In this document: positions 1 through 33,563 of the stretch, piece after piece
How positions within the stretch are numbered: the first letter of the stretch is position 1
How the letters are laid out: each line of letters opens with the position of its first letter
From: a virus
Lineage: Duplodnaviria > Heunggongvirae > Uroviricota > Caudoviricetes
Strand: one strand, 5' to 3'
Virus record (IMG/VR): IMGVR_UViG_2690316149_000019
DNA length: 33,563 nucleotides
Notes under the pieces: model-generated
What the model was told of the DNA's origin: nothing
Databases searched by the model: none
Seen by the model: only the letters and a program-made list of their open reading frames with translations
Made by a program: the position numbers and the translations under genes

Positions 1-23
1 TAAACCCTGTTTTCCTTGCCATA

Positions 24-70
24 GACACCATCCCTGTCTTCCCCCACATGATGTGGGGGTTTTTTTTATC
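24..70. repeat. attL: attL core: 47-bp direct repeat shared with 32536-32582, overlapping a rho-independent terminator hairpin (cccccaca/tgtggggg plus T-tract)
   Basis: Seen in sequence: gacaccatccctgtcttcccccacatgatgtggggg(t)ttttttttatc occurs at both prophage ends with a single G/T difference at the stem/T-tract junction. Confidence 0.85.
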
Positions 71-152
71 AATTACTTACATGCAATCAAAAGTAAAAAC
101 AGGTACTTATCGAAAGCTGTAAGGGTTTGGAGCGGTTTCAAAATTTCTTGAG

Positions 153-171
153 TGTGGACACTATGTGGACA
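153..171. promoter_or_regulatory. Two direct TGTGGACA motifs 11 bp apart; candidate arm-type integrase binding sites
   Basis: tgtggacactatgtggaca lies between the attL core and the int stop codon; the same motif pair recurs next to attR at 32468-32486. Confidence 0.45.
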
Positions 172-186
172 CTCAGAGGGGGAAAT

Positions 187-1167
187 TTATAACGTCACTC
201 CGCCTTTTAGTGGATTCAGAGCGACGGCATTTTGCAGATAGTCAGGCGCAAGGTGCGCATAGGCCATCGTCTGCTGAATGCTCGCATGTCCCAGAATCTG
301 TTGCAGTGCGATTATATTGCCCCCATTCATCATGAAATGGCTTGCGAATGTATGCCGCAGGATGTGGGTTGCCTGATTGGGTGGTATATCAGGTTTCACT
401 CTGCGTAAAATCCCGCAAAATTTCTCATAATCAACTTTGAATAATTTGGCGCTGGCCTCCTCTTTAACTTTTTTCTCCAGTTCCTCAGAAATCGGCACGG
501 TTCGCTTTTTACCGTTTTTGGTTTTCAGGAAGGTAACCCTGCAATTTGTAATCTGTGCTGGTTTTAGCGTGGCAACTTCCGTCCATCTTCCTCCGGTGCT
601 CAGACATAAAAGCGCGACAAGTAAGTCATCACCAGCCAAAACATTTAACAGTTTTTCGATTTCTGCTTTTTCCAGGAACGTCATTTCAGGGTTGGCCTCC
701 GCCAGTGGCGGCAGTCCGTGAATTGGGTGTTGCCCGGAAAATTCATCCAATTGAATTAATTTTGTGAACATGCCGGATAATCGGTACATGTCACGGTTTA
801 TCGTTGCGGCACTGATACCATCACGTAGTCGCATGGAACGATAATCCATCAAAGCCCTTTTGCTCATCCTGCTCACTGGTATATCACCTATGCCGCTGAT
901 GGTTTTGAGTAGATGATTAAACTCTTTTGTTCCATGCTCGTGGTTTTGCCCGTGATATTTCCACCAGATGTCCAGCAACTCACTCAAAGTCCGGCGGTCT
1001 GCTCGCTGGCCTCCCCATTCTTTCTGACTGGCATTGGCGATTGTGTATCGCTCAAATGCTAGTGCTTCAGCTTTTCTTTCGAATTTCCTGCGGATGCGTT
1101 TTCCGTCGCGACCGCGAGGTCTAATGTCCACTTCATAGCGACCATCATCGAGCTTCTTAATTGCCAT
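187..1167 (-). CDS. int: Tyrosine-family site-specific integrase (P2 Int-like)
   Basis: The 336-aa ORF contains MAIKKLDDGRYEVDIRP (P2 Int-like N-terminus) and C-terminal catalytic motifs HTLRHTFAS and LGHASIQQTMAYAHL. Start set at the internal ATG (1167), which has a GGAGGG Shine-Dalgarno 9 nt upstream. Confidence 0.9.
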   Translation of the reverse strand: MAIKKLDDGRYEVDIRPRGRDGKRIRRKFERKAEALAFERYTIANASQKEWGGQRADRRTLSELLDIWWKYHGQNHEHGTKEFNHLLKTISGIGDIPVSRMSKRALMDYRSMRLRDGISAATINRDMYRLSGMFTKLIQLDEFSGQHPIHGLPPLAEANPEMTFLEKAEIEKLLNVLAGDDLLVALLCLSTGGRWTEVATLKPAQITNCRVTFLKTKNGKKRTVPISEELEKKVKEEASAKLFKVDYEKFCGILRRVKPDIPPNQATHILRHTFASHFMMNGGNIIALQQILGHASIQQTMAYAHLAPDYLQNAVALNPLKGGVTL

Positions 1168-1236
1168 AAGAAAGCCCTCCGGCGCTGTATTCACCATCTT
1201 GGTAGCAAATGGTGAAAATGTAATCTTTATATAGAG

Positions 1237-1530
1237 TTAGCCAATCCTTTTCGCGGAGTGGTTGGACTCTGTTGACTCTGGCCCAATGTGCGCGAGAGCC
1301 GGTGCGATTTGTCCTGCGTCCGGCGCGGTTTTATCTGTCATAAGCCATAGAGCATATTTTTGGAATGTGGGATGCATAGTGATTTTTAGCAAAGCTGTGC
1401 CACCGGGTTCAAAGTTTCCTCCTTCATATTTTTTAAGTGTGCTTAGCGGTAACTCTATGATTTCACAGAATTTTGATTGGCTTAGCCCTTCAGCCTCACG
1501 CAAGGCCTTAATCTTTTCGCTTAATTTCAT
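1237..1530 (-). CDS. C: Immunity repressor (P2 C-like, XRE-type helix-turn-helix)
   Basis: 97 aa, with an N-terminal HTH (LSQSKFCEIIELPLSTLKKYE) and the P2 C-like C-terminal motif GQIAPALAH. Sits divergent from cox next to int, as in P2. Confidence 0.8.
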   Translation of the reverse strand: MKLSEKIKALREAEGLSQSKFCEIIELPLSTLKKYEGGNFEPGGTALLKITMHPTFQKYALWLMTDKTAPDAGQIAPALAHIGPESTESNHSAKRIG

Positions 1531-1589
1531 TTGACATGGTGCCTATATAGGGACTAAATTCCCTCAAAACTGGAACCTATATAGGTTCC
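1531..1589 (+). promoter_or_regulatory. Early rightward promoter (Pe-like) with two CCTATATAGG operator repeats
   Basis: TTGACA at 1531-1536 and TAAATT at 1555-1560 with 18-bp spacing. CCTATATAGG occurs at 1542-1551 and again inside the perfect 18-bp palindrome ggaacctatataggttcc (1572-1589). Confidence 0.55.
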
Positions 1590-1651
1590 ATTGATTTGAG
1601 AATAAACCAGCATCTAAACGGTTTTGAGTGGTTTAGAAAGGGCTGGATCCT

Positions 1652-1939
1652 ATGAGGGTACCATATATGGACGCTGAAAATTATGTGATTCAGTATCCGC
1701 TTGATGCGGTTCATGTGGATAAATTTGCTGATTTATTAGGGAAGCCAAAGACAGCCGTCAGTGAAATGGTGAAGGCAAATAAATTACCAATTATTGAATT
1801 GCGTGATCCTTGCAAACCGAAGGCTCGTGCCGGTGAAAAATGGGTTTTCATTCCTGAGTTTAATCGCGCTGTACGTGAGGCGTTTTATAACCGACCGGTT
1901 GAACAGCGTGATGCATGGCTTTTGTGGATGGGGTTGTGA
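1652..1939 (+). CDS. cox: Cox-like excisionase / early transcriptional regulator
   Basis: 95-aa ORF, first gene of the rightward early operon and divergent from C, in the P2 cox position. Confidence 0.7.
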   Translation: MRVPYMDAENYVIQYPLDAVHVDKFADLLGKPKTAVSEMVKANKLPIIELRDPCKPKARAGEKWVFIPEFNRAVREAFYNRPVEQRDAWLLWMGL

Positions 1940-1941
1940 TT

Positions 1942-2112
1942 ATGAATGAGCCGCGTTGTATTGCTCAGTTATTGCGTAACGAAAGCCCCAGGGCGATTGA
2001 CTTCACCATCACCCACGGTAAGGGGCGTAAGGGAATCATTATCCGCACCAAAAAACAGAGTCCGTTAAAAAAGGCTCTGACCTTTCTGAAAAGCCGGAGG
2101 GTATGGAAATGA
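1942..2112 (+). CDS. Small hypothetical early protein
   Basis: 56-aa ORF from the ATG that overlaps the cox stop (TGATTATG) to the start of B; no recognisable motif. Confidence 0.35.
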   Translation: MNEPRCIAQLLRNESPRAIDFTITHGKGRKGIIIRTKKQSPLKKALTFLKSRRVWK

Positions 2113-2609
2113 CAGTGATGACGCTCAATCTCGTTGAAAAACAGCCAGCAGCTATGCGCCGGATAATTGGCAAGCATCTTGCCGTCCCTCGCTGGCAGGA
2201 TACATGTGATTATTATAATCAGATGATGGAGCGCGAACGGCTAACGGTTTGCTTTCATGCACAGTTAAAACAGCGTCACGCAACGATGCGTTTTGAAGAA
2301 ATGAACGACGTCGAACGTGAACGACTGGTTTGTGCAATTGATGAATTGCGTGGCGCATTCTCAAAACGCCGTCAGGTCGGCGCAAGTGAGTATGCATATA
2401 TTAGTTTTTTAACAGTCAGTCAGCGTCGTACTTTATTTATGCATGCGGGATTGACAGAAAAAGAATTCAATCAGCCGTACTGGCGAATTAATGAAGAATC
2501 ATGTTACTGGCGTGATGCTTTATTCCGTGCATTACGTGAATTATTCAGTCTGTTTGAGTATGCACCGACAATTCTGACGTCGGTAAAACCAGAGCAATAT
2601 CTGCATTAA
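2109..2609 (+). CDS. B: Replication protein B (helicase loader)
   Basis: Translation MTVMTLNLVEKQPAAMRRIIGKHLAVPRWQDTCDYYNQMMERERL matches my recollection of P2 gpB; 166 aa from ATG 2109. An alternative start at 2103 cannot be excluded. Confidence 0.85.
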   Translation: MTVMTLNLVEKQPAAMRRIIGKHLAVPRWQDTCDYYNQMMERERLTVCFHAQLKQRHATMRFEEMNDVERERLVCAIDELRGAFSKRRQVGASEYAYISFLTVSQRRTLFMHAGLTEKEFNQPYWRINEESCYWRDALFRALRELFSLFEYAPTILTSVKPEQYLH

Positions 2610-2672
2610 ATAATTAACCAGAGTTTTTAACGCACTTAATCGTGCGGGGCTTCTTTTTGCCTGGAGAAAGTC

Positions 2673-2897
2673 ATGCATACAGTTTCTGAAAATCAGTGCG
2701 GTAAATACGCATTACTGCTGCAACAGGCCAGAACCGAAGCACAGGCCGACGCTGCGACGCGCTTTTCTTCTCATCTTGACGCCATGATTCGCCACATCAC
2801 AAAGGCGGAGTTATCCCGCGTGGAGATAGTTGAGCTGCTCAGTCAGGAGTCGGAAAAATTTCACAATATCGGATTGTCTCGCGGGGAGGTGCTTTGA
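2673..2897 (+). CDS. Small early protein (P2 orf80 position)
   Basis: 74-aa ORF in the B-to-A operon; function unknown. Confidence 0.6.
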
Positions 2898-3199
2898 TGT
2901 CCTGTTCTCGTTCGGTTGTATTACTGAATAACGCCTTAAAAATCGCCGTTATGAAAAATGGTGATTTGTCTCTTATTCAACTTGGTATTGATAAAGAGAA
3001 GCGCGAAATAACTGAATCTGTTATCGCGATTTATCAGAGTGAATTAAACCTCCTGTCTGATGTGGTCAATTTACTTGTTAAACGCGCTGTATTCCACAAG
3101 CAAATTTCCTCAGTGGATGAACTGACAAAATTAACGACAGAACTCGCCAGTTATTGCGCTGATGAATTTAAGAAGCTGAACGACAAAAGGAGCTGGTAA
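2894..3199 (+). CDS. Small early protein (P2 orf81 position)
   Basis: 101-aa ORF whose start overlaps the upstream stop (ATGA), suggesting translational coupling. Confidence 0.6.
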
Positions 3200-3423
3200 T
3201 GCCGGACAACGTGGATTTTATTCAGGAACAACAGGCTGAATTACTGGAGCGCCAGATTAACGCGGCAAGGGTAAAACATTGCGGTGTTTCTGCGCTGGTT
3301 TGCGAAGAGTGTGACGCGCCAATACCTGCTGCCCGTCGTGCGGCTTATCCGTCAGCCACGCGTTGTGTTTCCTGTCAGTCAGTCTTTGAAGCAAAAAACA
3401 AACATTACCGGAGAACGGCATGA
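3199..3423 (+). CDS. TraR/DksA-family C4 zinc-finger protein (P2 orf82 position)
   Basis: 74 aa with a C-x2-C ... C-x2-C arrangement (CEECDAPIP...CVSCQ) typical of TraR/DksA-type zinc fingers. Confidence 0.65.
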   Translation: MPDNVDFIQEQQAELLERQINAARVKHCGVSALVCEECDAPIPAARRAAYPSATRCVSCQSVFEAKNKHYRRTA

Positions 3424-3695
3424 GTATTCGTATTGAAATTGGCGAACGTTATGTCGTTACCAGTGACAGCTTTCAGTTTATTCTCCACGAGAAAAAGAGA
3501 GCGGAAAGCGGTAAAAACGCCGGTCAGGAATGGCTGGCGGTGGTTGGTTATTACCCGAAATTAGGCCAGCTCGTTTCCGGCCTGATGCATCACGATATTC
3601 TGACCGGAAGCGCAAAATCTTTTGCTGATTTAAACGCGCAGGTTGAGCAACTCAGCAAGCGTTGTTCAGAGGCTTTTGGCTCATATGGCCGTTAA
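3420..3695 (+). CDS. Small early protein (P2 orf83 position)
   Basis: 91-aa ORF overlapping its neighbours by a few nucleotides. Confidence 0.6.
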   Translation: MSIRIEIGERYVVTSDSFQFILHEKKRAESGKNAGQEWLAVVGYYPKLGQLVSGLMHHDILTGSAKSFADLNAQVEQLSKRCSEAFGSYGR

Positions 3696-5970
3696 AGCCT
3701 CCGGGCGTTTTGTCCCTCCGTCAGCATTTACCGCAGGCACCGGTAAGGCGTTTACCGGTGCTTATGCATGGAACGCGCCACGCGAGGCTGTCGGGCGCGA
3801 AAGACCTCTTACACGTGACGAGATGCGTCAGGTGCAAGGTGTTTTATCCACGATTAACCGCCTGCCTTACTTTTTGCGCTCGCTGTTTACTTCACGCTAT
3901 GACTACATCCGGCGCAATAAAAGCCCGGTGCACGGGTTTTATTTCCTCACATCTACTTTTCAGCGTCGTTTATGGCCGCGCATTGAGCGTGTGAATCAGC
4001 GCCATGAAATGAACACCGACGCGTCGTTGCTGTTTCTGGCAGAGCGTGACCACTATGCGCGCCTGCCGGGAATGAATGACAAGGAGCTGAAAAAGTTTGC
4101 CGCCCGTATCTCATCGCAGCTTTTCATGATGTATGAGGAACTCTGCGATGCATGGGTTGATGCGCATGGTGAAAAAGAATCGCTGTTTACGGATGAGGCG
4201 CAGGCTCACCTGTATGGTCATGTTGCTGGCGCTGCACGTGCTTTCAATATTTCCCCGCTCTACTGGAAAAAATACCGTAAAGGACAGATGACCACGAGGC
4301 AGGCATATTCTGCCATTGCCCGCCTGTTTAACGATGAGTGGTGGACTCATCAGCTTAAAGGCCAGCGTATGCGCTGGCATGAGGCGTTACTGATAGCTGT
4401 CGGGGAGGTCAATAAAGACCGTTCTCCTTATGCCAGTAAACACGCCATTCGTGATGTGCGTGCGCGCCGCCAGGCAAATCTGGAATTTCTTAAATCGTGT
4501 GACCTTGAAAACAGGGAAACCGGCGAGCGCATCGACCTTATCAGTAAGGTGATGGGCAGTATTTCTAATCCTGAAATTCGCCGGATGGAGCTGATGAACA
4601 CCATTGCCGGTATTGAGCGTTACGCCGCCGCAGAGGGTGATGTGGGGATGTTTATCACGCTGACCGCGCCGTCAAAGTATCACCCGACACGTCAGGTCGG
4701 AAAAGGCGAAAGTAAAACCGTTCAGCTTAATCACGGCTGGAACGATGAGGCATTTAATCCAAAGGATGCGCAGCGTTATCTCTGCCGTATCTGGAGCCTG
4801 ATGCGCACGGCATTCAAGGATAATGATTTACAGGTCTACGGTTTGCGAGTCGTCGAGCCACACCACGACGGAACGCCGCACTGGCATATGATGCTTTTTT
4901 GTCATCCACGCCAGCGTAACCAGATTATCGAAATCATGCGTCGCTATGCGCTCAAAGAGGATGGCGACGAAAGAGGAGCCGCGCGAAACCGTTTTCAGGC
5001 AAAACACCTTAACCGGGGCGGTGCTGCGGGATATATCGCGAAATACATTTCAAAAAACATCGACGGCTATGCACTGGATGGTCAGCTCGATAACGACACC
5101 GGCAGGCCGCTGAAAGACACTGCAGCGGCTGTTACCGCATGGGCGTCAACGTGGCGCATCCCGCAATTTAAAACGGTTGGCCTGCCGACAATGGGGGCTT
5201 ACCGTGAACTACGCAAATTGCCTCGCGGCGTCAGCATTGCTGATGAGTTTGACGAGCGCGTCGAGGCTGCACGCGCCGCCGCAGACAGTGGTGATTTTGC
5301 GCTGTATATCAGCGCGCAGGGCGGGGCAAATGTCCCGCGCGATTGTCAGACTGTCAGGGTCGCCCGTAGTCTGTCGGATGACGTTAACGAGTACGAGGAA
5401 GAAGTCGAGAGAGTGGTCGGCATTTACGCGCCGCATCTCGGCGCGCGTCATATTCATATCACCAGAACGACGGACTGGCGCATTGTGCCGAAAGTTCCAG
5501 TCGTTGAGCCTTTGACTTTAAAAAGCGGCATCGCCGCGCCTCGGAGTCCTGTCAATAACTGTGGAAAGCTCACTGGTGGTGATACTTCGTTACCGGCTCC
5601 CACGCCTTCTGAGCACGCCGCAGCCGTGCTTAATCTGGTTGATGACGGTGTTATCGAATGGAATGACCCGGAGGTCGTGAGGGCGCTCAGGGGCGCATTA
5701 AAACACGGCCTGCGAACGCCAAACCGTCAGCAAAGAAACGGAAGCCCGTTAAAACCGCATGAAATTGCGCCATCGGCCAGACTGACCCGGTCGGAAAGAA
5801 TGCAAATTACCCGTATCCGCGTTGACCTTGCTCAGAACGGTATCAGGCCGCAGCGATGGGAGCTTGAGGCGCTGGCGCGTGGCGCGATCGTAAATTATGA
5901 CGGGAAAAAATTCACGTATCCGGTCGCTGATGAGTGGCCGGGATTCTCAACAGTAATGGAGTGGACATAA
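3685..5970 (+). CDS. A: Rolling-circle replication initiator endonuclease A (HUH superfamily)
   Basis: Contains the HUH metal-binding motif (EPHHDGTPHWHMMLF) and the catalytic tyrosine motif (YIAKYISKNIDGY). 761 aa from ATG 3685; the six-frame ORF start at 3643 is an upstream in-frame extension that overlaps the preceding gene. Confidence 0.93.
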   Translation: MAVKASGRFVPPSAFTAGTGKAFTGAYAWNAPREAVGRERPLTRDEMRQVQGVLSTINRLPYFLRSLFTSRYDYIRRNKSPVHGFYFLTSTFQRRLWPRIERVNQRHEMNTDASLLFLAERDHYARLPGMNDKELKKFAARISSQLFMMYEELCDAWVDAHGEKESLFTDEAQAHLYGHVAGAARAFNISPLYWKKYRKGQMTTRQAYSAIARLFNDEWWTHQLKGQRMRWHEALLIAVGEVNKDRSPYASKHAIRDVRARRQANLEFLKSCDLENRETGERIDLISKVMGSISNPEIRRMELMNTIAGIERYAAAEGDVGMFITLTAPSKYHPTRQVGKGESKTVQLNHGWNDEAFNPKDAQRYLCRIWSLMRTAFKDNDLQVYGLRVVEPHHDGTPHWHMMLFCHPRQRNQIIEIMRRYALKEDGDERGAARNRFQAKHLNRGGAAGYIAKYISKNIDGYALDGQLDNDTGRPLKDTAAAVTAWASTWRIPQFKTVGLPTMGAYRELRKLPRGVSIADEFDERVEAARAAADSGDFALYISAQGGANVPRDCQTVRVARSLSDDVNEYEEEVERVVGIYAPHLGARHIHITRTTDWRIVPKVPVVEPLTLKSGIAAPRSPVNNCGKLTGGDTSLPAPTPSEHAAAVLNLVDDGVIEWNDPEVVRALRGALKHGLRTPNRQQRNGSPLKPHEIAPSARLTRSERMQITRIRVDLAQNGIRPQRWELEALARGAIVNYDGKKFTYPVADEWPGFSTVMEWT

Positions 5971-6422
5971 TGGCAAAAATTCACGAGGTAAAGCTGCACG
6001 CAAAATATTTCGACCTTGTGCTGGAAGGAAAGAAACGCGCAGAGTTTCGGAAAAATGACCGTAATTATGAGCGCGGGGACACGTTGATTTTGCATGAATG
6101 GGTGCAGGGTGTGTATACGGGGCGAAAGGTTGAAGCCCGGATAACAGATGTTACTGACCTGTCAGACTGGCTGGAAGATTATGTCTTGCTAAGTATTGAG
6201 CTGCTTAATACAGGTGCATATGAGATTGTGAACTGGAAAGAACTTAGTGAGCGTGGTCTGGTATTCAGAATTAATCATGAAATTATGCATCAGCTCGGCC
6301 TTGCTGTTATGTATGAACCAGAGACGGGGATGTCTGGCGGGGCAATGGTTGCCACGGATGGAGCATGGAACTATTCAGATGAACAGATGGAGCGTGCACA
6401 GCAAAACGGGTGGCTTGGATAA
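5970..6422 (+). CDS. Accessory protein with N-terminal ASCH/DUF3850-like (PUA-fold) domain and unknown C-terminal half
   Basis: N-terminus MAKIHEVKLHAKYFDLVLEGKKRAEFRKNDRNYERGDTLILHEW resembles DUF3850/ASCH domains. Start overlaps the A stop (TAATG). Occupies the position where P2 carries orf91/tin/old. Confidence 0.6.
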   Translation: MAKIHEVKLHAKYFDLVLEGKKRAEFRKNDRNYERGDTLILHEWVQGVYTGRKVEARITDVTDLSDWLEDYVLLSIELLNTGAYEIVNWKELSERGLVFRINHEIMHQLGLAVMYEPETGMSGGAMVATDGAWNYSDEQMERAQQNGWLG

Positions 6423-6655
6423 TGCACAGAATGCCAGGCGAGATACCGCACCATAAAACTAAAAATATCAAGCTGATGGCTGTTGTTCACCGTCTACAGC
6501 AGATTATGGTCAACGAAAATCTGACGCCCGATGAGCTGGTCGGGTGTGCCGAAATAGTCCGGGATAATTACAGACGGTTTAACGATATCAGTAGACAGAA
6601 AAGTGAGACATTTCGGCCAGCTAACATGCCAAAACCACCACCACGCAGGCCGTAG
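6422..6655 (+). CDS. Small hypothetical protein
   Basis: 77-aa ORF, start overlapping the upstream stop (TAATG); proline- and basic-rich C-terminus, no recognisable domain. Could be spurious. Confidence 0.35.
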   Translation: MHRMPGEIPHHKTKNIKLMAVVHRLQQIMVNENLTPDELVGCAEIVRDNYRRFNDISRQKSETFRPANMPKPPPRRP

Positions 6656-6888
6656 AGAACCCCGCTATCCATGAAACTTGCTTTCAGGGAGGCGGGTTGA
6701 ATAAAAGTAGCTTTGCCGAAAAGTCTAACTATCTTGGTTTTTGCTGGTCCAAAGTTAATAAACAAACCTGCTTGTATGCAGCGGGTTTCCATATTGCCGT
6801 TTCGTATGCATGCCGCACCGTGCAAAGAGTATGAAAAATGTTATGGAAAAACGGGGATTAGTGTTATATTAATGGCTGAAAAGTGGTC

Positions 6889-6917
6889 TTGACACAGGTT
6901 GTTGTGTGTGGTAAGGC
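6889..6917 (+). promoter_or_regulatory. Candidate sigma70 promoter for the peptidase gene
   Basis: TTGACA at 6889-6894 followed 17 nt later by a weak -10 (TAAGGC); AGGAGG Shine-Dalgarno at 6944-6949 before ATG 6954. Confidence 0.3.
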
Positions 6918-6953
6918 TGTATCCCTTTGGCATTCAAAATGTAGGAGGCAACC

Positions 6954-7430
6954 ATGAGCATCGCAGCTAAAAATCTGCTTAATCGCTATTGGGATCGCCG
7001 ACTACCTGTCGATCCGTTTAAGCTCGCCGCAGCGTGGGGTGCAAGAGTGGAGCCGCTCAGGGAACCAGCGAATGGGTTAAGTGGTTCAGCCGTAATAGAA
7101 AATGGCATACCTTATATTTATTTTAACTCAAATGAACATTACAACCGCCAACGCTTTACTGTAGCGCATGAGCTCGGTCATCATGTTTTAGGGCATACTC
7201 AAGACGGAGAATATCATCGCGATATTGTAGGCAACTACTCAACTGGCATCCGTGATTATCGTGAAATAGAAGCTAACCAGTTTGCTGCAGAGCTATTGAT
7301 GCCGGAAGAGGCCATTCGTCAACTAGTGTCGCGTATAGGCGTTGATAGTACATTACGTTTGGCAAACATATTTAACGTTTCTGAGGCTGCTATGCACTGG
7401 CGTCTTAAAGCGTTGGGTATGGCTTACTAA
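6954..7430 (+). CDS. ImmA/IrrE-family (COG2856-like) zinc metallopeptidase
   Basis: HEXXH motif in FTVAHELGHHVLGH and a downstream glutamate-containing motif (EANQFAAELLMP). 158 aa with a strong AGGAGG ribosome-binding site. Confidence 0.75.
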   Translation: MSIAAKNLLNRYWDRRLPVDPFKLAAAWGARVEPLREPANGLSGSAVIENGIPYIYFNSNEHYNRQRFTVAHELGHHVLGHTQDGEYHRDIVGNYSTGIRDYREIEANQFAAELLMPEEAIRQLVSRIGVDSTLRLANIFNVSEAAMHWRLKALGMAY

Positions 7431-7460
7431 TACCCTCTTTAACTTTTTTCAAACCGGTTT

Positions 7461-7495
7461 AAAATCACCATTATTTTATTAATAATGGTGATTTT
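7461..7495. promoter_or_regulatory. Perfect 15-bp inverted repeat (aaaatcaccattatt / aataatggtgatttt, 5-nt loop) abutting the ATG of the membrane-protein gene
   Basis: Seen in sequence. Preceded by the 10-bp palindrome aaaccggttt (7451-7460) and followed by a T-run; the right arm contains the only Shine-Dalgarno-like element (GGTGA) for ATG 7498. Confidence 0.6.
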
Positions 7496-7497
7496 TT

Positions 7498-8118
7498 ATG
7501 GCAGATATCGACCTCTCTGGCCAATCTCCGGCTCAGTCTTCCCAGCCATCCAAAACTTCAACCTTTCCACATCCACCTAGCGATGCCGATCCAGATATTT
7601 TGTTACGTAGAGAAGTGCATGATGGCATGGAAAGGAGGGGAATGCGCTTAGTTTTGTCAGCCACCGTACTTTTTTTTGCCATAATGTTTTTATGGAAAGG
7701 TCTGTATTTCGCTCTCGAAGTCGGAAATGGTTTGCTTGCGGCTAAAAGTAGTATTGTTTCAGCGTTGGCACAAAATGATGAAAAGGTTGTTTGCGAACCT
7801 AAAACTAAATGTATTGAGCCTAAACAGCAGACAATGAAACCTACAGAAAAAACTCCCGGCATGTCAACAAAGGGTGATAGAGTAATGCCAAACTTATCTA
7901 CAGATTGGCTTTCTGCAAGTTCGCTAATTGCCATAGTCGCTTTCATCCTTGGTGTTGGCTTGACGTTAATCCTTACCCTACTTAAGTCCGCTTTTCATCA
8001 TCCGACTGATAAAAATCTCAATGAGCAAAAAACAACAGATGCGATTGAGTTGGCGACTCCCTTAAGTGAGTTAATCGCGGGTATTATTAATTATCTCAAG
8101 AGCAAATTTTCTAAATAA
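7498..8118 (+). CDS. Membrane protein of unknown function (two predicted transmembrane helices)
   Basis: 206 aa with hydrophobic stretches LVLSATVLFFAIMFLWKGLYFAL and LIAIVAFILGVGLTLILTLL and a Pro/Ser/Thr-rich N-terminus; lower GC than the phage core. Confidence 0.6.
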   Translation: MADIDLSGQSPAQSSQPSKTSTFPHPPSDADPDILLRREVHDGMERRGMRLVLSATVLFFAIMFLWKGLYFALEVGNGLLAAKSSIVSALAQNDEKVVCEPKTKCIEPKQQTMKPTEKTPGMSTKGDRVMPNLSTDWLSASSLIAIVAFILGVGLTLILTLLKSAFHHPTDKNLNEQKTTDAIELATPLSELIAGIINYLKSKFSK

Positions 8119-8327
8119 CGTCCTCTTGGTTATTTTTTAAATCAGCACCATTAGTGCCGGTTTTTTTATGCTGTTTTACTGTAATTTCCCTGTTTTTAAG
8201 CCGTGCATGCAGCAGGTGCATGGTTTTGCATGCGCAGGAAGTGTCCGTTCTGGCCGAGCACCGGCAGAACGGACGCGGATCCAGAACGGTCATGCAACTG
8301 CATTCAAACCACCCCATGAAGCGGGCG

Positions 8328-8346
8328 GGCGAGGCGGGGAAAGCAC
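8328..8346. other. cos: cos site (19-nt cohesive end sequence, P2-type)
   Basis: ggcgaggcggggaaagcac matches the P2 cohesive-end sequence as I recall it. It lies between the accessory locus and Q, where cos sits in P2, and a 10-bp stem-loop (8243-8274) is nearby. Confidence 0.7.
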
Positions 8347-8515
8347 TGCGCGCTGGCGGTGGTGCTGATTTTATTTTTTCAGCGTCTGAGCGCGTCGTGA
8401 TGGCGTTTAGATTGTGCGCCGGGGCGTTGGTGTGTCTGCGGGCTGTTTTGTGCGGTGGTGAGCGTGTGAGGGCGTGATGACGGGGGGTAAAAAAGCCGCC
8501 CGCAGGCGGCGATGT

Positions 8516-9550
8516 TCAGCCGTTGTCAGTGTCCAGTGAGTAGTTTTTAAAGCGGATGACCTCCTGACCGAGCCAGCCGTTTATCTCGCGGATCCTGTCC
8601 TGTAACGGGATAAGCTCATTGCGGACAAAGACCTTTGCCACTTTCTCAATATCACCCAGCGACCCGACGTTCTCCGGCTTGCCGCCCATCAACTGAAAGG
8701 GGATGCGGTGCGCGTCCAGCAGGTCAGCGGCGCTGGCTTTTTTGATATTAAAAAAATCGTCCTTCGTTGCCACTTCACTGAGCGGGATAATTTTAATGCC
8801 GTCGGCTTTCCCCTGCGGGGCATAGAGAAACAGATTTTTAAAGTTGTTGCGGCCTTTCGACTTGACCATGTTTTCGCGAAGCATTTCGATATCGTTGCGA
8901 TCCTGCACGGCATCGGTAACGTACATGATATATCCGGCATGAGCGCCGTTTTCGTAATACTTGCGGCGGAACAGCGTGGCCGACTCATTCAGCCAGGCAG
9001 AATTAAGGGCGCTGAGATATTCCGGCAGGCCGTACAGCTCCTGATTAATATCCGGCTCCAGCAGGTGAAACACGGAGCCGGGTGCGAAGGCTGTCGGCTC
9101 GTTGAAGGACGGCACCCACCAGTAAACATCCTCCTCCACACCTCGGCGGGTATATTTTGCCGGTGAGGTTTCCAGTCTGATGACCTTACCGGTGGTGCTG
9201 TAACGCTTTTCCAGAAACGCATTACCGAACACCAGAAAATCCAGCACAAAGCGGCTGAAATCCTGCTGGGAAAGCCACGGATGCGGGATAAATGTCGAGG
9301 CCAGAATATTACGTTTGACGTAAATCGGTGAGCTGTGATGCACGGCAGCACGCAGGCTTTTTGCCAGACCGGTAAAGCTGATCGGTGGCTCATACCATCT
9401 GCCGTTACTGATGCACTCGACGTAATCCAGAATGTCACGGCGGTCGAGTACCGGCACCGGCTCACCAAAGGTGAATGCTTCCATTTTCGGGGCGCTGGCG
9501 GTCATTGTTTTTGCCGCAGGTTGCGGTGTTTTCCCTTTTTTCTTGCTCAT
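8516..9550 (-). CDS. Q: Portal protein
   Basis: 344-aa ORF matching P2 gpQ in length and position; start overlaps the stop of P. Confidence 0.9.
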   Translation of the reverse strand: MSKKKGKTPQPAAKTMTASAPKMEAFTFGEPVPVLDRRDILDYVECISNGRWYEPPISFTGLAKSLRAAVHHSSPIYVKRNILASTFIPHPWLSQQDFSRFVLDFLVFGNAFLEKRYSTTGKVIRLETSPAKYTRRGVEEDVYWWVPSFNEPTAFAPGSVFHLLEPDINQELYGLPEYLSALNSAWLNESATLFRRKYYENGAHAGYIMYVTDAVQDRNDIEMLRENMVKSKGRNNFKNLFLYAPQGKADGIKIIPLSEVATKDDFFNIKKASAADLLDAHRIPFQLMGGKPENVGSLGDIEKVAKVFVRNELIPLQDRIREINGWLGQEVIRFKNYSLDTDNG

Positions 9551-11322
9551 CAGTAAAACTCCAGAATGGTGGATGTCAGCGGGGTGCTGATACCGGCGGT
9601 GAGTGGCTCATTTAACAGGGCGTGCATGGTCGCCCAGGCGAGGTCGGCGTGGCTGGCTTCCTCGCTGCGGCTGGCCTCATAGGTGGCGCTGCGTCCGCTG
9701 CTGGTCATGGTCTTGCGGATAGCCATAAACGAGCTGGTGATGTCGGTGGCGCTGACGTCATATTCCAGACAGCCACGGCGGATAACGTCTTTTGCCTTGA
9801 GCACCATTGCGGTTTTCATTTCCGGCGTGTAGCGGATGTCGCGCGCGGCGGGATAGAACGAGCGCACGAGCTGGAACACGCCGACACCGAGGCCGGTGGC
9901 ATCAATACCGATGTATTCAACGTTATATTTTTCGGTGAGTTTGCGGATGGATTCCGCCTGAGTGGCAAAGTCCATGCCTTTCCACTGGTGACGCTCAAGT
10001 ATTCTGAATTTGCCACCGGCCACCACCGGCGGTGCCAGCACCACGCATCCGGCGCTGTCGCCACGGTGTGACGGGTCGTAACCAATCCATACCGGGCGGG
10101 AGCCGAACGGATTGGCGGCAAACGGCGCATAGTCTTCCCATTCTTCCAGCGTGTCGACCATGCAGCGTTGCAGCTCCTCGAACGGGAACACCGACGCCTT
10201 GTCGTCAACAAATTCACACATGAACAGGTTTTTAAAATCGTCGGCGCTGTTTTCACGTTTGAGCTGCTCAATGTCGAACAGCGTGCAGCCACCTTTCAGG
10301 GCGTCCTCAATGGTGACAATCTGCCGCCACTGGCCGTCCGCACAGAGAAGCCCACCGGCAAGGGCGTTATGACTGACGTCGATTTCCACGCGTTCGGCGG
10401 CGCTGGCGCGTCCCCGGTTGAACAGTTCACCTGACCAGAACGGGTAGGCGTCGTGCGCCAGCGTGGACGGGGTGGAGAAATAGGTCGAACGCAGGTGACT
10501 CTGTGAGGCCATACCTGATGCCACCTTACGCAGTACCTGAAAATTCGGGATCCAGAAAATCTCGTCGACGTACAGGTCGCCGTTATGGCTCTGTGCGGTG
10601 TTGGAGTTGGTGCCGAGAAAAATTAGTTTTGCGCCGTTATTGCCCAGGACAATCGGGTCACCGGTCAGGTCAACGTCAACCAGACGGGCAAAGGCGATGA
10701 TGTATTCGCGGAACACATACGCCTGCGTTTTACTGGCCGACAGAAAAATCTGGTTATGGCCGGTTTTCAGGGCGCGCAGCAGCGCCTCGCGGGAAAAATA
10801 AAACGTTGCGCCAATCTGGCGGGATTTCAGTATATCGCGGATGCGGTGCTCAAGCCCGGCGCGATACCAGTGCAACTGATAGTCGAAAGACTGCTCAAAG
10901 AAAATCTGCTCCAGCTTTTCGATGGCTTCGTCACTGAAAAAATTCTTTTTCGGTTTGCGACGCCCGCCTTTGTTGCGGTTAGCGACGTTCGGATTAAGGT
11001 CTGCCTCGTTGCCGGTCTGACTGTAGCGGTTGACCCGCGCCAGTCGTTCAATCTGGCGTCCCAGCAGGTCAATTTCCTTGAAGTCACCGCCGGTTTTCTG
11101 CGGTTTGATGATGAGCTGGGTCAGCCGCGCTTCCAGGCTCATTTCGACACGGCTGATGGGGGCAACGCTGTCCCAGCCGTCGCGCTGTTTCCAGCTCTGC
11201 ACCGTCGGGCGTTTCATCTGCAACATGGCGGCAATCTGCGGCACGGAAAACCCCTGCCAGTACAGCAGCGCCGCCTGCCGACGCGGGTCGTGTAAAAGAG
11301 TGGTGTCTGTGGTGATGGTCAT
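9550..11322 (-). CDS. P: Terminase large subunit (ATPase)
   Basis: 590 aa from MTITTDTTLLHDPRRQAALLYWQGF, a P2 gpP-like N-terminus. The longer six-frame ORF (to 11352) is an upstream extension. Confidence 0.9.
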   Translation of the reverse strand: MTITTDTTLLHDPRRQAALLYWQGFSVPQIAAMLQMKRPTVQSWKQRDGWDSVAPISRVEMSLEARLTQLIIKPQKTGGDFKEIDLLGRQIERLARVNRYSQTGNEADLNPNVANRNKGGRRKPKKNFFSDEAIEKLEQIFFEQSFDYQLHWYRAGLEHRIRDILKSRQIGATFYFSREALLRALKTGHNQIFLSASKTQAYVFREYIIAFARLVDVDLTGDPIVLGNNGAKLIFLGTNSNTAQSHNGDLYVDEIFWIPNFQVLRKVASGMASQSHLRSTYFSTPSTLAHDAYPFWSGELFNRGRASAAERVEIDVSHNALAGGLLCADGQWRQIVTIEDALKGGCTLFDIEQLKRENSADDFKNLFMCEFVDDKASVFPFEELQRCMVDTLEEWEDYAPFAANPFGSRPVWIGYDPSHRGDSAGCVVLAPPVVAGGKFRILERHQWKGMDFATQAESIRKLTEKYNVEYIGIDATGLGVGVFQLVRSFYPAARDIRYTPEMKTAMVLKAKDVIRRGCLEYDVSATDITSSFMAIRKTMTSSGRSATYEASRSEEASHADLAWATMHALLNEPLTAGISTPLTSTILEFY

Positions 11323-11495
11323 GAATACCTCGCCGTGATGAATACACGGCAAGGCTACTGAGTCGCGCCCCGCGATTCGCTAAGGTGCTGTTGTGTCAGT
11401 GATAAGCCATCCGGGACTGATGGCGGAGGATGCGCATCGTCGGGAAACTGATGCCGACATGTGACTCCTCTAATCACTATTCAGGACTCCTGACA

Positions 11496-12350
11496 ATGGC
11501 AAAAAAAGTCTCAAAATTCTTTCGTATCGGCGTTGAGGGTGACACCTGTGACGGGCGTGTCATCAGTGCGCAGGATATTCAGGAAATGGCCGAAACCTTT
11601 GACCCGCGTGTCTACGGTTGCCGCATTAACCTGGAACATCTGCGCGGCATCCTGCCTGACGGTATTTTTAAACGTTATGGCGATGTGGTCGAACTGAAGG
11701 CCGAAAAGATTGATGACGATTCGGCGCTGAAAGGCAAATGGGCGCTGTTTGCGAAAATCACCCCGACCGATGACCTTATCGCGATGAACAAGGCCGCGCA
11801 GAAGGTCTACACCTCAATGGAAATTCAGCCGAACTTTGCCAACACCGGCAAATGTTATCTGGTGGGGCTGGCCGTCACCGATGACCCGGCAAGCCTCGGC
11901 ACGGAATACCTGGAATTCTGCCGCACGGCAAAACACAACCCTCTGAACCGCTTCAAATTAAGCCCTGAAAACCTGATTTCAGTGGCAACGCCCGTTGAGC
12001 TGGAATTTGAAGACCTGCCTGAAACCGTGTTCACCGCCCTGACCGAAAAGGTGAAATCCATTTTTGGCCGCAAACAGGCCAGCGATGACGCCCGTCTGAA
12101 TGATGTGCATGAAGCGGTGACCGCTGTTGCTGAACATGTGCAGGAAAAACTGAGCGCCACTGAGCAGCGCCTCGCTGAGATGGAAACCGCCTTTTCCGCA
12201 CTTAAGCAGGAGGTGACTGACAGGGCGGATGAAACCAGCCAGGCATTCACCCGCCTGAAAAACAGCCTCGACCACACCGAAAGTCTGACCCAGCAGCGCC
12301 GCAGCAAAGCCACCGGCGGTGGCGGTGACGCCCTGATGACGAACTGCTGA
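11496..12350 (+). CDS. O: Capsid scaffolding protein
   Basis: 284 aa from MAKKVSKFFRIGVEGDTCDGR, matching P2 gpO; divergent from P across a late-promoter region. Confidence 0.9.
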   Translation: MAKKVSKFFRIGVEGDTCDGRVISAQDIQEMAETFDPRVYGCRINLEHLRGILPDGIFKRYGDVVELKAEKIDDDSALKGKWALFAKITPTDDLIAMNKAAQKVYTSMEIQPNFANTGKCYLVGLAVTDDPASLGTEYLEFCRTAKHNPLNRFKLSPENLISVATPVELEFEDLPETVFTALTEKVKSIFGRKQASDDARLNDVHEAVTAVAEHVQEKLSATEQRLAEMETAFSALKQEVTDRADETSQAFTRLKNSLDHTESLTQQRRSKATGGGGDALMTNC

Positions 12351-12404
12351 CCGGCGTCAGTCCGGGAAAACCTTCACGATTAACTCTTAATTTCAGGAAA
12401 AACT

Positions 12405-13478
12405 ATGCGCCAGGAAACCCGCTTTAAATTTAATGCCTACCTGTCCCGTGTTGCCGAACTGAACGGCATCGACGCCGGTGATGTGTCGAAAAAATTCACC
12501 GTTGAACCGTCGGTCACCCAGACCCTGATGAACACCATGCAGGAGTCCTCTGACTTTCTGACCCGCATCAACATTGTGCCGGTCAGCGAAATGAAAGGGG
12601 AAAAAATTGGCATCGGTGTCACCGGCTCCATCGCCAGCACCACCGACACCGCCGGTGGCACCGAGCGTCAGCCGAAGGACTTCTCGAAGCTGGCGTCAAA
12701 CAAGTACGAATGCGACCAGATTAACTTCGATTTTTATATCCGCTACAAAACGCTGGACCTGTGGGCGCGTTATCAGGATTTCCAGCTCCGTGTCCGTAAC
12801 GCCATTATCAAACGCCAGTCCCTTGATTTCATCATGGCCGGTTTTAACGGCGTGAAGCGTGCCGAAACCTCTGACCGCAGCAGTAACCCGATGCTGCAGG
12901 ATGTGGCGGTCGGCTGGCTGCAGAAATACCGCAATGAAGCTCCGGCGCGCGTGATGAGCAAGGTCACTGACGAGGAAGGCCATACCACCTCTGAGGTTAT
13001 CCGCGTGGGTAAGGGCGGTGATTATGTCAGCCTTGATGCACTGGTGATGGATGCGACCAATAACCTGATTGAACCGTGGTATCAGGAAGACCCTGACCTT
13101 GTGGTGATTGTGGGGCGTCAGCTACTGGCGGACAAGTATTTCCCCATCGTCAACAGGGAGCAGGACAACAGCGAAATGCTGGCCGCTGACGTCATCATCA
13201 GCCAGAAACGCATCGGTAACCTGCCAGCGGTACGCGTCCCGTACTTCCCGGCGGATGCGATGCTCATCACGAAGCTGGAAAACCTGTCCATCTACTACAT
13301 GGATGACAGCCATCGCCGCGTGATTGAGGAAAACCCGAAACTCGACCGCGTGGAGAACTACGAGTCAATGAACATTGATTACGTGGTGGAAGACTACGCC
13401 GCCGGCTGTCTGGTGGAAAAAATTAAGGTCGGTGATTTCTCCACACCGGCTAAAGCGACCGCAGAGCCGGGAGCGTAA
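12405..13478 (+). CDS. N: Major capsid protein
   Basis: 357 aa, P2 gpN length and position. Confidence 0.9.
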   Translation: MRQETRFKFNAYLSRVAELNGIDAGDVSKKFTVEPSVTQTLMNTMQESSDFLTRINIVPVSEMKGEKIGIGVTGSIASTTDTAGGTERQPKDFSKLASNKYECDQINFDFYIRYKTLDLWARYQDFQLRVRNAIIKRQSLDFIMAGFNGVKRAETSDRSSNPMLQDVAVGWLQKYRNEAPARVMSKVTDEEGHTTSEVIRVGKGGDYVSLDALVMDATNNLIEPWYQEDPDLVVIVGRQLLADKYFPIVNREQDNSEMLAADVIISQKRIGNLPAVRVPYFPADAMLITKLENLSIYYMDDSHRRVIEENPKLDRVENYESMNIDYVVEDYAAGCLVEKIKVGDFSTPAKATAEPGA

Positions 13479-13481
13479 CCG

Positions 13482-14225
13482 ATGACGAGTCCCGCACAGC
13501 GCCACATGATGCGGGTCTCGGCAGCGATGACCGCGCAGCGGGACGCCGCCCCGCTGCGACATGCAACTGTCTATGAGCAGATGCTGGTTAAGCTGGCCGC
13601 AGACCAGCGCACACTGAAAGCGATTTATTCAAAAGAGCTGAAGGCCGCGAAAAAGCGCGAACTGCTGCCGTTCTGGTTGCCGTGGGTGAACGGTGTGCTG
13701 GAGCAGGGCAAAGGCGCACAGGATGACATTCTGATGACGGTCATGCTGTGGCGTCTGGATACCGGCGATATTGCCGGTGCGCTGGAGATTGCCCGTTATG
13801 CCCTGAAGTACGGTCTGACCATGCCGGGTAAACACCGCCGTACCCCGCCGTACATGTTCACCGAGGAAGTGGCTCTCGCGGCCATGCGCGCTCACGCTGC
13901 CGGTGAGTCTGTGGATCCCCGCCTGCTGACGGACACCCTTGAACTGACCGCCACGGCTGACATGCCTGATGAAGTGCGCGCAAAGCTGCACAAAATCACC
14001 GGTCTGTTTCTGCGTGACGCTGGTGATGCCGCAGGGGCGCTGGCACACCTGCAACGTGCGACACAGCTCGACTGTCAGGCAGGCGTCAAAAAAGAGATTG
14101 AACGACTGGAGCGGGAGCTGAAACCGAAGCCGGAGCCGCAGCCCAAAGCGGCCACCCGCGCCCCGCGTAAGACCCGGAGCGTGACACCGGCAAAACGTGG
14201 ACGCCCGAAAAAGAAAGCCAGTTAA
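13482..14225 (+). CDS. M: Terminase small (endonuclease) subunit
   Basis: 247 aa with a basic C-terminal tail, as in P2 gpM. Confidence 0.88.
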   Translation: MTSPAQRHMMRVSAAMTAQRDAAPLRHATVYEQMLVKLAADQRTLKAIYSKELKAAKKRELLPFWLPWVNGVLEQGKGAQDDILMTVMLWRLDTGDIAGALEIARYALKYGLTMPGKHRRTPPYMFTEEVALAAMRAHAAGESVDPRLLTDTLELTATADMPDEVRAKLHKITGLFLRDAGDAAGALAHLQRATQLDCQAGVKKEIERLERELKPKPEPQPKAATRAPRKTRSVTPAKRGRPKKKAS

Positions 14226-14324
14226 CAACCGAATGCGCCCCGCGCCAGGGCGGCACGCCGGTCAGTGAGGGTGAATCACCTGACACTGCACCGGCGTCCA
14301 CCGCCCGACTTTTCAGAGGTAGTC

Positions 14325-14834
14325 ATGATGACGCTGATTATTCCGCGAAAGGAGGCTCCCGTGTCCGGTGAGGGTACGGTGGTCATCCCGCAACCGGCAG
14401 GCGACGAGCCGGTGATTAAAAACACGTTCTTTTTTCCCGATATCGACCCGAAGCGCGTCCGGGAACGTATGCGCCTTGAGCAGACCGTCGCCCCCGCCCG
14501 TCTGCGTGAGGCCATCAAGTCAGGCATGGCTGAAACGAATGCGGAGCTGTACGAGTACCGCGAACAGAAAATTGCTGCCGGTTTTACGCGTCTGGCGGAC
14601 GTTCCGGCGGACGACATCGACGGTGAAAGCATCAAGGTTTTTTACTACGAGCGCGCCGTGTGCGCGATGGCGACCGCGTCGCTTTATGAGCGTTATCGCG
14701 GCGTGGATGCCAGTGCGAAAGGCGACAAGAAGGCTGACAGCATTGACAGCACCATTGATGAACTGTGGCGGGATATGCGCTGGGCGGTGGCGCGTATCCA
14801 GGACAAGCCGCGCTGCATCGTGAGTCAAATCTGA
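14325..14834 (+). CDS. L: Head completion / stabilisation protein
   Basis: 169 aa from MMTLIIPRKEAPVSGEG, matching P2 gpL. Confidence 0.88.
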   Translation: MMTLIIPRKEAPVSGEGTVVIPQPAGDEPVIKNTFFFPDIDPKRVRERMRLEQTVAPARLREAIKSGMAETNAELYEYREQKIAAGFTRLADVPADDIDGESIKVFYYERAVCAMATASLYERYRGVDASAKGDKKADSIDSTIDELWRDMRWAVARIQDKPRCIVSQI

Positions 14835-15037
14835 TGAAGACCTTTGCGCTACAGGGCGACACGCTCGACGCCATTTGTGTCCGGTATTACGGGCGCACTG
14901 AGGGCGTGGTTGAGACCGTGCTCGCCGCAAATCCGGGACTGGCTGAACTGGGTGCGGTGCTGCCACATGGCACCGCCGTCGAACTGCCCGACGTTCAGAC
15001 CGCGCCCGTGGCTGAAACTGTCAATCTGTGGGAGTAA
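14834..15037 (+). CDS. X: Tail protein X
   Basis: 67 aa from MKTFALQGDTLDAICVRYYG; start overlaps the L stop (TGATG). Confidence 0.85.
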   Translation: MKTFALQGDTLDAICVRYYGRTEGVVETVLAANPGLAELGAVLPHGTAVELPDVQTAPVAETVNLWE

Positions 15038-15040
15038 CGC

Positions 15041-15322
15041 ATGACAGCAGAAGAAAAAAGCGTCCTGTCGCTTTTCATGATTGGGGTGCTGATTGTTGTC
15101 GGCAAGGTGCTTGCCGGTGGTGAACCCATCACCCCGCGTCTGTTTATCGGGCGCATGTTGCTCGGCGGTTTTGTCTCGATGGTTGCCGGTGTTGTTCTGG
15201 TGCAGTTTCCTGACCTGTCACTGCCTGCGGTGTGCGGCATCGGCTCCATGCTGGGTATCGCCGGTTATCAGGTGATTGAGATTGCCATTCAGCGCCGCTT
15301 TAAGGGCAGGGGGAAACCGTAA
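15041..15322 (+). CDS. Y: Holin
   Basis: 93 aa, hydrophobic (VLSLFMIGVLIVVGKVLAGG...), first gene of the lysis cassette. Confidence 0.85.
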   Translation: MTAEEKSVLSLFMIGVLIVVGKVLAGGEPITPRLFIGRMLLGGFVSMVAGVVLVQFPDLSLPAVCGIGSMLGIAGYQVIEIAIQRRFKGRGKP

Positions 15323-15819
15323 TGCCGGTAATTAACACGCATCAGAATATCGCCGCCTTTCTCGACATGCTGGCCGTGTCCGAAGGGACGGCGAATCATC
15401 CGCTGACGAAAAACCGGGGCTATGACGTGATAGTCACCGGACTGGACGGGAAGCCGGAAATTTTCACCGACTACAGTGACCACCCGTTCGCGCATGGCCG
15501 ACCGGCGAAGGTGTTTAACCGTCGCGGTGAAAAATCCACGGCCTCCGGTCGCTATCAGCAGCTTTACCTGTTCTGGCCGCATTACCGCAAACAGCTTGCC
15601 CTGCCGGATTTCAGTCCGTTGTCACAGGACAGACTCGCCATTCAGTTGATCCGCGAACGCGGTGCGCTGGATGACATCCGGGCGGGACGTATTGAGCGCG
15701 CCATTTCACGCTGTCGCAATATCTGGGCGTCCCTGCCGGGAGCCGGTTACGGTCAGCGTGAGCATTCACTGGAAAAACTGGTCACCGTCTGGCGTACCGC
15801 TGGCGGCGTACCGGCTTAA
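15322..15819 (+). CDS. K: Endolysin (lysozyme)
   Basis: 165 aa, P2 gpK length and position immediately after the holin. Confidence 0.88.
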   Translation: MPVINTHQNIAAFLDMLAVSEGTANHPLTKNRGYDVIVTGLDGKPEIFTDYSDHPFAHGRPAKVFNRRGEKSTASGRYQQLYLFWPHYRKQLALPDFSPLSQDRLAIQLIRERGALDDIRAGRIERAISRCRNIWASLPGAGYGQREHSLEKLVTVWRTAGGVPA

Positions 15820-15833
15820 ACGGAGTAAACACC

Positions 15834-16259
15834 ATGAAGAAATTATCCCTTTCACTGATGCTGAATGTGTCGCTGGCGCTGATGCTGGCACTGTCCCTGA
15901 TTTACCCGCAGAGCGTGGCCGTCAGTTTTGTCGCTGCCTGGGCGATTCTGGCGACGGTTATCTGTGTGGTTTCCGGTGGTGTCGGGGTGTATGCCACTGA
16001 GTATGTGCTGGAACGCTACGGGCGGGAGCTGCCGCCGGAATCGCTGGCTGTGAAGATTGTCACGTCGCTGTTTTTGCAGCCGGTGACGTGGTGCAGACGG
16101 GCGGCGGCTCTGGTGGTGATGGTGGCGACATTTATCTCGCTGGTCGCCGCCGGGTGGATTTTTACTGCGCTGATTTATCTCGTGGCGTCGGTGTTCTTCC
16201 GGCTGATACGTACGGCCTGCCGTCAGCGTTTTGAGGGGCGGGAACCATGTCAAAGCTGA
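15834..16259 (+). CDS. lysA: Lysis timing membrane protein LysA
   Basis: 141 aa with multiple hydrophobic helices, in the P2 lysA position. Confidence 0.8.
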   Translation: MKKLSLSLMLNVSLALMLALSLIYPQSVAVSFVAAWAILATVICVVSGGVGVYATEYVLERYGRELPPESLAVKIVTSLFLQPVTWCRRAAALVVMVATFISLVAAGWIFTALIYLVASVFFRLIRTACRQRFEGREPCQS

Positions 16260-16672
16260 TGATTGTGCTGGTTGTGTTGTTATCACTGGCGGTGGCGGGG
16301 CTGTTTCTGGCGAAGCATGAAAACGCCAGCCTGCGCGCCTCGCTGGACAGGGCGAACAACGTCGCCAGCGGTCAGCAGACGACCATCACCATGCTGAAAA
16401 ATCAGCTTCATGTTGCGCTCACCAGGGCAGATAAAAACGAGCTGGCGCAGGTTGCACTGCGTCAGGAACTGGAGAACGCCGCGAAACGTGAAGCACAGCG
16501 CGAGAAAACCATCACGAGGTTACTTAATGAGAACGAAGATTTTCGCCGCTGGTACGGTGCTGACCTGCCTGATGCTGTGCGCCGGTTGCACCAGCGCCCC
16601 GCCTGCACCGACGCCAGTGATTGTCCACAACGCCTGCCCGAAAGTGAGCCTTTGCCCGATGCCGGGCAGTGA
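16247..16672 (+). CDS. lysB: Rz-like inner-membrane spanin LysB
   Basis: 141 aa with an N-terminal transmembrane helix and a coiled-coil-like remainder. Confidence 0.8.
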   Translation: MSKLMIVLVVLLSLAVAGLFLAKHENASLRASLDRANNVASGQQTTITMLKNQLHVALTRADKNELAQVALRQELENAAKREAQREKTITRLLNENEDFRRWYGADLPDAVRRLHQRPACTDASDCPQRLPESEPLPDAGQ

Positions 16673-16805
16673 CCCGGAGACGAACGGTGATTTAAGTGCC
16701 GATATCCGGCAGCTTGAGAACGCGCTGGCACGCTGTGCCAGCCAGGTAAAAATGATTAAACACTGTCAGGACGAAAACGATGCTCAAACCCGACAGCCTG
16801 CGTAG
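16527..16805 (+). CDS. lysC: Rz1-like outer-membrane lipoprotein spanin LysC, overlapping lysB out of frame
   Basis: MRTKIFAAGTVLTCLMLCAGC is a lipoprotein signal with a lipobox cysteine, followed by a proline-rich stretch; it is read in the +1 frame inside lysB. Confidence 0.65.
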   Translation: MRTKIFAAGTVLTCLMLCAGCTSAPPAPTPVIVHNACPKVSLCPMPGSDPETNGDLSADIRQLENALARCASQVKMIKHCQDENDAQTRQPA

Positions 16806-17247
16806 GGCGCTGACTGATGCCGTCACGGTGCTGAAAACTAACCCCGATATGCTGCAGATATTCGTGGATAACGGGAGTATTGCCTCCACGCTGGCGACGT
16901 CGCTGTCGTTCGAAAAGCGTTACACGCTCAATGTGATTGTGACCGACTTTACCGGTGATTTTGACCTGCTCATCGTGCCGGTGCTGGCGTGGCTGCGGGA
17001 AAATCAGCCCGACATCATGACCACCGACGAAGGCCAGAAAAAGGGCTTCACGTTTTATGCAGACATCAACAATGACAGCAGCTTTGATATCAGCATCAGC
17101 CTGATGCTGACCGAGCGCACGCTGGTCAGTGAGGTGGGCGGCGCACTGCATGTGAAGAATATCCCGGAACCTCCGCCGCCGGAGCCGGTCACCCGCCCGA
17201 TGGAGCTGTATATCAATGGCGAACTGGTGAGCAAGTGGGATGAATGA
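16780..17247 (+). CDS. R: Tail completion protein R
   Basis: 155 aa, P2 gpR length and position. Confidence 0.85.
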   Translation: MLKPDSLRRALTDAVTVLKTNPDMLQIFVDNGSIASTLATSLSFEKRYTLNVIVTDFTGDFDLLIVPVLAWLRENQPDIMTTDEGQKKGFTFYADINNDSSFDISISLMLTERTLVSEVGGALHVKNIPEPPPPEPVTRPMELYINGELVSKWDE

Positions 17248-17692
17248 GTTTAAGCGTTTTGAAGACCGGCTGACCGGACTGATTGAGTCGCTGTCACCGT
17301 CAGGGCGTCGGCGACTGAGTGCCGAACTGGCGAAACGTCTGCGGCAGAGTCAGCAGCGTCGGGTGATGGCGCAGAAAGCCCCGGACGGCACACCCTACGC
17401 GCCACGTCAGCAGCAGAGCGTCAGAAAAAAGACCGGTCGTGTTAAGCGAAAAATGTTTGCGAAACTTATCACCAGTCGTTTTTTGCATATCCGCGCCAGC
17501 CCGGAGCAGGCATCAATGGAATTTTACGGCGGGAAGTCGCCGAAAATCGCCAGTGTGCATCAGTTCGGTCTGTCGGAAGAAACCCGGAAAGACGGTAAGA
17601 AAATTGATTATCCGGCGCGTCCTCTGCTCGGCTTTACCGGTGAGGATGTGCAGATGATTGAGGAGATTATCCTGGCTCACCTTGAGCGTTAG
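17240..17692 (+). CDS. S: Tail completion protein S
   Basis: 150 aa, P2 gpS length and position. Confidence 0.85.
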   Translation: MNEFKRFEDRLTGLIESLSPSGRRRLSAELAKRLRQSQQRRVMAQKAPDGTPYAPRQQQSVRKKTGRVKRKMFAKLITSRFLHIRASPEQASMEFYGGKSPKIASVHQFGLSEETRKDGKKIDYPARPLLGFTGEDVQMIEEIILAHLER

Positions 17693-17722
17693 TTTTATCC
17701 AGGCAGAGGCTGATGCGCAATT

Positions 17723-17757
17723 AAACATTGAGCGGCCATGCTGGTCGCTCAATGTTT
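17723..17757. terminator. Bidirectional stem-loop between convergent S and the moron gene
   Basis: aaacattgagcg (loop gccatgctggt) cgctcaatgttt: a 12-bp perfect stem. Confidence 0.55.
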
Positions 17758-17763
17758 AGAGGT

Positions 17764-18549
17764 TTATGAGTGATTTTTATTTGATGCTTTGTATTCTAAA
17801 ACCTTCTTATTGGCGTAAAAGAATTTTGTATATGACAGGAATATAACCAGACCTGAAGTGAAATAGACGAGGGATAGTATTAATAATGCTTTTTTGTGAC
17901 TGTTATTATCTTTAATCTCCTGGCTTAACCATTCGGAGTCCTCCTCGTTTAGCTGTAAGAGCTTATTGCAGGCGATTTCAGGAAGTGTGTCTTTTATAAA
18001 TACGTTTTGCAGTCTCTTGCAATCGGCAAGGCTATAAGTTTTATTAAATTCAACTGCTTTATTTTTGAAGGATAAAAGAACTTTGTCACTATAAACATAG
18101 TACATCATATTTTTATATGGTATGCCTATGGCATCTCTTACTATAGCGGATTGTTTGTTGTGTATATAACATGCGAAGAGAATATAAATAATACTGGCCA
18201 GAATTACAATTATTGTTTTAATTATGTGTGGTGGTTTTGTTATGTCACCCCAGATGCGAGTAAGGAAAAAATACGATGTTTTTAGTTTTCCATCAATCAG
18301 TCCCTGCTGTATCATTCTCACATTTTCAATGCCTGATACATTGATTCCGTTAATTATTTTAAATAGTTGAATGTCGCGCCACTCGCGGTCAAGTCTTTTT
18401 AATTTTTTGTCTGAATATCCAAAATTGAAATAATGTGCAATAAGCCTCATAAGGTTACTTTTACCAAAGCTAAAAAATGCTAATACTGCAAAGCTACAAA
18501 GGAAAAAAACGATTAGCCCCCACACATTAGTCACATTATAGCTGACCAT
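17764..18549 (-). CDS. AT-rich moron: membrane protein of unknown function (P2 orf30 position)
   Basis: 261 aa with three hydrophobic helices (N-terminal, central, C-terminal), Lys/Asn/Ile/Tyr-rich. Much lower GC than the flanking tail genes and transcribed against the late operon. Confidence 0.7.
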   Translation of the reverse strand: MVSYNVTNVWGLIVFFLCSFAVLAFFSFGKSNLMRLIAHYFNFGYSDKKLKRLDREWRDIQLFKIINGINVSGIENVRMIQQGLIDGKLKTSYFFLTRIWGDITKPPHIIKTIIVILASIIYILFACYIHNKQSAIVRDAIGIPYKNMMYYVYSDKVLLSFKNKAVEFNKTYSLADCKRLQNVFIKDTLPEIACNKLLQLNEEDSEWLSQEIKDNNSHKKALLILSLVYFTSGLVIFLSYTKFFYANKKVLEYKASNKNHS

Positions 18550-18632
18550 TACGCTCTCCTTGAATGTTGTCTGGTAGTTCTACAAATGAATCCAGATAGC
18601 ATAACTTTTATATATTGTGCAATCTCACATGC

Positions 18633-19268
18633 ATGAACACTCTCGCAAATATTCAGGAACTCGCGCGCGCACTGCGCAACATGATTCGCACCGGCATTAT
18701 CGTCGAAACCGACCTTAACGCCGGTCGCTGCCGCGTGCAGACCGGCGGCATGTGCACCGACTGGCTTCAGTGGCTGACCCATCGTGCCGGGCGTTCGCGC
18801 ACATGGTGGGCACCTTCCGTGGGGGAACAGGTGCTGATTCTGGCCGTGGGCGGTGAACTCGACACGGCGTTCGTTCTGCCGGGGATTTATTCCGGCGATA
18901 ACCCTGCGCCGTCTGCGTCGGCTGATGCCCTGCATATCCGTTTCCCTGACGGGGCGGTGATTGAGTATGAACCCGAAACCAGTGCACTCACGGTAAGCGG
19001 AATTAAAACGGCCAGCGTGACGGCTTCTGATTCTGTTACTGCCACGGTACCGGTGGTCACGGTGAAAGCGTCAACCCGTGTCACCCTGGACACACCAGAA
19101 GTGGTCTGCACTAACAAACTGACTACCGGCACGCTGGAAGTGCAGAAGGGCGGGACGATGCGCGGCAACATTGAACACACCGGCGGTGAACTCTCATCAA
19201 ACGGTAAGGTACTGCATACCCATAAACACCCCGGCGACAGCGGCGGCACAACCGGGAGTCCTTTATGA
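18633..19268 (+). CDS. V: Baseplate spike protein
   Basis: 211 aa from MNTLANIQELARALRNMIRTG, matching P2 gpV. Confidence 0.88.
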   Translation: MNTLANIQELARALRNMIRTGIIVETDLNAGRCRVQTGGMCTDWLQWLTHRAGRSRTWWAPSVGEQVLILAVGGELDTAFVLPGIYSGDNPAPSASADALHIRFPDGAVIEYEPETSALTVSGIKTASVTASDSVTATVPVVTVKASTRVTLDTPEVVCTNKLTTGTLEVQKGGTMRGNIEHTGGELSSNGKVLHTHKHPGDSGGTTGSPL

Positions 19269-19612
19269 CAGCGCGTTATCTCGGAATGAATCGCAGTGAT
19301 GGCCTGACTGTCACTGACCTTGAGCATATCAGCCAGAGTATCGGCGATATCCTGCGCACACCGGTCGGCTCACGGGTGATGCGTCGTGATTACGGCTCGT
19401 TGCTGGCATCAATGATTGACCAGCCGCAGACCCCGGCGCTTGAGTTGCAGATTAAGGTCGCCTGTTACATGGCGGTGCTGAAATGGGAACCCCGCGTCAC
19501 CCTGTCATCCGTCACCACTGAGCGCAGTTTTGACGGGCGAATGACGGTCACGTTAACCGGCCAGCACAACGACACCGGCCAGCCACTTTCATTAACCATC
19601 CCTGTGAGTTGA
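19265..19612 (+). CDS. W: Baseplate wedge protein W
   Basis: 115 aa, P2 gpW length and position. Confidence 0.88.
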   Translation: MTARYLGMNRSDGLTVTDLEHISQSIGDILRTPVGSRVMRRDYGSLLASMIDQPQTPALELQIKVACYMAVLKWEPRVTLSSVTTERSFDGRMTVTLTGQHNDTGQPLSLTIPVS

Positions 19613-19616
19613 AACC

Positions 19617-20525
19617 ATGCCGATTATCGACCTGAACCAGCTACCCGCACCGGATGTGGTCGAGGAGCTGGACTTTGAAAGCATTCTCGCTGAACGCAAG
19701 GCGACACTGATTTCCCTTTACCCGGAAGATCAGCAGGAGGCGGTCGCCGGTACCCTGACACTGGAATCCGAGCCTCTCGTCAAACTGCTGGAGGAAAATG
19801 CTTATCGTGAGCTTATCTGGCGTCAGCGTGTGAATGAGGCCGCACGGGCGGTGATGCTGGCCTGTGCCGCCGGTAATGACCTTGATGTGATTGGTGCCAA
19901 TTACAACACCACGCGCCTGATTATCACTCCGGCAGATGATTCGACTATCCCGCCGACACCGGCAGTGATGGAATCTGACACCGATTATCGTCTGCGTATT
20001 CAGCAGGCGTTTGAGGGCTTAAGCGTCGCCGGGTCGGTGGGGGCCTATCAGTATCATGGTCGCAGTGCCGACGGGCGTGTCGCGGATATCTCTGTCACCA
20101 GTCCGTCTCCGGCCTGCGTCACCATCTCCGTACTGTCACGTGAAAATAACGGTGTCGCATCCGAAGACCTGCTGGCTGTGGTGCGTAACGCTCTTAATGG
20201 CGAGGACGTCAGGCCGGTGGCCGACCGCGTGACCGTGCAGTCTGCCGCCATCGTTGAATACCAGATAAACGCCACGCTTTACCTTTACCCTGGTCCCGAA
20301 AGCGAACCCATCCGCGCTGCCGCCGTGAAAAAACTGGAAGCGTACATCACGGCACAGCACCGGCTGGGGCGCGACATCCGTCTGTCTGCCATTTATGCCG
20401 CCTTGCATGTGGAAGGCGTGCAGCGTGTCGAACTGGCTGCACCACTGGCCGACATCGTGCTCAACAGTACGCAGGCGTCTTTCTGCACCGAATACCACGT
20501 CGTGACCGGAGGCTCGGATGAGTGA
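19617..20525 (+). CDS. J: Baseplate protein J
   Basis: 302 aa, P2 gpJ length and position. Confidence 0.88.
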   Translation: MPIIDLNQLPAPDVVEELDFESILAERKATLISLYPEDQQEAVAGTLTLESEPLVKLLEENAYRELIWRQRVNEAARAVMLACAAGNDLDVIGANYNTTRLIITPADDSTIPPTPAVMESDTDYRLRIQQAFEGLSVAGSVGAYQYHGRSADGRVADISVTSPSPACVTISVLSRENNGVASEDLLAVVRNALNGEDVRPVADRVTVQSAAIVEYQINATLYLYPGPESEPIRAAAVKKLEAYITAQHRLGRDIRLSAIYAALHVEGVQRVELAAPLADIVLNSTQASFCTEYHVVTGGSDE

Positions 20526-21048
20526 TTCGCGACTGCTGCCGACCGGCTCATCACCGCTTGAAGTTGCCGCCGCAAAAGCCTGTGCGGAAATTGAAAAAAC
20601 GCCGGTCAGTATTCGTGAGCTCTGGAACCCGGACACCTGTCCGGCAAATCTGCTGCCGTGGCTGGCGTGGGCGTTTTCGGTTGACAGGTGGGATGAAAAG
20701 TGGCCGGAAGCGACAAAACGCGCCGTTATTCGCGATGCCTATTTCATCCACTGTCATAAGGGCACGATAGGTGCAATCCGGCGTGTGGTGGAGCCGCTGG
20801 GCTATCTCATCAACGTGACGGAGTGGTGGGAAAACAGTGACCCGCCCGGCACCTTCCGGCTTGATATTGGTGTACTGGAAAGTGGCATCACAGAGGCAAT
20901 GTATCAGGAAATGGAACGGCTGATTGCTGATGCCAAACCTGCAAGCCGTCACCTTATTGGCCTGAACATTTCCCGGGACATTCCCGGCTACCTGTTCGCC
21001 GGTGGTGTGGCTTACGACGGCGATGTAATTACGGTTTACCCCGGATAA
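20518..21048 (+). CDS. I: Baseplate / tail fibre attachment protein I
   Basis: 176 aa, P2 gpI length and position. Confidence 0.85.
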   Translation: MSDSRLLPTGSSPLEVAAAKACAEIEKTPVSIRELWNPDTCPANLLPWLAWAFSVDRWDEKWPEATKRAVIRDAYFIHCHKGTIGAIRRVVEPLGYLINVTEWWENSDPPGTFRLDIGVLESGITEAMYQEMERLIADAKPASRHLIGLNISRDIPGYLFAGGVAYDGDVITVYPG

Positions 21049-21058
21049 GTGAGGAATA

Positions 21059-23308
21059 ATGAGCACAAAATTCAAAACCGTTATCACCACTGCTGGTGCA
21101 GCAAAGCTGGCAGCGGCAACCGCGCCGGGAGGGCGGAAGGTCAACATTACCACGATGGCCGTCGGGGATGGCGGTGGTAAATTGCCTGTCCCGGATGCCG
21201 GACAGACCGGGCTTATCCACGAAGTCTGGCGACATGCGCTGAACAAAATCAGCCAGGACAAACGAAACAGTAATTATATTATCGCAGAGCTGGTTATTCC
21301 GCCGGAGGTGGGCGGTTTCTGGATGCGTGAGCTTGGCCTGTACGATGATGCTGGAACGTTAATTGCCGTGGCGAACATGGCTGAAAGTTATAAGCCAGCT
21401 CTTGCCGAAGGCTCAGGGCGTTCGCAGACCTGCCGCATGGTCATCATCGTCAGCAGTGTGGCCTCAGTGGCGCTGACCATTGACACCACAACGGTGATGG
21501 CAACGCAGGATTACGTTGATGACAAAATTGCAGAACATGAACAGTCACGACGTCACCCGGACGCCTCGCTGACCGCCAAAGGTTTTACTCAGTTAAGCAG
21601 TGCGACCAACAGCACGTCTGAAACACTCGCCGCAACACCAAAAGCGGTAAAAGCAGCATATGACCTTGCTAACGGGAAATACACTGCACAGGACGCCACC
21701 ACAGCGCGAAAAGGCCTTGTCCAGCTCAGTAGTGCCACCAACAGCACGTCTGAAACGCTCGCCGCAACACCAAAAGCGGTAAAAGCAGCATATGACCTTG
21801 CTAACGGGAAATACACTGCACAGGACGCCACCACCGCGCGAAAAGGCCTTGTCCAGCTCAGTAGCGCCACCAACAGCGATTCTGAAACGCTTGCGGCAAC
21901 GCCAAAGGCGGTTAAGACAGCGTATGACCTTGCTAACGGGAAATACACTGCACAGGATGCCACCACAGCGCGAAAAGGTCTTGTCCAGCTCAGTAGCGCC
22001 ACCAACAGTGATTCTGAAACGCTGGCTGCAACACCAAAAGCGGTGAAGTCTGCCTATGACAATGCTGAAAAACGTCTTCAGAAAGATCAGAACGGTGCGG
22101 ATATTCCTGATAAAGGACGCTTCCTGAGTAACATTAATGTTTACAGCAAAGGTGAAGTGGATAAGAAAAAGGGAATGCGAAAGTATTCGTTTGCAGCCCC
22201 TGCAAATGTCGTTGCCGGGAAGTGGTATCCCGTTATCTTTCGCCGTGCTGCCAGCCTTTCAGGAGAAATGGCATCCCGCGTCGTTATTTCAACTGGTTGT
22301 TATAACGGCGATTATGTAATGAATAACTGCGAGTTTAATGGCATGGTTATGCCCGGAGGCTGGACCGATCGTGGTTCATATGCGGCAGGTTATTTCTGGA
22401 CGTATCAGACTAATGAGCGTTCAATCCATTCCATTGTTACAAGCCTGAAAGATGATGATGTATGTAGTGTTTTTTATGTTGAAGCCAGAGCTTTCCCTGT
22501 GCAAATTCTTGCAGAGGAAGGGCTAACGGTTATTGTTCCGACAGAGGATTATGTCGTCGGTCAAACGACATATAAGTGGGGGGCAACTAATCCCGCTACA
22601 GAAAGCACGAACGCACAGGCTATTCTGGATTTTAAAAATGGACGTGGTTATTACTGTTCACATCCATTTATTTCCAGCCTTTCAGGAAATGCTGCAACAG
22701 CAACGAAGTTAGCGAACGCAAGAAATATTAATGGTGTCAGATTTGATGGCTCTGCCGATATAAATATTAATACACTGGTATCCAGAAACCGTGTTAATGC
22801 ATTAGGTGGGAGCGTAAAGGGGACACCAGGTATTCAGATGTATGAGGCATACAACAATGGCTACCCAACAGCCTATGGTAATGTGCTTCATCTCACTGGC
22901 GTAACCGCAGTAGGAGAGGGTGAGTTACTTATTGGCTGGAGTGGAACCAGCGGTGCTCATGCTCCGGCATATATTCGTTCCCGACGAGATACCACAGATG
23001 CTAACTGGTCTGGATGGGCGCAACTATATACAACTGCTCATAAACCCTCAGCGGGAGATGTTGGTGCATACACCAAAACTGAGTCAGATTCACGTTATGT
23101 GAGAGACATGCGGCTGGGCGGTGCATCTACATATAAACCAGCAAATAATGGTACTACATGGACGCATCAGGCTCCGTCAGGTTGCGTATATACCGGCATT
23201 ATTGTTCAGGATACCGGCTCAAACTCTGCCGATAACATTGGTGGCGTATATTACAGACCGGTGCAGAAATACATTAACGGGACATGGTATAACGTGGCGC
23301 AGGTATAA
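21059..23308 (+). CDS. H: Tail fibre protein H with internal tandem repeats
   Basis: 749 aa with a conserved P2-like N-terminus (MSTKFKTVITTAGAAKLAAATAPGG), then four tandem 44-aa repeats, then a C-terminal domain of about 400 aa. Confidence 0.88.
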   Translation: MSTKFKTVITTAGAAKLAAATAPGGRKVNITTMAVGDGGGKLPVPDAGQTGLIHEVWRHALNKISQDKRNSNYIIAELVIPPEVGGFWMRELGLYDDAGTLIAVANMAESYKPALAEGSGRSQTCRMVIIVSSVASVALTIDTTTVMATQDYVDDKIAEHEQSRRHPDASLTAKGFTQLSSATNSTSETLAATPKAVKAAYDLANGKYTAQDATTARKGLVQLSSATNSTSETLAATPKAVKAAYDLANGKYTAQDATTARKGLVQLSSATNSDSETLAATPKAVKTAYDLANGKYTAQDATTARKGLVQLSSATNSDSETLAATPKAVKSAYDNAEKRLQKDQNGADIPDKGRFLSNINVYSKGEVDKKKGMRKYSFAAPANVVAGKWYPVIFRRAASLSGEMASRVVISTGCYNGDYVMNNCEFNGMVMPGGWTDRGSYAAGYFWTYQTNERSIHSIVTSLKDDDVCSVFYVEARAFPVQILAEEGLTVIVPTEDYVVGQTTYKWGATNPATESTNAQAILDFKNGRGYYCSHPFISSLSGNAATATKLANARNINGVRFDGSADININTLVSRNRVNALGGSVKGTPGIQMYEAYNNGYPTAYGNVLHLTGVTAVGEGELLIGWSGTSGAHAPAYIRSRRDTTDANWSGWAQLYTTAHKPSAGDVGAYTKTESDSRYVRDMRLGGASTYKPANNGTTWTHQAPSGCVYTGIIVQDTGSNSADNIGGVYYRPVQKYINGTWYNVAQV
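21578..22059 (+). repeat. Four tandem in-frame copies of a 132-bp unit inside H
   Basis: The marker accaacagc recurs at 21605, 21737, 21869 and 22001, an exact 132-bp period. Copies differ at a few synonymous and missense positions (NSTSE vs NSDSE). Confidence 0.9.
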
Positions 23309-23311
23309 TTT

Positions 23312-23839
23312 ATGCAGCATTTAAAAAATATTACGGCGGGTAATCCAAAAACGGTTGAACAATATCAATTGACAAAGGACTTTGATGTTGTCTGGTTTTT
23401 TTCAGAAGATGGTAAGAACTGGTACGAAGAACAAAAGTATTTTGCTGATGACACGATAAAAATAGCGTACGACAAAGATAATATCATCCACTATGTGGAA
23501 AAGGATGTGACAGCTATCAGACCGGATGGATTAAGTGTTGTTGAAGTGGCGGATATTACTGCTAACCGACGGGCGGACATTTCAGGGAACTGGATGTTTA
23601 AGGACGGCAAAGTGATTAAACGCATTTATACGGCAGAGGAATTACAGCAGCAGGCAGAAATTCGGAAAGCCAGACTTCTTGCAGATGCTGAATCCGTGAT
23701 TTTGCCGCTGGAGCGCGCGGTCAGACTGAACATGGCAACAGATGAGGAGCGTAGCCGACTGGAATCATGGGAACGCTACAGCGTTCTGATCAGTCGTGTG
23801 GATCCTGCAAATCCTGAATGGCCGGAAATGCCGCAATAA
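23312..23839 (+). CDS. G: Tail fibre assembly chaperone
   Basis: 175 aa immediately downstream of H. Confidence 0.85.
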
Positions 23840-24178
23840 GTTGTATGAACTCTTGTGTGAGCTTACATACCTATAGAACAGAGTAAAGCCTAATCTGACA
23901 GTCCGCTCTGTGCCAGGAGCGGACATAACGACACGTTAGTTAGAAATCTCAAGACCAATTAGGTTGGATACTTACATGTATACTATTGCCTAACGATACT
24001 ACCCTATCAACCTCATGGTTTATAGGCGGGGGTGAGAGCCAATCGAACGCTATCGTACGTTTTTATGCTGTCTACCCTAGACCCCAAGTAGACATGAATC
24101 TTACCTGATTTCCATACGAGGGCGACGTTGATCATCCAGCTTTAGTGCGAGCACTGAACTTAACATTTACCAGCAATA

Positions 24179-25225
24179 GTGATATTTTCTACAAAGAAAA
24201 ATATATGGAATAACGTCATCGCGGGTACAAAAATGACTATAAAAAAAACATATGTAACACCAACAGAAATAGTGAAATATTTTTATGACAAACCGGAAAA
24301 CGATAACGTAAAAGAGAGAAAAACAATTGAGAGCCTGACCCGTCTCAAACCTGAGTGGGAAAATACTCTCGATATGATGAAGTTAATACGCAATTGTGAA
24401 AAGCTAGCAACTGAAGGTATTTTAATGGAATTATCTTCAGGACATACTCTTTTGGACCGTTGCTATTTCGCACCGAATTTCAATGAATCAGATGCGAAAT
24501 ATGGAAAGTATGATTTTATAGCTGATGGATTTGAGTCAATCATAGACCGCCTTAGTCCTTCCGTTTTACCTGTTGTTGTTGAAAAAAGTGATGGTTCACA
24601 TGATCTTGGTACTAGTTTTATTGTTGGGAATAACCACACGATATTTACAGCCAGACATGTTATTGAAGACATGAAGAGTATCAGGATACTTAGAGCTGGT
24701 GGTGAGGCTTTACCAATACATAAAATCTTTGTATCTAACGATGAACGTATTGATATCGCTTTAGTTTTCACAACCATTCCGAATGAAGATAATATTCAAC
24801 CACTTAAGGTCTCAACCAAAGCCTCGGTACTGGATGAAATTTTATCAATAGGATTTCCACCCATTCCAGGATTTGATGCATTAAAGTTATATGACGTTTC
24901 GCATATAAATTCGTTTGTCCGACTGTCAAAGGGGCGAATTGTTGGTTCTGGTCACTCTTACTTAGATTCACAAGACTTTTTATTATTCAATGCTAGGGTT
25001 AAGGGGGGGAATAGCGGTGGCCCTATAATTAACAAATACGGCTTTGTTGTTGGTATGCTTGTACAAATACCAATATCATCTGAGGACAGTTCAAAGATTG
25101 ATAACCTTGGATATGGTATAGCTGTAACAGGAAAAAGCCTGCTGGATGCCATTACATTTACAGAAAATGGCCGCGAATTAACACTCACCGACCGAGGAAA
25201 TGGAGAATATTCAACTCTAGCATAA
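24179..25225 (+). CDS. AT-rich moron: trypsin-like (S1/chymotrypsin-fold) serine protease with an unknown N-terminal domain of about 140 aa
   Basis: Catalytic triad context in order: TARHVIED (His), ERIDIALVF (Asp), GGNSGGPII (GxSGG Ser). The annotated start is a GTG; an in-frame ATG at 24233 is an alternative. Occupies the P2 Z/fun position between G and FI. Confidence 0.75.
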   Translation: MIFSTKKNIWNNVIAGTKMTIKKTYVTPTEIVKYFYDKPENDNVKERKTIESLTRLKPEWENTLDMMKLIRNCEKLATEGILMELSSGHTLLDRCYFAPNFNESDAKYGKYDFIADGFESIIDRLSPSVLPVVVEKSDGSHDLGTSFIVGNNHTIFTARHVIEDMKSIRILRAGGEALPIHKIFVSNDERIDIALVFTTIPNEDNIQPLKVSTKASVLDEILSIGFPPIPGFDALKLYDVSHINSFVRLSKGRIVGSGHSYLDSQDFLLFNARVKGGNSGGPIINKYGFVVGMLVQIPISSEDSSKIDNLGYGIAVTGKSLLDAITFTENGRELTLTDRGNGEYSTLA

Positions 25226-25700
25226 ATGATATTATTAATTAAGTTGTACTAACTCAGTTTAAATGAATCAAGCATCCCCGTAACTTTGCCTGAAAAGGCT
25301 CATCGAGGGATGCACATTGTACGGATGTGTGAAAACTAAATCGGCTTTGTCACTTGGATTCGAGGGGAAAACTGAACTGAAAGCGATAAAAACGTCTAAA
25401 AAATCGTTTCGCAGACAGATGCACCCGATTCAAGCCATTTTGAGGAAGGCTTTCTGCCTTTTATATTTATATTAATCATAAGCTTATTCCATTGGTGTAC
25501 GATATCGTGCTTTGCCCCTCATCTCCCAGATAACTAATTAGCCTTAAAATTACTCATGTGTTTCTGCCGGTTAAAATTATATGGTTTTCATTTACAATAG
25601 TCTCAAGTCCGCTCTTCGCTCAAAGCAGACTGTCAGATTTGATAGCATTTGGGCTATGTAAATTGTCAGGCGGAAAATGAGTGAGTACAAATCAGGACAG

Positions 25701-25725
25701 GCGGGCGAATTGCCCGCATTTTCTT
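25701..25725 (+). terminator. Rho-independent terminator upstream of the FI late promoter
   Basis: gcgggcgaattgcccgc palindromic hairpin followed by a T-rich run (attttcttt). Confidence 0.55.
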
Positions 25726-25822
25726 TATCTGTTGTTTCATCCCCTGACCAGCCAGGTCAAATAGCGTCTCATGCTCTGCACAACAGAAAATAGTTGCACC
25801 CATTAACCACGGAGTTAAACGG

Positions 25823-27013
25823 ATGAGTGACTATCATCACGGTGTGCAGGTGCTGGAGATTAACGACGGCACCCGCGTCATTTCCACCGTATCCACGGCC
25901 ATTGTCGGCATGGTCTGCACGGCCAGCGATGCGGATGCGGAAACCTTCCCCCTCAATAAACCGGTGCTGATTACCAATGTGCAGAGCGCAATTGCAAAGG
26001 CCGGTAAAAAAGGCACGCTGGCGGCATCGTTGCAGGCCATCGCCGACCAGTCAAAACCGGTCACCGTTGTCGTGCGTGTGGAAGACGGCACCGGCGACGA
26101 CGAGGAAACGAAACTCGCGCAGACCGTTTCCAATATCATCGGCACCACTGACGAAAACGGTCAGTACACCGGACTGAAAGCCCTGCTGGCGGCGGAGTCG
26201 GTAACCGGTGTTAAACCGCGTATTCTTGGTGTGCCGGGGCTGGATACCAAAGAGGTGGCTGTTGCACTGGCATCAGTCTGTCAGAAGCTGCGCGCTTTCG
26301 GATATATCAGCGCATGGGGCTGTAAAACCATTTCCGAGGTGAAAGCCTACCGCCAGAATTTCAGCCAGCGTGAGCTGATGGTCATCTGGCCGGATTTCCT
26401 CGCATGGGATACGGTCACCAGTACCACCGCCACCGCGTATGCCACCGCCCGTGCGCTGGGTCTGCGTGCCAAAATCGACCAGGAGCAGGGCTGGCATAAA
26501 ACGCTGTCCAACGTCGGGGTAAACGGTGTTACCGGCATCAGCGCATCTGTATTCTGGGATTTGCAGGAGTCCGGCACCGATGCTGACCTGCTTAACGAGT
26601 CAGGCGTCACTACGCTGATTCGCCGCGACGGTTTCCGATTCTGGGGTAACCGTACCTGCTCTGATGACCCGCTGTTCCTCTTTGAAAACTACACCCGCAC
26701 CGCGCAGGTGCTGGCCGACACGATGGCTGAGGCGCACATGTGGGCGGTGGACAAGCCCATCACTGCAACGCTGATTCGCGACATTGTTGACGGCATCAAT
26801 GCCAAATTCCGTGAGCTGAAAACAAACGGCTATATCGTGGATGCGACCTGCTGGTTCAGCGAAGAATCCAACGATGCGGAAACCCTCAAGGCCGGAAAAC
26901 TGTATATCGACTACGACTATACACCGGTGCCTCCTCTTGAAAACCTGACCCTGCGCCAGCGTATTACCGATAAATACCTGGCAAATCTGGTCACCTCGGT
27001 TAACAGCAATTAA
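25823..27013 (+). CDS. FI: Tail sheath protein
   Basis: 396 aa, P2 gpFI length and position. Confidence 0.9.
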   Translation: MSDYHHGVQVLEINDGTRVISTVSTAIVGMVCTASDADAETFPLNKPVLITNVQSAIAKAGKKGTLAASLQAIADQSKPVTVVVRVEDGTGDDEETKLAQTVSNIIGTTDENGQYTGLKALLAAESVTGVKPRILGVPGLDTKEVAVALASVCQKLRAFGYISAWGCKTISEVKAYRQNFSQRELMVIWPDFLAWDTVTSTTATAYATARALGLRAKIDQEQGWHKTLSNVGVNGVTGISASVFWDLQESGTDADLLNESGVTTLIRRDGFRFWGNRTCSDDPLFLFENYTRTAQVLADTMAEAHMWAVDKPITATLIRDIVDGINAKFRELKTNGYIVDATCWFSEESNDAETLKAGKLYIDYDYTPVPPLENLTLRQRITDKYLANLVTSVNSN

Positions 27014-27025
27014 GGAGCCTGACCG

Positions 27026-27544
27026 ATGGCAATGCCGCGCAAACTCAAGTTAATGAACGTCTTTCTGAACGGCTACAGCTATCAGGGCGTCGCGAAGTCC
27101 GTCACGCTGCCAAAACTGACCCGTAAGCTCGAAAACTATCGCGGTGCGGGGATGAACGGCAGCGCACCGGTAGACCTCGGCCTTGATGACGATGCGCTGT
27201 CAATGGAGTGGTCGCTCGGTGGCTTCCCGGATTCGGTTATCTGGGAGCTTTACGCCGCAACCGGTGTGGATGCCGTACCGATTCGTTTTGCAGGCTCTTA
27301 CCAGCGCGACGATACCGGCGAAACGGTGGCCGTCGAGGTGGTCATGCGTGGCCGTCAGAAAGAAATCGATACCGGCGAGGGTAAACAAGGAGAAGACACC
27401 GAGTCGAAAATCTCCGTGGTCTGCACCTATTTCCGGTTGACGATGGACGGTAAGGAGCTGGTCGAAATCGACACCATCAACATGATTGAGAAGGTGAACG
27501 GCGTCGACCGGCTGGAGCAACACCGCCGCAATATCGGCCTGTGA
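27026..27544 (+). CDS. FII: Tail tube protein
   Basis: 172 aa, P2 gpFII length and position. Confidence 0.9.
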   Translation: MAMPRKLKLMNVFLNGYSYQGVAKSVTLPKLTRKLENYRGAGMNGSAPVDLGLDDDALSMEWSLGGFPDSVIWELYAATGVDAVPIRFAGSYQRDDTGETVAVEVVMRGRQKEIDTGEGKQGEDTESKISVVCTYFRLTMDGKELVEIDTINMIEKVNGVDRLEQHRRNIGL

Positions 27545-27600
27545 TTTTCATCCGGTCAGCCTGGCTGACCGGTTAACCCCGATTCAGAAGTGAGAAAACC

Positions 27601-27876
27601 ATGAACAAAGAAAACGTCATTACCCTGGATAATCCGGTCAAGCGTGGTGAACAGGTTATCGAACAGGTCACGCTGATGAAACCCAATGCCGGGACGCTGC
27701 GCGGTGTCAGTCTGGCTGCGGTCGCGAACTCTGAAGTCGATGCACTGATTAAGGTGCTGCCGCGCATGACGGCACCGATGCTGACCGAGCAGGAAGTCGC
27801 CGCGCTGGAACTGCCTGACCTTGTGGCGCTGGCCGGTAAGGTGGTCGGTTTTTTGTCGCCGAACTCGGTGCAGTGA
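27601..27876 (+). CDS. E: Tail assembly chaperone E
   Basis: 91 aa; contains the slippery heptamer T_TTT_TTG at 27849-27855 near its 3' end. Confidence 0.85.
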   Translation: MNKENVITLDNPVKRGEQVIEQVTLMKPNAGTLRGVSLAAVANSEVDALIKVLPRMTAPMLTEQEVAALELPDLVALAGKVVGFLSPNSVQ

Positions 27877-28028
27877 CGTTTCCGAAAAATCTCTCGGTCG
27901 ATGACCTGATGGCGGATGTGGCAGTGATATTTCACTGGCCGCCATCAGAACTGTATCCCATGAGCCTGACCGAACTCATCACATGGCGCGAAAAGGCGCT
28001 CCGGCGAAGCGGAAACACGAATGAGTAA
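27601..28028 (+). CDS. E': Tail assembly chaperone E+E', made by programmed -1 ribosomal frameshift at about 27855
   Basis: After the TTTTTTG slip the -1 frame is open for 58 codons (VAELGAVTFPKNLSVDDLMADVAVIFHWPPSELYPMSLTELITWREKALRRSGNTNE) and ends at TAA 28026-28028, overlapping the T start. Gives a 142-aa fusion, as in P2. Confidence 0.75.
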
Positions 28029-30468
28029 CAATGTAAAATTACAGGTATTGCTCAGGGCTGTTGACCAGGCATCCCGCCCGTTTAAATCCATCCGCACAGC
28101 GAGCAAGTCGCTGTCGGGGGATATCCGGGAAACACAAAAATCACTGCGCGAGCTGAACGGTCACGCATCCCGTATTGAGGGATTTCGCAAGACCAGTGCG
28201 CAGCTCGCCGTGACTGGTCATGCACTTGAAAAGGCACGGCAGGAAGCCGAAGCCCTTGCCACACAGTTTAAAAACACCGAACGTCCGACCCGTGCTCAGG
28301 CGAAAGTGCTGGAATCCGCAAAGCGTGCGGCGGAGGACTTACAGGCGAAATATAACCGCCTGACGGATTCCGTTAAACGCCAGCAGCGGGAACTGGCCGC
28401 TGTGGGAATTAATACCCGCAATCTTGCACATGATGAGCAGGGGCTGAAAAACCGTATCAGTGAAACCACCGCACAGCTTAACCGGCAGCGTGACGCGCTG
28501 GCGCGTGTCAGTGCACAACAGGCAAAACTTAACGCAGTCAAACAGCGTTATCAGGCAGGAAAAGAACTTGCCGGAAATATGGCCTCAGTGGGCGCTGCCG
28601 GTGTGGGGATTGCGGCGGCGGGAACGATGGCCGGAGTTAAGCTGCTGATGCCCGGTTATGAGTTTGCGCAGAAAAACTCAGAATTGCAGGCCGTGCTCGG
28701 TGTGGCAAAAGATTCCGCCGAAATGGCCGCGCTCCGCAAACAGGCGCGCCAGCTCGGCGACAATACCGCCGCCTCAGCGGATGATGCGGCCGGTGCGCAG
28801 ATTATCATTGCGAAAGCGGGTGGAGATGCTGCGGCTATTCAGGCGGCAACGCCGGTCACGCTGAATATGGCACTGGCGAATCAGCGGTCGATGGAAGAAA
28901 ACGCGCAACTGTTGCTGGGGACTAAGGCATCCTTTCAACTGTCAAATGATGATGTCAGCCATGTGGGCGACGTGTTGTCGGCAACGATGAATAAGTCGGC
29001 GGCTGATTTTCAGGGACTCAGTGATGCACTGACTTACCTCGGTCCGGTTGCGAGGACGGCAGGTGTAAGTCTTGAACAGGCAGCGGCCATGACAGGTGTG
29101 CTGCATGACAATAACATCAGGGGGTCAATGGCGGGTACGGGTGGCAGTGCCGTTGTCACCCGATTACAGGCACCGACTGGAAAAGCATGGGATGCACTCA
29201 AAGAGCTTGGCGTTAAAACCTCGGACAAAAAGGGAAATATGCGTCCGTTGTTCACCATTCTGAAAGAGATTCAGGCCAGCTTTGATAAACACAAGCTGGG
29301 AACGTCTCAGAAGGGGGAATACCTTAAAACCATTTTTGGTGAGGAAGCCCTGAAATCAGCGAACGTTTTACTGGCAGCGGCTGCAAGCGGAAAACTGGAT
29401 AAGCTGACCGCCACACTGAAAGCCTCAGACGGTAAAACGGAAGAGCTGGTTAAAATCATGCAGGACAACCTCGGCGGTGACTTTAAGGAGTTTCAGTCCG
29501 CTTATGAAGCGGTGGGGACTGACCTGTTTGACCAGCAGGAAGGCGCACTGCGTAAGCTCACGCAGACGGCCACAAAGTATGTGTTAAAACTCGACGGCTG
29601 GATACAGAAAAACAAATCACTGGCGTCAACCATTGGCCTAATTGCCGGTGGCGCGCTGGCGCTTACTGGCATCATCGGTGCCATTGGTCTTGTAGCCTGG
29701 CCGGTTATCACCGGCATCAATGCCATCATCGCGGCAGCAGGCGCAATGGGGGCAATCTTCACGACGGTTGGCAGTGCTGTTATGACCGCCATCGGGGCGA
29801 TTAGCTGGCCGGTTGTGGCCGTGGTGGCCGCCATTGTCGCCGGGGCGTTGCTTATCCGTAAATACTGGGAGCCTGTCAGCGCATTCTTTGGCGGTGTGAT
29901 GGAAGGGCTGAAAGCGGCATTTGCGCCGGTGGGGGAACTGTTCACGCCACTTAAGCCGGTGTTTGACTGGCTGGGCGAAAAGTTACAGGCCGCGTGGCAG
30001 TGGTTTAAAAACCTGATTGCCCCGGTCAAAGCCACCCAGGACACCCTGAACCGTTGCCGTGATACTGGCGTCATGTTCGGGCAGGCACTGGCTGACGCGC
30101 TGATGCTGCCGCTTAATGCGTTCAACAAACTGCGCAGCGGAATTGACTGGGTACTGGAAAAACTCGGTGTTATCAACAAAGAGTCAGACACACTTGACCA
30201 GACCGCCGCCAGAACTCAAGCCGCCACGTATGGCAGCGGTGGTTATATTCCGGCGACCAGCTCTTATGCAGGCTATCAGGCTTATCAGCCGGTTACGGCA
30301 CCGGCTGGCCGCTCTTATGTGGACCAGAGTAAAAACGAATATCACATCAGCCTGACGGGTGGTACTGCGCCGGGGACACAGCTTGACCGCCAGTTACAGG
30401 ATGCGCTCGAAAAATACGAGCGGGATAAACGTGCGCGCGCCCGTGCCAGCATGATGCATGACGGTTAA
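28021..30468 (+). CDS. T: Tail tape measure protein
   Basis: 815 aa with an alpha-helical N-terminal half and a Gly/Ala-rich hydrophobic segment; P2 gpT length and position. Confidence 0.9.
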   Translation: MSNNVKLQVLLRAVDQASRPFKSIRTASKSLSGDIRETQKSLRELNGHASRIEGFRKTSAQLAVTGHALEKARQEAEALATQFKNTERPTRAQAKVLESAKRAAEDLQAKYNRLTDSVKRQQRELAAVGINTRNLAHDEQGLKNRISETTAQLNRQRDALARVSAQQAKLNAVKQRYQAGKELAGNMASVGAAGVGIAAAGTMAGVKLLMPGYEFAQKNSELQAVLGVAKDSAEMAALRKQARQLGDNTAASADDAAGAQIIIAKAGGDAAAIQAATPVTLNMALANQRSMEENAQLLLGTKASFQLSNDDVSHVGDVLSATMNKSAADFQGLSDALTYLGPVARTAGVSLEQAAAMTGVLHDNNIRGSMAGTGGSAVVTRLQAPTGKAWDALKELGVKTSDKKGNMRPLFTILKEIQASFDKHKLGTSQKGEYLKTIFGEEALKSANVLLAAAASGKLDKLTATLKASDGKTEELVKIMQDNLGGDFKEFQSAYEAVGTDLFDQQEGALRKLTQTATKYVLKLDGWIQKNKSLASTIGLIAGGALALTGIIGAIGLVAWPVITGINAIIAAAGAMGAIFTTVGSAVMTAIGAISWPVVAVVAAIVAGALLIRKYWEPVSAFFGGVMEGLKAAFAPVGELFTPLKPVFDWLGEKLQAAWQWFKNLIAPVKATQDTLNRCRDTGVMFGQALADALMLPLNAFNKLRSGIDWVLEKLGVINKESDTLDQTAARTQAATYGSGGYIPATSSYAGYQAYQPVTAPAGRSYVDQSKNEYHISLTGGTAPGTQLDRQLQDALEKYERDKRARARASMMHDG

Positions 30469-30482
30469 GGAGGTGACGAAAA

Positions 30483-30962
30483 ATGATGCTCGCGTTAGGT
30501 ATGTTTGTTTTTATGCGCCAGACGCTGCCACACCAGACCATGCAGCGTGAATCAGATTATCGCTGGCCGTCAAATTCCCGTATCGGTAAACGGGATGCCT
30601 TTCAGTTTCTCGGTGTGGGTGAGGAAAACATCACACTTGCCGGCGTGCTTTATCCCGAACTGACCGGCGGGAAGCTGACGATGACCACGCTCAGGCTGAT
30701 GGCAGAGGAAGGCCGGGCGTGGCCGTTGCTGGATGGCACCGGCATGATTTACGGCATGTATGTCATCAGCAAGGTGAGTGAAACAGGGAGTATTTTCTTT
30801 GCAGATGGCACACCCCGAAAAATTGATTTTACGCTGTCGCTCACCCGCGTTGATGAATCACTGGCCGCGCTTTATGGCGATATCGGTAAACAGGCGGAAT
30901 CGCTCATCGGTAAGGCTGGCAGTATGGCGACTAAATTCACGGGTATGACGGGGGCGGGATAA
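30483..30962 (+). CDS. U: Tail protein U
   Basis: 159 aa, P2 gpU length and position. Confidence 0.85.
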   Translation: MMLALGMFVFMRQTLPHQTMQRESDYRWPSNSRIGKRDAFQFLGVGEENITLAGVLYPELTGGKLTMTTLRLMAEEGRAWPLLDGTGMIYGMYVISKVSETGSIFFADGTPRKIDFTLSLTRVDESLAALYGDIGKQAESLIGKAGSMATKFTGMTGAG

Positions 30963-32125
30963 TGCTGGATGCGCTGACATTTGATGCAGGCAGTACGCTG
31001 ACGCCGGATTACATGCTGATGCTCGACAGCAGGGATATTACCGGCAATATCAGCGACCGTCTGATGAGCATGACCCTGACGGATAACCGGGGCTTTGAGG
31101 CTGACCAGCTTGATATTGAACTGAACGATGCCGACGGGCAGGTCGGGCTGCCGGTTCGTGGCGCTGTCCTGACGGTGTATATCGGCTGGAAAGGTTTTGC
31201 CCTGGTATGCAAAGGGAAATTTACCGTTGATGAGGTTGAACACCGGGGCGCACCGGATGTGGTCACCATCCGCGCCCGGAGTGCAGATTTTCGCGGGACG
31301 CTCAATTCCCGCCGTGAAGGCTCCTGGCATGACACCACGCTCGGTGCGATTGTTGAGGCGATAGCCTCCCGTAACAGGCTGGAAGCCAGTGTCGTTCCAT
31401 CACTGGCCGGAATTAAAATCCCGCACATCGACCAGTCGCAGGAGTCTGATGCAAAATTCCTGACCCGCCTTGCTGAACGCAACGGCGGTGAGGTGTCGGT
31501 AAAAATGGGAAAACTGTTGTTTCTCAAAGCGGGGCAGGGGGTGACGGCCAGCGGTAAAAAAGTCCCGCAGGTCACCATAACCCGCAGCGACGGCGACCGC
31601 CATCATTTTGCGATTGCTGACCGTGGAGCCTATACCGGCGTAACGGCAAAGTGGTTACACACCAAAGACCCGAAGCCGCAAAAGCAGAAGGTAAAACTGA
31701 AACGCAAAAAGAAAGAGAAACACCTGCGCGCACTGGAGCACCCGAAAGCGAAACCAGTCACGCAGAAGAAAGCGCCAAAAGTACCGGAAGCGCGCGAAGG
31801 TGAATACATGGCCGGTGAGGCTGACAACGTTTTTGCACTGACCACGGTATATGCCACGAAAGCACAGGCCATGCGCGCCGCTCAGGCGAAGTGGGATAAA
31901 CTGCAACGGGGTGTGGCGGAGTTCTCCATCAGCCTGGCTACCGGTCGGGCAGATATTTACACGGAAACACCGGTTAAAGTGTCAGGCTTTAAGCGCGTCA
32001 TAGACGAGCAGGACTGGACAATCACTAAGGTGACACATTTTCTGAATAATAGCGGCTTCACGACGTCCTTAGAGCTTGAGGTCAGGCTTTCTGATGTGGA
32101 GTACGAAACCGAAGATGATGAGTGA
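30962..32125 (+). CDS. D: Tail protein D (late control D)
   Basis: 387 aa with an internal highly basic, lysine-rich segment; P2 gpD length and position. Confidence 0.88.
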   Translation: MLDALTFDAGSTLTPDYMLMLDSRDITGNISDRLMSMTLTDNRGFEADQLDIELNDADGQVGLPVRGAVLTVYIGWKGFALVCKGKFTVDEVEHRGAPDVVTIRARSADFRGTLNSRREGSWHDTTLGAIVEAIASRNRLEASVVPSLAGIKIPHIDQSQESDAKFLTRLAERNGGEVSVKMGKLLFLKAGQGVTASGKKVPQVTITRSDGDRHHFAIADRGAYTGVTAKWLHTKDPKPQKQKVKLKRKKKEKHLRALEHPKAKPVTQKKAPKVPEAREGEYMAGEADNVFALTTVYATKAQAMRAAQAKWDKLQRGVAEFSISLATGRADIYTETPVKVSGFKRVIDEQDWTITKVTHFLNNSGFTTSLELEVRLSDVEYETEDDE

Positions 32126-32206
32126 TGTTTTTATTTTATCTGTTTGTTTTATAAGGATAAATTAACTAAAATGGCACCATCAACAAAACCGGAAGAGGTG
32201 CTCGCG

Positions 32207-32425
32207 ATGTTTCATTGTCCTTTATGCCAGCATGCCGCACATGCGCGTACAAGCCGCTATATCACTGACACGACAAAAGAGCGTTATCACCAGTGTCAGA
32301 ACGTGAATTGCAGCGCCACGTTCATCACTTATGAGTCGGTACAGCGATACATCGTGAAGCCGGGAGAAGTCCACGCCGTAAGGCCGCACCCGTTACCATC
32401 AGGACAGCAAATTATGTGGATGTGA
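32207..32425 (+). CDS. ogr: Zinc-finger late gene activator Ogr
   Basis: 72 aa from MFHCPLCQHAAHARTSRYITDTTKERYHQCQNVNCSATF, with the four-cysteine zinc finger; GGAAGAGG ribosome-binding site upstream. The six-frame ORF start at 32144 is an upstream extension. Confidence 0.9.
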   Translation: MFHCPLCQHAAHARTSRYITDTTKERYHQCQNVNCSATFITYESVQRYIVKPGEVHAVRPHPLPSGQQIMWM

Positions 32426-32435
32426 TCACAAAAAT

Positions 32436-32460
32436 AGCCCCTCAGTTGAGGGGCTTATTT
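32436..32460 (+). terminator. Rho-independent terminator after ogr
   Basis: agcccctca (loop) tgaggggct followed by tattta. Confidence 0.6.
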
Positions 32461-32467
32461 ATGGTCG

Positions 32468-32486
32468 ATGTGGACGCTATGTGGAC
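32468..32486. promoter_or_regulatory. Two direct ATGTGGAC motifs 11 bp apart; candidate arm-type integrase binding sites on the right arm
   Basis: atgtggacgctatgtggac, the same motif and spacing as at 153-171. Confidence 0.45.
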
Positions 32487-32535
32487 AGTGCTTGATATAA
32501 ATCCATTTATATCATCAGGTTAGGTGCTTTTTTGT

Positions 32536-32582
32536 GACACCATCCCTGTCTTCCCCCACATGATGTGGGGTTTTTTTTTATC
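32536..32582. repeat. attR: attR core: 47-bp direct repeat of 24-70
   Basis: 46 of 47 positions identical to the attL copy; includes the same terminator-like hairpin and T-tract. Confidence 0.85.
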
Positions 32583-32660
32583 CTCAATTTGCCTGCTGCT
32601 TAATGCATTGCAGATGATTTGCTTCCGTTATACTAGCGTCAGTTGATAGCGGGAGTATTT

Positions 32661-33563
32661 ATGAATCAATCTTATGGACGGCTGGTCAGTCGGGCGGCGA
32701 TTGCTGCGACGGCGATGGCTTCGTTGCTATTGCTGATTAAAATTTTTGCATGGTGGTATACCGGGTCGGTGAGTATTCTCGCCGCGCTGGTGGATTCGCT
32801 GGTGGATATCGGCGCGTCGTTGACGAATTTATTGGTGGTGCGATATTCCCTGCAACCTGCCGACGATAATCACTCGTTTGGTCACGGTAAAGCTGAGTCC
32901 CTCGCGGCGCTGGCGCAAAGTATGTTTATCTCCGGTTCGGCACTATTCCTGTTTTTGACGGGTATTCAACATCTGATATCTCCAACACCGATGACAGATC
33001 CAGGCGTCGGGGTTATCGTGACAATTGTGGCGCTAATTTGTACGATTATCCTTGTCTCGTTTCAGCGTTGGGTGGTGCGGCGGACGCAAAGCCAGGCGGT
33101 GCGGGCTGATATGCTACATTACCAGTCTGATGTTATGATGAACGGCGCAATTCTGCTGGCGCTGGGGTTGTCCTGGTACGGCTGGCATCGCGCCGATGCT
33201 CTGTTTGCATTGGGAATCGGCATCTATATTTTATATAGCGCGTTACGCATGGGATATGAGGCGGTACAGTCATTACTGGATCGCGCATTGCCTGATGAGG
33301 AACGGCAAGAAATTATTGATATCGTGACTTCCTGGCCGGGTGTTAGCGGCGCTCACGATCTTCGCACGCGGCAGTCAGGGCCGACCCGCTTTATTCAGAT
33401 TCATTTGGAAATGGAAGACTCTCTGCCTTTGGTTCAGGCACATATGGTGGCGGATCAGGTAGAGCAGGCTATTTTACGGCGTTTTCCGGGATCGGATGTA
33501 ATTATCCATCAGGACCCCTGTTCCGTCGTACCCAGGGAGGGTAAACGGTCTATGCTTTCATAA
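32661..33563 (+). CDS. fieF: Cation diffusion facilitator FieF (ferrous-iron/zinc efflux), host gene
   Basis: 300 aa from [54 protein letters not shown], recognised as enterobacterial FieF/YiiP. The stop codon is the last triplet of the window. Confidence 0.9.

What the first reader, a model, noticed from the sequence alone, without database searches (positions are those of the whole stretch)
1..70. Prophage integrated at a terminator hairpin upstream of fieF, probably the 3' end of the cpxP transcript (CpxQ sRNA region)
The 47-bp att core is not a tRNA 3' end; it is a hairpin (cccccaca/tgtggggg) plus T-tract, that is, an intrinsic terminator. The window begins with TAA and ends with fieF; in E. 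coli K-12 the gene upstream of fieF is cpxP, whose 3' UTR is processed into the Hfq-dependent sRNA CpxQ. If so, the phage targets and reconstitutes the 3' end of an sRNA or terminator, and the attL and attR copies differ by one G/T at the stem/T-tract junction, which could subtly change termination or sRNA function in lysogens. This site also differs from the P2 att core as I recall it, consistent with the divergent integrase.
Basis: partly seen in the sequence, partly recalled or inferred. Interest (0 to 1): 0.55.

Follow-up and report, generated by a model that had tools for sequence, protein, structure and literature searches.

The report
P2-like prophage inserted in CpxQ
A P2-like prophage of the already described WPhi integration type sits in the tail of the cpxP transcript, which is the small RNA CpxQ. 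It rebuilds that tail with its own copy, so this is a correct but largely known and very common arrangement.

Summary
A 47-bp direct repeat (24-70 and 32536-32582, one G/T difference) brackets a 32.5-kb P2-like prophage, and it contains an 8-bp GC-rich hairpin followed by T8.

The interpretation also holds. Bases 1-70 are the DNA directly after the cpxP stop codon in E. coli K-12, that is the cpxP 3' UTR that gives CpxQ. Empty sites carry one copy of the core between cpxP and fieF.

The site is not new. The integrase is 98.5% identical to phage WPhi Int, and the attP cores of WPhi, L-413C and five other phages equal the attL copy. The literature already places WPhi and L-413C integration at cpxP-fieF.

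About 14% of complete E. coli genomes (781 of 5426) carry this junction.

Two things are added here.
- Natural polymorphisms put strand exchange left of position 51. The CpxQ terminator loop, 3' stem and U-tract in a lysogen therefore come from the phage.
- The T at 32571 is a host allele that also occurs in empty sites. It lies in the orphan attR copy. The cpxP-linked copy has the majority sequence.

I found no held paper that links CpxQ to this att site. Interest is low to moderate.

The parts
1..23 (+). Host-only part of the cpxP 3' UTR, directly after the cpxP stop codon. It holds the 5' seed end of CpxQ and the RNase E processing region.
   Evidence: It is identical to K-12 DNA after the cpxP TAG. 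It differs from the phage P arm at the matching position in attP and attR. A CpxQ start near position 10 is inferred from the published length of about 58-60 nt (PMC9438474, plus my own recollection of 58 nt).
24..70 (+). attL core (B-O-P'), the 47-bp segment identical in phage and host. It holds CpxQ stem-loop 1, the terminator hairpin 41-59, the U-tract 60-67 and 3 more bases.
   Evidence: Repeat family D2. Identical to the attP core of seven free phages. Terminator-like on the + strand. RNA fold.
51..70 (+). The part of attL and CpxQ that comes from the phage in lysogens: last loop base, 3' stem, U-tract. Strand exchange lies somewhere in 24-50.
   Evidence: The loop allele C, found in K-12-type hosts, is in 154 attR copies and 0 attL copies among complete E. 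coli genomes. The same pattern holds in IMG/VR contigs.
71..186 (.). P' arm of the attachment site, with two arm-type Int sites TGTGGACA at 153-160 and 164-171, spaced 11 bp apart.
   Evidence: The consensus tgTGGaCa for P2-type arm sites is given in PMC3448106. The arm aligns with attP of L-413C-type phages.
187..1167 (-). int, a tyrosine recombinase of 326 aa, WPhi type. The longest ORF runs to 1197.
   Evidence: Pfam Int_N and Phage_integrase. 98.5% identical to WPhi Int. 52% identical to P2 Int.
1237..1530 (-). Immunity repressor C (HTH). It is 56% identical to WPhi C, so probably a different immunity type.
1652..1939 (+). cox, the excisionase and switch regulator. The related record KC618326 annotates its start at 1667.
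   Evidence: Pfam Phage_Cox, E 1e-23. Annotation.
32436..32455 (.). Bidirectional terminator-like hairpin after ogr. In circular attP form it is the first terminator-like site downstream of int on the minus strand. Integration separates it from int.
   Evidence: predicted on both strands.
32456..32535 (.). P arm, with arm-type sites TGTGGACG at 32469-32476 and TGTGGACA at 32480-32487.
32536..32582 (+). attR core (P-O-B'), an orphan copy of the 3' 44 nt of CpxQ with T at 32571. The stem is 7 bp and the T-tract is T9. It lies upstream of the fieF promoter region.
   Evidence: The T allele is present in empty host sites.
32661..33563 (+). fieF (CDF cation efflux transporter), the host gene to the right of the prophage. 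The longest ORF starts at 32643.
   Evidence: and the alignment to the K-12 annotation.

Best explanation
Positions 1-70 are the left junction (attL) of a WPhi-type P2-like prophage. [quoted passage not shown]

1. The phage attP carries an exact 47-bp copy of the last 44 nt of CpxQ plus 3 further bases.
2. The phage tyrosine integrase (187-1167, minus strand) binds paired TGTGGACA arm sites on both sides of the core. It exchanges strands inside the core, somewhere between 24 and 50. A candidate overlap region is the 7-bp spacer CCATCCC between the inverted repeats GACA and TGTC at 24-38.
3. After integration cpxP keeps an intact CpxQ and terminator. Its 5' part is host DNA and its terminator loop, 3' stem and U-tract are phage DNA.
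4. A second, partial copy (attR) sits in front of an undisturbed fieF promoter region and shields fieF from phage read-through.

Shown here: the repeat, the identity with attP and attB, the synteny, the allele pattern that places the crossover, and the frequency of the junction. Inferred: the exact crossover point, unchanged CpxQ function, and the terminator roles.
For: - Repeat and hairpin.
- K-12 empty site cpxP-core-fieF.
- Seven free-phage attP cores are identical to the attL copy.
- Int is 98.5% identical to WPhi Int, and 45 phage records hold an Int at least 95% identical.
- Arm sites are paired at 11-bp spacing on both arms.
- 781 of 5426 complete E. coli genomes have the cpxP 3' UTR to int junction.
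- Exact 60-mer haplotype counts. attL: (A,G) 735, (A,T) 32, (C,G) 0. attR: (A,G) 421, (A,T) 23, (C,G) 154.
- The C allele is present in the empty K-12 site and in none of 11 free-phage attP sequences (7, 4).
- Individual lysogens show attL (A,T) with attR (C,G) or (A,G).
- Literature: WPhi and L-413C share one attP core, and their integration point is given at MG1655 coordinate 4104392 (PMC3448106). The E. coli W genome paper lists prophage Wphi1 at cpxP-fieF (PMC3032704). CpxQ is processed from the cpxP 3' UTR and spans almost all of it (PMC9438474, PMC4817254).
Against: - The window does not contain cpxP itself, so the link rests on 23 host bases and on synteny in other genomes.
- The CpxQ 5' end could not be read from a held paper. 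The start near position 10 is inferred from its published length.
- No recombination or RNA data exist for this strain.
- The crossover position is deduced from population polymorphisms, not measured.
- The T allele occurs in both phage-derived and host-derived positions (32 attL, 23 attR). Some exchange or recurrent mutation at the G5/T8 boundary must therefore occur, and this is not explained.
Confidence: 0.9

Rival explanations
1. The repeat is only a duplicated terminator or a repetitive intergenic element. It would have nothing to do with site-specific recombination, and the phage genes would lie between two copies by coincidence.
For: The hairpin and T-tract look like any intrinsic terminator. 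E. coli has families of repeated palindromic elements (general knowledge).
Against: Non-lysogens have exactly one copy, between cpxP and fieF. Free phage genomes carry the same 47 bp between ogr and int. Every second copy examined is tied to the P arm or the P' arm. Integrase arm sites flank it.
Confidence: 0.01
2. Integration changes Cpx regulation rather than being neutral. In the prophage, int has lost the bidirectional terminator at 32436-32455 that follows it in attP form. Transcripts covering int could then run antisense through CpxQ and into cpxP. If int is co-transcribed with C from Pc, as I recall for P2, this would happen in the lysogenic state. Separately, the phage-borne or attR partial CpxQ copy, with its Hfq-binding terminator and an internal single-stranded stretch, could be expressed as a CpxQ-like RNA or a decoy.
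For: No terminator-like site is predicted on the minus strand between the int stop and window base 1. The same holds through the 3' part of cpxP in a lysogen with the identical junction. On the minus strand the core hairpin is followed by AAGACAGG, not a U-tract. The ogr terminator is predicted on both strands.
Against: No promoter-like site points into the attR copy. There are no expression data. The terminator scan is a simple consensus scan and cannot see Rho-dependent termination. The junction is present in 14% of E. coli genomes without any reported Cpx phenotype in the papers searched.
Confidence: 0.12
3. The G/T difference between the two copies is a sequencing or assembly error at the boundary of two homopolymers, or a new mutation in this strain.
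For: The change lies at a G5/T8 junction, a context prone to error.
Against: The same 4G+9T allele is found at the fieF-proximal copy in 245 complete genomes, and four of five sampled were empty sites from unrelated strains. The exact configuration of the window, attL G with attR T, recurs in strain 120899. 23 genomes in all have the attR T copy.
Confidence: 0.05

Closest known systems
Phage WPhi (Peduovirus Wphi) and Yersinia phage L-413C: Int/attP module with attB between cpxP and fieF
   Same: Int is 98.5% identical to WPhi Int. The 47-bp attP core is identical. The host site is the same (PMC3448106, PMC3032704). The arm-site consensus and the gene order ogr-attP-int-C-cox are the same.
   Different: The immunity repressor is only 56% identical to WPhi C. 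The P' arm is of the L-413C type rather than the WPhi type. The cargo genes differ.
Phage P2 integration at locI, the 3' end of the sRNA gene cyaR
   Same: Same phage genus. Same logic of integrating at the 3' end of an sRNA gene and duplicating it. The E. coli W genome paper lists P2-like prophages at cyaR, rybB and ssrA (PMC3032704).
   Different: Int is only 52% identical. The core and the host gene are different. That the P2 core is 27 bp is my recollection and was not tested here.
Integration into 3' ends of tRNA and tmRNA genes (phage 186, HP1, Fels-2, P4)
   Same: The phage carries a copy of the 3' part of a structured, highly conserved RNA gene, so integration restores the gene (PMC3448106).
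   Different: The target here is not a tRNA-like RNA. It is a 3' UTR-derived Hfq-dependent sRNA together with the terminator of a protein-coding gene.
Lambda sib retroregulation of int
   Same: Integration separates int from a downstream RNA element that lies beyond attP in the free phage.
   Different: This is a resemblance in layout only. No RNase III site or regulatory effect has been shown here.

Membership tests
WPhi/L-413C-type P2-like att/Int module | Tyrosine recombinase closely related to WPhi Int | tested here: met
   Pfam Int_N and Phage_integrase. 98.5% identity over 326 aa to WPhi Int from AJ245959.
WPhi/L-413C-type P2-like att/Int module | attP core sequence shared with WPhi and L-413C | tested here: met
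   The attL core is 47/47 identical to the attP of WPhi, L-413C, HQ103, P2_AC1, R18C, fiAA91-ss and 12474II.
WPhi/L-413C-type P2-like att/Int module | attB between cpxP and fieF: one copy in empty sites, two copies flanking the prophage | tested here: met
   The location is published in PMC3448106 and PMC3032704.
WPhi/L-413C-type P2-like att/Int module | P2-type arm sites (direct repeats tgTGGaCa) on both arms | tested here: met
   153-160 and 164-171; 32469-32476 and 32480-32487. Consensus from PMC3448106.
WPhi/L-413C-type P2-like att/Int module | Cox-type recombination directionality factor next to the C repressor | tested here: met
   Phage_Cox at 1652-1939, E 1e-23.
WPhi/L-413C-type P2-like att/Int module | Int-dependent integration and excision at this core | not testable with these tools
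   This needs a recombination assay. The only indirect support is the allele pattern across lysogens.
CpxQ sRNA (cpxP 3' UTR-derived, Hfq-dependent) | Lies directly downstream of the cpxP stop codon and ends at the cpxP intrinsic terminator | tested here: met
   Window 1-70 matches K-12 at 69/70 directly after the cpxP TAG. It holds the only + strand terminator-like site between cpxP and fieF.
CpxQ sRNA (cpxP 3' UTR-derived, Hfq-dependent) | Exceptional sequence conservation across enterobacteria | tested here: met
   The exact 47-mer, preceded by CCTTGCCATA, follows cpxP-like sequence in 22 of the 23 matching stretches from a scan of one genome per species. They include Escherichia, Salmonella, Citrobacter, Enterobacter, Kluyvera, Yokenella, Erwinia and Edwardsiella. 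Conservation is described in PMC9438474.
CpxQ sRNA (cpxP 3' UTR-derived, Hfq-dependent) | Match to a curated RNA family model | tested here: inconclusive
   Rfam 15 gave no CpxQ hit. The only hit is RF02628 Hrs1 on the opposite strand and below threshold: 51 bits (cut off by the window end) and 41 bits in K-12, against a gathering score of 56.4.
CpxQ sRNA (cpxP 3' UTR-derived, Hfq-dependent) | RNase E processing and Hfq binding of the RNA made in the lysogen | not testable with these tools
   Needs a Northern blot, RNA-seq or Hfq co-immunoprecipitation.
tRNA/tmRNA-type integration site | The core overlaps a tRNA or tmRNA gene | tested here: not met
   ARAGORN finds no tRNA or tmRNA in the window.
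Phage P2 proper (locI/cyaR site) | P2 Int and the P2 core | tested here: not met
   Int is 52% identical to P2 Int of NC_001895. The host site is cpxP-fieF, not cyaR. The P2 core sequence itself was not compared.

The most novel reading that the evidence does not exclude
Lysogeny by WPhi-type phages is not neutral for the Cpx envelope stress response. About one E. coli genome in seven makes a chimeric CpxQ whose terminator end is phage-encoded. Phage and host exchange terminator alleles, and the T allele (7-bp stem) is found on both sides. The prophage int transcript, cut off from its own terminator, may run antisense across CpxQ and cpxP. The phage-borne copy of the Hfq-binding 3' module may also act as a CpxQ mimic or an Hfq/CpxQ-target decoy during infection.
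Probability: 0.1. Interest if true: 0.6.

Novelty: already known. Interest (0 to 1): 0.3.

Why it matters
CpxQ is the non-coding arm of the Cpx inner-membrane stress response and one of the best conserved enterobacterial sRNAs. This common family of P2-like phages uses its 3' end as its landing pad. It does so in 781 of 5426 complete E. coli genomes, and related integrases sit next to the same site in Salmonella, Citrobacter, Kluyvera and Yokenella.

This explains why the phage core is so long and so invariant. It also means that the CpxQ terminator in many natural isolates is phage DNA.

In practice:
- Annotation pipelines should expect a second, partial CpxQ copy upstream of fieF in lysogens.
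- Studies of CpxQ in wild strains should check for the prophage.
- The site is a reliable marker for finding these prophages, some of which carry cdt toxin genes.

The basic fact of integration at cpxP-fieF was already published, so the gain is the link to CpxQ and the location of the crossover.

Tried and rejected
- Rfam at gathering thresholds gave nothing for the window. With permissive thresholds only a reverse-strand, sub-threshold Hrs1 hit appeared, so Rfam could not confirm CpxQ.
- I could not obtain the CpxQ sequence or its seed coordinates from held papers or one supplement. The primary papers on WPhi att (PMC1482927, PMC113030) are not held.
- Literature searches for CpxQ together with prophage, attB or integrase found no paper that links the two.
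- I first assumed that genomes with one 'place' lacked attR. This was wrong. Their attR carries the loop C allele, which breaks the 28-nt seed that megablast needs.
- I first expected attL never to carry T. It does in 32 genomes, because some phages carry the T allele themselves. The G/T site alone therefore does not place the crossover. The loop A/C site does.
- A scan of IMG/VR for an intact attP with one particular P-arm spelling found nothing. A core-only scan gave 58 loci, which were mostly attL or attR ends.
- The TGTGGACA motif is not enriched in the window as a whole. Only its paired arrangement next to the core is meaningful.

Full report
**1. What is in the sequence**

The window starts with 70 bases of non-coding DNA and ends with fieF.

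A search for direct repeats finds one 47-nt family. Its copies lie at 24-70 and 32536-32582 and differ at a single base, G59 against T32571. The chance expectation for such a pair in 33.5 kb is about 4e-18.

Each copy contains a GC-rich hairpin followed by a T run.
- The left copy is CCCCCACA-TGA-TGTGGGGG followed by T8. It is called terminator-like on the + strand only. As RNA it forms an 8-bp stem of -13.8 kcal/mol.
- The right copy has a 7-bp stem and T9, at -11.4 kcal/mol.

ARAGORN finds no tRNA or tmRNA anywhere in the window.

**2. What lies between the repeats**

Between the repeats is a complete P2-like (Peduovirus) prophage.
- Next to the left repeat are a tyrosine integrase (187-1167, minus strand; Pfam Int_N and Phage_integrase), a helix-turn-helix repressor (1237-1530, minus strand) and a Cox protein (1652-1939).
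- ogr and its terminator precede the right repeat.
- The left 3 kb is 98-99% identical to Yersinia phages HQ103 and L-413C, to R18C and to other Peduovirus records.
- The integrase is 98.5% identical to that of phage WPhi but only 52% identical to P2 Int. The repressor is 56% identical to WPhi C.

The prophage therefore combines the WPhi integration module with another immunity type.

**3. Identity of the host site**

- Window 1-70 matches all 5426 complete E. coli genomes.
- In K-12 the match begins at the base after the cpxP stop codon TAG. The window's TAA is the next in-frame triplet, not the annotated stop. fieF starts 148 bp after cpxP.
- The empty K-12 site reads cpxP, 23 nt, the 47-bp core, then the fieF upstream region. 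This is exactly the host halves of the two junctions in the window.
- Lysogens with an identical left junction have cpxP immediately upstream.

CpxQ is described as an RNA of about 60 nt that RNase E cuts from the cpxP mRNA. It spans almost the entire 3' UTR, and its 5' end is a seed region (PMC9438474, PMC6755755, PMC4817254). The distance from the stop codon to the end of the T-tract is 67 nt. CpxQ therefore corresponds to about window 8/10-67, and the core holds its last 44 nt. The exact 5' end is inferred, because no held paper gave the sequence.

Rfam has no CpxQ model. Its only signal is a sub-threshold match of RF02628 Hrs1 to the opposite strand.

**4. It is a site-specific recombination site**

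- Seven free-phage genomes carry the same 47 bp between ogr and int, and all seven are identical to the attL copy. They are WPhi, L-413C, HQ103, P2_AC1, R18C, fiAA91-ss and 12474II.
- Left of the core the phages read GGTGCTTTTTTGT (TTTTTTTT in R18C), as at attR. Right of the core they read AATTACTTAC or AATCACTTAC, as at attL.
- Paired TGTGGACA motifs with 11-bp spacing lie on both arms, at 153-171 and 32469-32487. They match the published P2-type arm-site consensus tgTGGaCa (PMC3448106).

**5. It is already known**

- Nilsson et al. list WPhi and L-413C at the same MG1655 coordinate (4104392) and state that their attP cores are identical (PMC3448106).
- The E. coli W genome paper lists prophage 'Wphi1 (P2)' at 'cpxP-fieF', alongside P2-like prophages at cyaR, rybB and ssrA (PMC3032704).

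Both the site and the general habit of P2-like phages to land at the 3' ends of small RNA genes were therefore on record before CpxQ was named. Searches for CpxQ together with prophage, attB or integrase found no held paper that makes the connection.

**6. How common it is**

- 781 of 5426 complete E. coli genomes (14%) have a junction covering at least 80% of window 1-260, that is cpxP 3' UTR, core, P' arm and the end of int.
- A scan of one genome per species found the exact core 23 times. In 22 it follows the conserved cpxP 3' UTR. The genera include Escherichia, Salmonella, Citrobacter, Enterobacter, Kluyvera, Yokenella, Erwinia and Edwardsiella.
- About half of these are followed by P'-arm-like DNA rather than native intergenic DNA.
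- Five hits outside the E. coli-type prophage have an integrase 67-85% identical to this one next to the core.
- In Citrobacter amalonaticus only a P' arm remnant and a Fic gene remain between cpxP and fieF.

**7. Where the strands are exchanged, and what the G/T difference means**

Two natural polymorphisms lie in the core.
- The hairpin loop base 51 is A in the window and in most E. coli, and C in K-12.
- Base 59 is G or T.

The table gives the number of complete E. coli genomes with an exact 60-mer for each haplotype.

| Junction | (A,G) | (A,T) | (C,G) |
|---|---|---|---|
| attL | 735 | 32 | 0 |
| attR | 421 | 23 | 154 |

- C occurs in empty host sites.
- C occurs in none of 11 free-phage attP sequences (7, 4).
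- C occurs in no attL end among the IMG/VR contigs, but in 3 of 26 attR ends.

A host that had C therefore ends up with A in the cpxP-linked copy and C in the fieF-linked copy. This requires strand exchange to the left of position 51. The identity block starts at 24, so exchange lies within 24-50. The inverted repeat GACA / TGTC with the 7-bp spacer CCATCCC (24-38) is a plausible pair of core sites with an overlap region, but that is inference.

The consequence is that the loop, 3' stem and U-tract of CpxQ in every lysogen are phage DNA.

The T allele at 59 is a host allele as well.
- 245 genomes carry it at the fieF-proximal copy.
- Four of five sampled were empty sites in unrelated strains.

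In this window the T in attR is thus the host's original base, and the G in attL came with the phage. The lysogen's CpxQ has the majority 8-bp stem.

Some phages carry T themselves. Three lysogens examined have attL (A,T) with attR (C,G) or (A,G). The allele therefore circulates in both pools, and how it moves between them is not explained.

**8. Likely consequences**

The host-only bases 1-23 hold the CpxQ 5' seed and the processing region and are untouched. The phage-supplied part is identical to the host consensus apart from the polymorphisms above. The simplest reading is therefore neutral reconstitution.

The DNA between the core and fieF, which Grabowicz et al. describe as holding the fieF promoter (PMC4817254), is unchanged at attR. 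The attR hairpin stands between phage genes and fieF.

One layout feature deserves a test. In circular attP form the first terminator-like site downstream of int on its own strand is the bidirectional hairpin after ogr (32455-32436). After integration int is followed by the core, whose minus-strand hairpin has no U-tract. No terminator-like site is predicted until well inside cpxP. Read-through of an int transcript would be antisense to CpxQ. That int is co-transcribed with C from Pc in P2 is my recollection and was not checked here. There are no expression data, so I give this idea about 0.1.

**9. Verdict**

The TAA is not the cpxP stop codon, and the variant base sits in the orphan copy and is of host origin.

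The feature is a member of the published WPhi/L-413C att system and is very common, so it is rated as already known. The added value here is the explicit overlap with CpxQ, the population evidence that the sRNA's terminator end is phage-derived in lysogens, and the wide spread of the same target across Enterobacterales.

Noticed in passing
window 6954-8477: Cargo block between the replication gene A and the portal gene Q. It holds an M78/ImmA-IrrE-type peptidase (158 aa) that PADLOC matches to CapP-like and RmrA-like models, followed by ORFs of 206 aa and 107 aa with no family hit. It may be a defence or regulatory cassette in the classical P2 accessory hotspot.
   Followed up: partly
window 24179-25225: A 348-aa ORF with a trypsin-like serine protease domain lies between the tail-fibre assembly gene and the sheath gene, the second P2 accessory hotspot. 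It gives weak PADLOC hits to the protease parts of RT-Protease, LmuA and HamA models.
   Followed up: partly
window 17764-18549 (minus strand): A 261-aa ORF on the opposite strand fills a gap of about 0.9 kb between tail genes S and V. The related prophage KC618326 has no such gap. There is no hit in Pfam, PADLOC or NCBIfam.
   Followed up: partly
window 1-67 minus strand; L001 1495-1567: Rfam RF02628 (Hrs1, an Erwinia Hfq-regulated sRNA) matches the strand opposite to CpxQ. Scores are 51 bits (cut off by the window end) and 41 bits in K-12, against a gathering score of 56.4. The model begins with an A-run and a hairpin, as the reverse complement of a terminator would. Hrs1 may be the CpxQ homologue modelled on the wrong strand.
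   Followed up: partly
window 21578-22066: Three tandem copies of a repeat with a 132-nt period (83-90% identical) lie inside the tail-fibre gene at 21059-23308.
   Followed up: no
L025 1045-2990 (Citrobacter amalonaticus); L034 (Erwinia aeris): Between cpxP/CpxQ and fieF there is a small island without an integrase. It has a P'-arm-like remnant with TGTAGACA repeats, an unknown 339-aa ORF and a Fic/DOC gene. Erwinia aeris has an unknown 219-aa ORF at the same place. These look like decayed prophage remnants at the CpxQ site.
   Followed up: partly
L017 7133-9275; L019 6058-8200: Related prophages at the same cpxP-fieF site carry the cytolethal distending toxin V operon (cdtABC) in the hotspot that holds the M78 peptidase block in this window.
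   Followed up: no
L009 9685-12260; L015 744-2336: Some lysogens hold decayed prophages at this site. Strain M217 has an IS21-family element inside the replication gene. Strain P276M retains only int, a C fragment and ogr between attL and attR.
   Followed up: no

Follow-up and report, generated by a model that had tools for sequence, protein, structure and literature searches.

In the stretch of P2-like prophage DNA analyzed here (33,563 nucleotides; the window), we found at ~6833-8139 a segment that we interpret, with a probability of roughly 0.55, as an autonomous RosmerTA-type pair of genes, a toxin-antitoxin/abortive-infection module present as a moron in the P2 A-to-cos hotspot. Its first gene (ORF3) encodes a standalone M78 peptidase, proposed to be the antitoxin/regulator, and its second (ORF4) a two-transmembrane (two-TM) protein, proposed to be a membrane-disrupting effector/toxin. 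The pair most resembles the toxin-antitoxin phage defense pair proven in Gordonia phage Kita. The features of the region are the following (window positions).

3643-5970: gpA, left flank of ORF1 to ORF4
5970-6422, plus strand: ORF1, 150 aa, orf91 ortholog with a DUF3850/ASCH N-terminal domain and a DUF7415 C-terminal domain
6422-6655, plus strand: ORF2, Wphi gp92-like small protein, 77 aa from ATG 6422 (81 aa from GTG 6410)
6833-6953, plus strand: conserved upstream block, putative autonomous promoter, hexamers invariant in eight P2-like loci
6862-6870, plus strand: TGTTATATT, extended -10-like, conserved in the eight loci
6889-6894, plus strand: TTGACA (TTGAC invariant in the eight loci)
6912-6917, plus strand: TAAGGC, within TG-n-TAAGGC, invariant in the eight loci
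6943-6948, plus strand: Shine-Dalgarno AGGAGG, 5' of ORF3
6954-7430, plus strand: ORF3, 158 aa, standalone M78 (ImmA/IrrE) zinc metallopeptidase (PF06114, 8e-23)
7461-7497, plus strand: perfect 15-bp stem (arms 7461-7475 and 7481-7495) with 5-nt loop and U-run (7492-7497)
7498-8118, plus strand: ORF4, 206 aa, predicted inner-membrane protein (two hydrophobic helices by hydropathy)
8299-8346, no strand: cos region, right boundary of the hotspot (blastn, 93.8% to P2 33546-33593, the P2 cosR end)
8516-9550, minus strand: portal gene, right flank of ORF1 to ORF4 (cos/portal flank)

Extent of the cargo in the A-to-cos slot

The slot between A and the portal gene of P2 is a documented defense hotspot (Vassallo 2022, PMC9519451; Rousset 2022, PMC9122126). 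The first-pass annotation had placed in it a four-gene, non-P2 cargo replacing orf91, tin, and old. Much of that description was borne out: four ORFs lie between gpA and the cos/portal flank, all on the plus strand; Pfam and hydropathy returned the same domain calls (DUF3850/ASCH in ORF1, Peptidase_M78 with HELGH in ORF3, two hydrophobic helices in ORF4); GC content, 0.55-0.57 in gpA, drops first to 0.46 and next to 0.38-0.41 over the region before returning to 0.60 at cos; and comparison with P2 showed no likeness to Tin or Old in any of the four proteins. What had to be revised is the extent, since ORF1 is a retained orf91 ortholog, ORF2 belongs to the backbone, and the moving unit comprises two genes. 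The slot is a defense hotspot, and the candidate defense or toxin-antitoxin module is the ImmA/IrrE and membrane protein pair, not a four-gene cargo.

Aligned to P2, as had been recommended, the DNA is 98% identical until position ~6190, and the cos region matches the P2 cosR end. Over its DUF3850 domain, residues 1-74, ORF1 shares 97% identity with P2 Orf91; it matches DUF3850 (6.5e-18), DUF7415 (1.9e-14), and also ASCH in Pfam, as well as phrog_1812 (8e-83). A DUF3850 annotation is already present on the P2 orf91 orthologs of L-413C (orf91) and Wphi (gp91), and most other carriers of the module lack ORF1. ORF2 corresponds to phrog_11386 (9e-42), with positions 5900-6590 matching Wphi gp92 and many Peduovirus records at 94 to 98%; we prefer ATG 6422 as its start, as does PGAP in an identical E. 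coli locus. It is part of the backbone of many P2-like phages, although P2 itself lacks it. The DNA spanning the end of A, ORF1, and ORF2 was found in 2159 of 5426 complete E. coli genomes. Judged by these similarities, ORF1 is P2-like backbone and both ORFs lie outside the module.

Nucleotide homology among carriers starts at 6831-6835 and delimits the segment that moves as a unit to ~6833-8139. The stretch at 6656-6832 is not conserved among carriers, and backbone homology with other P2-like phages resumes at ~8197. On this sequence evidence, the real cargo is the promoter block, the M78 peptidase, the hairpin with its U-run, and the two-TM protein. The tin/old genes of P2 and tum/orf97 of phage 186 occupy the same A-to-cos position, with their own promoter and a GC content below that of the backbone, as here, but they share no sequence similarity with this cargo, and tin/old have the opposite orientation.

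The peptidase, the membrane protein, and their control elements

The active site of ORF3 consists of H72-E73-L-G-H76 (HELGH) and E104. Because these catalytic residues are invariant in 33 homologs and the M78 fold is confidently predicted (AF2 pLDDT, 87.9), the peptidase is probably active. The top PDB folds are CapP (7t5t) and IrrE/PprI, with a TM-score normalized to the target of ~0.4. In the PADLOC search, also recommended earlier, ORF3 matched the capP (3.8e-31, best) and RmrA (7.5e-20) models over their peptidase part only, spanning positions 9-151 of the 242 in the capP profile, and ORF4 matched none. The NCBIfam spr1629 antitoxin model scored 41.8 bits on ORF3, compared to a cutoff of 335. 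ORF3 shares its M78 fold and HExxH...E active site with ImmA/ImmR of ICEBs1, IrrE(PprI)/DdrO, and the CBASS regulators CapP/CapH, CapP and IrrE/PprI being the nearest solved structures. However, ImmA, IrrE, and CapP target an adjacent HTH repressor, whereas the ORF3 locus has no HTH partner and its partner is a membrane protein. IrrE and CapP also carry extra C-terminal domains, while ORF3 has neither an HTH nor a C-terminal sensor domain and is not part of a CBASS operon.

ORF4 corresponds to phrog_8096 (2e-102) and matched nothing in Pfam, PADLOC (including the RmrT models), or NCBIfam. Its family is small, with 54 representatives among 1.84 billion proteins. As read from an alignment of 25 homologs, a disordered, variable N terminus (residues ~1-30) is followed by a juxtamembrane ERRxMR motif, TM1 (~50-73), a loop with two invariant cysteines (C99 and C105), a highly conserved TM2 (~140-163, AFILGVGLTL), an invariant HPTD, and a C-terminal amphipathic helix (ATPLSEL...YLKxKFSK). 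The AF2 model places helices at 32-94, 132-166, and 169-204 with low confidence (pLDDT, 59.6). We infer its toxicity from topology, partner, and regulation only.

Upstream of ORF3, the hexamers are invariant across the eight P2-like loci, and the 17-nt spacer between TTGAC and TG-n-TAAGGC is variable. An internal promoter had been proposed earlier; these conserved promoter-like elements make it plausible that block 6833-6953 is one, although a generic promoter scan gave no call on the TTGACA/TAAGGC/TGTTATATT block.

Between the two genes, the hairpin contains an SD-like GGTGA (7487-7491) in its 3' arm, and its U-run abuts the ORF4 AUG. The RNA folds at -21.5 kcal/mol (z = -5.2). Compensatory changes preserve its pairing (93.5% of cells paired; double changes in 6 of 14 pairs), a level reached by 0 of 500 shuffles, and the L025 and L026 loci and Pseudoalteromonas phage ACA1 have analogous stems that differ in sequence. 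A generic terminator scan gave no call on 7461-7497 because the stem is AT rich. We propose that the hairpin is an intrinsic terminator that would also sequester the ORF4 ribosome-binding site (RBS), which would be consistent with a dangerous downstream product; it could instead be mainly a simple terminator or a protein-binding palindrome.

Linkage of the pair and its relation to RosmerTA

An M78 gene lies directly upstream of the ORF4 homolog in all 25 fetched loci, including one whose proteins are only 41% and 28% identical to ours. The pair was found in 50 of 5426 E. coli genomes, with both genes present in all matches among those listed, and pairwise identities of ORF3 and ORF4 co-vary (Spearman, 0.78; n = 153). 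The two genes are thus an obligately linked, co-diverging pair. They occupy P2-like hotspots even where gpA is only 31 to 37% identical, lie beside replication genes on RepL plasmids of Enterobacter and Vibrio, and, in a Serratia island, adjoin a canonical RosmerTA (RmrT, 8.5e-59; RmrA, 2.7e-145), showing that the pair moves among P2-like prophages, plasmids, and chromosomal islands. M78 relatives (45 to 52% identity) followed by two-TM proteins of the same layout recur in Klebsiella (at a prophage end), Pseudomonas (directly after a prophage S24 repressor), and Maridesulfovibrio, and in Burkholderia phage Carl1 and phage ACA1 the M78 gene (42 to 45% identity) likewise precedes one.

The closest known system is Kita gp32/gp33. 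ORF3 aligns end to end with gp32 (37.7% identity, 97% coverage, E = 3e-16), sharing the N-terminal YW..PVDP, HExxH, and E..AN.FA..LLMP motifs. Ernits et al. 2023 (PMC10440598) validated these two Kita proteins, RmrA_D25 and RmrT_D5, as a RosmerTA that lacks an HTH: the TM toxin gp33 is toxic alone and depolarizes the membrane, the M78 protein gp32 neutralizes it, and the pair protects against two BASEL phages, Bas54 and Bas59. Neutralization was only partial, and no toxin-antitoxin complex was predictable (PMC10440598). Both pairs combine a standalone M78 protein of ~160 to 180 aa, homologous over its full length and encoded first, with a small two-TM membrane protein whose N terminus is cytosolic, and each is encoded at an accessory position of a temperate phage genome. 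They give the same PADLOC pattern, and PADLOC v2 recognizes neither as a system. In contrast, ORF4 has no detectable homology to RmrT_D5 (hhalign probability, 0.5%), is larger (206 versus 119 aa), and has a ~65-aa loop with two conserved cysteines and a conserved C-terminal amphipathic helix. The Kita genes overlap, whereas here the conserved terminator/RBS hairpin separates them; the host is an actinobacterium for Kita and belongs to the Enterobacterales here, and toxicity and defense were shown for Kita only. The earlier description of the system as uncharacterized no longer fits the peptidase, a full-length homolog of RmrA_D25, and the kind of system would not be entirely uncharacterized. 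It does fit ORF4, best read from its sequence as a new membrane effector family.

Canonical RosmerTA (Millman et al. 2022, bioRxiv 10.1101/2022.05.11.491447; clpP-dependent TA of E. coli E101, bioRxiv 10.1101/2020.05.25.114553) is also a two-gene operon on mobile elements that pairs an M78-domain protein with a variable toxin, and ORF3 matches the peptidase part of RmrA (7.5e-20). However, canonical RmrA has 360 to 400 aa, begins with an XRE HTH, and is extended at its C terminus, the toxin gene usually comes first, and ORF4 matches none of the RmrT toxin models.

Proposed mechanism and alternative readings

In the proposed module, ORF4 would insert in the inner membrane with both termini in the cytoplasm and, if unrestrained, would oligomerize and depolarize or permeabilize the membrane. 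ORF3 would neutralize it in the cytoplasm, by binding or by zinc-dependent clipping, probably through the conserved cytosolic HPTD/ATPLSEL tail, and the terminator/RBS hairpin would ensure that far less toxin than antitoxin is made. When a competing phage infects, neutralization would be lifted, and the lysogen would die or arrest before the invader finishes its cycle. A point against this toxin-antitoxin reading is that an antitoxin that is a stable enzyme does not account for how the toxin would be activated.

The occurrence of the pair beside replication genes on conjugative plasmids would suit a selfish cassette for addiction or stabilization of prophages and plasmids with no part in defense. 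Alternatively, the pair could serve membrane-level superinfection exclusion, blocking DNA entry without killing; a two-TM inner-membrane protein is a typical form of phage exclusion proteins. ORF4 is matched by no known defense model. We nevertheless consider either role unlikely: temperate phages repeatedly carry the pair at accessory or moron positions, among them the P2 defense hotspot and the site immediately following a prophage repressor gene, and it lies beside canonical RosmerTA; the homologous Kita pair defends; and a constitutive exclusion protein needs no terminator and occluded RBS in front of it.

Still less probable, in our view, is that ORF3 is a sensor/activator and not an antitoxin. 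An infection cue, modeled on the ssDNA activation of CapP and IrrE/PprI, would switch on the peptidase, which would cleave ORF4 in its disordered N-terminal segment or its cytosolic C-terminal one and so turn an inert membrane protein into a pore. CapP and PprI/IrrE are indeed the nearest solved folds, PprI having been crystallized with ssDNA; the strictly conserved catalytic triad would be needless for a purely stoichiometric antitoxin, and the long, variable, disordered N terminus of ORF4 adjoins the invariant ERRxMR. However, the C-terminal domains found in CapP and IrrE are missing from ORF3, the Kita TM protein is toxic by itself and neutralized by its M78 partner, and a terminator and a hidden RBS in front of ORF4 point to a protein that is harmful on its own.

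HTH repressors are the substrates of ImmA, IrrE, and CapP alike, the ACA1 gp1 homolog is annotated "antirepressor," related to 186 Tum, and this SOS antirepressor sits in the same A-to-cos slot, yet an induction switch in which ORF3 cleaves its own or a competing prophage's repressor and ORF4 tethers or senses at the membrane is highly improbable, as Tum is DinI-like and ORF3 bears it no similarity, tum has a LexA operator and no LexA box was found near the module, no HTH gene is adjacent, 6656-6832 is not conserved, and plasmids and a chromosomal island without a phage repressor conserve the pair just as well.

Lambda RexA/RexB offers an analogy to the proposed toxin-antitoxin module, being a prophage-expressed cytoplasmic component with an inner-membrane effector proposed to depolarize the cell. 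Like rexAB, the Pseudomonas relative lies directly downstream of a prophage repressor. There is no homology between the two pairs, however: RexA has no peptidase identity, and RexB spans the membrane with four TM helices.

Extent of the cargo between gpA and cos

The window contains a whole integrated element, a P2-like prophage, since attL and attR, a 35-bp exact direct repeat (GACACCATCCCTGTCTTCCCCCACATGATGTGGGG) with a T-run after each copy, lie at both of its ends. The element and the region between gene A and cos are organized as follows.

24-58 and 32536-32570: attL and attR
3643-5970: gpA
5970-6422, plus strand: ORF1, DUF3850/ASCH and DUF7415 domains
6422 (ATG, best start) to 6655, plus strand: ORF2, phrog_11386
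6954-7430, plus strand: ORF3, Peptidase_M78 with HELGH
7461-7475 and 7481-7495, between ORF3 and ORF4: arms of an intergenic hairpin, perfect 15-bp stem
7498-8118, plus strand: ORF4, two hydrophobic helices, no Pfam match
from 8516, minus strand: portal and terminase genes

As a physical description, the four plus-strand ORFs with these domain calls and the local GC dip reported by the first-pass annotation were correct: ORF positions and the Pfam and PHROGs assignments agree, and GC goes from approximately 0.55 in A through 0.46 and 0.38 to 0.41 to 0.60 at cos. The statement that none of the four proteins resembles Tin or Old also held, as only ORF1 gave a match, to orf91, when ORF1 to ORF4 were compared with the right end of P2 by tblastn. 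However, the claim that all four genes replace orf91, tin, and old of P2 was wrong, ORF1 being the orf91 ortholog and the ORF1-ORF2 stretch being backbone. Indeed, P2 Orf91 is 97% identical to residues 1 to 74 of ORF1, and P2 DNA is 98% identical up to approximately position 6190, where orf91 of P2 itself diverges. The orf91 orthologs of L-413C and Wphi are also annotated as DUF3850, and dozens of Peduovirus records share the stretch from 5900 to approximately 6590 (A end, ORF1, and ORF2) at 94 to 98% identity. Of 5426 complete E. coli genomes, 2159 matched the query in its backbone parts; judged by these matches, P2-like prophages occur in approximately 40% of such genomes, and their A-to-cos slot is an important reservoir of anti-phage genes. 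The ORF3-ORF4 segment occurred in only 50 of the 5426 genomes and its exact allele in 2. Natural lysogens include E. coli 602687 and OHT76-1.

Nucleotide homology among the P2-like carriers of ORF3-ORF4 begins at window positions 6831 to 6835 (6709 to 6712 in two loci) and, in loci with differing flanks, stops at 8119 to 8139, while both orf91 and orf92 are missing from most of these carriers. Judged by these homology limits and this absence, the mobile cargo is the segment from approximately 6833 to 8139, comprising a promoter-like block, ORF3, the intergenic hairpin, and ORF4. Cloning and the definition of hotspot boundaries would be misled if orf91 and orf92 were counted as cargo. In two carriers lacking both genes (L002, 1562-2698, and L007, 4310-5449), the gpA stop and the M78 gene are approximately 1.1 kb apart; the intervening sequence harbors no ORF of more than 81 aa in L002 and no called gene in L007 and could be decayed genes or noncoding sequence. 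In the identical locus of E. coli 602687, RefSeq (PGAP) places a 74-aa hypothetical CDS at 6568-6792 on the minus strand, probably spurious because it overlaps the 3' end of ORF2 and its sequence is not conserved among carriers.

Linkage and features of the ORF3-ORF4 pair

An ORF3 homolog lay directly upstream in all 25 loci fetched through ORF4 homologs, the most distant linked pair showing 41%/28% identity. These pairs occupied three unrelated contexts: the A-to-portal slot of P2-like phages, with gpA identity down to 31 to 37%; plasmids of Enterobacter and Vibrio, adjoining repL; and, in Serratia, a chromosomal island flanked by phn/arsP and nrdD, with a canonical RosmerTA as the neighbor pair (RmrT, 8.5e-59; RmrA, 2.7e-145). 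Pairwise identities of ORF3 and ORF4 co-vary (Spearman 0.78, 18 pairs). From these comparisons, the two genes are an obligate, portable module. In the Serratia nevei locus L005, the RmrT and then the RmrA gene (8463-10246) lie approximately 1.8 kb downstream of the M78 and two-TM genes, so that two M78-based modules are neighbors in the arsP-nrdD interval. A third gene is found beside the pair in the most frequent P2-like allele of E. coli (L007, 6683-7624, minus strand, 313 aa), and one of approximately 305 aa lies 44 nt downstream of it on Enterobacter and Vibrio plasmids (L003, 6663-7583, plus strand, 306 aa; L039, 4543-5463; L040, 4549-5463). The two that were tested, from L007 and L003, are not related to one another and had no Pfam or PADLOC match; as the window also lacks such third genes, we do not consider them core.

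Searching with ORF3 revealed a further set of standalone M78 proteins (45 to 52% identity), at a Klebsiella prophage end, in a Pseudomonas prophage right after the S24 repressor gene, and in Maridesulfovibrio. Each one examined was followed by a two-TM protein laid out like ORF4, with a polar N terminus, a basic juxtamembrane motif, TM1, a loop, TM2, and a lysine-rich C-terminal helix. A partner of this layout also followed the M78 genes (42 to 45% identity, phage-record search) that Burkholderia phage Carl1 and Pseudoalteromonas phage ACA1 carry, and both pairs adjoin cos. Demonstrable ORF4 homologs among these partners were ACA1 gp2 (5e-17) and the Klebsiella protein (1e-19). The ORF4-family profile matched the Burkholderia partner weakly (probability 42%), the Pseudomonas partner not significantly (16%), and, by hhalign, Kita gp33 (RmrT_D5), the partner protein of an HTH-less RosmerTA from a Gordonia phage, with a probability of 0.5%, and we therefore do not claim common descent of all two-TM partners. 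With 54 representatives in a set of 1.84 billion clustered proteins, the ORF4 family in the strict sense is small; ORF4 peptide patterns gave 29 matches in GTDB genome contigs, none of them confirmed by tblastn.

ORF3 carries a Peptidase_M78 domain (PF06114, 8e-23), and its confidently predicted fold (pLDDT 87.9) consists of an M78 protease domain and a helical subdomain. The nearest solved structures were CapP (7t5t) and IrrE/PprI, whose C-terminal domains are absent from ORF3. Residues H72, E73, H76, and E104 were invariant in 33 homologs, for which reason ORF3 is probably an active enzyme. The best RmrA model matched at 7.5e-20 over profile positions 146 to 267 of 363; RmrA profiles aligned over the peptidase part only, and Pfam gave no HTH match within the 158 aa of ORF3. 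The NCBIfam spr1629 antitoxin model, whose cutoff is 335 bits, gave a score of 41.8 bits.

ORF4 starts with a variable, disordered, P/S/Q-rich N terminus, followed by a near-invariant ERRxMR motif ahead of TM1 (approximately residues 47 to 75), a predicted external loop with two invariant cysteines, and an almost invariant TM2 (AFILGVGLTL, within approximately residues 133 to 167). An invariant HPTD, predicted to lie just inside the membrane, then precedes a conserved amphipathic C-terminal helix. The predicted cytosolic segments of ORF4 are residues 1 to 50 and 164 to 206. We found no functional match for ORF4 in PADLOC (0 families at E <= 1), Pfam, NCBIfam, or PHROGs, where the only hit was phrog_8096, of unknown function, and the AF2 model was too uncertain (pLDDT 59.6) for a fold search. 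The locus would thereby add an effector family, phrog_8096, that is not recognized by PADLOC-DB v2.0.0 and has no name in Pfam or NCBIfam.

The 3' arm of the hairpin between the two genes includes an SD-like GGTGA, and the U-run after the stem abuts the ORF4 AUG. The hairpin has a folding energy of -21.5 kcal/mol (z = -5.2). Over 12 loci, pairing was kept in 93.5% of hairpin cells, with double compensatory changes in 6 of 14 pairs; none of 500 shuffles reached the observed value, and slid controls gave 31 to 66%. The order of stem, U-run, and AUG was also kept with stems of different sequence in loci L025 and L026 (AAAGCCACC/GGTGGCUUU) and in phage ACA1 (AGCCCUU/AAGGGCU). The occurrence of one U·G wobble variant favors a role at the RNA rather than the DNA level. 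We infer that the hairpin works as an intrinsic terminator and also occludes the ribosome-binding site, which would hold ORF4 synthesis to a small fraction of that of ORF3. The stem was missed by a generic terminator scan because it is AT-rich, and an Rfam scan of 5800-8600 returned only a chance sub-threshold miRNA match, on the hairpin. The sequence upstream of ORF3 (6862-6917) has an invariant TTGAC(A), an invariant TG-n-TAAGGC, and an invariant TGTTATATT block together with a variable spacer, a promoter-type conservation which suggests that the module is expressed independently of the phage early operon.

Relation to RosmerTA and other M78 systems

The closest characterized counterpart is Kita gp32/gp33 (RmrA_D25/RmrT_D5). 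Kita gp32 is 37.7% identical to ORF3 by tblastn (ORF3 residues 4 to 157, 97% of the ORF3 length, E 3e-16), with common motifs along the whole alignment; it is likewise HTH-less and gives the same PADLOC signature. In both loci, the gene right after the M78 gene encodes a small TM protein (gp33 segments at 60 to 79 and 86 to 108) that matches no PADLOC model. Topology is, however, all that ORF4 and gp33 have in common, and blastp between them gave nothing at E <= 10. Kita gp33 is toxic, depolarizing and permeabilizing E. coli membranes, gp32 neutralizes it only partially, and together they protect against BASEL phages Bas54 and Bas59 (Ernits et al., PMC10440598). Toxin depolarization, neutralization by the M78 protein, and lowered phage plating are published for Kita only.

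Canonical RosmerTA, as defined in PADLOC and DefenseFinder, shares the M78 domain with ORF3. Dependence on clpX/clpP has been reported for other RosmerTA systems. By its sequence features, our locus nevertheless falls outside that definition in two respects: the canonical antitoxin has approximately 360 to 400 aa and an N-terminal XRE-type HTH, whereas ORF3 has 158 aa and none, and the canonical partner matches the RmrT model (8.5e-59 for the Serratia neighbor), whereas ORF4 does not.

Our preferred reading, to which we assign a probability of about 0.55, is that ORF3-ORF4 is a RosmerTA-like toxin-antitoxin/abortive-infection module. ORF4 would be a membrane-disrupting effector and ORF3 a cytoplasmic neutralizer interacting with it directly, probably via the conserved cytosolic ORF4 tail; the hairpin would keep the toxin-to-antitoxin ratio low, and infection by a competitor phage would be the trigger that lifts the restraint on ORF4 and thereby brings about defense. 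More tentatively, ORF3 might act directly and catalytically on ORF4, whether by continually trimming a pore-former in the manner of a proteolytic antitoxin or by gating a pore, with an RBS-terminator switch opened only when an invading phage perturbs transcription or RNA structure. The papers we read contain no description of an enzyme antitoxin proteolyzing a membrane toxin, or of such an RNA gate, for any defense system. This elaboration is doubtful; if true, it would make the pair the basis of a widespread Proteobacterial family, "standalone M78 + two-TM," separate from HTH-bearing RosmerTA.

Three other explanations were weighed. The pair resides on plasmids as well as in phages, and its Kita counterpart lowers phage plating; an addiction or exclusion function without abortive defense seems unlikely to us. 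A protease-gated effector, with ORF3 as both sensor and activator, would make use of the invariant catalytic site, while Kita gp32 acts as a neutralizer, and we hold this to be quite unlikely. An antirepressor switch is very improbable. In ImmA/ImmR, IrrE/DdrO, and CapP/CapH, an adjacent XRE-type HTH repressor is the protease substrate; our locus lacks this defining partner because there is no adjacent HTH repressor. Pfam found no HTH domain in ORF2 or ORF4, the small ORFs of 6656-6953 fall in a stretch that shows no conservation among carriers as far as approximately 6832, and the conserved ORF3 neighbor is a TM gene in 25 of 25 loci. Neither does ORF3 have the C-terminal regulatory domain of IrrE and CapP (capP profile positions 9 to 151 of 242 covered; target-normalized Foldseek TM-scores 0.38 to 0.42), and the locus has no CBASS gene, unlike the CapP operon context. 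Phage 186 Tum, which is DinI-like, showed no similarity to ORF3 (tblastn against the 186 right end, none at E <= 10), and no LexA box (CTGT-N8-ACAG, <=1 mismatch) that would indicate a tum-like SOS operon occurred in 6387-9332. The ACA1 M78 protein gp1 (L034, 277-786), 45% identical to ORF3, has been called an antirepressor homologous to 186 Tum (PMC10612066). We reject this homology, and the label looks mistaken, since ORF3 is unlike the DinI-like Tum.

The proposal that the slot holds an uncharacterized defense system thus stands in part. A real, compact, and probably defensive two-gene module is present, and its ORF4 family is uncharacterized and the pair is invisible to PADLOC-DB v2.0.0; but it comprises two genes rather than four, and an M78 antitoxin with a membrane toxin is a known kind (Kita), which makes it a new variant rather than categorically new. 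The pair is not mentioned in Rousset 2022, Vassallo 2022, or the 2026 P2/P4 hotspot preprint. Its interest lies in the uncharacterized phrog_8096 family, now tied through partner homology to the one experimentally validated HTH-less RosmerTA, and in a conserved putative terminator that would bury the toxin RBS, a simple and testable regulatory device. If the RosmerTA-like reading is confirmed, the HTH-less architecture would extend from an actinophage to elements of Enterobacterales, Vibrio, Pseudomonas, Burkholderia, and Pseudoalteromonas, and the pair would make E. coli a tractable system for studying the control of a membrane toxin by an M78 peptidase.

Other genes in the element

At the P2 orf30 position, between S-like and V-like genes, two abutting minus-strand ORFs of 261 and 128 aa (17764-18935) lie inside the plus-strand late operon; neither had a Pfam or PADLOC match. 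The second P2 hotspot (Z/fun position) holds a 348-aa ORF (24179-25225, plus strand), flanked by a G-like gene (23312-23839) and an FI-like gene (25823-27013). Its residues 144 to 293 form a trypsin-like peptidase domain (Pfam Trypsin_2, 1.8e-17); the PADLOC models of RT-Protease_XI, LmuA, and HamA matched in part, at their protease domains, and its N-terminal approximately 130 aa lie outside assigned domains. This ORF is a possible single-gene defense candidate.

Follow-up and report, generated by a model that had tools for sequence, protein, structure and literature searches.

A conserved ImmA/IrrE-type peptidase and two-pass membrane-protein gene pair without an adjacent HTH gene in the cargo hotspot of a P2-like prophage

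The window, that is, the whole stretch of 33,563 nt analysed here (IMG/VR virus record IMGVR_UViG_2690316149_000019), carries a complete P2-like prophage whose old/tin cargo hotspot is the seat of a peptidase gene followed by a membrane-protein gene (Table 1). The P2 hotspot is defined as the gpA-gpQ interval (Rousset et al. 2022), and the pair lies as hotspot cargo does, between replication gene A and portal gene Q, beside cos. Both open reading frames (ORFs) proposed in an earlier reading of this DNA from its letters alone (hereafter, the sequence-only reading) were recovered in place and on the plus strand, and the gene that it had described as coding for a small membrane protein next to the peptidase encodes a 206-aa protein with two transmembrane (TM) helices. 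Two other hotspot genes, the ASCH/DUF3850+DUF7415 gene (annotated homologues of which begin at MAKIHEV, position 5970) and an 81-aa ORF, are placed by comparison with other loci outside the cassette, because the homology of the cassette to those loci starts only at ~6835. At the other end, backbone matches to many P2-like phages start at window positions 8215-8294. Three points go beyond the sequence-only reading: that the site is the known gpA-gpQ hotspot, that the intergenic region contains a conserved hairpin, and that earlier work had cloned a homologous pair and put it to the test.

Table 1. Features of the gpA-gpQ interval in the window
Feature	Position	Strand	Basis and remarks
P2 gpA replication endonuclease	3643..5970	+	ORF; homologous loci annotated 'replication endonuclease'; left hotspot border
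ASCH/DUF3850+DUF7415 protein	5934-6422 within 5934..6655	+	Pfam; PHROG 1812 and 11386 cover the 5934..6655 gene pair
81-aa ORF	6410-6655	+	PHROG 1812 and 11386 cover the 5934..6655 gene pair
Conserved cassette leader	6835..6953	+	Nine-locus alignment; left homology limit versus other hotspot variants ~6835
Peptidase gene, 158 aa, Peptidase_M78	6954..7430	+	ORF, Pfam, active site, fold model
Intergenic hairpin and U-run	7461..7497	+	Folding, comparison across loci, covariation
206-aa inner-membrane protein gene	7498..8118	+	ORF, TM helices, PHROG 8096
Cassette 3' flank	8119..8215	+	Ends where P2 backbone (cos-proximal) homology restarts
P2 gpQ portal protein	8516..9550	-	ORF; 'phage portal protein' in homologous loci; right hotspot border

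The first gene of the pair encodes, as judged from its sequence, a stand-alone ImmA/IrrE-type zinc metallopeptidase. The product matches Pfam PF06114 Peptidase_M78 (E = 8e-23, 81 bits versus a cut-off of 22) and contains no cysteine, no GAF domain and no HTH. Its active site is intact: H72-E73-x-x-H76 and E104 are unchanged across 38 peptidase homologues, and the HExxH motif and downstream Glu, a zinc ligand, align with the active-site residues of CapP and IrrE. An AlphaFold2 model of the peptidase (pLDDT 88) gave CapP (7t5t, 2.3e-6) and IrrE/PprI as its top Foldseek matches, the structures hit including 8sln and 3dti. Because the catalytic residues are invariant and non-synonymous divergence is low (pN 0.07), proteolysis appears to matter. 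Among defence-system models, the PADLOC capP model matches at 3.8e-31, covering positions 9-151 of 242, and PADLOC RmrA models match at up to 7.5e-20 (e.g. over positions 146-267 of 363), while the NCBIfam 'spr1629 family repressor/antitoxin' model matches at 7e-11, far under its own cut-off. We rejected filing the pair as a CBASS-associated CapP or a RosmerTA system, because the capP and RmrA matches are to the peptidase domain only and neither system's models match the membrane protein.

The second gene encodes a protein with two hydrophobic helices, TM1 (~51-73) and TM2 (~137-163), for which an N-in/C-in topology is inferred. A disordered N-terminal tail with the motif D-L-S-G at residues 5-8 and a basic juxtamembrane ERRxMR stretch precede TM1, after which come a variable periplasmic loop containing C99 and C105, a highly conserved TM2, the motif H-P-T-D (168-171), a variable linker and a C-terminal amphipathic helix (186-204). 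The protein belongs to PHROG 8096, a family of unknown function; searches against Pfam, PADLOC and NCBIfam gave no match to holins or other known membrane-effector families, the more distant partner proteins gave holin-like matches only below threshold (E about 0.05), and a profile of the protein run against PDB sequences returned chance GPCR matches and no solved relative. Its AlphaFold2 model consists of helices and disordered segments (pLDDT 57.7) and is too poor for a fold search. Constraint along the protein is uneven, being strongest on the TM2-HPTD segment and the C-terminal helix (pN 0.05 for the TM2 region), with the periplasmic loop the fastest-evolving part (pN 0.50). Synonymous sites are near saturation (pS 0.63-0.83), so that only the relative pN of each region was used and no positive selection on the loop is claimed. 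The low pN of the peptidase and of TM2 against near-saturated pS indicates from sequence comparison that both ORFs are real genes.

Partner proteins from other loci share this design despite very low sequence identity. All 14 compared have two TM helices, 12 of the 14 carry an N-terminal D-[LFY]-[SA] motif, and the length of the cytosolic C-terminal tail is nearly constant at 33-49 aa, with a periplasmic loop of merely 11-23 residues in many members of the clade. Amphipathicity of the C-terminal tail exceeded that of shuffled controls in only six of the 14, two of them right at the cut-off (at most 5% of 200 shuffles matching the observed moment). As for a possible origin of this tail in a repressor C-terminus, profile-profile comparison of the membrane-protein family with the HTH partners of related peptidases showed no similarity (probability 0.1%, E = 0.62).

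The sequence-only reading had remarked that no HTH gene adjoins the peptidase gene, and the scan of flanking ORFs bears this out. HTH families had no match in the scanned ORFs of at least 45 aa flanking the pair on both strands or in one antisense ORF, and the neighbourhood yielded a single XRE-type HTH, that of the prophage C repressor (1237-1530), about 5.4 kb off. Related peptidases were compared in a neighbour-joining tree, with an outgroup set from a scan of species-representative genome contigs; that scan gave no close relative (best match, 49% identity), probably for want of this prophage cargo in the species representatives. In the clade of the pair, a 2-TM partner accompanies the peptidase in 16 of 16 leaves and an HTH in none of the 16. 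Relatives beyond the clade mostly possess an XRE HTH: it is upstream only in 46 of these peptidases and fused in 17, and two others combine an upstream HTH gene with a downstream 2-TM gene. Pfam detected HTH_3 in 41 of 64 upstream ORFs. We conclude that the missing HTH is a trait of the clade and not decay of this copy, since every clade leaf is HTH-free; the alternative that the window holds a degraded version of an HTH-partnered peptidase thereby fails.

The sequence-only reading had also given the peptidase gene its own promoter and a strong ribosome-binding site. The ribosome-binding site stands, in that the Shine-Dalgarno (SD) sequence AGGAGG (6943-6948), 5 nt upstream of the peptidase ATG, is conserved; the promoter is plausible only, on the strength of conserved elements of predicted function. 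These are an extended -10-like TGtTATATT (6862-6870), kept in all genomic contexts of a nine-locus alignment, and a TTGACA (6889-6894) with, 17 nt on, TGgTAAGGC (6909-6917), conserved in the P2 and Pectobacterium copies. A generic promoter/terminator scan reported neither the promoter-like elements nor the intergenic hairpin, which were identified through cross-locus comparison.

The hairpin (5' arm 7461-7475, loop 7476-7480, 3' arm 7481-7495) abuts the start codon of the membrane-protein gene and buries an SD-like GGUGA (7487-7491) in its 3' arm. Its minimum free energy is -19.7 kcal/mol (z = -5.1), with equally good folds in 0 of 200 shuffles, and five of its base pairs show two-sided changes that preserve pairing. 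It occurs in 10 of 12 distinct intergenic sequences folded; the intergenic extracts of loci L095 and L105 broke off within the 3' arm, where an in-frame ATG lies upstream of the start, and the hairpin was not assessable there. Klebsiella grimontii has an unrelated intergenic sequence with the same hairpin-U-run-AUG design. Rfam contains no family for the hairpin, and a sub-threshold mir-451 match on it was discarded as a chance match to a hairpin. From its sequence, the element looks like a terminator or attenuator combined with a translational occluder, and since this conserved, covarying hairpin with its U-run overlaps the SD of the second gene, it should hold down synthesis of the membrane protein, which is what one would expect for a toxin. 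The predicted combination of terminating transcription and masking the SD would be a neat way of setting the ratio of two proteins without an HTH autoregulator.

Examination of gene neighbourhoods, the check to which the sequence-only reading had tied its pairing of the two genes, found them always together. Among loci whose peptidase is at least 60% identical and whose downstream DNA could be read, 24 of 24 have the partner; each of the 50 matching E. coli genomes contains both genes, and the partner is found in eight more distant loci as well (P. aeruginosa, K. grimontii, Maridesulfovibrio, Alcaligenes, Cupriavidus, two MAGs and one viral contig); at every locus examined it lies directly downstream of the clade peptidase. 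The settings differ widely. In a Pseudomonas prophage the pair comes straight after a cI-like repressor, and in another prophage it lies at the end. A RepL plasmid carries it beside a KAP NTPase, and on a Serratia island an HTH-M78 Rosmer-like pair is 1.8 kb away from it. Both genes also occur as a solitary insertion in a chromosome and, at 100% identity, in a heavily decayed prophage. On this comparative sequence evidence the two genes form a self-contained cassette that moves horizontally, and its contexts are typical for defence or addiction cargo.

A direct homologue with the same gene order and in the same hotspot has been cloned: plasmid pFR104, 'Peptidase + TM' from E. coli TA280, carried in MG1655 under its native promoter (Rousset et al. 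2022, Table S2B). It appears there only under 'additional tested systems', with no defence phenotype, and does not figure with the three P2 systems that passed validation on eight coliphages (Rousset et al. 2022); we found no later validation of the pair in the literature. The pFR104 peptidase sequence matches that of the E. coli O121 allele, which differs from the window pair (about 76-78% nucleotide identity; peptidase 86% and membrane protein 65% identical). In the table as published, an internal Met serves as the start of the membrane protein, and one TM helix is noted, whereas we find a conserved N-terminal extension and two helices.

By analogy, the closest characterised counterpart of the pair is the RosmerTA family, here taken to include RmrT/RmrA, the RmrTA of Gordonia phage Kita and S. 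pneumoniae RipAB. Both are modules of two genes, one for a zinc peptidase domain of the ImmA type and the other for a small partner whose family varies; the Kita partner is likewise membrane-localised, and RosmerTA modules too are borne by prophages and islands. In Kita RosmerTA, the toxin RmrT depolarises membranes and defence extends to only 2 BASEL phages (PMC10440598). ImmA-domain antitoxins neutralise diverse toxins in RosmerTA (PMC10440598), RipAB being another case (PMC12795458), by a mechanism that these studies leave open (PMC10440598, PMC12795458). However, RmrA is about 360-400 aa long with a fused N-terminal XRE HTH, whereas the window peptidase has neither a fused nor an adjacent HTH, and the window membrane protein, a putative toxin, matches no RmrT model. 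A hairpin attenuator may here take the place of HTH autoregulation.

The best sequence and structure matches of the peptidase are to the enzymes of CapP-CapH (CBASS-associated), IrrE/PprI-DdrO (Deinococcus) and ImmA-ImmR (ICEBs1). With CapP, IrrE and ImmA it has the HExxH...E active site in common, and with ImmA also a similar size and the lack of a GAF domain; unlike CapP and IrrE, it has no GAF domain, ssDNA groove or cysteine switch. In contrast to all three systems, the window pair has no adjacent XRE repressor gene and its conserved neighbour is a 2-TM protein, for which reasons we propose that the membrane protein is controlled post-translationally and not transcriptionally. Protease genes do stand beside cell-killing effectors in abortive infection, as they do next to bacterial gasdermin genes, and the e14 protease Lit, which cleaves EF-Tu, acts itself as an abortive-infection effector. 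The likeness of the pair to gasdermins and Lit is by analogy only, with no sequence or structural relationship found: the window pair has no gasdermin fold and no caspase-like, subtilisin-type or U49 protease.

The reading that we tentatively prefer, at a little less than an even chance, is that the pair is a Rosmer-like toxin-antitoxin or abortive-infection cassette without the usual HTH, carried as P2 hotspot cargo. According to this hypothesis, the 2-TM inner-membrane protein would be the effector, disturbing the membrane when free, and the ImmA-type peptidase would be its cognate controller, acting post-translationally on one of the two cytosolic tails of the effector. The peptidase may make contact at the N-terminal D-L-S-G tail or, as a second candidate, at the linker and amphipathic helix of the C-terminus. 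The second would resemble the docking of CapP and IrrE on the C-terminal helix of the repressors that they cleave; in CapP, the C-terminal amphipathic helix of the substrate docks on the peptidase domain and the cut falls just upstream (PMC13228613). With the peptidase gene first and the hairpin hiding the ribosome-binding site of the membrane-protein gene, the peptidase would be made in excess, and because of that expected excess we favour the peptidase as the neutraliser (antitoxin) and the membrane protein as the toxin, which would be set free when infection or loss of the element upsets the balance. This polarity is uncertain: in PD-lambda-2 it is the HTH-peptidase component that is toxic on its own. 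On the preferred reading the peptidase would act on the membrane protein, the latter would be toxic, and the role would be phage defence or exclusion, probably of narrow spectrum. The sequence-only reading had suggested a protease-controlled membrane effector; the anatomy and the genomic contexts fit that suggestion, and the failure of the pFR104 homologue to reach validation against eight coliphages counts against it.

Control running the other way would likewise account for the pairing, for the intact active site and for two disordered tails with conserved short motifs; here an idle peptidase would be one that, on a phage cue, clips an inhibitory tail so that the partner permeabilises the membrane in gasdermin-like fashion. 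ImmA, IrrE and CapP are signal-activated, single-cut proteases (PMC10440598, PMC13228613), and the pair is evidently tolerated jointly, pFR104 being clonable under the native promoter. We nonetheless regard such activation as unlikely: the GAF domain, inter-domain ssDNA groove and cysteine switch that give CapP and IrrE their signal dependence are missing here, a protein inert until cut has no obvious need for a conserved attenuator and SD occlusion, and the Rosmer-type ImmA-domain protein acts as a neutraliser. A distinctly smaller likelihood attaches to the peptidase being itself the toxin, cleaving a host or phage protein, with the membrane protein as inhibitor, anchor or sensor; it might, for example, station the peptidase at the inner membrane, the entry point of phage DNA and proteins, for superinfection exclusion. 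The HTH-peptidase component of PD-lambda-2 (PD-lambda-2B) speaks for this, being toxic by itself; COG2856 proteins were first predicted as toxins, depositors have named the relatives P0064 a 'toxin' and 7t5t a 'CapP toxin', and the fastest-evolving segment of the partner, its periplasmic loop, would be a fitting place of contact with phage components as they enter. Against this, a conserved device that cuts expression of the inhibitor relative to the peptidase would be hazardous, the loop is so short in many members that it cannot be a conserved functional element, and it is TM2 and the cytosolic motifs that are most constrained.

Two further explanations were considered. The sequence-only reading had offered as an alternative that the peptidase cleaves the prophage C repressor; as an anti-repressor it could cut its own C or a competitor's XRE-type repressor in trans, the membrane protein being accessory. 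P2 C is an XRE-type HTH protein (HTH_3, 2.3e-5), the characterised ImmA, IrrE and CapP enzymes all cleave XRE repressors (PMC10440598, PMC13228613), and four of six pair-bearing P2-like (pro)phages compared have an identical C protein. Yet a 100% identical pair allele stands alongside C proteins only 54% identical, another pair allele goes with a third C type (56% identical), and 469 E. coli genomes have the C type of the window, compared with 50 that have the pair. Moreover, copies on a plasmid, in the Serratia island, at the solitary chromosomal site and in non-P2 prophages have no P2 C, and the always-conserved partner is a membrane protein and not an HTH protein. Cleavage of C is accordingly disfavoured, and we consider an anti-repressor role highly improbable. 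It is less improbable, though still very unlikely in our estimate, that the pair plays no part in phage conflict and rides in hotspots as a pure addiction (post-segregational killing) or envelope lysogenic-conversion cassette. The negative eight-phage result for the homologue, the plasmid-borne copy and the intact copy kept in a decayed prophage would all be expected of such an element, and the P2 hotspot holds non-defence cargo as well, including partition systems and cytolethal distending toxin (Rousset et al. 2022). The eight-phage panel is small, however, when set against the narrow coverage of Kita RosmerTA, and the sites that the pair occupies, beside cI, in the old/tin hotspot and near defence-type genes, are enriched for defence.

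In its broadest form, the preferred reading of a peptidase-controlled membrane toxin would mean that an ImmA/IrrE clade has switched substrate, from a DNA-binding XRE repressor to the cytosolic tail of a dedicated two-pass membrane protein, and constitutes a distinct, widespread, prophage-borne abortive-infection or exclusion class of Proteobacteria with targets beyond the eight coliphages; we judge this extension speculative and less likely than not. Such a change of substrate, if it occurred, would have replaced control of transcription by a protease that gates a membrane-disrupting effector directly and post-translationally, and a peptidase acting on its membrane partner would be the first known ImmA/IrrE-family protease with a non-repressor, membrane-protein substrate. 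With 158 aa plus about 130-230 aa, the pair would then be a minimal model of toxin neutralisation by Rosmer-type peptidase antitoxins, and it would illustrate that a narrow-spectrum system can hide behind a negative result from a small phage panel. If it has no phenotype, the pair is one of many orphan cargo pairs of the P2 hotspot. If the preferred reading holds, about 1% of complete E. coli genomes carry this defence or addiction module, as do prophages of Pseudomonas, Klebsiella, Alcaligenes and other genera. Yersinia ruckeri provides a further member of the family (P0041).

The peptidase gene and the gene for a two-transmembrane (2-TM) protein behind it constitute a mobile unit. The pair is present in 50 of 5,426 complete E. 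coli genomes, with both genes in every one (the exact allele of the window in 2 of the 50), and at all 24 loci where the peptidase shares at least 60% identity and the DNA behind it is readable, the membrane-protein gene follows about 70 nt after the peptidase gene. A 2-TM protein is encoded directly downstream even of peptidases merely 43-52% identical to that of the window (Table). A neighbour-joining tree built from 116 peptidase domains groups in one clade 16 peptidases that lack an HTH and have a 2-TM gene directly behind them, every leaf of the clade being partnered; two further 2-TM-partnered, HTH-less peptidases fall outside it, as do 46 peptidases with an XRE HTH upstream only, 17 with a fused HTH, and 2 with both an upstream HTH and a downstream 2-TM gene. 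Pfam detects HTH_3 in 41 of 64 ORFs upstream of peptidases; around the window's pair, none of the flanking small ORFs scanned contains an HTH, in agreement with the sequence-only reading. That reading would have been refuted if the two genes did not co-occur elsewhere, which the uniformly paired loci and genomes contradict, or if homologous peptidases always had an adjacent HTH partner that is simply degraded here, which the HTH-less clade contradicts. We conclude that the missing HTH is a derived and conserved state, not decay.

Table. Features of the window and genomic contexts of the pair and of its distant relatives.
Feature or locus	Coordinates	Strand	Context or remark
Integrase	187-1197	minus	
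C repressor	1237-1530	minus	
Replication gene A	3643-5970		
Extended -10-like element	6862-6870		within conserved stretch upstream of peptidase gene
TTGACA/TGnTAAGGC pair			within the same conserved stretch
Shine-Dalgarno AGGAGG	6943-6948		strong; 5' of peptidase gene
Peptidase ORF	6954-7430	plus	158 aa
Intergenic hairpin arms	7461-7475, 7481-7495		15 bp
GGUGA	7487-7491		within 3' arm of hairpin
Membrane-protein ORF	7498-8118	plus	206 aa
Portal Q	8516-9550	minus	
Pair, P2 hotspots			E. coli, a Salmonella phage, IMG/VR contigs
Pair, Serratia nevei island			1.8 kb from HTH-M78 Rosmer-like pair
Pair, Enterobacter RepL plasmid			beside KAP NTPase
Pair, Pectobacterium			edge of prophage remnant
Pair, solitary insertion			between housekeeping genes
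43-52% identical peptidase + 2-TM protein, P. aeruginosa prophage			directly after cI-like repressor
43-52% identical peptidase + 2-TM protein, K. grimontii			prophage end
43-52% identical peptidase + 2-TM protein, Maridesulfovibrio, Alcaligenes prophage, Cupriavidus, two MAGs, viral contig			

The identification of the first gene product as an ImmA/IrrE peptidase is borne out: it is a Peptidase_M78 protein (PF06114, 8e-23) in which H72-E73-x-x-H76 and E104 are invariant across 38 homologues, and its confident AlphaFold2 model (pLDDT 88) has CapP (7t5t) and IrrE/PprI as closest solved structures, as does sequence comparison. It spans positions 9-151 of the 242-position PADLOC capP model, and is thus a peptidase module alone, with neither a GAF domain nor a cysteine. 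CapP is gated by a single-stranded DNA groove and a cysteine switch (PMC13228613), whereas the window's peptidase, lacking domain and cysteine, is without either. Non-synonymous divergence (pN) of the peptidase is 0.07. The strong ribosome-binding site ascribed to the gene is present; the promoter ascribed to it is a plausible candidate, suggested by promoter-like elements in the approximately 120 nt upstream of the gene, which are kept between genomic contexts in locus alignments.

A feature not spotted in the sequence-only reading lies between the genes: a hairpin followed by a U-run abutting the AUG at 7498, with the sole Shine-Dalgarno-like sequence of the membrane-protein gene inside its 3' arm. 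The hairpin folds at -19.7 kcal/mol (z = -5.1), has no Rfam family match, and is found in 10 of the 12 distinct intergenic sequences that were folded; the extractions for the remaining two, L095 and L105, end at an upstream in-frame ATG within the 3' arm, where it is not assessable. At five hairpin pairs both sides have changed with pairing kept, and the K. grimontii copy has the identical hairpin-U-run-AUG layout in unrelated sequence. To judge from this layout, the hairpin would attenuate transcription into the membrane-protein gene and occlude its translation, in which case the peptidase would be made in excess.

The second gene encodes, as proposed, a small membrane protein with two hydrophobic helices; it has no relative in Pfam, PADLOC, NCBIfam or the PDB, and corresponds to PHROG 8096, of unknown function. 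Its Enterobacterales family is a small one: clustering at 90% identity gives 42 clusters, and at 50% identity 55 are found among 1.84 billion representatives. The family alignment shows a disordered N-tail starting with D-L-S-G, a basic juxtamembrane ERRxMR motif preceding TM1, a length-variable periplasmic loop in which two cysteines are invariant, a TM2 that hardly varies, with H-P-T-D behind it, and a variable linker leading to a C-terminal amphipathic helix (ELATPLSEL...KxKFSK). By region, pN is lowest in TM2-HPTD (0.05) and rises through the C-terminal helix (0.17), TM1 (0.21), N-tail (0.31) and linker (0.39) to 0.50 in the loop; with synonymous sites near saturation, these values are read as pN and not as dN/dS. 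Distant partners have no alignable sequence in common but the same design: 14 partner proteins each have two TM helices and a cytosolic C-tail of 33-49 residues, the loop measuring either 11-23 or 49-82 residues, and 12 of the 14 carry an N-terminal D-[LFY]-[SA] motif. The shared design and pN pattern place the conserved elements of the partner in the cytosol or membrane, where they could be within reach of a cytosolic peptidase.

The best available reading is the first of those put forward from sequence, a putative protease-controlled membrane effector, which we regard as probable with polarity left aside. In its specific form, the cassette would be a Rosmer-like toxin-antitoxin or abortive-infection module without HTH, in which the 2-TM protein is a membrane-acting effector and the peptidase a post-translational controller that neutralises it by acting on its cytosolic tail; we put this form somewhat short of an even chance. 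Its polarity is favoured by gene order, by the attenuator ahead of the membrane-protein gene, and by how ImmA-domain proteins behave in RosmerTA and RipAB, and an effector activated by the protease appears unlikely. That the peptidase is the toxin and the membrane protein regulates or anchors it, as the toxicity of PD-lambda-2B suggests, is quite unlikely. In CapP, a hydrophobic patch on the peptidase domain is the docking site for the C-terminal amphipathic helix of the substrate, and the cut falls just upstream of that helix (PMC13228613), a layout that the linker (172-185) and helix (186-204) of the membrane protein resemble; the analogy is useful for action on the tail, every step of which we infer. 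A homologous pair, taken from the P2 hotspot of E. coli TA280 and cloned with its native promoter, is plasmid pFR104 of Rousset et al. (2022, Table S2B), entered as "Peptidase + TM" in a sheet titled "additional tested systems"; the pFR104 peptidase sequence matches the E. coli O121 allele (L001; 86% identical to the window in the peptidase, 65% in the membrane protein). Three other P2 systems are the only ones that the main text describes as protective against an eight-phage panel, so the pair had already been picked out as a candidate and put to the test, no phenotype being reported; we found no later validation in the literature. The eight-phage negative is weak evidence against a defence role. 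RosmerTA of Gordonia phage Kita, an ImmA-domain antitoxin with a membrane-depolarising toxin, gave protection from just two phages in the entire BASEL collection (PMC10440598). Compared with the Rosmer-type theme, the window's pair is an HTH-less variant, already catalogued as an unvalidated candidate.

The other proposal, that the peptidase cleaves the prophage C repressor, has in its favour that C is an XRE-type HTH protein and is identical in 4 of 6 pair-bearing phages with a C protein compared. However, E. coli OHT76-1 has a 100% identical pair allele with a C protein just 54% identical, a third C type (56% identical) is seen in phage record OU784750, the window's C type occurs in 469 genomes vs. 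50 for the pair, and the cassette also thrives in places without P2 C, making an anti-repressor acting on C highly improbable. The OHT76-1 prophage (NZ_CP135244.1 4410514-4429678) is P2-like and heavily degraded, with gpA truncated, portal, terminase and capsid genes lost, and an IS21 insertion; the intact pair within it fits a host-beneficial or addictive function. As the pair's sole role, an addictive or conversion function is very unlikely.

The window is a complete 33.5-kb P2-like (Peduovirus) prophage with terminase P and late genes, ending in host gene fieF. The pair lies between A and Q, in the cos-proximal hotspot that old and tin occupy in phage P2 itself, and follows an ASCH/DUF3850 gene and an 81-aa ORF. 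Rousset et al. (2022; PMC9122126) showed that this interval comes in 1,650 distinct gene arrangements across E. coli. Integration of the prophage is at the cpxP/fieF junction in those E. coli genomes that were examined (window 1-186 and 32643-33563; L135, L137, L142). The K. grimontii cassette (L131) adjoins fieF-pfkA too, yet at the opposite end, the right one, of a P2/HP1-like prophage, and the same kind of cassette thus uses different cargo sites.

In the Serratia nevei island (L005), a classical Rosmer-like architecture of a 223-aa protein and a 371-aa HTH_3-Peptidase_M78 protein (8463-10246) lies downstream of the HTH-less pair, and both kinds of ImmA-peptidase module thus coexist side by side. 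The commonest E. coli hotspot variant has a 313-aa protein with no Pfam match convergent to the pair (L002 5353-6294(-), L135 10234-11175(-)), which Rousset Table S5 groups with the peptidase under "hypothetical + hypothetical + Peptidase_M78"; the window lacks this protein, so the pair does not require it. On the Enterobacter plasmid, a 306-aa protein with no Pfam match follows the pair (L007 6663-7583). Between gpA and the peptidase gene, L001 (1983-3117) and L002 (2983-4119) have about 1.1 kb with no annotated gene, in which inspection by eye finds a strong bidirectional terminator-like hairpin (about L001 2240-2275) and a 37-codon hydrophobic minus-strand ORF with its own Shine-Dalgarno sequence (about L001 2290-2400) that could encode a small toxic peptide or type I toxin; this stretch is absent from the window. 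The coordinates of RefSeq E. coli chromosomes NZ_CP119441.1, NZ_CP148323.1 and NZ_CP064847.1 begin exactly at the P2 gpA "replication endonuclease", with the pair at about 3415-4566; many complete assemblies are affected, and automatic start-fixing may have mistaken the phage gene for the start of the chromosome, which looks like an annotation artefact rather than biology.

The window has other candidate cargo. Between the tail-fibre genes and the sheath gene, the Z/fun position noted as a second P2 cargo hotspot (Vassallo et al.), 24179-25225(+) encodes a protein of 348 aa that contains a domain of trypsin-like serine proteases (Trypsin_2, 1.8e-17). PADLOC matches it weakly to the protease portions of RT-Protease_XI, LmuA and HamA, and it may be a candidate for defence by a single gene. 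Amid the plus-strand late genes, 17764-18935 holds two ORFs on the minus strand (260 and 127 aa) that have no match in Pfam or PADLOC and may be another cargo insertion; the 260-aa protein is kept in the decayed OHT76-1 prophage also (L142 15182-15967).

What the first reader, a model, noticed from the sequence alone, without database searches (positions are those of the whole stretch)
7451..7497. Perfect 15-bp inverted repeat that sequesters the ribosome-binding site of the membrane-protein gene
The 10-bp palindrome aaaccggttt is followed by a 15-bp perfect inverted repeat with a 5-nt loop ending 2 nt before ATG 7498. The only Shine-Dalgarno-like sequence (GGTGA) lies in the 3' arm. The structure could act as an intrinsic terminator or attenuator after the peptidase gene, a translational lock on the putative effector, or an operator for a dimeric regulator.
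Basis: seen in the sequence. Interest (0 to 1): 0.5.

Follow-up and report, generated by a model that had tools for sequence, protein, structure and literature searches.

The report
Conserved RNA hairpin throttling a membrane-protein gene
Between a small peptidase gene and a membrane-protein gene carried by a P2-like prophage lies a conserved RNA hairpin that looks like a transcription terminator and also buries the second gene's ribosome-binding site, an ordinary kind of control that most likely keeps a probably toxic protein scarce.

Summary
Arms 7461-7475 and 7481-7495 form a perfect 15-bp hairpin with a 5-nt loop, then TT and ATG 7498. The only Shine-Dalgarno sequence (GGTGA, 7487-7491) lies in the 3' arm. 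No simulated window reached 15 bp (0 of 300).

The hairpin is under selection. The gene pair, an ImmA/IrrE M78 peptidase without an HTH plus a two-helix membrane protein, was found in 24 sequence variants from four clades. Membrane-protein identity falls to 23-30%. All 24 variants keep the same layout: A-run, stem with invariant CACC:GGUG, U-run, AUG. Six pair positions show compensatory changes. G·U pairs fit only the + strand. Loop length (4-14 nt) and CACC-to-GGUG distance (10-22 nt) vary. The rest of the spacer is not conserved.

These features indicate a + strand RNA element and argue against a dimeric operator. The AAACCGGTTT palindrome is not conserved.

The most likely function is an intercistronic attenuator-terminator combined with a Shine-Dalgarno lock. 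It would hold the toxin-like membrane protein far below the peptidase. The two mechanisms cannot be separated in silico.

This is a new member of a known kind, of modest interest. The gene pair is an undescribed Rosmer-like candidate module.

The parts
7461..7475 (+). 5' arm of the hairpin. It consists of an A-run (7461-7464), then UCACC, then AUUAUU. AUCACC (7464-7469) is identical to part of the 16S rRNA 3' end (own knowledge) and pairs with the SD of the next gene.
   Evidence: CACC is invariant in 24 variants, and the flanking positions covary with the 3' arm.
7476..7480 (+). Loop (UUAUU).
   Evidence: In relatives the loop varies in sequence and length (4-14 nt). Identity between clades is 0.30, about the level of the unconserved spacer.
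7481..7495 (+). 3' arm of the hairpin. It contains the Shine-Dalgarno sequence GGUGA(U) at 7487-7492.
   Evidence: SD:anti-SD duplex is -9.1 kcal/mol at 7487. GGUG is invariant in 24 variants.
7492..7497 (+). U-run of six. The first four U pair with the A-run, and the last two are free and abut the AUG. It is both the U-tract of the terminator-like shape and the SD-to-AUG spacer.
   Evidence: The U-run is 4-8 nt in all 24 variants and at least 6 nt in 23 of them. With the stem taken as UCACC...GGUGA (7465-7491, -12.1 kcal/mol) the terminator-type score is d = +8.4, rank 6 of 196 sites.
7498..8118 (+). The controlled gene. It encodes a 206-aa protein with two long hydrophobic helices and a C-terminal amphipathic helix (phrog_8096, function unknown). 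It is the probable toxic or effector partner.
   Evidence: It has no Pfam or PADLOC hit. Opening its RBS costs 19.0 kcal/mol, against a median of 8.95 for 40 ORFs of the window.
6954..7430 (+). Upstream gene of the operon. It encodes a 158-aa ImmA/IrrE (Peptidase_M78) metallopeptidase with the HEXXH motif and no HTH domain. It has a strong exposed SD (AGGAGG, 6943-6948).
   Evidence: Pfam PF06114 8e-23. PADLOC capP 3.8e-31 and RmrA up to 7.5e-20. PDB CapP 7t5t and IrrE 3dte at about 1e-5. SD conserved in all loci. RBS opening cost 9.1 kcal/mol.
6889..6917 (+). Candidate sigma-70 promoter of the two-gene operon. It comprises TTGACA (6889-6894), a 17-nt spacer ending in TG-n (6909-6911), and TAAGGC (6912-6917).
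   Evidence: Sequence. It is conserved in the window's clade and in L019. It was not called by the consensus scan, so this part is inference.
8141..8168 (+). Weak terminator-like site after the membrane-protein gene: a short stem GCAC...GUGC followed by U7. It may mark the end of the module.
   Evidence: d = -8.4, weaker than the internal hairpin. Not examined in relatives.

Best explanation
The element is a cis-acting RNA stem-loop on the + strand, in the 67-nt spacer of a two-gene operon (M78 peptidase, then membrane protein). Its shape is A-run, stem, loop, stem, U-run. That is the shape of an intrinsic terminator or attenuator, so a share of transcripts from the peptidase promoter probably end at the U-run, just at the AUG of the second gene. 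On transcripts that read through, the same helix pairs the whole Shine-Dalgarno sequence GGUGAU with AUCACC, a copy of the ribosome's own anti-SD. Initiation at AUG 7498 is therefore strongly disfavoured: the hairpin is -16 kcal/mol against -9 kcal/mol for SD:16S pairing. The net effect is a fixed throttle. Much peptidase is made (strong open SD) and very little membrane protein. This is what one expects if the membrane protein is the toxic or effector partner and the peptidase its antitoxin or controller, as in Rosmer-type ImmA-peptidase toxin-antitoxin defence pairs.

Shown here: the structure, its statistical excess, its conservation, covariation and strand specificity, the position of the SD, and the absence of an alternative fold.

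Inferred: that termination and/or translational repression occur in vivo, their relative shares, and the toxin/antitoxin roles of the two proteins.
For: (1) The structure is real and non-random.

(2) It is kept in every relative found: 24 distinct spacer variants in four clades. These come from P2-like prophages, a P1-like phage, plasmids, IS-flanked islands and chromosomal sites, with membrane-protein identity down to 23-30%.

(3) On a 15-sequence alignment, 93.3% of cells pair, against 40-68% when the partners are slid. Four pairs change on both sides, and 0 of 500 shuffles reach the covariation score. In a manual register of 24 sequences, six pair positions show compensatory changes. These include U-A to C-G and A-U to G-C directly beside the invariant CACC:GGUG core in the far clade.

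(4) The G·U and U·G pairs (L002, L003, L007) would be C-A or A-C mismatches on the other strand or in a DNA palindrome.

(5) Between clades, arm identity is 0.76-0.84. Loop identity is 0.30 and identity of the rest of the spacer is 0.28.

(6) The SD lies inside the helix in all variants. Opening the RBS costs 19.0 kcal/mol, the highest among ATG-initiated ORFs of the window (median 8.95; peptidase 9.1). No competing fold exists in a 350-nt context.

(7) The A-run and the U-run followed directly by AUG are kept in all clades. A terminator-type score is positive and ranks 6th of 196 sites in the window. The far clade has a canonical-looking G+C-rich stem, GCCACC/GGUGGC, followed by U6-7.

(8) Precedents exist. 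A palindromic terminator between the antitoxin and toxin genes sets their ratio in type III TA loci (PMC3401426). SD-burying helices silence T4 e, soc, 49 and I-TevI on long transcripts (PMC3014915). ImmA-protease antitoxins pair with membrane-depolarising toxins in RosmerTA (PMC10440598).
Against: There are no transcript or protein data for any member.

The window's stem is A+U-rich (3 G-C pairs of 15). The built-in terminator scan did not list it, probably because the first four U count as stem. My terminator score uses a formula recalled from memory.

One variant (L022) has only UUUUAAUG after the stem.

A lock of 16-19 kcal/mol with no alternative fold would nearly abolish translation. How the conserved, evidently selected membrane protein is ever made is therefore unexplained. 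Some unlocking route (an internal start, cleavage, or standby binding) may exist.

Nine of 15 pairs never vary, so part of the conservation could reflect sequence-specific recognition rather than pairing alone.

The covariation rests on few independent events (four clades).
Confidence: 0.7

Rival explanations
1. Terminator plus bypass promoter, following the logic of T4 gene e. The hairpin ends and silences the long peptidase transcript. The membrane gene would be expressed from a second promoter whose -10 overlaps the 5' base of the hairpin, so that transcription starts inside the 5' arm and yields an mRNA with a free SD. The promoter could be a weak sigma-70 promoter or one read by an infecting phage's polymerase.
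For: A -10-like hexamer sits at the 5' edge of the stem in every clade: TAAAAT or TAGAAT (7460-7465) in the window's clade, invariant TATAAAT(C) in the ~50% clade, and TAGAAT or TACAAT in the far clade. In the ~50% clade the unpaired TAT is invariant although the rest of the spacer is only 0.51 identical. TATAAATC matches 7 of 8 positions of the T4 late-promoter consensus (own knowledge). The T4 precedent is documented (PMC3014915). This reading would explain how the protein gets made despite the lock.
Against: No acceptable -35 is present, and the scan does not call a promoter there. The only call, TTTAAA-17-AATAAT at 7458-7486, would give a nearly leaderless RNA and is lost in the L003 clade. 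The -10-like hexamers sit in different registers in the three clades. Such hexamers are expected anyway in an A-run next to A+T-rich sequence. The window's own clade does not match the T4 late consensus.
Confidence: 0.12
2. Conditionally opened lock. The helix is the target of a trans-acting factor that releases translation of the membrane protein on a signal such as phage infection. Candidate factors are RNase III or RNase E cleavage that removes the 5' arm, a helicase, or an RNA-binding protein.
For: Nine pairs are invariant in sequence and not only in pairing. The lock is too strong to open spontaneously, and no alternative fold exists. The module lies in the P2 defence hotspot between the replication and portal genes (PMC9519451).
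Against: SD function plus the requirement to pair explains the invariance of CACC/GGUG. Stem length varies from 9 to 16 bp and the far clade changes the adjacent bases, so no extended recognition sequence is conserved. No factor is encoded in the module.
Confidence: 0.1
3. DNA operator. The inverted repeat binds a dimeric repressor, in the manner of ImmR/ImmA or CapH/CapP, and controls transcription of the membrane gene.
For: The repeat is a perfect palindrome in the window. M78 peptidases usually work with an HTH repressor that they cleave (PMC10440598). The peptidase's best PADLOC hit is capP.
Against: The distance between the conserved half-sites varies from 10 to 22 nt. Several relatives match only through G·U, which would be mismatches in DNA. 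No HTH or other DNA-binding domain is present in either protein. The motif does not recur at the peptidase promoter. The U-run is conserved only on the + strand side.
Confidence: 0.03
4. RNA thermometer. The A+U-rich helix over the SD melts at host temperature.
For: The stem is A+U-rich and includes a run of U near the SD, which superficially resembles fourU elements (own knowledge).
Against: The helix is perfect and is predicted to remain folded up to 70 C (-14.2 kcal/mol at 42 C). Relatives vary stem length from 9 to 16 bp with no conserved weak points.
Confidence: 0.02

Closest known systems
SD-sequestering helices of phage T4 genes e, soc, 49 and I-TevI (PMC3014915)
   Same: A helix formed with upstream RNA buries the Shine-Dalgarno sequence of a potentially harmful gene on transcripts that come from an upstream promoter. 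The setting is a phage, and the helix is conserved among relatives.
   Different: In T4 a late promoter lies in the 5' strand and provides unlocked transcripts. No such promoter is established here. The helix here also carries an A-run/U-run terminator shape and sits between two genes of one small operon.
[quoted passage not shown]
   Same: A short palindrome directly before the toxin gene is proposed to limit toxin transcript relative to the upstream antitoxin. The loci are mobile and linked to phage defence.
   Different: In those loci the antitoxin is a repeated RNA and the toxin an endoribonuclease. Here the upstream product is a metallopeptidase and the downstream one a membrane protein, and the toxin/antitoxin roles are untested.
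Generic Rho-independent terminators with a matching upstream A-tract (own knowledge)
   Same: The order is A-tract, stem-loop, U-tract. It lies about 30 nt after a stop codon, and the U-tract is conserved on one strand only.
   Different: The window's stem is A+U-rich. The U-tract abuts a start codon, and the stem contains that gene's SD, so the element cannot be a simple end-of-operon signal.
RosmerTA defence/toxin-antitoxin systems (RmrA ImmA-protease antitoxin plus diverse RmrT toxins, one of them membrane-depolarising; PMC10440598), as context for the gene pair
   Same: An M78/ImmA-type peptidase is paired with a small membrane protein on phages and plasmids. The peptidase hits PADLOC RmrA models.
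   Different: The peptidase here lacks the N-terminal HTH of typical RmrA, and its best hit is capP. The membrane partner matches no PADLOC or Pfam model. Neither toxicity nor defence has been tested.
ImmR/ImmA and CapH/CapP repressor-protease switches
   Same: The protease family is the same, and an inverted repeat lies near the regulated gene.
   Different: No repressor gene or HTH domain is present in the module, and the repeat behaves as RNA (variable spacing, G·U pairs).

Membership tests
Rho-independent (intrinsic) terminator / attenuator | Stable stem-loop immediately followed by a U-rich tract on the transcribed strand | tested here: met
   The stem 7465-7491 (-12.1 kcal/mol) is followed by UUUUUUAU. 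A U-run of 4-8 is kept in 24 of 24 variants and only on the + strand.
Rho-independent (intrinsic) terminator / attenuator | G+C-rich stem, especially at its base; recognised by terminator predictors | tested here: inconclusive
   The window's stem has 3 G-C pairs of 15, and the built-in scan did not list it. My own d'Aubenton-Carafa-type score (formula from memory) is +8.4, rank 6 of 196. The far clade has GCCACC/GGUGGC.
Rho-independent (intrinsic) terminator / attenuator | RNA 3' ends at the U-tract in vivo or in vitro | not testable with these tools
   No transcript data are available. The module occurs in 50 of 5426 complete E. coli genomes, none of them a standard laboratory strain.
SD-sequestering translational hairpin (T4 e/soc/49/I-TevI type) | Shine-Dalgarno sequence and/or start codon inside a stable helix | tested here: met
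   GGUGAU (7487-7492) is fully paired with pair probabilities of at least 0.99. The opening cost is 19.0 kcal/mol against a median of 8.95.
SD-sequestering translational hairpin (T4 e/soc/49/I-TevI type) | Helix conserved among relatives through compensatory change | tested here: met
   six covarying pair positions, 93.3% of cells paired against 40-68% for slid controls.
SD-sequestering translational hairpin (T4 e/soc/49/I-TevI type) | Second promoter within the 5' strand that yields unlocked transcripts | tested here: inconclusive
   There are -10-like hexamers at the 5' base in all clades, but no -35, no consistent register, and no call by the scan.
SD-sequestering translational hairpin (T4 e/soc/49/I-TevI type) | Measured repression of translation relieved by arm mutations | not testable with these tools
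   This needs reporter fusions or toeprinting.
Operator for a dimeric HTH repressor (ImmR/CapH type) | Half-sites at fixed spacing, palindromic at the DNA level | tested here: not met
   The CACC-to-GGTG distance varies from 10 to 22 nt. The G·U positions are DNA mismatches.
Operator for a dimeric HTH repressor (ImmR/CapH type) | Cognate DNA-binding regulator encoded with it | tested here: not met
   The only Pfam hit in the peptidase is Peptidase_M78, and the membrane protein has none. The NCBIfam and PDB hits cover the protease domain only.
RNA thermometer (fourU / ROSE) | Imperfect, marginally stable helix over the SD that melts between 30 and 42 C | tested here: not met
   The helix is a perfect 15 bp, at -16.0 kcal/mol at 37 C and -14.2 at 42 C, and is still folded at 70 C in prediction.
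Type III toxin-antitoxin locus (ToxIN-like) | Tandem RNA repeats (antitoxin), then a palindromic terminator, then an endoribonuclease toxin gene | tested here: not met
   The palindrome before the downstream gene is present. However, the upstream element is a protein-coding M78 peptidase gene, and the downstream product is a membrane protein with no nuclease match. It may work like these loci but is not a member.
RosmerTA (the gene pair, not the hairpin) | RmrA: HTH domain fused to an ImmA/M78 peptidase domain | tested here: not met
   The peptidase domain matches RmrA models (up to 7.5e-20), but only their C-terminal halves. The protein is 158 aa with no HTH, and its best hit is capP at 3.8e-31.
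RosmerTA (the gene pair, not the hairpin) | Adjacent toxin neutralised by the peptidase protein; anti-phage phenotype | not testable with these tools
   The partner is a membrane protein of unknown function (phrog_8096). AF2 confidence is low (pLDDT 59).
Any Rfam family | Match at or near the gathering score | tested here: not met
   The best hit is mir-451 at 21.8 bits against a gathering score of 66.5, which is a chance match to a hairpin.

The most novel reading that the evidence does not exclude
The hairpin is not a passive throttle but the safety catch of an abortive-infection switch. In uninfected lysogens the membrane toxin is transcriptionally attenuated and translationally locked. Infection would then produce an unlocked mRNA and trigger membrane damage. 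Two routes are conceivable: transcription starting inside the 5' arm from the TATAAAT/TAAAAT element by a phage-modified polymerase, or cleavage of the 5' arm. The defence module would thus read a phage's own gene-expression machinery through an RNA structure.
Probability: 0.1. Interest if true: 0.75.

Novelty: new member of a known kind. Interest (0 to 1): 0.35.

Why it matters
The hairpin itself is a textbook kind of control, an intercistronic terminator or SD-burying helix, so it does not change understanding. Its value is as a marker and a handle. It is the only conserved non-coding feature of a mobile two-gene module, an HTH-less ImmA/IrrE peptidase plus a phrog_8096 membrane protein. That module sits in the P2 defence hotspot and also on plasmids, a P1-like phage and islands, and it is absent from current defence catalogues.

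The strict retention of a lock on the second gene is indirect evidence that the membrane protein is harmful when over-made. That supports a toxin/effector and antitoxin/controller reading of the pair. It also tells anyone who clones the system that the native spacer must be kept, or deliberately mutated.

It also illustrates how a TA-like pair whose antitoxin lacks a DNA-binding domain may set its product ratio through RNA structure instead of autorepression.

Tried and rejected
- Two scans of genome contigs with membrane-protein alignments found no relative.
- A literature search for the RefSeq protein accessions found nothing. The P2-hotspot papers do not describe this pair.
- Rfam at a permissive E-value gave only chance hairpin hits.
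- A riboswitch-like or antiterminator alternative fold was rejected. Forcing either arm open in a 350-nt context gives no competing helix and costs 14-19 kcal/mol.
- A thermometer was rejected.
- An antisense RNA (hok/sok-like) was rejected. There is no minus-strand promoter-like site near the element. The start of the membrane ORF is poorly conserved. The minus-strand tail after the hairpin has only 3-4 U.
- A leader peptide from ATG 7485 in the 3' arm was rejected. Its frame relative to the main ORF changes with U-run length (6, 7 or 8 T). It is in frame only in some relatives, where gene callers then annotate a false MVIFFM N-terminus.
- A recurring operator motif at the peptidase promoter was not found.
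- A pattern scan of viral contigs for AAATCACCAT-N-ATGGTGATTTT was uninformative. Besides known relatives it returned unrelated hairpins and coding matches. The core sequence is therefore not specific to this module.
- MAFFT misaligned the far clade's 5' arm, so pair counts for all 24 variants were made in a manual register anchored on CACC/GGTG.
- The AF2 model of the membrane protein was of too low confidence (pLDDT 59) for a fold search.

Full report
**Setting**

The window is a P2-like (pro)phage. The replication gene A lies at 3643-5970 (PF05840, 2.9e-124). The portal gene lies at 8516-9550 on the minus strand, and the terminase gene at 9550-11352 on the minus strand.

The finding lies in the cargo region between A and the portal gene. 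Two papers describe this position as a hotspot for anti-phage systems in P2-like phages (PMC9519451; PMC9122126). The cargo on the + strand comprises:
- an ASCH/DUF3850 gene (5934-6422);
- a small phrog_11386 ORF (6410-6655);
- a 158-aa ImmA/IrrE Peptidase_M78 gene (6954-7430);
- a 67-nt spacer;
- a 206-aa ORF (7498-8118) with no Pfam or PADLOC match, assigned to phrog_8096 of unknown function.

**The observation**

The sequence reads AAACCGGTTT (7451-7460), then AAAATCACCATTATT (7461-7475), TTATT, AATAATGGTGATTTT (7481-7495), TT, and ATG (7498). The repeat finder reports the 15-nt arms as 100% complementary. It is the longest perfect inverted repeat in the window.

RNAfold of 7425-7530 gives -22.2 kcal/mol, with z = -4.36 and none of 200 shuffles as stable. 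The hairpin alone is about -16 kcal/mol. In 300 Markov simulations of the whole window, the longest perfect stem with a 3-10 nt loop averaged 8.9 bp and never reached 15.

GGTGA (7487-7491) is the only anti-SD-complementary stretch before the ATG, at -9.1 kcal/mol. An in-frame TGA at 7489-7491 fixes ATG 7498 as the start.

**Relatives**

Fifty of 5426 complete E. coli genomes carry the peptidase/membrane pair at the same P2 position. The membrane protein has 42 clusters of relatives, mostly annotated in Enterobacterales.

DNA was retrieved from viral contigs, assemblies, plasmids and metagenomes. It shows the pair on other elements as well:
- next to sopAB on a plasmid (L022);
- beside repL on a conjugative Vibrio plasmid (L026);
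- in a P1-like phage (L025);
- in IS-flanked islands (L020, L024);
- in a far clade (L058-L060, 23-30% membrane-protein identity) next to a fieF-like gene.

A ~161-aa M78 peptidase always precedes the membrane gene, and the spacer is always 66-71 nt in the 15 loci where it was measured. The pair is therefore a mobile two-gene module.

**The hairpin is conserved as a structure on the + strand**

Every one of 24 distinct spacer variants folds into a hairpin at the same place.

On a 15-sequence alignment, 93.3% of cells form standard pairs, against 40-68% when the 3' partners are slid by 1-3 columns. Four pairs change on both sides. None of 500 column shuffles reaches the observed covariation score.

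MAFFT misplaced the far clade, so I counted all 24 variants in a register anchored on the invariant CACC and GGTG. The results are:
- Stems are 9-16 bp and loops 4-14 nt.
- The distance from CACC to GGTG is 10-22 nt.
- Compensatory changes occur at six pair positions.
- These include U-A to C-G and A-U to G-C immediately next to the core in the far clade (AAAGCCACC-N10-GGUGGCUUU).
- They also include U-A to C-G in the distal stem between the two main clades.
- G·U or U·G pairs occur in L002, L003/L015 and L007/L052. They are legitimate only in + strand RNA.

Between clades, arm identity is 0.76-0.84. Loop identity is 0.30 and identity of the remaining spacer is 0.28. The hairpin is thus the only conserved element of the spacer.

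The palindrome AAACCGGTTT is not part of it. Its centre changes to CCAG, CCTG, CCCG or GCAG in close relatives, and it is absent elsewhere.

**What is invariant**

Three things never change:
- the CACC:GGUG core, which is the SD and its mask;
- an A-run of at least three on the 5' side;
- a U-run (4-8 nt, and at least 6 nt in 23 of 24 variants) that runs straight into the AUG.

The 5' arm AUCACC is the same sequence as the 16S rRNA tail that the SD GGUGAU would pair with (own knowledge of the E. coli 16S 3' end, GAUCACCUCCUUA). The mask therefore competes directly with the ribosome, at -16 kcal/mol against -9.1 kcal/mol.

Opening the RBS (-15 to +5) costs 19.0 kcal/mol. The median over 40 ORFs of the window is 8.95, and the peptidase gene costs 9.1. 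The three ORFs that score as high or higher begin at GTG or TTG codons and probably have misplaced starts. A fourth ORF, ATG-initiated on the minus strand (27556-27945), scores slightly lower at 17.5 and is probably spurious.

The peptidase gene carries a strong, exposed and universally conserved GTAGGAGGC.

**Terminator-like shape**

The order A-run, stem, loop, stem, U-run is the anatomy of an intrinsic terminator. If the four A-U pairs at the base are counted as tract rather than stem, the element is an 11-bp stem (-12.1 kcal/mol) followed by UUUUUUAU. A d'Aubenton-Carafa-type score, with the formula recalled from memory and therefore rough, is +8.4. That ranks sixth of 196 candidate sites on both strands of the window.

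The built-in scan did not list it. The probable reason is that it takes the maximal 15-bp stem and then finds too few T after it. The far clade's version (GCCACC/GGUGGC plus U6-7) looks canonical. On the minus strand the tail has only 3-4 U. The terminator-like asymmetry therefore points the same way as the G·U pairs.

**Mechanism**

I conclude that the element is a + strand RNA hairpin that lowers expression of the membrane gene relative to the peptidase gene. It would do so by ending part of the transcripts at the U-run, and by hiding the SD on those that continue. Both features are conserved to the same degree, and I could not separate them without transcript or reporter data.

There is no sign of a switch. 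No alternative fold competes, and the hairpin's pair probabilities are 0.71-1.0 in a 350-nt context. It is predicted to stay folded up to 70 C.

The operator reading fails on variable half-site spacing, on DNA-level mismatches, and on the absence of any DNA-binding domain in the module. No copy of the motif lies at the peptidase promoter.

**Why a throttle makes sense here**

The peptidase has an intact HEXXH motif. It matches CapP (PADLOC 3.8e-31; PDB 7t5t, 1.3e-5), IrrE, and the protease halves of RmrA models.

In RosmerTA systems an ImmA-type protease protein is the antitoxin, and the toxins are diverse. One validated toxin depolarises membranes (PMC10440598). rmrA is essential in three Pectobacteriaceae strains (bioRxiv 10.64898/2025.12.09.693261).

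The window's partner protein is predicted, at low confidence (pLDDT 59), to consist of two long hydrophobic helices and a C-terminal amphipathic helix. It evolves faster than the peptidase: 23-30% against 44-48% identity to the far clade.

By analogy, the membrane protein would be the toxic or effector partner. The peptidase here lacks the HTH domain that typical RmrA proteins have and that could support autoregulation. The module may therefore set its ratio through RNA structure. This is inference.

Known precedents for the logic are the palindromic terminator before the toxin gene of type III TA loci (PMC3401426) and the SD-burying helices of T4 e, soc, 49 and I-TevI (PMC3014915).

**Open problem and the less ordinary reading**

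A 16-19 kcal/mol lock with no alternative fold should nearly abolish translation. Yet the membrane protein is clearly under selection.

A -10-like hexamer lies at the 5' base of the stem in each clade. In the ~50% clade an unpaired, invariant TAT makes TATAAAT(C), which resembles the T4 late-promoter consensus (own knowledge). A start about 7 nt downstream would fall inside the 5' arm and give an unlocked mRNA, exactly as for T4 gene e.

Against this reading, there is no -35. The hexamers are in different registers in the clades. The scan calls no such promoter. The window's own clade (TAAAAT) does not fit the T4 consensus. I rate this and other conditional-unlock readings at about 0.1 each.

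One further hint comes from L019. Its peptidase and promoter belong to the window's clade (81-88% identity). Its spacer, hairpin subtype and membrane protein belong to the other clade. The hairpin has therefore travelled with the downstream gene.

**Verdict**

The element is a new, uncatalogued member of a well-known kind of cis-regulatory RNA (no Rfam match). Its interest is modest in itself and somewhat greater as the conserved safety catch of an undescribed Rosmer-like peptidase/membrane-protein module in the P2 defence hotspot.

Noticed in passing
window 6954-8118 (also L002-L029, L050-L060): The peptidase/membrane-protein pair is a mobile two-gene module. It occurs in the P2 A-Q hotspot, a P1-like phage, plasmids (next to sopAB or repL), IS-flanked islands and a chromosomal site. 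The membrane partner (phrog_8096) is in no defence catalogue searched, and the peptidase lacks the HTH of RmrA. It is a candidate Rosmer-like TA/defence system.
   Followed up: partly
L019:2445-3588: This locus looks recombinant. Its peptidase (81-88% identical) and promoter are of the window's clade, but its spacer, hairpin subtype (AUCAU/AUGAU) and membrane protein are of the other clade. The crossover is near the peptidase stop codon, and the hairpin went with the membrane gene.
   Followed up: partly
window 7485-7500 and relatives (P0010, P0012, P0013, P0022, P0027): The T-run between the SD and the ATG varies from 4 to 8 among relatives. With 8 T, the ATG inside the 3' arm comes into frame, and gene callers annotate a spurious N-terminal MVIFFM extension.
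   Followed up: yes
L019-L029, L057, just 5' of the stem; window 7458-7465: An invariant unpaired TAT precedes the stem in the ~50% clade, giving TATAAAT(C), which is similar to a T4 late promoter. The window's clade has TAAAAT or TAGAAT and the far clade TAGAAT or TACAAT. The conservation is unexplained. A possible start inside the 5' arm is untested.
   Followed up: partly
window 7437-7447: CTTTAACTTTT is strictly kept in the window's clade. TTAACTTT (7439-7446) matches 8 of 9 bases of the T7 gene-10 'epsilon' translational enhancer UUAACUUUA (resemblance recalled from memory). It is absent in other clades, where a CU-rich tract (CUUCCC or CUCUUU) follows the stop codon instead.
   Followed up: no
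window 7367-7421: A long, stable helix is predicted inside the 3' end of the peptidase ORF in the 350-nt fold. Its conservation was not examined.
   Followed up: no
L020:3658-4572, L026:3163-4083, L027:3132-4046: In some loci a third gene follows about 40 nt after the membrane gene on the same strand. It encodes a ~304-aa hypothetical protein with no Pfam hit on record. It is absent from the window. L003 and L004 have an opposite-strand ~313-aa hypothetical protein instead.
   Followed up: no
L032:6064-6098: An unrelated viral contig has the same AAAATCACCAT...ATGGTGATTTT hairpin between a TAA stop codon and an ATG 3 nt after the stem. This may be an independent case of the same stop-hairpin-start arrangement.
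   Followed up: no
L001 (E. coli OHT76-1, NZ_CP135244.1): A copy of the module identical to the window's sits in a decayed P2-like prophage. The replication gene is a pseudogene, the portal and terminase genes are missing, and an IS21-family ISEc12 element is nearby.
   Followed up: no
window 17722-17758: A 17-nt inverted repeat, 94% complementary with a 3-nt spacer, lies between the convergent ends of ORFs 17240-17692 (+) and 17764-18549 (-). It is probably a bidirectional terminator.
   Followed up: no
window 1536-1603: A cluster of overlapping palindromes built on CCTATATAGG lies between divergent ORFs 1237-1530 (-) and 1652-1939 (+). The position suggests the operator region of the immunity switch.
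   Followed up: no
window 8495-8510 (-): A strong G+C-rich terminator (GCCGCCTGCGGGCGGC followed by T6) lies just after the portal gene on the minus strand. It would shield the cargo module from antisense read-through of the late operon.
   Followed up: no

Follow-up and report, generated by a model that had tools for sequence, protein, structure and literature searches.

A non-coding P2-type cos region with a rare spacer hairpin in an integrated P2-like prophage

The stretch of DNA analyzed here (33,563 nt, called the window, with positions counted from its first letter) shares ~96% identity with Peduovirus genomes across the greater part of its sequence. It carries a complete prophage bounded by 35-bp att direct repeats at 24-58 and 32536-32570. 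The gene order begins with int, C, cox, B, A, a DUF3850 gene resembling P2 orf91, cargo genes, and a non-coding gap at 8119-8515. After the gap come Q and P on the minus strand, then O, N, M, L, the lysis and tail genes, D, ogr, and a host cation-efflux gene. The structural, terminase, lysis, and regulatory ORFs are all full length. The large terminase gpP retains its full set of Pfam domains, including the N-terminal HTH, and gpM is identical to P2 gpM at 242 of 247 residues (98%). Prophages that carry a C repressor of the P2 type are not known to be induced by the SOS response. The gap is 397 bp long, is flanked by the last of the cargo genes and by the portal gene Q, and contains a cohesive end that is located between gpA/cargo and Q, beside tQ, in an att-bounded prophage with the P2 gene order. 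At the prophage ends, the att repeat GACACCATCCCTGTCTTCCCCCACATGATGTGGGG marks attL and attR and gives a prophage of ~32.5 kb; a fieF-like host cation-efflux gene (32643-33563) adjoins it, and an exact IHF consensus is present at 67-79.

A direct read of the window gives ggcgaggcggggaaagcac as the 19 nt at 8328-8346. This 19-mer is the sole match in the 33,563-nt window even when three mismatches are allowed, and none was found in 100 shuffled sequences. It is G+C-rich and fits the pattern GGCG(A/T)GGCGGGGAAAGCA(C/T) of the P2 family (Peduoviridae and P4). The cohesive ends of P2 were reportedly the subject of work by Padmanabhan et al. in 1974. The initial annotation had proposed a match to the P2 cohesive end at this place, and the comparison bears this out base for base: the segment is identical to the annotated cosL (1-19) and cosR (33575-33593) of P2 (NC_001895), and the P2 cohesive end quoted in PMC3931495 is the same 19-mer. 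Judging from the P2 and 186 annotations, the top strand would be nicked at 8327/8328 and the bottom strand at 8346/8347, producing 5' overhangs. The features of the region are collected in Table 1.

Table 1. Features of the cos region and of the adjoining packaging genes (window coordinates)
Feature	Position	Strand	Basis or remark
Weakened remnant of a 186 t95b-type terminator	8145..8167	+	aligns with the t95b annotated in 186 and with a 186-like prophage of E. coli E21
TGCAT box array, candidate terminase recognition element	8203..8234	+	fixed offsets across loci
Spacer, fixed length of ~56-57 bp, variable sequence	8235..8291	+	ungapped stack keeps boxes in register
Perfect 10-bp inverted repeat, 12-nt loop, centre -69.5	8243..8274	.	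inverted-repeat search and folding
Third arm copy CCAGAACGGTC	8281..8291	+	repeats the 3' arm in direct orientation and complements the 5' arm
55-bp conserved cos core (-36 to +19)	8292..8346	+	identity to P2, P4, and 186
19-nt cohesive end (lambda cosN equivalent)	8328..8346	+	identical to NC_001895 cosL/cosR, unique in the window
TGCGCGC abutting the cohesive end on its right (+20 to +26)	8347..8353	+	at least 103 of 107 loci identical per position
Terminator-like hairpin and T-rich run just right of cos	8350..8379	+	terminator scan; conserved in P2
tQ, intrinsic terminator of the P-Q operon	8495..8510	-	terminator scan; matches the annotated P2 tQ
Portal gene Q	8516-9550	-	Pfam Phage_portal; transcribed toward cos
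Large terminase gene P	9550-11352	-	Pfam Terminase_5/HTH_23, Terminase_6N, Terminase_6C; transcribed toward cos
Small terminase gene M	13482..14225	+	Pfam Phage_term_smal; trans-acting partner of cos

The cohesive end forms the right part of a longer conserved core, which holds TGCA boxes at 8293 and 8299, an A-tract, and a GC-rich CCNC...GCGG segment. The core of the window is identical to that of P2 at 48 of 55 positions, to that of P4 at 49, and to that of 186 at 47 (85-89%). Related loci were gathered in two sets, 120 from IMG/VR by the 19-mer pattern and 72 from GTDB species representatives by the core pattern, and were stacked without gaps on the nick position. The core is nearly invariant among 107 IMG/VR loci, and in the stack the near-invariant positions run from -37 to +26. 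In the E. coli collection, 2,156 of 5,426 complete genomes contain the core. PMC5694545, PMC3931495, and PMC9594776 cite Ziermann & Calendar 1990 for a 55-bp core, regarded in the literature as the conserved cos of the P2 family. The flank right of the core is collinear with P2 1-187 up to the tQ terminator and the Q stop codon, with a few substitutions and two 1-bp indels. The left end of P4 diverges beyond +26 (8353), and P4 homology is absent further right. The left flank, on the other side, shares homology with 186 and P4 at their right ends.

Terminator-like sequences stand on both sides of the site. The t95b-like remnant reads GCAC-CATTA-GTGC, followed by CGG and seven T, and delimits the cargo on the right; with a stem of only 4 bp, it escaped the terminator scan. 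The terminator-like hairpin just right of cos may prevent rightward transcripts from reading into Q in antisense. A perfect 12-nt inverted repeat, AAATCAGCACCA at 8139-8150 and TGGTGCTGATTT at 8360-8371, brackets cos with 209 bp between its arms, and it links the mutated 5' arm of the t95b-like terminator with the P2-type right flank. This repeat was considered as a feature of cos in the family and was rejected, being unique to the lineage of the window among ~190 loci.

Left of the core, the stacked loci revealed a regular array of short boxes. In the window, TGCA occurs at 8204 and 8208 (-124 and -120), at 8217 (-111), and at 8227 (-101), with a phasing of ~10 bp. Across the loci, TGCA is found at -124 or -121, at -111, and at -101, as TTGCATnA-like direct repeats ~10 bp apart. 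Its frequency at the exact offset is 42-69% of loci, against a background of 0.9% per position, and ~80% of the 178 unique loci have TGCA within 1 bp of -111 and of -101. TGCAT boxes are present in P2, 186, the satellite P4, and prophages of many Enterobacterales genera, and they are kept even where the adjacent spacer is just 30% identical, which is the random level. Because P4 shares almost nothing with its helper beyond what the helper terminase must recognize, the boxes are good candidates for terminase recognition elements. The spacer between the boxes and the core varies in sequence: that of the window is 66% identical to the spacer of 186 and 30% to that of P2. A dyad is frequent in this spacer across the loci. 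Among 164 unique spacers, 36 have their best perfect stem (6 bp or longer) centred at -59.5, compared with 0.6 predicted by shuffling, and the sequences of these stems are diverse. Family-wide complementarity also peaks at -59.5 (47.5%, compared with 39.5% from column composition and ~25% at other centres), with a secondary peak at -69.5, the centre of the hairpin in the window.

Taken by analogy with P2 and 186, these elements suggest how the site would work. After excision and replication, the terminase (gpM and gpP) would act on the circular genome, where it would recognize the cos core together with its left flank. It would then nick the two strands 19 nt apart, at the positions given above, leaving 5'-protruding virion ends on a chromosome that would have Q at its left end and the cargo genes at its right. 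The comparative data across ~180 related loci suggest that the recognized region would exceed the 19-mer and include three phased TGCAT boxes, the spacer of fixed length, and the 55-bp core; the box array, the spacer length, and the core are all kept by the satellite P4, which depends on the terminase of its helper for packaging. Longer cos flanks raised cosmid transduction more than 1000-fold (PMC9594776). As the boxes are conserved even in a satellite, cos cassettes cut down to the 55-bp core probably lack some recognition elements, in keeping with that result. The comparison is of modest practical interest to designers of P2/P4 cosmids.

The site also sets the right edge of a cos-proximal cargo hotspot. 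Depending on the relative compared, other P2- and 186-like elements become homologous from ~8140-8215 onward, and the DNA from the orf91-like gene to that point is lineage-specific cargo. The proposal of the initial annotation that the region separates accessory cargo from the packaging genes thus agrees with the comparison, and the boundary fits the gpA-to-gpQ hotspot beside cos described in PMC9122126. Since the site determines both the ends of the virion chromosome and this edge, its position is useful for annotation and for delimiting cargo. The cargo module in the hotspot (6410-8118) comprises three genes: an ORF of 81 aa at 6410-6655 (phrog_11386), a gene at 6954-7430 for an ImmA/IrrE M78 metallopeptidase that matches the PADLOC models CapP and RmrA, and a gene of 206 aa at 7498-8118 (phrog_8096) without a Pfam domain. 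The module may be a small defence or regulatory system. Upstream of the 206-aa gene, a perfect 15-bp inverted repeat with a 5-nt gap (AAAATCACCATTATT and AATAATGGTGATTTT, 7461-7495) overlaps the sole promoter-like site and has the look of an operator. Two further cargo slots are occupied, one on the minus strand by a pair of ORFs between the tail genes S and V (17764-18935), the other by a plus-strand ORF of 348 aa (24179-25225) that takes the Z/fun position, with G and FI as its neighbours.

In the spacer of the window lies a hairpin whose arms, 8243-8252 (gtccgttctg) and 8265-8274 (cagaacggac), are 100% complementary. In the predicted fold, which spans 8241-8276, G-T and G-C pairs lengthen the stem outward and an inner stem of 3 bp narrows the loop. 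Folded as single-stranded DNA, the hairpin has a predicted energy of -15.8 kcal/mol (z = -4.8), and none of 200 shuffled sequences was as stable. It had been noted earlier as a hairpin ~60 bp upstream of the cohesive end, and the coordinates given then are exact; its 3' end is 54 bp and its centre 69.5 bp from the top-strand nick. By our own arithmetic, ~0.015 perfect 10-bp inverted repeats with loops of up to 40 nt are expected per 396 bp and ~1.3 per window. Five are present in the window, so the hairpin alone is just mildly to moderately unusual. What gives it weight is the third arm copy, along with a conserved quasi-palindrome at the same place in relatives; within the window, the arm motif occurs nowhere else even when one mismatch is allowed. 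Of 5,426 complete E. coli genomes, 2 have the exact allele and 321 have related spacers, and comparison with NC_001895 found no dyad in the P2 spacer. The original description of a cos with an adjacent stem-loop stands, with the qualification that the stem-loop does not belong to the conserved parts of P2-family cos sites: it is a rare allele of a variable spacer. No match to the IHF consensus WATCAANNNNTTR with up to one mismatch was found in 8120-8515.

The comparison with relatives points to the origin of this allele. The hairpin is the perfected form of a weaker 186-type quasi-palindrome, TGCCCGTTCTGG...CCAGAGCTGGCG, which is centred at -69.5 and is accompanied in the relatives by a further partial copy, CCAGAGTGG. 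Among 24 relatives, 83% of the pair cells are complementary, compared with 28-46% in slid registers. However, 374 of 500 column shuffles pair as well as the real alignment, and the covariation score is not elevated in these 24. As the column shuffles do equally well, the thing conserved is the quasi-palindromic sequence rather than a structure kept by compensation. Relative to the 186-type consensus, the three arms of the window carry seven substitutions, all of which keep or raise complementarity. A double change replaces C:G by T:A, three changes mend a mismatch, a wobble pair, or an unpaired position at the loop edge, and two bring the third copy into agreement. The same changes degrade the commoner dyad at -59.5, of which 5 of 10 pairs remain. 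In one other lineage (L013), a perfect 13-bp stem of different sequence is located at the same place, and plaque-forming relatives such as vB_YpM_22 have weak versions of the dyad.

For packaging, the hairpin is most likely dispensable and would be at most an accessory dyad, either protein-binding or cruciform-prone. An essential role is argued against by the absence of the dyad from P2, the weak versions in plaque-forming phages, the rarity of the allele, and the degraded dyad at -59.5. Template-switch correction of quasi-palindromes is an established mutational process, and the hairpin may be a mere product of such "palindrome correction". That one arm was copied from the other during replication, leaving a perfect hairpin as a neutral by-product without function, is a quite plausible reading, although we stop short of calling it probable. 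The ancestral 186-type arrangement, an imperfect inverted repeat with a partial copy, would supply the substrate; the changes are clustered and multi-base, each matching arms 2 and 3 to the reverse complement of arm 1. The rarity of the allele, the different sequence perfected in the other lineage, and the lack of family-wide covariation are also in its favour. However, the pattern of the seven changes is expected equally from quasi-palindrome template switching and from selection for a dyad, two processes that sequence alone cannot tell apart, and the family-wide enrichment of dyads at -59.5 argues for some constraint on the spacer. The substitutions that raise complementarity, together with this enrichment across lineages, could mean that the dyad is selected and not dispensable.

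On another reading, which we consider possible but doubtful, the hairpin and the three CCAGAACGG copies would form a functional accessory element of cos that tunes packaging efficiency. These could be sites for gpM, for the N-terminal HTH of gpP, or for another dimeric protein; alternatively, the hairpin could extrude as a cruciform, restricted to supercoiled circular monomers, the preferred packaging substrate of P2 and P4 (PMC2231350). Several observations are consistent with such an element. The three near-identical copies are confined to the hairpin spot, all arm substitutions raise complementarity against the 186-type consensus, and the L013 stem was perfected independently at the same position. 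The dyads at -59.5 and the secondary peak at -69.5 recur across the family, P4-like satellites also keep a spacer dyad, and the effect of longer flanks on cosmid transduction (PMC9594776) would fit as well. On the other hand, P2 packages well without such a dyad, using a gpM that is 98% identical, and there is no covariation beyond sequence conservation. Moreover, plaque-forming relatives such as vB_YpM_22 have just weak versions, and the variant in the window destroys the commoner dyad at -59.5.

A broader proposal, which we regard as unlikely, is that the cos of P2, 186, and P4 has a recognition architecture beyond the 55-bp core, made up of the three helically phased boxes, the spacer of fixed length, and a dyad conserved in position (-59.5, or -69.5 in the window, a helical turn further upstream) but free in sequence, with the dyad aiding terminase on supercoiled circular monomers. 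If this were true, the dyad would be a structural signal, either a cruciform or a symmetric protein site, and the hairpin of the window with its three identical arm copies would be a strengthened and re-phased version of that signal.

The possibility that the site is a decaying relic, from which the prophage no longer packages because of rare core substitutions and a rearranged spacer, appears improbable. The core has two rare bases at near-invariant positions, C at 8305 (-23; 1 of 107 loci) and A at 8311 (-17; 3 of 107), where conservation is at least 93%. A copy of 8120-8515 that is 100% identical is present in E. coli OHT76-1 (NZ_CP135244, L203), in which Q through L are deleted, the lysis genes directly follow the cos region, IS21 is nearby, and gene A is annotated as partial. 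The rare core bases, the degraded dyad at -59.5, and the identical copy in a degraded prophage make a weakened or dead cos conceivable. OHT76-1 carries a degraded sibling prophage whose state is unlike that of the window; that the two represent the same prophage state is ruled out by the Q-to-L deletion. In the window itself, the full-length structural, terminase, lysis, and regulatory ORFs and the intact att repeats speak against a relic. The 19-mer and 12 bases on either side of it match the consensus, and a few other loci also have A at -17.

A role of the hairpin as a terminator or insulator, keeping cargo transcripts from running through cos into the antisense strand of Q, is very unlikely. 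In its favour are the plus-strand orientation of the cargo genes upstream, the weakened t95b-like terminator, and the several terminator-like elements that flank cos. However, the terminator scan does not call the hairpin, and neither strand has a T- or U-run behind it (after 8274, or after 8243 on the minus strand). As a stem without a T-run on either strand, it was ruled out as an intrinsic terminator. Better terminator-like sites are available at 8206-8222 and 8350-8365. An Rfam search gave no match at the gathering threshold across the window, and in 8050-8600 it gave chance-level hits only (E of at least 1.4).

Several ORFs cross the region, including 8111-8317 (-), 8154-8477 (+), and 8168-8368 (+), which were judged almost certainly non-coding at the outset. 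This judgement is upheld by the searches and comparisons. Pfam searches gave no match for the ORFs across the cos gap, the 1-bp indels relative to P2 fall inside the longest of them (8154-8477), and the reference annotations of P2 and 186 place no CDS across the cos region. A further ORF of 61 codons starting at 8292 is open only because of the rare A-to-C change at 8305, which turns TAA into TCA; 103 of 107 loci read ATG CAA CTG CAT TAA at 8292 and stop after four codons. The ORFs in 8111-8477 match phrog_17350, phrog_28685, and phrog_17882, with E-values from 6e-39 to 7e-7. These families appear to have been built from over-annotated non-coding cos DNA, given the P2 indels, the lost stop at 8305, and the reference annotations. 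That one of the ORFs, for example 8154-8477 with its match to phrog_17350, encodes a real small protein is hardly credible despite these E-values and the hypothetical proteins that some phage records annotate here, as the indels, the conserved stop, and the Pfam and reference results all oppose it and the pattern of conservation is that of a DNA site.

In sum, the region is recognized as the cos of a P2-like prophage on four counts: the identity of the 19-mer, the flanks, the non-coding nature of the ORFs, and the cargo boundary. We are highly confident in reading 8140-8515 as the non-coding cos of a complete, integrated P2-like (Peduovirus) prophage, with a hairpin in its spacer that is rare, derived, and likely dispensable. 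The feature is ordinary and already known, a textbook P2-type cos that the initial annotation rightly recognized. Only the phased boxes and the dyad conserved in position might extend present knowledge, and both concern the whole family and not this locus.

Considering known systems, the closest is P2 (NC_001895). Besides the identical cohesive end, the cores agree at the level given above, positions +20 to +60 are 95% identical, and the tQ terminator and the placement relative to Q and P are the same, as is gpM to 98%. P2 differs in its spacer, which from -93 to -37 is unrelated (30%) and is occupied by the old promoter region; it has neither the hairpin nor the -59.5 dyad. It also lacks the second TGCA box of the core, reading ATTAAGGTGCAT where the window reads ATGCAACTGCAT. 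Phage 186 (NC_001317) and the 186-like prophages share the homologous left flank from t95b onward (box array 32/34, spacer 66%) and the imperfect repeat TGCCCGTTCTGG...CCAGAGCTGGCG with its third copy CCAGAGTGG. In contrast, 2 of the 19 positions in the cohesive end of 186 are different (GGCGTGG...CAT), and its right flank has diverged. In 186 the repeat has mismatches and CGCCAG-AG-CTGGCG, at -59.5, dominates among the dyads, whereas the window has a perfected repeat centred at -69.5. P4 (NC_001609) has the identical 19-mer, a box array matching at 28 of 34 positions, and a spacer of equal length, in addition to the core identity of 49/55; unlike the window, it has a spacer dyad ACCGCGCC-ATTCCC-GGCGCGGT at -59.5 and no homology right of +26.

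The cos of lambda (cosQ-cosN-cosB, with R sites and the IHF site I1) is alike in plan. Both have a nicking site with 5' cohesive ends and one flank with repeated short motifs that probably recruit terminase; the phased TGCAT boxes and the three CCAGAACGG copies are repeats that may be counterparts of the small-terminase binding sites that characterize a lambda-type cosB. The two sites share no sequence homology. The ends are 12 nt long in lambda compared with 19 nt in the P2 family, and lambda has IHF site I1 where 8120-8515 of the window has no IHF consensus. The substrate also differs: unlike lambda, the P2 family packages circular monomers (PMC2231350).

Follow-up and report, generated by a model that had tools for sequence, protein, structure and literature searches.

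An overlapped lysB/lysC gene pair, almost certainly a two-component spanin, and its prematurely terminated lysC in a P2-like Escherichia coli prophage

Two reading frames on the plus strand, the second of which opens within the first and runs past it into a third gene, raise the question of what the two products are, where the second gene starts and ends, and whether its early stop matters. The locus lies in the window, i.e. the whole stretch of 33,563 nucleotides that was analyzed. The preliminary description of this DNA placed a spanin pair at positions 16247-16805, and these are exactly the first base of the lysB start codon (ATG at 16247) and the last base of the lysC stop codon, as seen from the ORF listing and from direct reading. 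Almost certainly, lysB and lysC encode here the two-component spanin of a P2-like (Peduovirus) E. coli prophage and form the functional unit with which the Y-K-lysA-lysB-lysC lysis cassette ends. The proposed roles, lysB encoding the i-spanin (Rz-like) and lysC the o-spanin (Rz1-like), agree with the TIGR03495, NF038368 and PHROG families and with the survey of Kongari et al. (2018; PMC6139136). In our analysis the assignment is based on the layout of the genes, the families of their products, signals of membrane topology, and conservation, while lipidation, complex formation and membrane fusion would follow from published work on P2 and lambda.

The surroundings of the pair are those of P2. 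The region 15000-17300 has 97.4% nucleotide identity to phage P2 and approximately 97-98% identity to many Peduovirus genomes. The P2 gene order Y, K, lysA, lysB, lysC, R, S is retained at the same relative coordinates (comparison with the P2 record), and the window overall is syntenic with P2, comprising a diverged integrase, early genes, cos, and the late genes from Q to ogr (whole-window comparison). The first gene of the lysis cassette is the holin gene Y (15041-15322; PF04550, 143.6 bits; phrog_175, holin), followed by the endolysin gene K (15322-15819; phrog_90, endolysin, E-value 1.4e-70), both collinear with their P2 counterparts. The next gene, lysA (15834-16259), encodes a multi-pass membrane protein, a putative antiholin (phrog_162, NF038378), whose P2 counterpart is annotated as 'affects timing of lysis'; its end overlaps the start of lysB by 13 nt. 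As Y, K and lysA are located directly upstream of lysB, the pair occupies the place expected of spanin genes, in the lysis cassette beside the holin and the endolysin. Downstream, R (16780-17247; PF06891, 154 bits; phrog_65) encodes the tail completion, or terminator, protein, and S matches PF05069 in the profile search. Y, K, lysA and R are all on the plus strand. Three minus-strand ORFs in this region (16162-16359, 16462-16731 and 16692-16889) have no match to any Pfam family and for this reason were rejected as genes, and no RNA genes were found with Rfam in the whole window or with ARAGORN. Of 5426 complete E. coli genomes, 1609 carry loci homologous to lysB/lysC, and among these the genome of strain 602687 is 100% identical to the window over the 614-nt query 16247-16860.

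The geometry of the pair determines its architectural class. The i-spanin gene lysB occupies positions 16247-16672 and encodes 141 amino acids. In the +1 frame an ORF extends from 16410 to the TAG codon at 16803-16805, and the lysC start codon, ATG at 16527, is located 280 nt after the lysB start (280 mod 3 = 1), hence the +1 frame, as had been proposed. The resulting lysC gene (16527-16805) encodes 92 amino acids, MRTKIFAAGTVLTCLMLCAGCTSAPPAPTPVIVHNACPKVSLCPMPGSDPETNGDLSADIRQLENALARCASQVKMIKHCQDENDAQTRQPA. The two genes share 146 nt (16527-16672), a dual-coding stretch that specifies residues 94-141 of LysB as well as residues 1-48 of LysC and ends with the second base of lysC codon 49. The other 133 of the 279 nt of lysC are downstream of the lysB stop, and its end shares 26 nt with R, so that the extension beyond lysB into R noted in the preliminary description is real. 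A Shine-Dalgarno sequence GAGG is read at 16516-16519, 7 nt before the ATG; SpaninDB marks the same ribosome-binding site, agaaaaccatcacGAGGTtactta, in P2. An o-spanin gene is called embedded if no part of it is outside the i-spanin gene, lambda Rz/Rz1 being such a case, and overlapped if it extends beyond, P2 being the named example (Kongari et al. 2018; PMC6139136). SpaninDB classifies P2 LysB/LysC as 'ovl' (PMC6139136), and P2 lysC is known to start within lysB in the +1 frame and to stop within R (Lynch et al. 2010; PMC3091744). The lysC gene of the window, starting inside lysB in another frame and ending past the lysB stop, is of the overlapped class, and it is not contained in the lysB reading frame, as an embedded gene would be. 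The PGAP note on lysC at the identical locus says the same ('substantially overlapping although not fully embedded'). The word 'overlapped', used in the body of the preliminary description, is thus the correct one, while 'embedded' and 'inside lysB' in its title have to be dropped, 133 of 279 nt being outside lysB. The overlap is an arrangement of coding economy and not a regulatory device.

Judged by profile matches, the family membership of both proteins is unambiguous. LysB matches the TIGR03495 equivalog with 173.5 bits (cut-off 92.75, E-value 2.5e-51), residues 7-140 being aligned to profile positions 2-135 of 135. LysC scores 129.4 bits against the P2_Rz1 equivalog NF038368 (cut-off 27, E-value 4.1e-38) and 63.3 bits against PF23793 (cut-off 27). 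The PHROG families of the pair, 89 for LysB (E-value 6.6e-61) and 456 for LysC, are both described as 'Rz-like spanin', and the lysC frame is also recovered by tblastn.

The only hydrophobic segment of LysB is formed by residues 4-22, LMIVLVVLLSLAVAGLFLA (16256-16312), which are predicted to be an N-terminal transmembrane helix (maximum of 2.99 in a 19-residue Kyte-Doolittle window); for P2 LysB, SpaninDB gives a 22-residue N-terminal membrane segment (PMC6139136). The AF2 model, built from the single sequence, has a helix at residues 2-104, a short helix at residues 107-115, and then a low-confidence tail, with a mean pLDDT of 78 and values of 75-94 over residues 1-100. These features are consistent with a type II inner-membrane protein in which a membrane-spanning N-terminal helix leads into a long helix in the periplasm, probably oriented with its N-terminus in and its C-terminus out. 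The predicted periplasmic part contains two cysteines, C120 and C126.

The LysC precursor begins with what appears to be a lipoprotein signal peptide. Residues 1-20, MRTKIFAAGTVLTCLMLCAG (16527-16586), consist of a basic n-region MRTK (R2 and K4) and an h-region IFAAGTVLTCLMLCAG, a hydrophobic core of 16 residues according to hydropathy, immediately followed by Cys21. The first 33 residues of LysC are the same as in P2, without a single difference. This assignment depends on the start codon, and RefSeq/PGAP start lysC differently, at Met16 (16572), yielding a 77-aa protein that begins with MLCAGC and has no functional signal peptide. Such a start is PGAP's choice at the 100%-identical locus of E. 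coli 602687 and in relatives; moreover, the PF23793 match begins at residue 16, and most database entries have the 81-aa form. Still, a leader of five residues cannot serve as a signal for Sec and signal peptidase II, and most homologues have Leu in place of Met16, the start motif M-[RK]-x-[KR] being conserved. In six of eleven homologues (Cartapus, Fels-2, phiCTX, a Klebsiella phage, a Shewanella phage, and LPM4) an in-frame stop codon precedes the Met16-type start by 1-4 codons. There is no obvious Shine-Dalgarno sequence before 16572, unlike the GAGG before 16527, the NF038368 alignment extends from residue 4, and both the GenBank record of P2 and SpaninDB use the MRTK start. Taken together, these observations make initiation at Met16 hardly credible, and we use the ATG at 16527.

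The LCAGC string named as a lipobox in the preliminary description is indeed there, being formed by LysC residues L17-C18-A19-G20-C21 (16575-16589), but it is not canonical. The box CAGC matches neither the DOLOP pattern [LVI][ASTVI][GAS]C nor a PROSITE PS51257-like pattern, because Cys is found at position -3 (Leu being at -4). In SpaninDB the identical P2 leader is marked 'No hit by Prosite'; for P2 LysC, with the leader MRTKIFAAGTVLTCLMLCAG, cleavage after residue 20 is listed from LipoP (PMC6139136). The SpaninDB entry, however, says that the 'LipoP server finds cleavage site at 20 and 17' (PMC6139136), and this, together with the non-canonical box caused by Cys at -3, would fit lipidation of Cys18 instead of Cys21, or of both residues, with two lipoprotein isoforms. 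We consider this very unlikely, as Cys21 is invariant in 12 of 12 homologues, while Cys18 is not conserved and occurs only in the P2, SEN1, Midge and KL3 lineages, and the box L15-M16-L17-C18 has a disfavored Leu at -1, where [GAS] is expected. Cys21 (16587-16589) is therefore retained as the predicted lipidated residue, the grounds being its conservation.

Lipoproteins without Asp in mature position +2 are sorted to the outer membrane. The predicted mature N-terminus of LysC is C-T-S, and Thr in position +2 is consistent with this destination. Mature LysC would comprise 72 amino acids, with 8 Pro within its first 30 residues and four further cysteines, C37, C43, C70 and C80, in the predicted periplasmic part. 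Spanins are expected to offer one or more cysteines in the periplasm for intermolecular disulfides; given the cysteines listed above, this is the case for both LysC and LysB.

The openness of the +1 frame inside lysB says little about whether lysC is a gene. Among 20,000 synonymous recodings preserving LysB, this frame remained open over the 146-nt overlap in 93%, and a loose signal-plus-lipobox pattern arose in 18%; we estimate that approximately 20% of random 44-codon stretches at the local GC content would stay open. Openness was therefore rejected as evidence for the gene, the test having no power. What is decisive is homology, conservation beyond lysB, and the published work on P2. The LysC query in tblastn recovers the frame in 278 phage records, with identity down to 36-48% in Burkholderia, Pseudomonas, Shewanella and Aeromonas phages. 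In all eleven other Peduoviridae compared (from Escherichia, Salmonella, Yersinia, Klebsiella, Pseudomonas, Burkholderia, Shewanella and Aeromonas hosts), the +1 frame opens within lysB, encodes a signal peptide ending in Cys, and extends beyond lysB. In the alignment of 12 LysC proteins, representing about seven or eight host genera, residues C21, C37, C43, N53, A66, C70 and Q81 are invariant and C80 is nearly so; N53, A66, C70 and Q81 are all encoded in the part of lysC that is free of overlap.

Nucleotide diversity by codon phase was calculated for 96 distinct close IMG/VR relatives together with the window, the lysC/R overlap being left out as the search pattern is located there. In the DNA coding for LysB only, diversity is highest at the third position of lysB codons (0.106 vs. 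0.028 and 0.029), and in R it is highest at the third position of R codons (0.068 vs. 0.016 and 0.017). In the DNA coding for LysC only, the maximum shifts to the third position of lysC codons (0.034 vs. 0.021 and 0.016), where 12 of 36 sites are polymorphic, compared to 5 of 36 and 8 of 35 in the other two phases; the shift is modest. Within the lysB/lysC overlap, the third position of lysB codons is still the most variable one (0.069), and since it coincides with the second position of lysC codons, LysB dominates the constraint there. The most conserved block of LysB, with invariant W102, L107, P108 and R113 and nearly invariant L114, is encoded by the same bases as residues G9, C14, L15, G20 and C21 of the LysC signal peptide and lipobox, among which G9, C14, L15 and C21 are invariant and G20 is nearly invariant in the 12-protein alignment. 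The invariant Cys14 in the middle of the signal peptide is thus most simply a by-product of the LysB dipeptide Leu-Pro, CTG CCT being read as TGC CTG.

A further feature shared with P2 is an 8-bp hairpin inside lysC, GCTGGCAC-gct-GTGCCAGC (16724-16742), described as a 'putative transcription attenuator' in P2 (8399-8417). Minimum-free-energy folding recovers its stem, but with a z-score of just -0.63 for the sequence around it, without a T-run after the hairpin, and with no entry in the terminator scan, the candidate was rejected as a terminator or attenuator.

From these features and from the analogy with lambda, the following course of events may be proposed. LysC would be translated from its own ribosome-binding site and the ATG at 16527, inside lysB, and exported probably via Sec; lipidation would take place at Cys21, with signal peptidase II removing the leader. 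With Thr and not Asp in position +2, LysC would then be passed by Lol to the outer membrane and reside in its inner leaflet. LysB and LysC would bind each other through their C-terminal parts in the periplasm, be stabilized by disulfides, and span the periplasm through the peptidoglycan mesh, as in lambda Rz/Rz1. [quoted passage not shown] Markov and co-workers are said to have found in 2004 that co-expressed lysB and lysC of P2 complement lambda Rz/Rz1 null mutants. In the lambda model, Rz/Rz1 complexes span the periplasm and are released once the endolysin has removed the peptidoglycan (PMC6139136); membrane fusion was demonstrated for lambda Rz/Rz1, and for LysB/LysC it would hold by analogy.

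The original annotation of P2 had a different view of the two proteins, treating them as regulators of lysis timing and not as disruptors of the outer membrane. The GenBank record of P2 carries the notes 'nonessential; affects timing of lysis' and 'regulation of lysis', and several phage records use the name 'lysis regulatory protein'. This view is highly improbable in the light of the topology, an inner-membrane anchor paired with an outer-membrane lipoprotein, and of the established family relation to Rz/Rz1-type spanins; the reported complementation of lambda Rz/Rz1 by lysBC also argues against it. Moreover, spanin mutants look 'non-essential' only because shaking shears the spherical cells (PMC6139136). 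We thus treat the pair as a spanin.

The feature that distinguishes this lysC copy is its stop codon. The TAG at 16803-16805 results from a C-to-T change at 16803 relative to the CAG codon (Gln93) of P2, so that the last four residues, QGAD, are lost; in the overlapping R gene the change is synonymous (codon 8, CGC to CGT). Among the IMG/VR contigs matching the surrounding 27-mer none has T at 16803, all 120 carrying C. The truncated LysC nevertheless occurs in E. coli 602687 and in public data on 29 + 2 contigs, which stem from several E. coli submissions independent of each other, and the amber codon is a real, rare allele. We expect the truncation to be neutral, since the tails of distant homologues are variable and the extreme C-terminus of lambda Rz1 is dispensable (PMC6139136), and we have assumed full activity of the 92-aa copy. 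It could be argued, with the family assignment still being right, that the loss of QGAD impairs the spanin of this prophage, making this lysC copy weakened or dead. The absence of the TAG from the 120 IMG/VR relatives and the retention of the tail (AQGAD or AQSAD) in the group of P2, SEN1 and Midge point in this direction. However, an allele present on approximately 31 contigs is neither a sequencing error nor an immediate dead end, the remainder of LysC is intact, and so are all neighboring late genes (ORF listing and profile searches). The tails of distant LysC proteins are unrelated and vary in length, and, as mentioned, lambda Rz1 does not need its extreme C-terminus, which together make a weakened allele unlikely; the neutral reading is retained. 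It is also rather improbable that the amber codon alters complex formation or the timing of lysis in a P2-like sub-lineage, or that the Cys-rich leader (C14, C18, C21) gives rise to two lipoprotein isoforms. If true, a functional amber variant or dual processing by signal peptidase II would extend what is known of spanins by a small detail and would not amount to a novel type of system.

The statement that such genes are easily missed by gene callers is confirmed. Among the 528 two-component systems in the survey of Kongari et al. (2018; PMC6139136), the o-spanin lacked an annotation in 196 and had a wrong start in 64. In our sample of 10 diverse Peduoviridae records, lysC is omitted or N-terminally truncated in six: it is absent from three (Yersinia 06.16-2, Cartapus, and Aeromonas LPM4), and in three others (SEN1, Midge, and Klebsiella ST512-KPC3phi13.2) it is annotated from an internal Met after the lysB stop, with the loss of the signal peptide. 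RefSeq uses the Met16 start, and a single cluster at 90% identity holds LysC entries of 57, 77, 81, 85, 87, 92 and 96 aa. The match of phrog_952, a profile of 62 positions, is confined to LysC residues 36-92, and this profile seems to derive from lysC calls truncated in this way. Pipelines that predict lysis proteins from N-terminal signals miss lysC when it is omitted or started wrongly. Hence the practical value of the present locus is in annotation, while its value as a discovery is small: the pair is real but ordinary, already known in every respect, P2 lysB/lysC being the textbook 'overlapped' spanin.

Comparison with known systems places the pair closest to P2 (AF063097 / NC_001895), which has the same genes in the same place of the same cassette. 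P2 LysB likewise has 141 amino acids, 137 of which are identical, the LysB of the window differing by four substitutions. In P2 as well, the lysC start codon is found 280 nt downstream of that of lysB and in the +1 frame, and the ribosome-binding site and the internal hairpin are shared. The differences are in the later part of LysC, which has 92 amino acids in the window compared to 96 in P2 due to the amber codon in place of Gln93, and carries two further substitutions, P34H and Q51E; accordingly, lysC and R overlap by 26 nt in the window and by 38 nt in P2. [quoted passage not shown] However, lambda Rz1 is encoded wholly inside Rz, while lysC extends 133 nt beyond lysB, and mature LysC is larger, with 72 amino acids and five Cys compared to a single Cys in lambda Rz1; neither LysB nor LysC matches the families named after lambda Rz/Rz1 in the Pfam and NCBIfam profile searches. 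The separated pair PseT.3/PseT.2 of T4 and the unimolecular gp11 of T1 belong to the same functional class, ending lysis by disruption of the outer membrane, and the T4 genes do so, unlike lysB and lysC, from reading frames that do not overlap.

The start of lysC is annotated differently from the ATG at 16527 used here. In RefSeq/PGAP the gene begins at Met16 (window position 16572; positions 1826-2059 of L134, the locus cited for this annotation), yielding a 77/81-aa protein with the N-terminus MLCAGC, and the Pfam model PF23793 likewise begins at LysC residue 16. A LysC started at Met16 is left without a usable signal peptide. Within one 90% cluster, the database entries for LysC have lengths between 57 and 96 aa, a spread that looks like systematic disagreement about the start codon.

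At the other end of lysC, a C-to-T substitution relative to P2 at window position 16803 creates an amber codon, which shortens LysC by four amino acids (QGAD) while being silent in R. This allele was found in none of the 120 sampled IMG/VR relatives (0/120), and is present on approximately 31 public contigs. Among the IMG/VR loci (L014-L133), some close relatives lack the lysB TGA stop (equivalent to window 16670-16672), and their LysB, being 147 or 156 aa long, reaches into the segment that otherwise encodes lysC only. As this stop has been lost in some relatives, lysB and lysC do not overlap by a constant length across the P2 group.

A hairpin with a perfect 8-bp stem and a 3-nt loop (16724-16742) lies inside lysC and corresponds to a feature that the P2 record labels "putative transcription attenuator". 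It is not followed by a T-tract, and its region folds no better than shuffled controls (z = -0.63).

Between S and V, the minus strand carries a homologue of P2 orf30 (17764-18549, 261 aa, phrog_2407), with no match in Pfam, NCBIfam or PADLOC. Its GC content is 0.33, versus approximately 0.57 in the surroundings, and the gene has the appearance of an AT-rich moron of foreign origin.

In the tail fibre gene H (21059-23308, 749 aa), a 132-bp unit is repeated in tandem and in frame (21605-22044; 3.3 copies, 92% identity). Every copy maps by BLAST to a single stretch of P2 H (13252-13461), and the part of H downstream of the copies does not align with P2.

The nucleotide sequence of the integrase gene (187-1197, minus strand) shares only 70-80% identity with P2 int, suggesting an attachment site different from that of P2. 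The right flank (32643-33563) is host DNA coding for a fieF-like cation efflux protein of the CDF family (PF01545 and ZT_dimer domains).

The P2 tin/old slot (window 6190-8299) holds cargo other than that of P2, namely an M78/IrrE-like metalloprotease ORF (6954-7430) with capP- and RmrA-like PADLOC matches, followed by a 206-aa ORF (7498-8118, phrog_8096); this cargo may be a module with an anti-phage or a regulatory role, at a site already known to be variable in P2. The P2 Z/fun slot (window 23924-25608) is occupied instead by a 348-aa ORF (24179-25225, phrog_18002) whose product ends in a trypsin-like serine protease domain (PF13365). This ORF is a candidate defence gene, and its PADLOC matches are domain-level only, to the protease parts of the RT-Protease, LmuA and HamA models.

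Follow-up and report, generated by a model that had tools for sequence, protein, structure and literature searches.

It has long been known that the exclusion phenotypes of P2 lysogens map to old, tin, and fun. Another accessory gene of the same phage, orf30, lies between the tail genes S and V, and carries the label "nonessential" in the P2 record AF063097. The function of its product is given as "unknown" in PMC3091744, where the foreign genes of P2-like phages are placed at three loci, namely the orf30 locus, the TO region, and the Z region. The TO and Z loci are described as highly swappable defence hotspots (PMC9122126; bioRxiv 10.1101/2024.10.15.618418; PMC13586616), in papers that name neither orf30 nor the S/V slot, and phage R18C has another open reading frame at the orf30 position (PMC6823313). 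The literature that we searched assigns a function neither to orf30 nor to DUF6216, the Pfam family to which we connect it below. The present analysis re-identifies a gene already known from P2. What it adds is a definition of the family, a predicted topology, the DUF6216 link, a deep synteny with sustained AT-richness, a domestication pattern, and the exact boundaries of the cassette.

The window (the whole stretch of DNA that was analysed, 33,563 nucleotides from the virus IMGVR_UViG_2690316149_000019) can be read, on its composition profile and gene order, as a P2-type prophage in prophage gene order. The first-pass annotation, made from the sequence alone, had assigned a reverse-oriented gene of the window to the orf30 slot of P2, on the strand opposite to the late operon, with GC content far below that of its neighbours and a function not established, and on each of these points it was right. 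The DNA of the orf30 region is 98.7% identical to positions 9275-10375 of AF063097, and the protein aligns over its full length with P2 Orf30 (AAD03281.1) at 256 of 261 identical residues (98%), the five substitutions being at residues 121, 125, 132, 135, and 141, in or just after the second hydrophobic segment. The two have the same length, S/V position, orientation, hairpin, and PV elements, and the P2 annotation was transferred at an offset of +8325 for the O-operon terminator, orf30, the Ogr site, and the start of V (Table 1). The profile phrog_2407 is matched over residues 1-261 of 261 with E = 1.1e-148, and its annotated function is likewise "unknown". An identical allele is present in E. 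coli chromosomes, for example at 100% in APEC O2-211. As for composition, orf30 has a GC content of 0.33 and a GC3 of 0.34, compared with 0.52 for the whole window, 0.55-0.63 for the adjacent 300-bp flanks, and GC3 values of 0.59-0.74 for the neighbouring genes R, S, V, W, and J.

Table 1. Features of the S/V junction of the window (positions counted from its first nucleotide)
Feature	Position	Strand	Description
Gene S	17240..17692	+	Tail completion; last gene of the O operon; left flank, convergent with orf30
Whole orf30 cassette	17695..18632		938 bp; hairpin, orf30, and V-proximal intergenic region with PV
Hairpin	17722..17758		Inverted repeat and fold; in P2 (9397-9433) "putative rho-independent terminator for O operon"
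orf30 CDS	17764..18549	-	786 nt; 261 aa and TAA stop; ATG start
TM3, residues 221-239	17833..17889	-	Predicted; Kyte-Doolittle 19-residue peak 2.25; followed by basic tail
Loop 2, residues 128-220	17890..18168	-	Four beta strands and helices; predicted periplasmic
TM2, residues 109-127	18169..18225	-	Predicted; Kyte-Doolittle 19-residue peak 2.63; modelled helix 109-134
Loop 1, residues 28-108	18226..18468	-	Basic, helical; predicted cytoplasmic
TM1, residues 9-27	18469..18525	-	Predicted; Kyte-Doolittle 19-residue peak 2.41; segment varying most among alleles
Shine-Dalgarno AAGGAG	18556..18561	-	6 nt before the orf30 start codon, as read in the sequence
Ogr activator site of late promoter PV	18564..18591	+	Transferred from P2 10239-10266
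Gene V	18633..19268	+	Baseplate spike; first gene of the V operon; right flank, divergent from orf30

This is a real protein-coding gene under purifying selection and not a chance open reading frame. By our own arithmetic, about 7.5% of random codons would be stops at 33% GC, and 261 open codons would arise with p of about 1e-9. Ten alleles from phages and E. coli were compared, and 10/10 keep an intact frame of 261 codons free of indels, at pairwise dN/dS of 0.31-0.61. The constraint is unevenly distributed. Pooled over the ten alleles, pN/pS is 0.35 in loop 1 and 0.30 in loop 2, compared with 1.13 in residues 1-28 (the N-terminus and TM1), 0.72 in TM2, and 0.71 in TM3 with the tail. The pattern indicates that function is carried by the two predicted soluble domains, while the TM segments behave like replaceable anchors. 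Between lineages the nucleotide divergence of orf30 is 7-11% and that of the flanks is 1-5%. These measurements bear on the idea that orf30 has no current function, being a tolerated remnant or selfish passenger kept since its cassette supplies the O-operon terminator and PV. The cassette does hold regulatory elements that the phage needs, and no phenotype is known. Against this stand the intact alleles and a dN/dS below 1 that is lowest in the soluble domains, the quick build-up of stops to be expected in an AT-rich frame, the retention of architecture, motifs, and Cys pair down to about 16% identity, and the phages with an empty slot, which get by with a 64-bp spacer. We consider the idea highly improbable.

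The protein had been described as having three hydrophobic helices, and the Kyte-Doolittle peaks of the minus-strand frame (Table 1) bear this out. The prediction is that it spans the inner membrane with three TM helices. Loop 1 contains 14 K/R versus 7 D/E and bears the family motif D-x-Q-L-F-[RK]-x-x-N-G-[IV]-N-V...D...G, and the C-terminal tail, residues 242-261, which has 5 K/R versus 1 D/E, is likewise predicted to be cytoplasmic. By the positive-inside rule, we infer a topology in which the N-terminus and loop 2 would be periplasmic and loop 1 and the C-terminal tail cytoplasmic. The conserved Cys pair, C177 and C194, is confined to loop 2 and probably forms a disulfide, which fits placement of that loop in an oxidising compartment. 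An AlphaFold model built with a 36-sequence alignment has a pLDDT of 84 and a pTM of 0.71. Loop 1 is modelled as a small helical domain, with helices at 30-40, 48-67, 74-86, and 91-94, and has pLDDT 80-94 from residue 41 on; residues 21-40 have pLDDT 63-69. Loop 2 is modelled as a four-stranded sheet, with strands at 141-145, 148-152, 156-161, and 170-173, and helices at 174-179 and 189-198, and TM3 extends into a long helix.

Among solved and predicted viral structures nothing is informatively similar to the model. Foldseek against BFVD gives no match at E<=1e-3, and the family profile against PDB sequences retrieves nothing credible, the top score of E = 0.039 being to a TM stretch of an NDH subunit. 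Several kinds of envelope protein were considered and set aside. A lipoprotein of the Cor/Llp type would need a lipobox, which is missing, and the N-terminal Cys is not conserved; an envelope-modifying enzyme of the Gtr/Oac type would have more TM helices than are found here, and there are no conserved catalytic-type residues; and for a colicin-immunity-like protein there is one noise match, at E = 0.11.

The family to which the protein belongs is small. A word-indexed search of 5.8 billion proteins finds five clusters only, at 98-39% identity, and a profile run against 1.84 billion cluster representatives finds 44 clusters at the 50% identity level; about 23 of these are full length, with 250-271 aa and 16-31% identity. 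Hydrophobic regions recur in the family at about 10-35, 110-133, and 214-240, and loop 1 is net-positive wherever a simple hydropathy script resolved exactly three segments. The script could parse 34 rows, of which 30 have the loop 2 Cys pair, spaced by 14-19 residues. In the 36-sequence alignment, C194, G68, G87, and I212 are invariant, and G29, Q61, D76, C177, and L208 are conserved in >=90% of the sequences. The invariant positions are mainly Gly, Cys, and hydrophobic, with nothing enzyme-like about them.

The window protein itself matches phrog_2407 and nothing else in Pfam, PADLOC, and PHROGs; PADLOC-DB 2.0 returns 0 families, and in Pfam there is no DUF6216 match at E<=1, so that it is below the 27.3-bit gathering cut-off. 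The connection to DUF6216 (PF19723) is made through its relatives. P0030, a protein from the S/V slot of a P2-like prophage of Sodalis, passes the DUF6216 cut-off with 28.9 versus 27.3 bits and is retrieved by the Orf30-family profile at E = 8.3e-14. Weak sub-threshold DUF6216 matches, collinear over the whole length, are found for 10 of 28 family members, among which DUF6216 is the sole credible Pfam family and PADLOC gives three single weak unrelated matches (E 0.007-0.02). Because P0030 is above the cut-off and the ten weak matches are collinear, Orf30 is best seen as a divergent DUF6216 branch, and the data are consistent with Orf30 being a divergent relative of that family by a link that is transitive via the profile search. 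The two are alike in size, the DUF6216 profile having about 270 positions, and their matches run collinear over the full length. DUF6216 has no known function, and in the literature searched one paper, on an unrelated subject, mentions the family.

The S/V junction is often found without orf30. In phage Wphi, 66 bp separate S from V, and the local alignment of Wphi with the window stops 2 nt beyond the stop codon of S, at 17694, and restarts at 18633, the ATG of V. The exchanged unit, which takes in the hairpin and PV, is hence the entire 938-bp intergenic cassette, versus an unrelated 64-bp spacer. Among 5426 complete E. coli genomes, 1583 carry a P2-like S/V, and orf30 is present in about 460 of the 1583; counted by the gene alone there are 464 genomes (8.6% of complete E. 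coli), all with chromosomal copies. Some 70% of the P2-like prophages of E. coli lack it, and in the rows sampled most E. coli S/V junctions without orf30 show an empty form of 1155 bp versus 2029 bp for the filled one.

Rarely, the slot has other cargo, including other single AT-rich genes. We find a 359-aa RelA/SpoT-type protein (Pfam E = 1.8e-21) that matches the PADLOC candidate PDC-S33 at E = 1e-16 and whose closest solved structures are those of small alarmone synthetases. The others are a 347-aa protein whose C-terminal hydrophobic stretches resemble TM helices, a 247-aa soluble protein, and, encoded on the plus strand, a 246-aa protein that weakly matches HNH. A two-gene system was considered for orf30 and rejected, since the spacers on its two sides, of 71 and 83 bp, leave no space for a second gene, and partner genes are only sporadic (L101, L115).

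Where orf30 or a homolog is present, its position hardly varies. All homologs with readable context belong to P2 or P4 elements. Comparison with P2 orf30 and other P2-like prophages, which the first-pass annotation had suggested, finds the same gene in the same V/S slot. Ninety loci were fetched from IMG/VR, six of which are cut by a contig end and were left out of the count; in 84/84 of the uncut loci V is upstream and divergent and S is downstream and convergent. Homologs in Serratia nevei, S. ureilytica, and a Logan contig, at 21-25% identity, are on the opposite strand between V and S in prophages that are otherwise complete, and the same placement is found in Sodalis, Yersinia frederiksenii, and strain LSJC7. 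In all, homologs down to about 16-25% identity, from Serratia, Yersinia, Sodalis, and Enterobacter, keep both the slot and the orientation. The identity of a homolog to P2 Orf30 tracks the identities of V, S, J, and W, with Spearman coefficients of 0.51-0.65 (n=72, p <= 6e-6), at a much faster rate of change, Orf30 being at 10-30% identity where V is at 66-86%. The orf30 family has long resided at the S/V junction, in P2-like phages from several genera of enterobacteria.

The low GC content is equally tenacious. In each of the 19 homolog loci that were measured, GC is 0.30-0.38 and GC3 0.25-0.41 for the gene itself, and the V-side and S-side flanks have GC 0.50-0.62 in all but three cases, which are in a satellite remnant or beside further AT-rich cargo. 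Since the same slot and the same AT-richness are maintained across deep divergence, low GC is not evidence of recent import here; it is a persistent property of the family, for which one reading would be selection for silencing. That it should persist over such divergence was unexpected.

The expression signals are packed tightly around the gene. Past its stop is the element that the first-pass annotation called a bidirectional terminator with a 12-bp stem. A strong hairpin is indeed there, and its stem is longer, with arms of 17 nt each (17722-17738 and 17742-17758) that are 94% complementary around a 3-nt loop; it begins 30 nt past the S stop and 5 nt past that of orf30. The RNA folds at -32.5 kcal/mol on the plus strand (z -4.65) and at -22.7 kcal/mol on the minus strand (z -3.58), with 0 of 200 shuffles as good in either case. 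A proper T-run does not follow the stem on either strand, and a consensus terminator scan makes no call; bidirectional termination is plausible, and terminator activity in either direction putative. An Rfam scan of 17400-18900 reports the hairpin alone, as a miRNA precursor far under threshold.

At the other end, the Shine-Dalgarno sequence is strong and conserved, as the homologs of Serratia, Yersinia, Enterobacter, and Leclercia also have AAGGAG, or AAGGA, upstream. The Ogr site is within the 83-bp region between orf30 and V, 14 nt from the orf30 ATG, which leaves no room for a promoter of orf30 except in overlap with PV or with the 5' end of V. A sigma-70 scan of the minus strand over 18550-19000 finds no promoter-like site for orf30. 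The Serratia homologs have a longer spacer upstream than P2 has. In three of the four Serratia upstream regions shown, those of both decayed elements described below included, TGCTACAAT occurs about 25 nt upstream of the Shine-Dalgarno sequence; the corresponding sequence is TGCTAATAT in the fourth and only TGCTATCTG in P2. We read TGCTACAAT as resembling an extended -10 element, which would permit Ogr-independent transcription, and which the sigma-70 scan missed because of its poor -35 region. In Serratia, moreover, the late-operon terminator falls within the coding region of the homolog, so that the homolog and the late operon are tightly interwoven.

The first-pass annotation had classed the gene as a moron, and the class can now be divided into what stands and what does not. 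The flanking genes are adjacent in relatives (in Wphi and in most P2-like prophages of E. coli) and the base composition is unusual (0.33 versus 0.55-0.63), as would be said of a moron. As to a promoter and terminator of its own, there is the hairpin past the stop, which has no T-run, and upstream in P2 there is no sigma-70 match. A recent horizontal acquisition is the part that does not stand, given homologs at 16-40% identity that are in the same slot and equally AT-rich.

So close an association with the late genes raises the possibility of a late lytic accessory, expressed perhaps via the shared Ogr site, which would bar further injection, spare progeny from debris, or tune lysis. The gene is locked to the S/V junction beside the Ogr-dependent PV at every uncut locus, PV itself is within the cassette, the divergence follows that of V, S, J, and W, and the Serratia terminator is inside the homolog. 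These points are opposed by the nonessential status of orf30 in P2, by its absence from most E. coli P2-like prophages, by intact copies where the lytic genes have decayed, one of them in a satellite remnant, and by the geometry of the junction, where the P2 Ogr site is downstream of any possible orf30 start site, which makes interference likelier than activation. We judge a lytic accessory to be distinctly unlikely.

Some prophages with decayed structural genes still have the gene intact. In the prophage of E. coli B, the head and lysis genes are lost and a truncated portal is fused beside a truncated S, and orf30 is intact. Serratia rubidaea and S. odorifera have decayed P2-like elements between identical chromosomal neighbours. 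Only fragments of S are left in either; S. odorifera has R and V as fragments too, and the V of the S. rubidaea element is near full length. The homolog is full length in each, at 253 aa in S. rubidaea and 250 aa in S. odorifera. Enterobacter L014 has a pattern similar to that of the decayed Serratia elements. In Leclercia adecarboxylata, the homolog is part of a degraded P4-like satellite, along with Psu, an HNH gene, crr, and the alpha primase 3' end. The primase 3' end and crr are at 75.6% identity to P4, and the homolog is between crr and the chromosome. In P4, the position from primase to att is a minor defence hotspot (PMC13586616). In these sequences orf30 outlives its carrier phages, a sign that hosts keep the gene, and we infer that it would act for the lysogen and not for virion production.

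What such a gene might do for a lysogen can be read in more than one way. It could be a lysogenic-conversion factor without any role toward phages, one that alters the host envelope in a manner affecting stress tolerance, permeability, colonisation, or serum resistance. Retention in decayed prophages is what would be expected of such a factor, as is the predicted inner-membrane location with a periplasmic domain; the protein matches no defence model, and its gene is AT-rich in the way of many H-NS-controlled fitness genes. Working against it, there is no similarity to known envelope or virulence factors, the family is almost wholly confined to P2-like phages and one P4-like satellite, the slot-mates and the satellite position are linked to defence, and orf30 is carried by so small a share of complete E. 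coli genomes. We regard this as unlikely, if a little less so than the lytic role.

The reading to which we lean, tentatively and with less than even confidence, is that Orf30 is an envelope-level phage-exclusion protein that benefits the lysogen. We arrive at it because of the retention in dead prophages, the satellite hotspot, the company kept in the slot, the fast evolution, and the lack of enzyme-like features. The proposed mechanism is that the periplasmic domain would meet a tail-tip or ejection protein, or else an inner-membrane entry factor, and that this contact would halt genome delivery by the incoming phage, which is superinfection exclusion. The conserved cytoplasmic domain would anchor or regulate exclusion, and the persistent low GC would serve expression control, for example H-NS silencing. 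The first-pass suggestion of a lysogenic-conversion or exclusion candidate, put forward as a hypothesis, gains circumstantial support from the copies in decayed prophages and a satellite and from the defence-candidate cargo of the slot.

Some observations are to be counted against exclusion. There is no homology to known exclusion or defence proteins. The slot fidelity is striking, and it would fit a role in the phage cycle too. We know of no orf30 phenotype reported for P2.

A different form of protection would be abortive infection, with Orf30 as an effector that is inert until its cytoplasmic domain senses infection, whereupon it would oligomerise, depolarise or permeabilise the inner membrane, and kill the cell. 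A single-gene, TM-rich protein is suited to this, the hotspot also holds a toxSAS-like gene, the conserved cytoplasmic domain is a possible sensor, and the lasting AT-richness could reflect a selected tight silencing of a toxic product. On the other hand, a pore-forming effector needs neither three TM helices nor a disulfide-braced periplasmic domain, no sensor domain is recognisable, there is no match to the Abi/TM effectors of PADLOC, and toxicity of orf30 has never been reported. We find an abortive-infection effector improbable, to about the same degree as the lytic accessory.

The exclusion reading can be extended from P2 to the family. In the broader form, the Orf30/DUF6216-like proteins would be an unrecognised single-protein inner-membrane anti-phage system, vertically inherited at S/V across Enterobacterales, kept by hosts after prophage decay, and with a low GC that is itself selected. 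This we offer more doubtfully than the exclusion role of Orf30, as a speculation that is somewhat unlikely as it stands. P2 is among the best-studied temperate phages, and orf30 is one of its last genes to which no function is assigned; an exclusion role, if true, would also give DUF6216 a function. The sustained AT-richness makes the family a clean test case of whether low GC in phage cargo is a selected regulatory property versus a mark of recent import.

The inner-membrane superinfection-exclusion proteins with which a comparison suggests itself are HK97 gp15, T4 Imm, and P22 SieA. The likeness, which we draw from general knowledge and not from a direct comparison, is that of a small dispensable accessory gene with a predicted inner-membrane product that has a periplasmic part. 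No sequence or fold relationship of Orf30 to a characterised exclusion protein is found by PADLOC, by the profile against PDB sequences, or by Foldseek against BFVD. In silico, Orf30 has the inner-membrane and periplasmic location of that class, as judged by its three TMs, its positive-inside charges, and the Cys pair of loop 2. It differs in being larger than such proteins and in having two conserved soluble domains predicted to be on opposite sides of the membrane. Within P2, the likeness is to old, tin, and fun(Z), which like orf30 are AT-rich, are nonessential, and are carried as cargo at variable sites whose place in the genome is fixed. Unlike TO and Z, the S/V slot is mostly empty or occupied by one old, vertically co-diverging family, and if that family does encode an exclusion or defence protein, the slot would be a third kind of P2 immunity locus, one at which a single old family is either present or absent.

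Low GC content characterizes the whole Orf30 family, the predicted inner-membrane proteins related to P2 Orf30. Every Orf30-family gene, in loci among L004-L007, L012, L014-L018 and the IMG/VR viral contigs L101-L117, has a GC content of 0.30-0.38 and a GC3 of 0.25-0.41, and the flanks on the V and S sides are at 0.50-0.62 GC in 16 of the 19 loci with such genes. The low GC is also found in clades that are just 16-25% identical to P2 Orf30 and co-diverge with the tail genes, and over the 19 loci the Orf30-family genes exhibit no shift toward the base composition of the phage. The window itself has 2 other stretches of low GC, one of 0.42-0.47 at 6000-8400, the position expected for the P2 old/tin variable region, and one of 0.38-0.40 at 24000-25800, where the P2 Z/fun variable region is expected. 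In some viral contigs, further AT-rich genes adjoin the Orf30 homolog inside the S/V slot, as listed in the table; the second protein of the L115 pair is DUF7480.

At the S/V junction, the S-V spacer in its filled form has no detectable similarity to its empty form (window 18564-18633 compared with L002 1594-1660), and V directly follows the spacer in both forms alike. In the P2 record, the annotated transcription start of the V operon coincides in position with the V start codon (window 18564-18633); the V mRNA would then be leaderless or nearly so. In the Serratia phages, a good terminator-like hairpin for the late (S) operon, with a T-run, falls within the coding region of the Orf30 homolog, toward its 3' end. 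In L004, S and the Orf30 homolog overlap at their 3' ends by about 23 nt (8779-8801).

Serratia rubidaea (L006) and S. odorifera (L018/L019) have decayed P2-like elements at a chromosomal site common to both, with an Asp-Al_Ex transporter gene on one side and ecotin on the other. Both elements keep ogr, and the Orf30 homolog is intact in each. In S. odorifera, S, R and V are all fragmentary; in S. rubidaea, S is likewise fragmentary and V is nearly full length. E. coli B has a defective P2-like prophage in which a truncated portal gene adjoins a truncated S, and the old/tin position is occupied by genes with annotations as an ABC-three-component system and an AAA ATPase (L020 1010-4699). In an Enterobacter MAG contig, fragments that match the N-terminal part of V flank an Orf30 homolog on both sides (L013 1975-3276); either a rearrangement or an artefact of assembly could be the reason.

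Leclercia adecarboxylata has a degraded P4-like satellite with an Orf30-family gene (L015 4385-7750). Among the contexts found here, it is the only one for an Orf30-family gene outside the P2-like S/V slot.

Features of the S/V slot and of the Leclercia satellite, by locus
Feature	Locus	Position	Strand	Remarks
273-aa protein	L101	3416-4237	-	no family match; AT-rich, next to Orf30 homolog
Gene pair, 180 aa and 133 aa	L115	1465-2007 and 1998-2399	+	on strand of homolog, upstream of it
Terminator-like hairpin	L007	8455-8481	-	within Orf30-homolog coding region
Terminator-like hairpin	L006	8612-8636	-	within Orf30-homolog coding region
RelA/SpoT-type protein, 359 aa	L008	1034-2113	-	PADLOC candidate PDC-S33; E. 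coli chromosome
347-aa protein	L009	1056-2099	-	TM-helix-like hydrophobic stretches in C-terminal part; E. coli chromosome
Soluble protein, 247 aa	L010	1167-1910	-	E. coli chromosome
246-aa protein	L011	971-1711	+	weak HNH match; E. coli chromosome
HNH gene	L015	3286-3978		with degraded P4-like satellite
psu	L015	4385-4951		in degraded P4-like satellite
alpha-primase 3' end and crr	L015	5512-6306		in degraded P4-like satellite
Orf30-family gene	L015	6989-7750		between crr and chromosomal xdh genes

Now and then, in E. coli P2-like prophages, the S/V slot has a single gene other than orf30 in it, as in L008-L011 of the table. The slot is not named in the hotspot papers PMC9122126, bioRxiv 10.1101/2024.10.15.618418 and PMC13586616; in the P2-like prophages of E. 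coli, it is a cargo site used at low frequency.

Follow-up and report, generated by a model that had tools for sequence, protein, structure and literature searches.

That the tail fibres of phages are mosaics is textbook knowledge. In phages Mu and P1 the fibre tips are switched by an invertase acting on an invertible segment, the alternative Sv'/U' gene pair lying inverted downstream. One sequence element recurs in several such fibres: the PF03406 unit is found in P2 gpH (two copies), in Mu S and in lambda Stf. It has been described in lambda Stf and in the collagen-like fibre proteins of EHEC prophages, with little known of its structure and function (PMC3368898). Exchange of distal fibre parts has also been engineered: chimeric P2-P1(S') fibres are functional and redirect the delivery host (PMC9942202).

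Here we analyse the tail fibre gene H of a P2-like prophage, in which PF03406 units form a tandem array. We describe the anatomy of this array, its copy number among complete Escherichia coli genomes and the distal half of the protein, and we compare the gene with the fibres of P2, Mu, P1 and lambda.

Results

The H gene and its surroundings

The window (the whole stretch of DNA analysed, 33,563 nucleotides; IMG/VR record IMGVR_UViG_2690316149_000019) is a complete P2-like (Peduovirus) prophage, and its H region is 100% identical to that of E. coli strain 602687 (NZ_CP189657.1; stool, Bangladesh). As judged by comparing the annotation of NZ_CP189657 with that of P2 (NC_001895), the prophage genes follow the P2 order, V-W-J-I-H-G-[cargo]-FI-FII-E-T-U-D-ogr. 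Gene H (21059..23308; all coordinates are those of the window and of its plus strand unless stated otherwise) is an intact open reading frame for a 749-aa tail fibre protein, placed in the same W-J-I-H-G order as in P2, and its product has 99% identity with numerous E. coli entries of 749 aa named 'tail fiber protein'. H is flanked upstream by I (PF09684) and downstream by G (23312..23839), which confirms the P2-type operon position. G encodes a tail fibre assembly chaperone of 175 aa, with a match to the Caudo_TAP family (Pfam PF02413, E = 1.8e-33) and 75% identity to P2 gpG.

Neither the ORF list nor the RefSeq annotation contains a recombinase or an inverted fibre fragment, and G is followed only by a gene for an S1 peptidase and by FI, both on the same strand. 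An invertible tail-fibre switch of the Mu G segment or P1 C segment type was considered and dropped, there being no invertase and no inverted genes; a diversity-generating retroelement was dropped as well, since no reverse transcriptase is annotated by RefSeq anywhere in the prophage.

The N-terminal domain of H (aa 1-151) and the linker that follows it (aa 152-177) are encoded at 21059..21589. The domain matches PF12571 (E = 2.4e-58, aa 1-151) and, judging from what is known of this family, would dock H to the baseplate.

Anatomy of the repeat array

Tandem Repeats Finder reports a single array at 21605-22044, with a period of 132, 3.3 copies, 92% matches, 0% indels and a score of 726. A repeat search recovers 225-nt copies that overlap one another, three in all, with starts at 21578, 21710 and 21842 (spacing 132 and 132), which sets the limits of the repeated stretch at 21578-22066. 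Such a score, with a period of exactly 132 nt and not one indel, lies well outside what chance would produce.

Read in the codon register of H, the first unit, u1 (21590..21721), comprises 44 codons encoding QLSSATNSTSETLAATPKAVKAAYDLANGKYTAQDATTARKGLV and matches PF03406. The second, u2 (21722..21853), encodes the same peptide and is 95.5% identical to u1 in DNA, while the third, u3 (21854..21985), carries a T-to-D and an A-to-T substitution and is 86-89% identical to u1 and u2. The fourth, u4 (21986..22060), is truncated to the first 25 codons: it tracks the other units for about 75 nt or 25 codons (QLSSATNSDSETLAATPKAVKSAYD), with 87% identity to u3 over the first 69 nt that is then lost, and departs into NAEKRLQKDQNGADIP. 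The preliminary description had spoken of four tandem repeats, which agrees with the four PF03406 matches scored by Pfam; anatomically, however, there are three full units and one truncated one. Its exact in-frame period of 132 bp stands, with no indels and the 749-aa reading frame intact, and the 44-aa consensus peptide that it quoted is correct.

The repeat unit is a known, curated Pfam module, an identity that the preliminary description had missed. H scores 266.2 bits against PF03406 (Phage_fiber_2, 'phage tail fibre repeat'; E = 6.1e-81) in four stretches, where the profile has 42 positions and a curated cut-off of 22 bits; the best stretch, aa 170-210, covers profile positions 1-41 of 42.

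Pairwise DNA identity between the full units is 95.5% for u1/u2, 88.6% for u2/u3 and 85.6% for u1/u3. Thus, while the earlier claim of only a few substitutions holds for the protein, with 0-2 differences between units, it does not hold for the DNA, with 6-19 differences per 132 nt. Every unit carries diagnostic SNPs. Runs of identity between units extend over 35-77 nt, the 77-nt run being shared by u1 and u2. In the frame of H the between-unit changes are 5/0, 14/2 and 11/2 (synonymous/non-synonymous), and because the codon differences are so overwhelmingly synonymous, the peptide of the unit is under purifying selection.

The units probably form the shaft of the fibre, and each would add to its length. 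An AlphaFold2 model of the full-length H monomer, built on a shallow alignment of close homologues, had a mean pLDDT of 33.9 and gave no usable fold or rise per unit.

Copy number among H alleles

To survey the alleles, we searched 5,426 complete E. coli genomes by BLAST with the H gene. The 2250-bp, four-copy gene is present whole in 42 records, each covered by one alignment (97-100% identity), and is the form carried by 42 of the 46 complete genomes with this H allele family. The remainder fall into two length classes. A 2118-bp allele with three copies (705 aa) is found in two complete genomes, PapRG-06-3 and SWHEFF_58, and a 2382-bp allele with five copies (793 aa) in two more, EH01-18-02 (Laos) and ECE228 (Melbourne), which share one protein accession.

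Unit-by-unit comparison reveals how these alleles relate to that of the window. PapRG-06-3 has the window allele minus u2, a clean loss. In SWHEFF_58 the first unit is a u1/u2 hybrid bearing C114, a private mark of u2; since this junction differs from that in PapRG-06-3, the two contractions appear to be independent. The extra unit of the five-copy EH01-18-02 allele is of the u3 type through position 69 and of the u2 type past position 104, exactly the product that would be expected of an out-of-register u3 x u2 crossover inside a 35-nt identical run. The hybrid units at the junctions of the three- and five-copy alleles bear out the earlier proposal of unequal recombination or slippage in register, and unequal crossover or slippage, two routes that sequence alone cannot separate, would be the source of unit gain and loss. 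The direction of the copy-number events is likewise read from the hybrid units, and gene conversion between units or recombination with other H alleles could confound it.

Shorter forms are also on record. Protein databases contain many 705-aa and 661-aa versions of H from draft assemblies. The 661-aa forms have two copies, a u1/u3 hybrid unit and a distal part of the window type; draft or short-read assemblies are their sole source, none being present in the complete genomes listed, and they may be either real or the result of assembly collapse.

Age of the four-unit array

The preliminary description had proposed a recent expansion in this prophage. This is not what we find, as the four-unit array is common to Peduoviruses with other distal parts. 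In Peduovirus P2DC1 (OU784750) the four unit types are identical in kind and order to those of the window, u2 being 1 nt off, and the distal domain is different. Four units are also present, in contiguous alignment, in phages P22H4, 9W, vB_YpM_46 and vB_EcoM-12474; two units are present in P2, Wphi, pro147, R18C and HQ103. Within the window the units are 4.5-14% apart in DNA, mostly at synonymous sites. Given that P2DC1, P22H4, 9W and others have the array, and given the 4.5-14% divergence of the units, the four-copy state is shared and older. The events documented in the H allele family would accordingly read as two contractions and one expansion, all from the four-copy state.

The distal half of H

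Past the last unit H is a composite. It begins with a junction segment, NAEKRLQKDQNGADIPDKGRFLSNI (22061..22135), that is conserved with Mu S, as seen in PDB alignments to residues 99-172 of Mu S and S/S'; the link to P1 at this point is the weaker one, a tblastn match. Homology to H genes of the P2DC1 type stops inside this junction, with a BLAST endpoint at H nt 1059 (aa 353, after NGADIP).

The middle module (aa 360-545; 22136..22693) is predicted to be globular and all-beta. It carries the motifs APAN..GKWYP, MNNCEFNG, GGWTDR, ERSIHS and FYVEARAFP, slightly different versions of the consensus of its family (APAG..GKYYP, PMNNCSF.G, GGWSDR, ERAIHS, FYVEARAFP). Relatives of the module form 129 clusters at 50% identity and sit at varying positions in proteins of 400-2700 aa. 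Pfam assigned no family to the module, either in H or in the 27 diverse members scanned, and a profile of the module searched against PDB sequences gave only spurious antibody matches (E > 0.01). This beta domain of about 170 aa is widespread in fibres, with neither a Pfam family nor a solved relative, a small gap in the description of these proteins. Over H residues 340-565, identity to the side tail fibres of siphophages HdSG1, JenK1 and 9g and of the lambdoid phage mEp332 is 57-78%.

A linker motif, GNAATATKLANARNINGVRFDGSADININ (aa 543-573; 22685..22777), marks the next module boundary, as indicated by BLAST endpoints and by the tblastn matches to P1 Sv', which begin at aa ~540. The endpoint at H nt 1643 (aa 548), where the ~98% homology to P22H4 and 9W ends, coincides with the conserved GNAATATKLAN... 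motif. The third BLAST endpoint is at H nt 2061 (aa 687).

The distal tip (aa 638-749; 22970..23308) is related to the Mu S' (G-) tip, to P1 Sv' and to the short tail fibre of phiTE. In a phmmer search against the PDB, aa 638-747 match 8ju3 (the Mu(-) S' fibre; i-E = 5e-16), aa 676-746 match 9cuy (phiTE; 1.3e-18) and aa 675-748 match 5yvq. By tblastn, H aa 540-749 are ~60% identical to P1 Sv'; an identity of this order would be too low to carry over the receptor specificity of the tip (LPS core variant).

The N-terminus and the repeats have a G+C content of 54-55%, against 44-48% for distal H and 42-47% for G, a drop that fits the view that the distal H-G block was acquired from another source. 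As the distal ~400 aa are unrelated to those of P2, receptor specificity is likely to differ from that of P2, and the host range may be altered relative to P2.

Discussion

The array anatomy, the family membership of the unit, the copy-number series, the hybrid junction units, the mosaic borders and the G+C drop were all observed here, and we consider one joint reading of them very probable. H would be a modular trimeric fibre with a shaft of PF03406 units, in which units are gained and lost with the frame kept and the unit also serves as a joint for distal swaps. A P2-type N-terminal domain would attach the trimeric fibre to the baseplate, and tandem 44-residue units, three full and one truncated, would make up the proximal shaft. 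Towards the tip would follow the Mu S-like junction, the all-beta middle domain and a Mu S'/P1 S'-type tip that binds the receptor and presumably folds with the aid of the downstream chaperone G. With identical runs of 35-77 nt, the 132-bp units are alike enough for misaligned pairing, after which whole units would be added or removed, without loss of frame, by unequal homologous crossover or by slippage during replication, yielding 3, 4 or 5 copies. Finally, the PF03406 unit, found in the fibres of unrelated phages, would also provide the stretch of homology through which distal receptor-binding parts are exchanged.

The repeat family and the gene are already known, and the exact allele can be found, with annotation, in public databases, where dozens of complete E. 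coli genomes carry it. We found no paper on copy-number variation of the PF03406 array in P2-like H, which is weak evidence given that coverage of subscription journals in our literature search was sparse.

Could copy number itself be under selection? It might act as a 'length rheostat', with the 44-aa units tuning the reach of the fibre to the thickness of the O-antigen or capsule. The three-, four- and five-copy alleles, the flanks of which are 97-99.5% identical, have arisen by independent events, and the peptide of the unit is under purifying selection, both points in its favour. However, the four-copy form dominates (42/46 complete genomes), which fits rare, nearly neutral changes, and P2 functions with two copies. 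We consider a selected rheostat unlikely. Our doubt is just as strong about the broader proposal that joins a fast-evolving rheostat, selected by the surface layer, to a second, lateral glycan-binding site in the mid-fibre beta domain.

The preliminary description had itself raised short-read assembly as a possible source of the repeat count. Mis-assembly or over-expansion of the array is conceivable in principle, because at ~490 bp it exceeds typical short reads, u1 and u2 share the 77-nt identical run, and the many 705-aa and 661-aa database versions come from draft assemblies. Yet the 2250-bp gene is contiguous, at 97-100% identity, in 42 E. coli genomes of complete level and unrelated origin, several isolated Peduoviruses align contiguously over four units, and the diagnostic SNPs are distinct for each unit. 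Since the whole gene lies in a single alignment in each of these 42 genomes, the four-unit array is not an artefact, and we regard mis-assembly as very improbable; if anything, the risk of collapse lies rather with the shorter variants in draft assemblies.

Weaker still is the case for an overlapping gene on the minus strand (21589..22005), a 138-aa periodic frame that is open and whose antisense-frame changes (synonymous/non-synonymous 5/1, 12/5 and 9/4) do not clearly speak against it: it starts with TTG, spans the array because the 132-nt unit is free of stops in one of its minus frames, three repeats of which simply make up the ORF, lies inside the strongly conserved structural gene H, in the frame of which there are fewer non-synonymous changes, would shift in length with copy number, and is neither annotated in the records examined nor matched by any family, so that it is almost certainly not a gene but, as the preliminary description held, an artefact of the repeats.

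Two practical points follow. The copy number of H is truly variable (3, 4 or 5 copies) and short-read assemblies may collapse the array; H lengths taken from draft genomes therefore need care. The conserved unit and the module borders at H nt 1059, 1643 and 2061 are natural splice points that may help in the construction of chimeric P2 or P4 fibres.

How does H compare with the fibres already described? Its closest well-studied counterpart is P2 gpH (NP_046775, 669 aa), with which it shares the V-W-J-I-H-G position and, at 95% identity, the first 242 aa, including the first units. The comparison of repeat copies and C-terminal domains with P2 and P2-like H proteins that the preliminary description had proposed shows one full and one truncated PF03406 unit in P2 gpH, as opposed to three and one in the window, and distal halves that are unrelated. 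Past its last unit P2 gpH continues into AVKTVMDETNKK..., whereas H continues into the Mu S-type junction, the beta domain and the S'-type tip; from aa ~335 onwards H is unrelated to P2 gpH, save for the last 75 aa (45% identity) and in particular the last 16 aa (15/16). H is, as had been noted, longer than P2 gpH (749 aa against 669 aa), and the difference of 80 aa is the sum of a surplus of 88 aa from two additional units and a deficit of 8 aa in the distal half.

The H proteins of P22H4 and 9W are nearer relatives, with 97.9% nucleotide identity over H nt 1-1643, four units and the middle domain in common. They differ past nt 1643, with an overall amino acid identity of 79% across the distal 410 aa, and therefore carry another tip variant.

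Mu S resembles H around the end of the array, where Mu S residues 99-172 align to the last unit and junction of H (...LVQL(S/T)SAT(N/D)S.SETLAAT.KAVK.A.DNA..RL.KD.NGADIP.K). The PDB alignment places a single unit in Mu S (PDB 5YVQ, 8JU3), and H has four. Relative to the Mu S and P1 S' fibres, H also lacks an invertible segment, and its baseplate domain is of the P2 type. With lambda Stf and the collagen-like fibres of EHEC prophages, finally, H shares the ~42-aa PF03406 repeat, which is variable in its context (PMC3368898): in those proteins the repeat is combined with a PF08400 N-terminus and with collagen or coiled-coil segments, whereas in H the units follow one another in tandem and are nearly identical.

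H annotation and disrupted alleles

In the RefSeq/PGAP annotation of NZ_CP189657.1 (E. coli 602687, in which the H region is 100% identical to ours), the tail fibre gene H (17375-19624; window 21059-23308) is split into two pseudogene fragments marked 'incomplete' (17375-18343; 19154-19366), and in several further genomes the locus is labelled 'tail fiber protein' and 'hypothetical protein'. Despite the pseudogene calls, the 749-aa H ORF is intact in NZ_CP189657.1. The split annotation looks like an artefact of a mosaic, repetitive gene, and real disruption of H is disfavoured.

A truncated copy of the same H allele occurs in E. coli Jnd12 (NZ_CP095820.1, locus L008, 2455-4164), where insertion of ISEc12, an IS21-family element, cuts H short just where the array of repeats begins, with istA/istB directly upstream. 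Shorter, 661-aa versions of this H allele with two units (loci L004 and L005, both Logan short-read contigs; proteins P0107-P0120) carry a hybrid of u1 and u3, the first and third full 132-bp units of the array. These versions were found in draft or short-read assemblies only, with none among the complete genomes listed, and may represent either a genuine contraction or an artefact of repeat collapse.

Middle domain and base composition of H

The central part of H (window 22136-22693; H aa 360-545) is a conserved all-beta domain of ~170 aa that falls into no Pfam family, has no closely related solved structure, is widespread among the tail fibres of sipho- and myophages, and is modelled confidently by AF2 (pLDDT 89). 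The G+C content breaks within H at window ~22000: the N-terminus and the repeats are at 54-55%, the distal part of H and the chaperone gene G at 42-48%. This discontinuity is consistent with the distal H-G block having been acquired horizontally.

Cargo slots and the right end of the prophage

Between G and FI, where P2 has its Z/fun cargo hotspot, lies a plus-strand gene for a 348-aa S1/trypsin-like peptidase (window 24179-25225; Pfam Trypsin_2, E 1.8e-17). The AT-rich island around it has a G+C content of 36-39%, as opposed to ~55% in the backbone, and the gene is matched by PADLOC to RT-Protease_XI, LmuA and HamA, at the level of the protease domain only. In E. coli EH01-18-02 and ECE228, which carry the 5-copy H allele, the same slot is occupied by gapS4a/gapS4b. 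The peptidase gene may be considered a candidate anti-phage cargo.

An IS66-family element (tnpA, tnpB and the ISEc22 transposase; window ~32690-33563, 29006-31341 in the E. coli 602687 locus) immediately follows ogr at the prophage's right end and extends beyond the window. The region at 6954-8477, with replication gene A/DUF3850 on one side and the portal gene on the other, corresponds in position to the tin/old cargo slot of P2; it contains a plus-strand ImmA/IrrE Peptidase_M78 gene (Pfam, E 8e-23), followed by two ORFs (206 aa and 107 aa) without a Pfam match. Finally, the minus-strand 261-aa gene between S and V (window 17764-18549), likewise without a match in the Pfam scan, resembles P2's non-essential orf30 in location and size.
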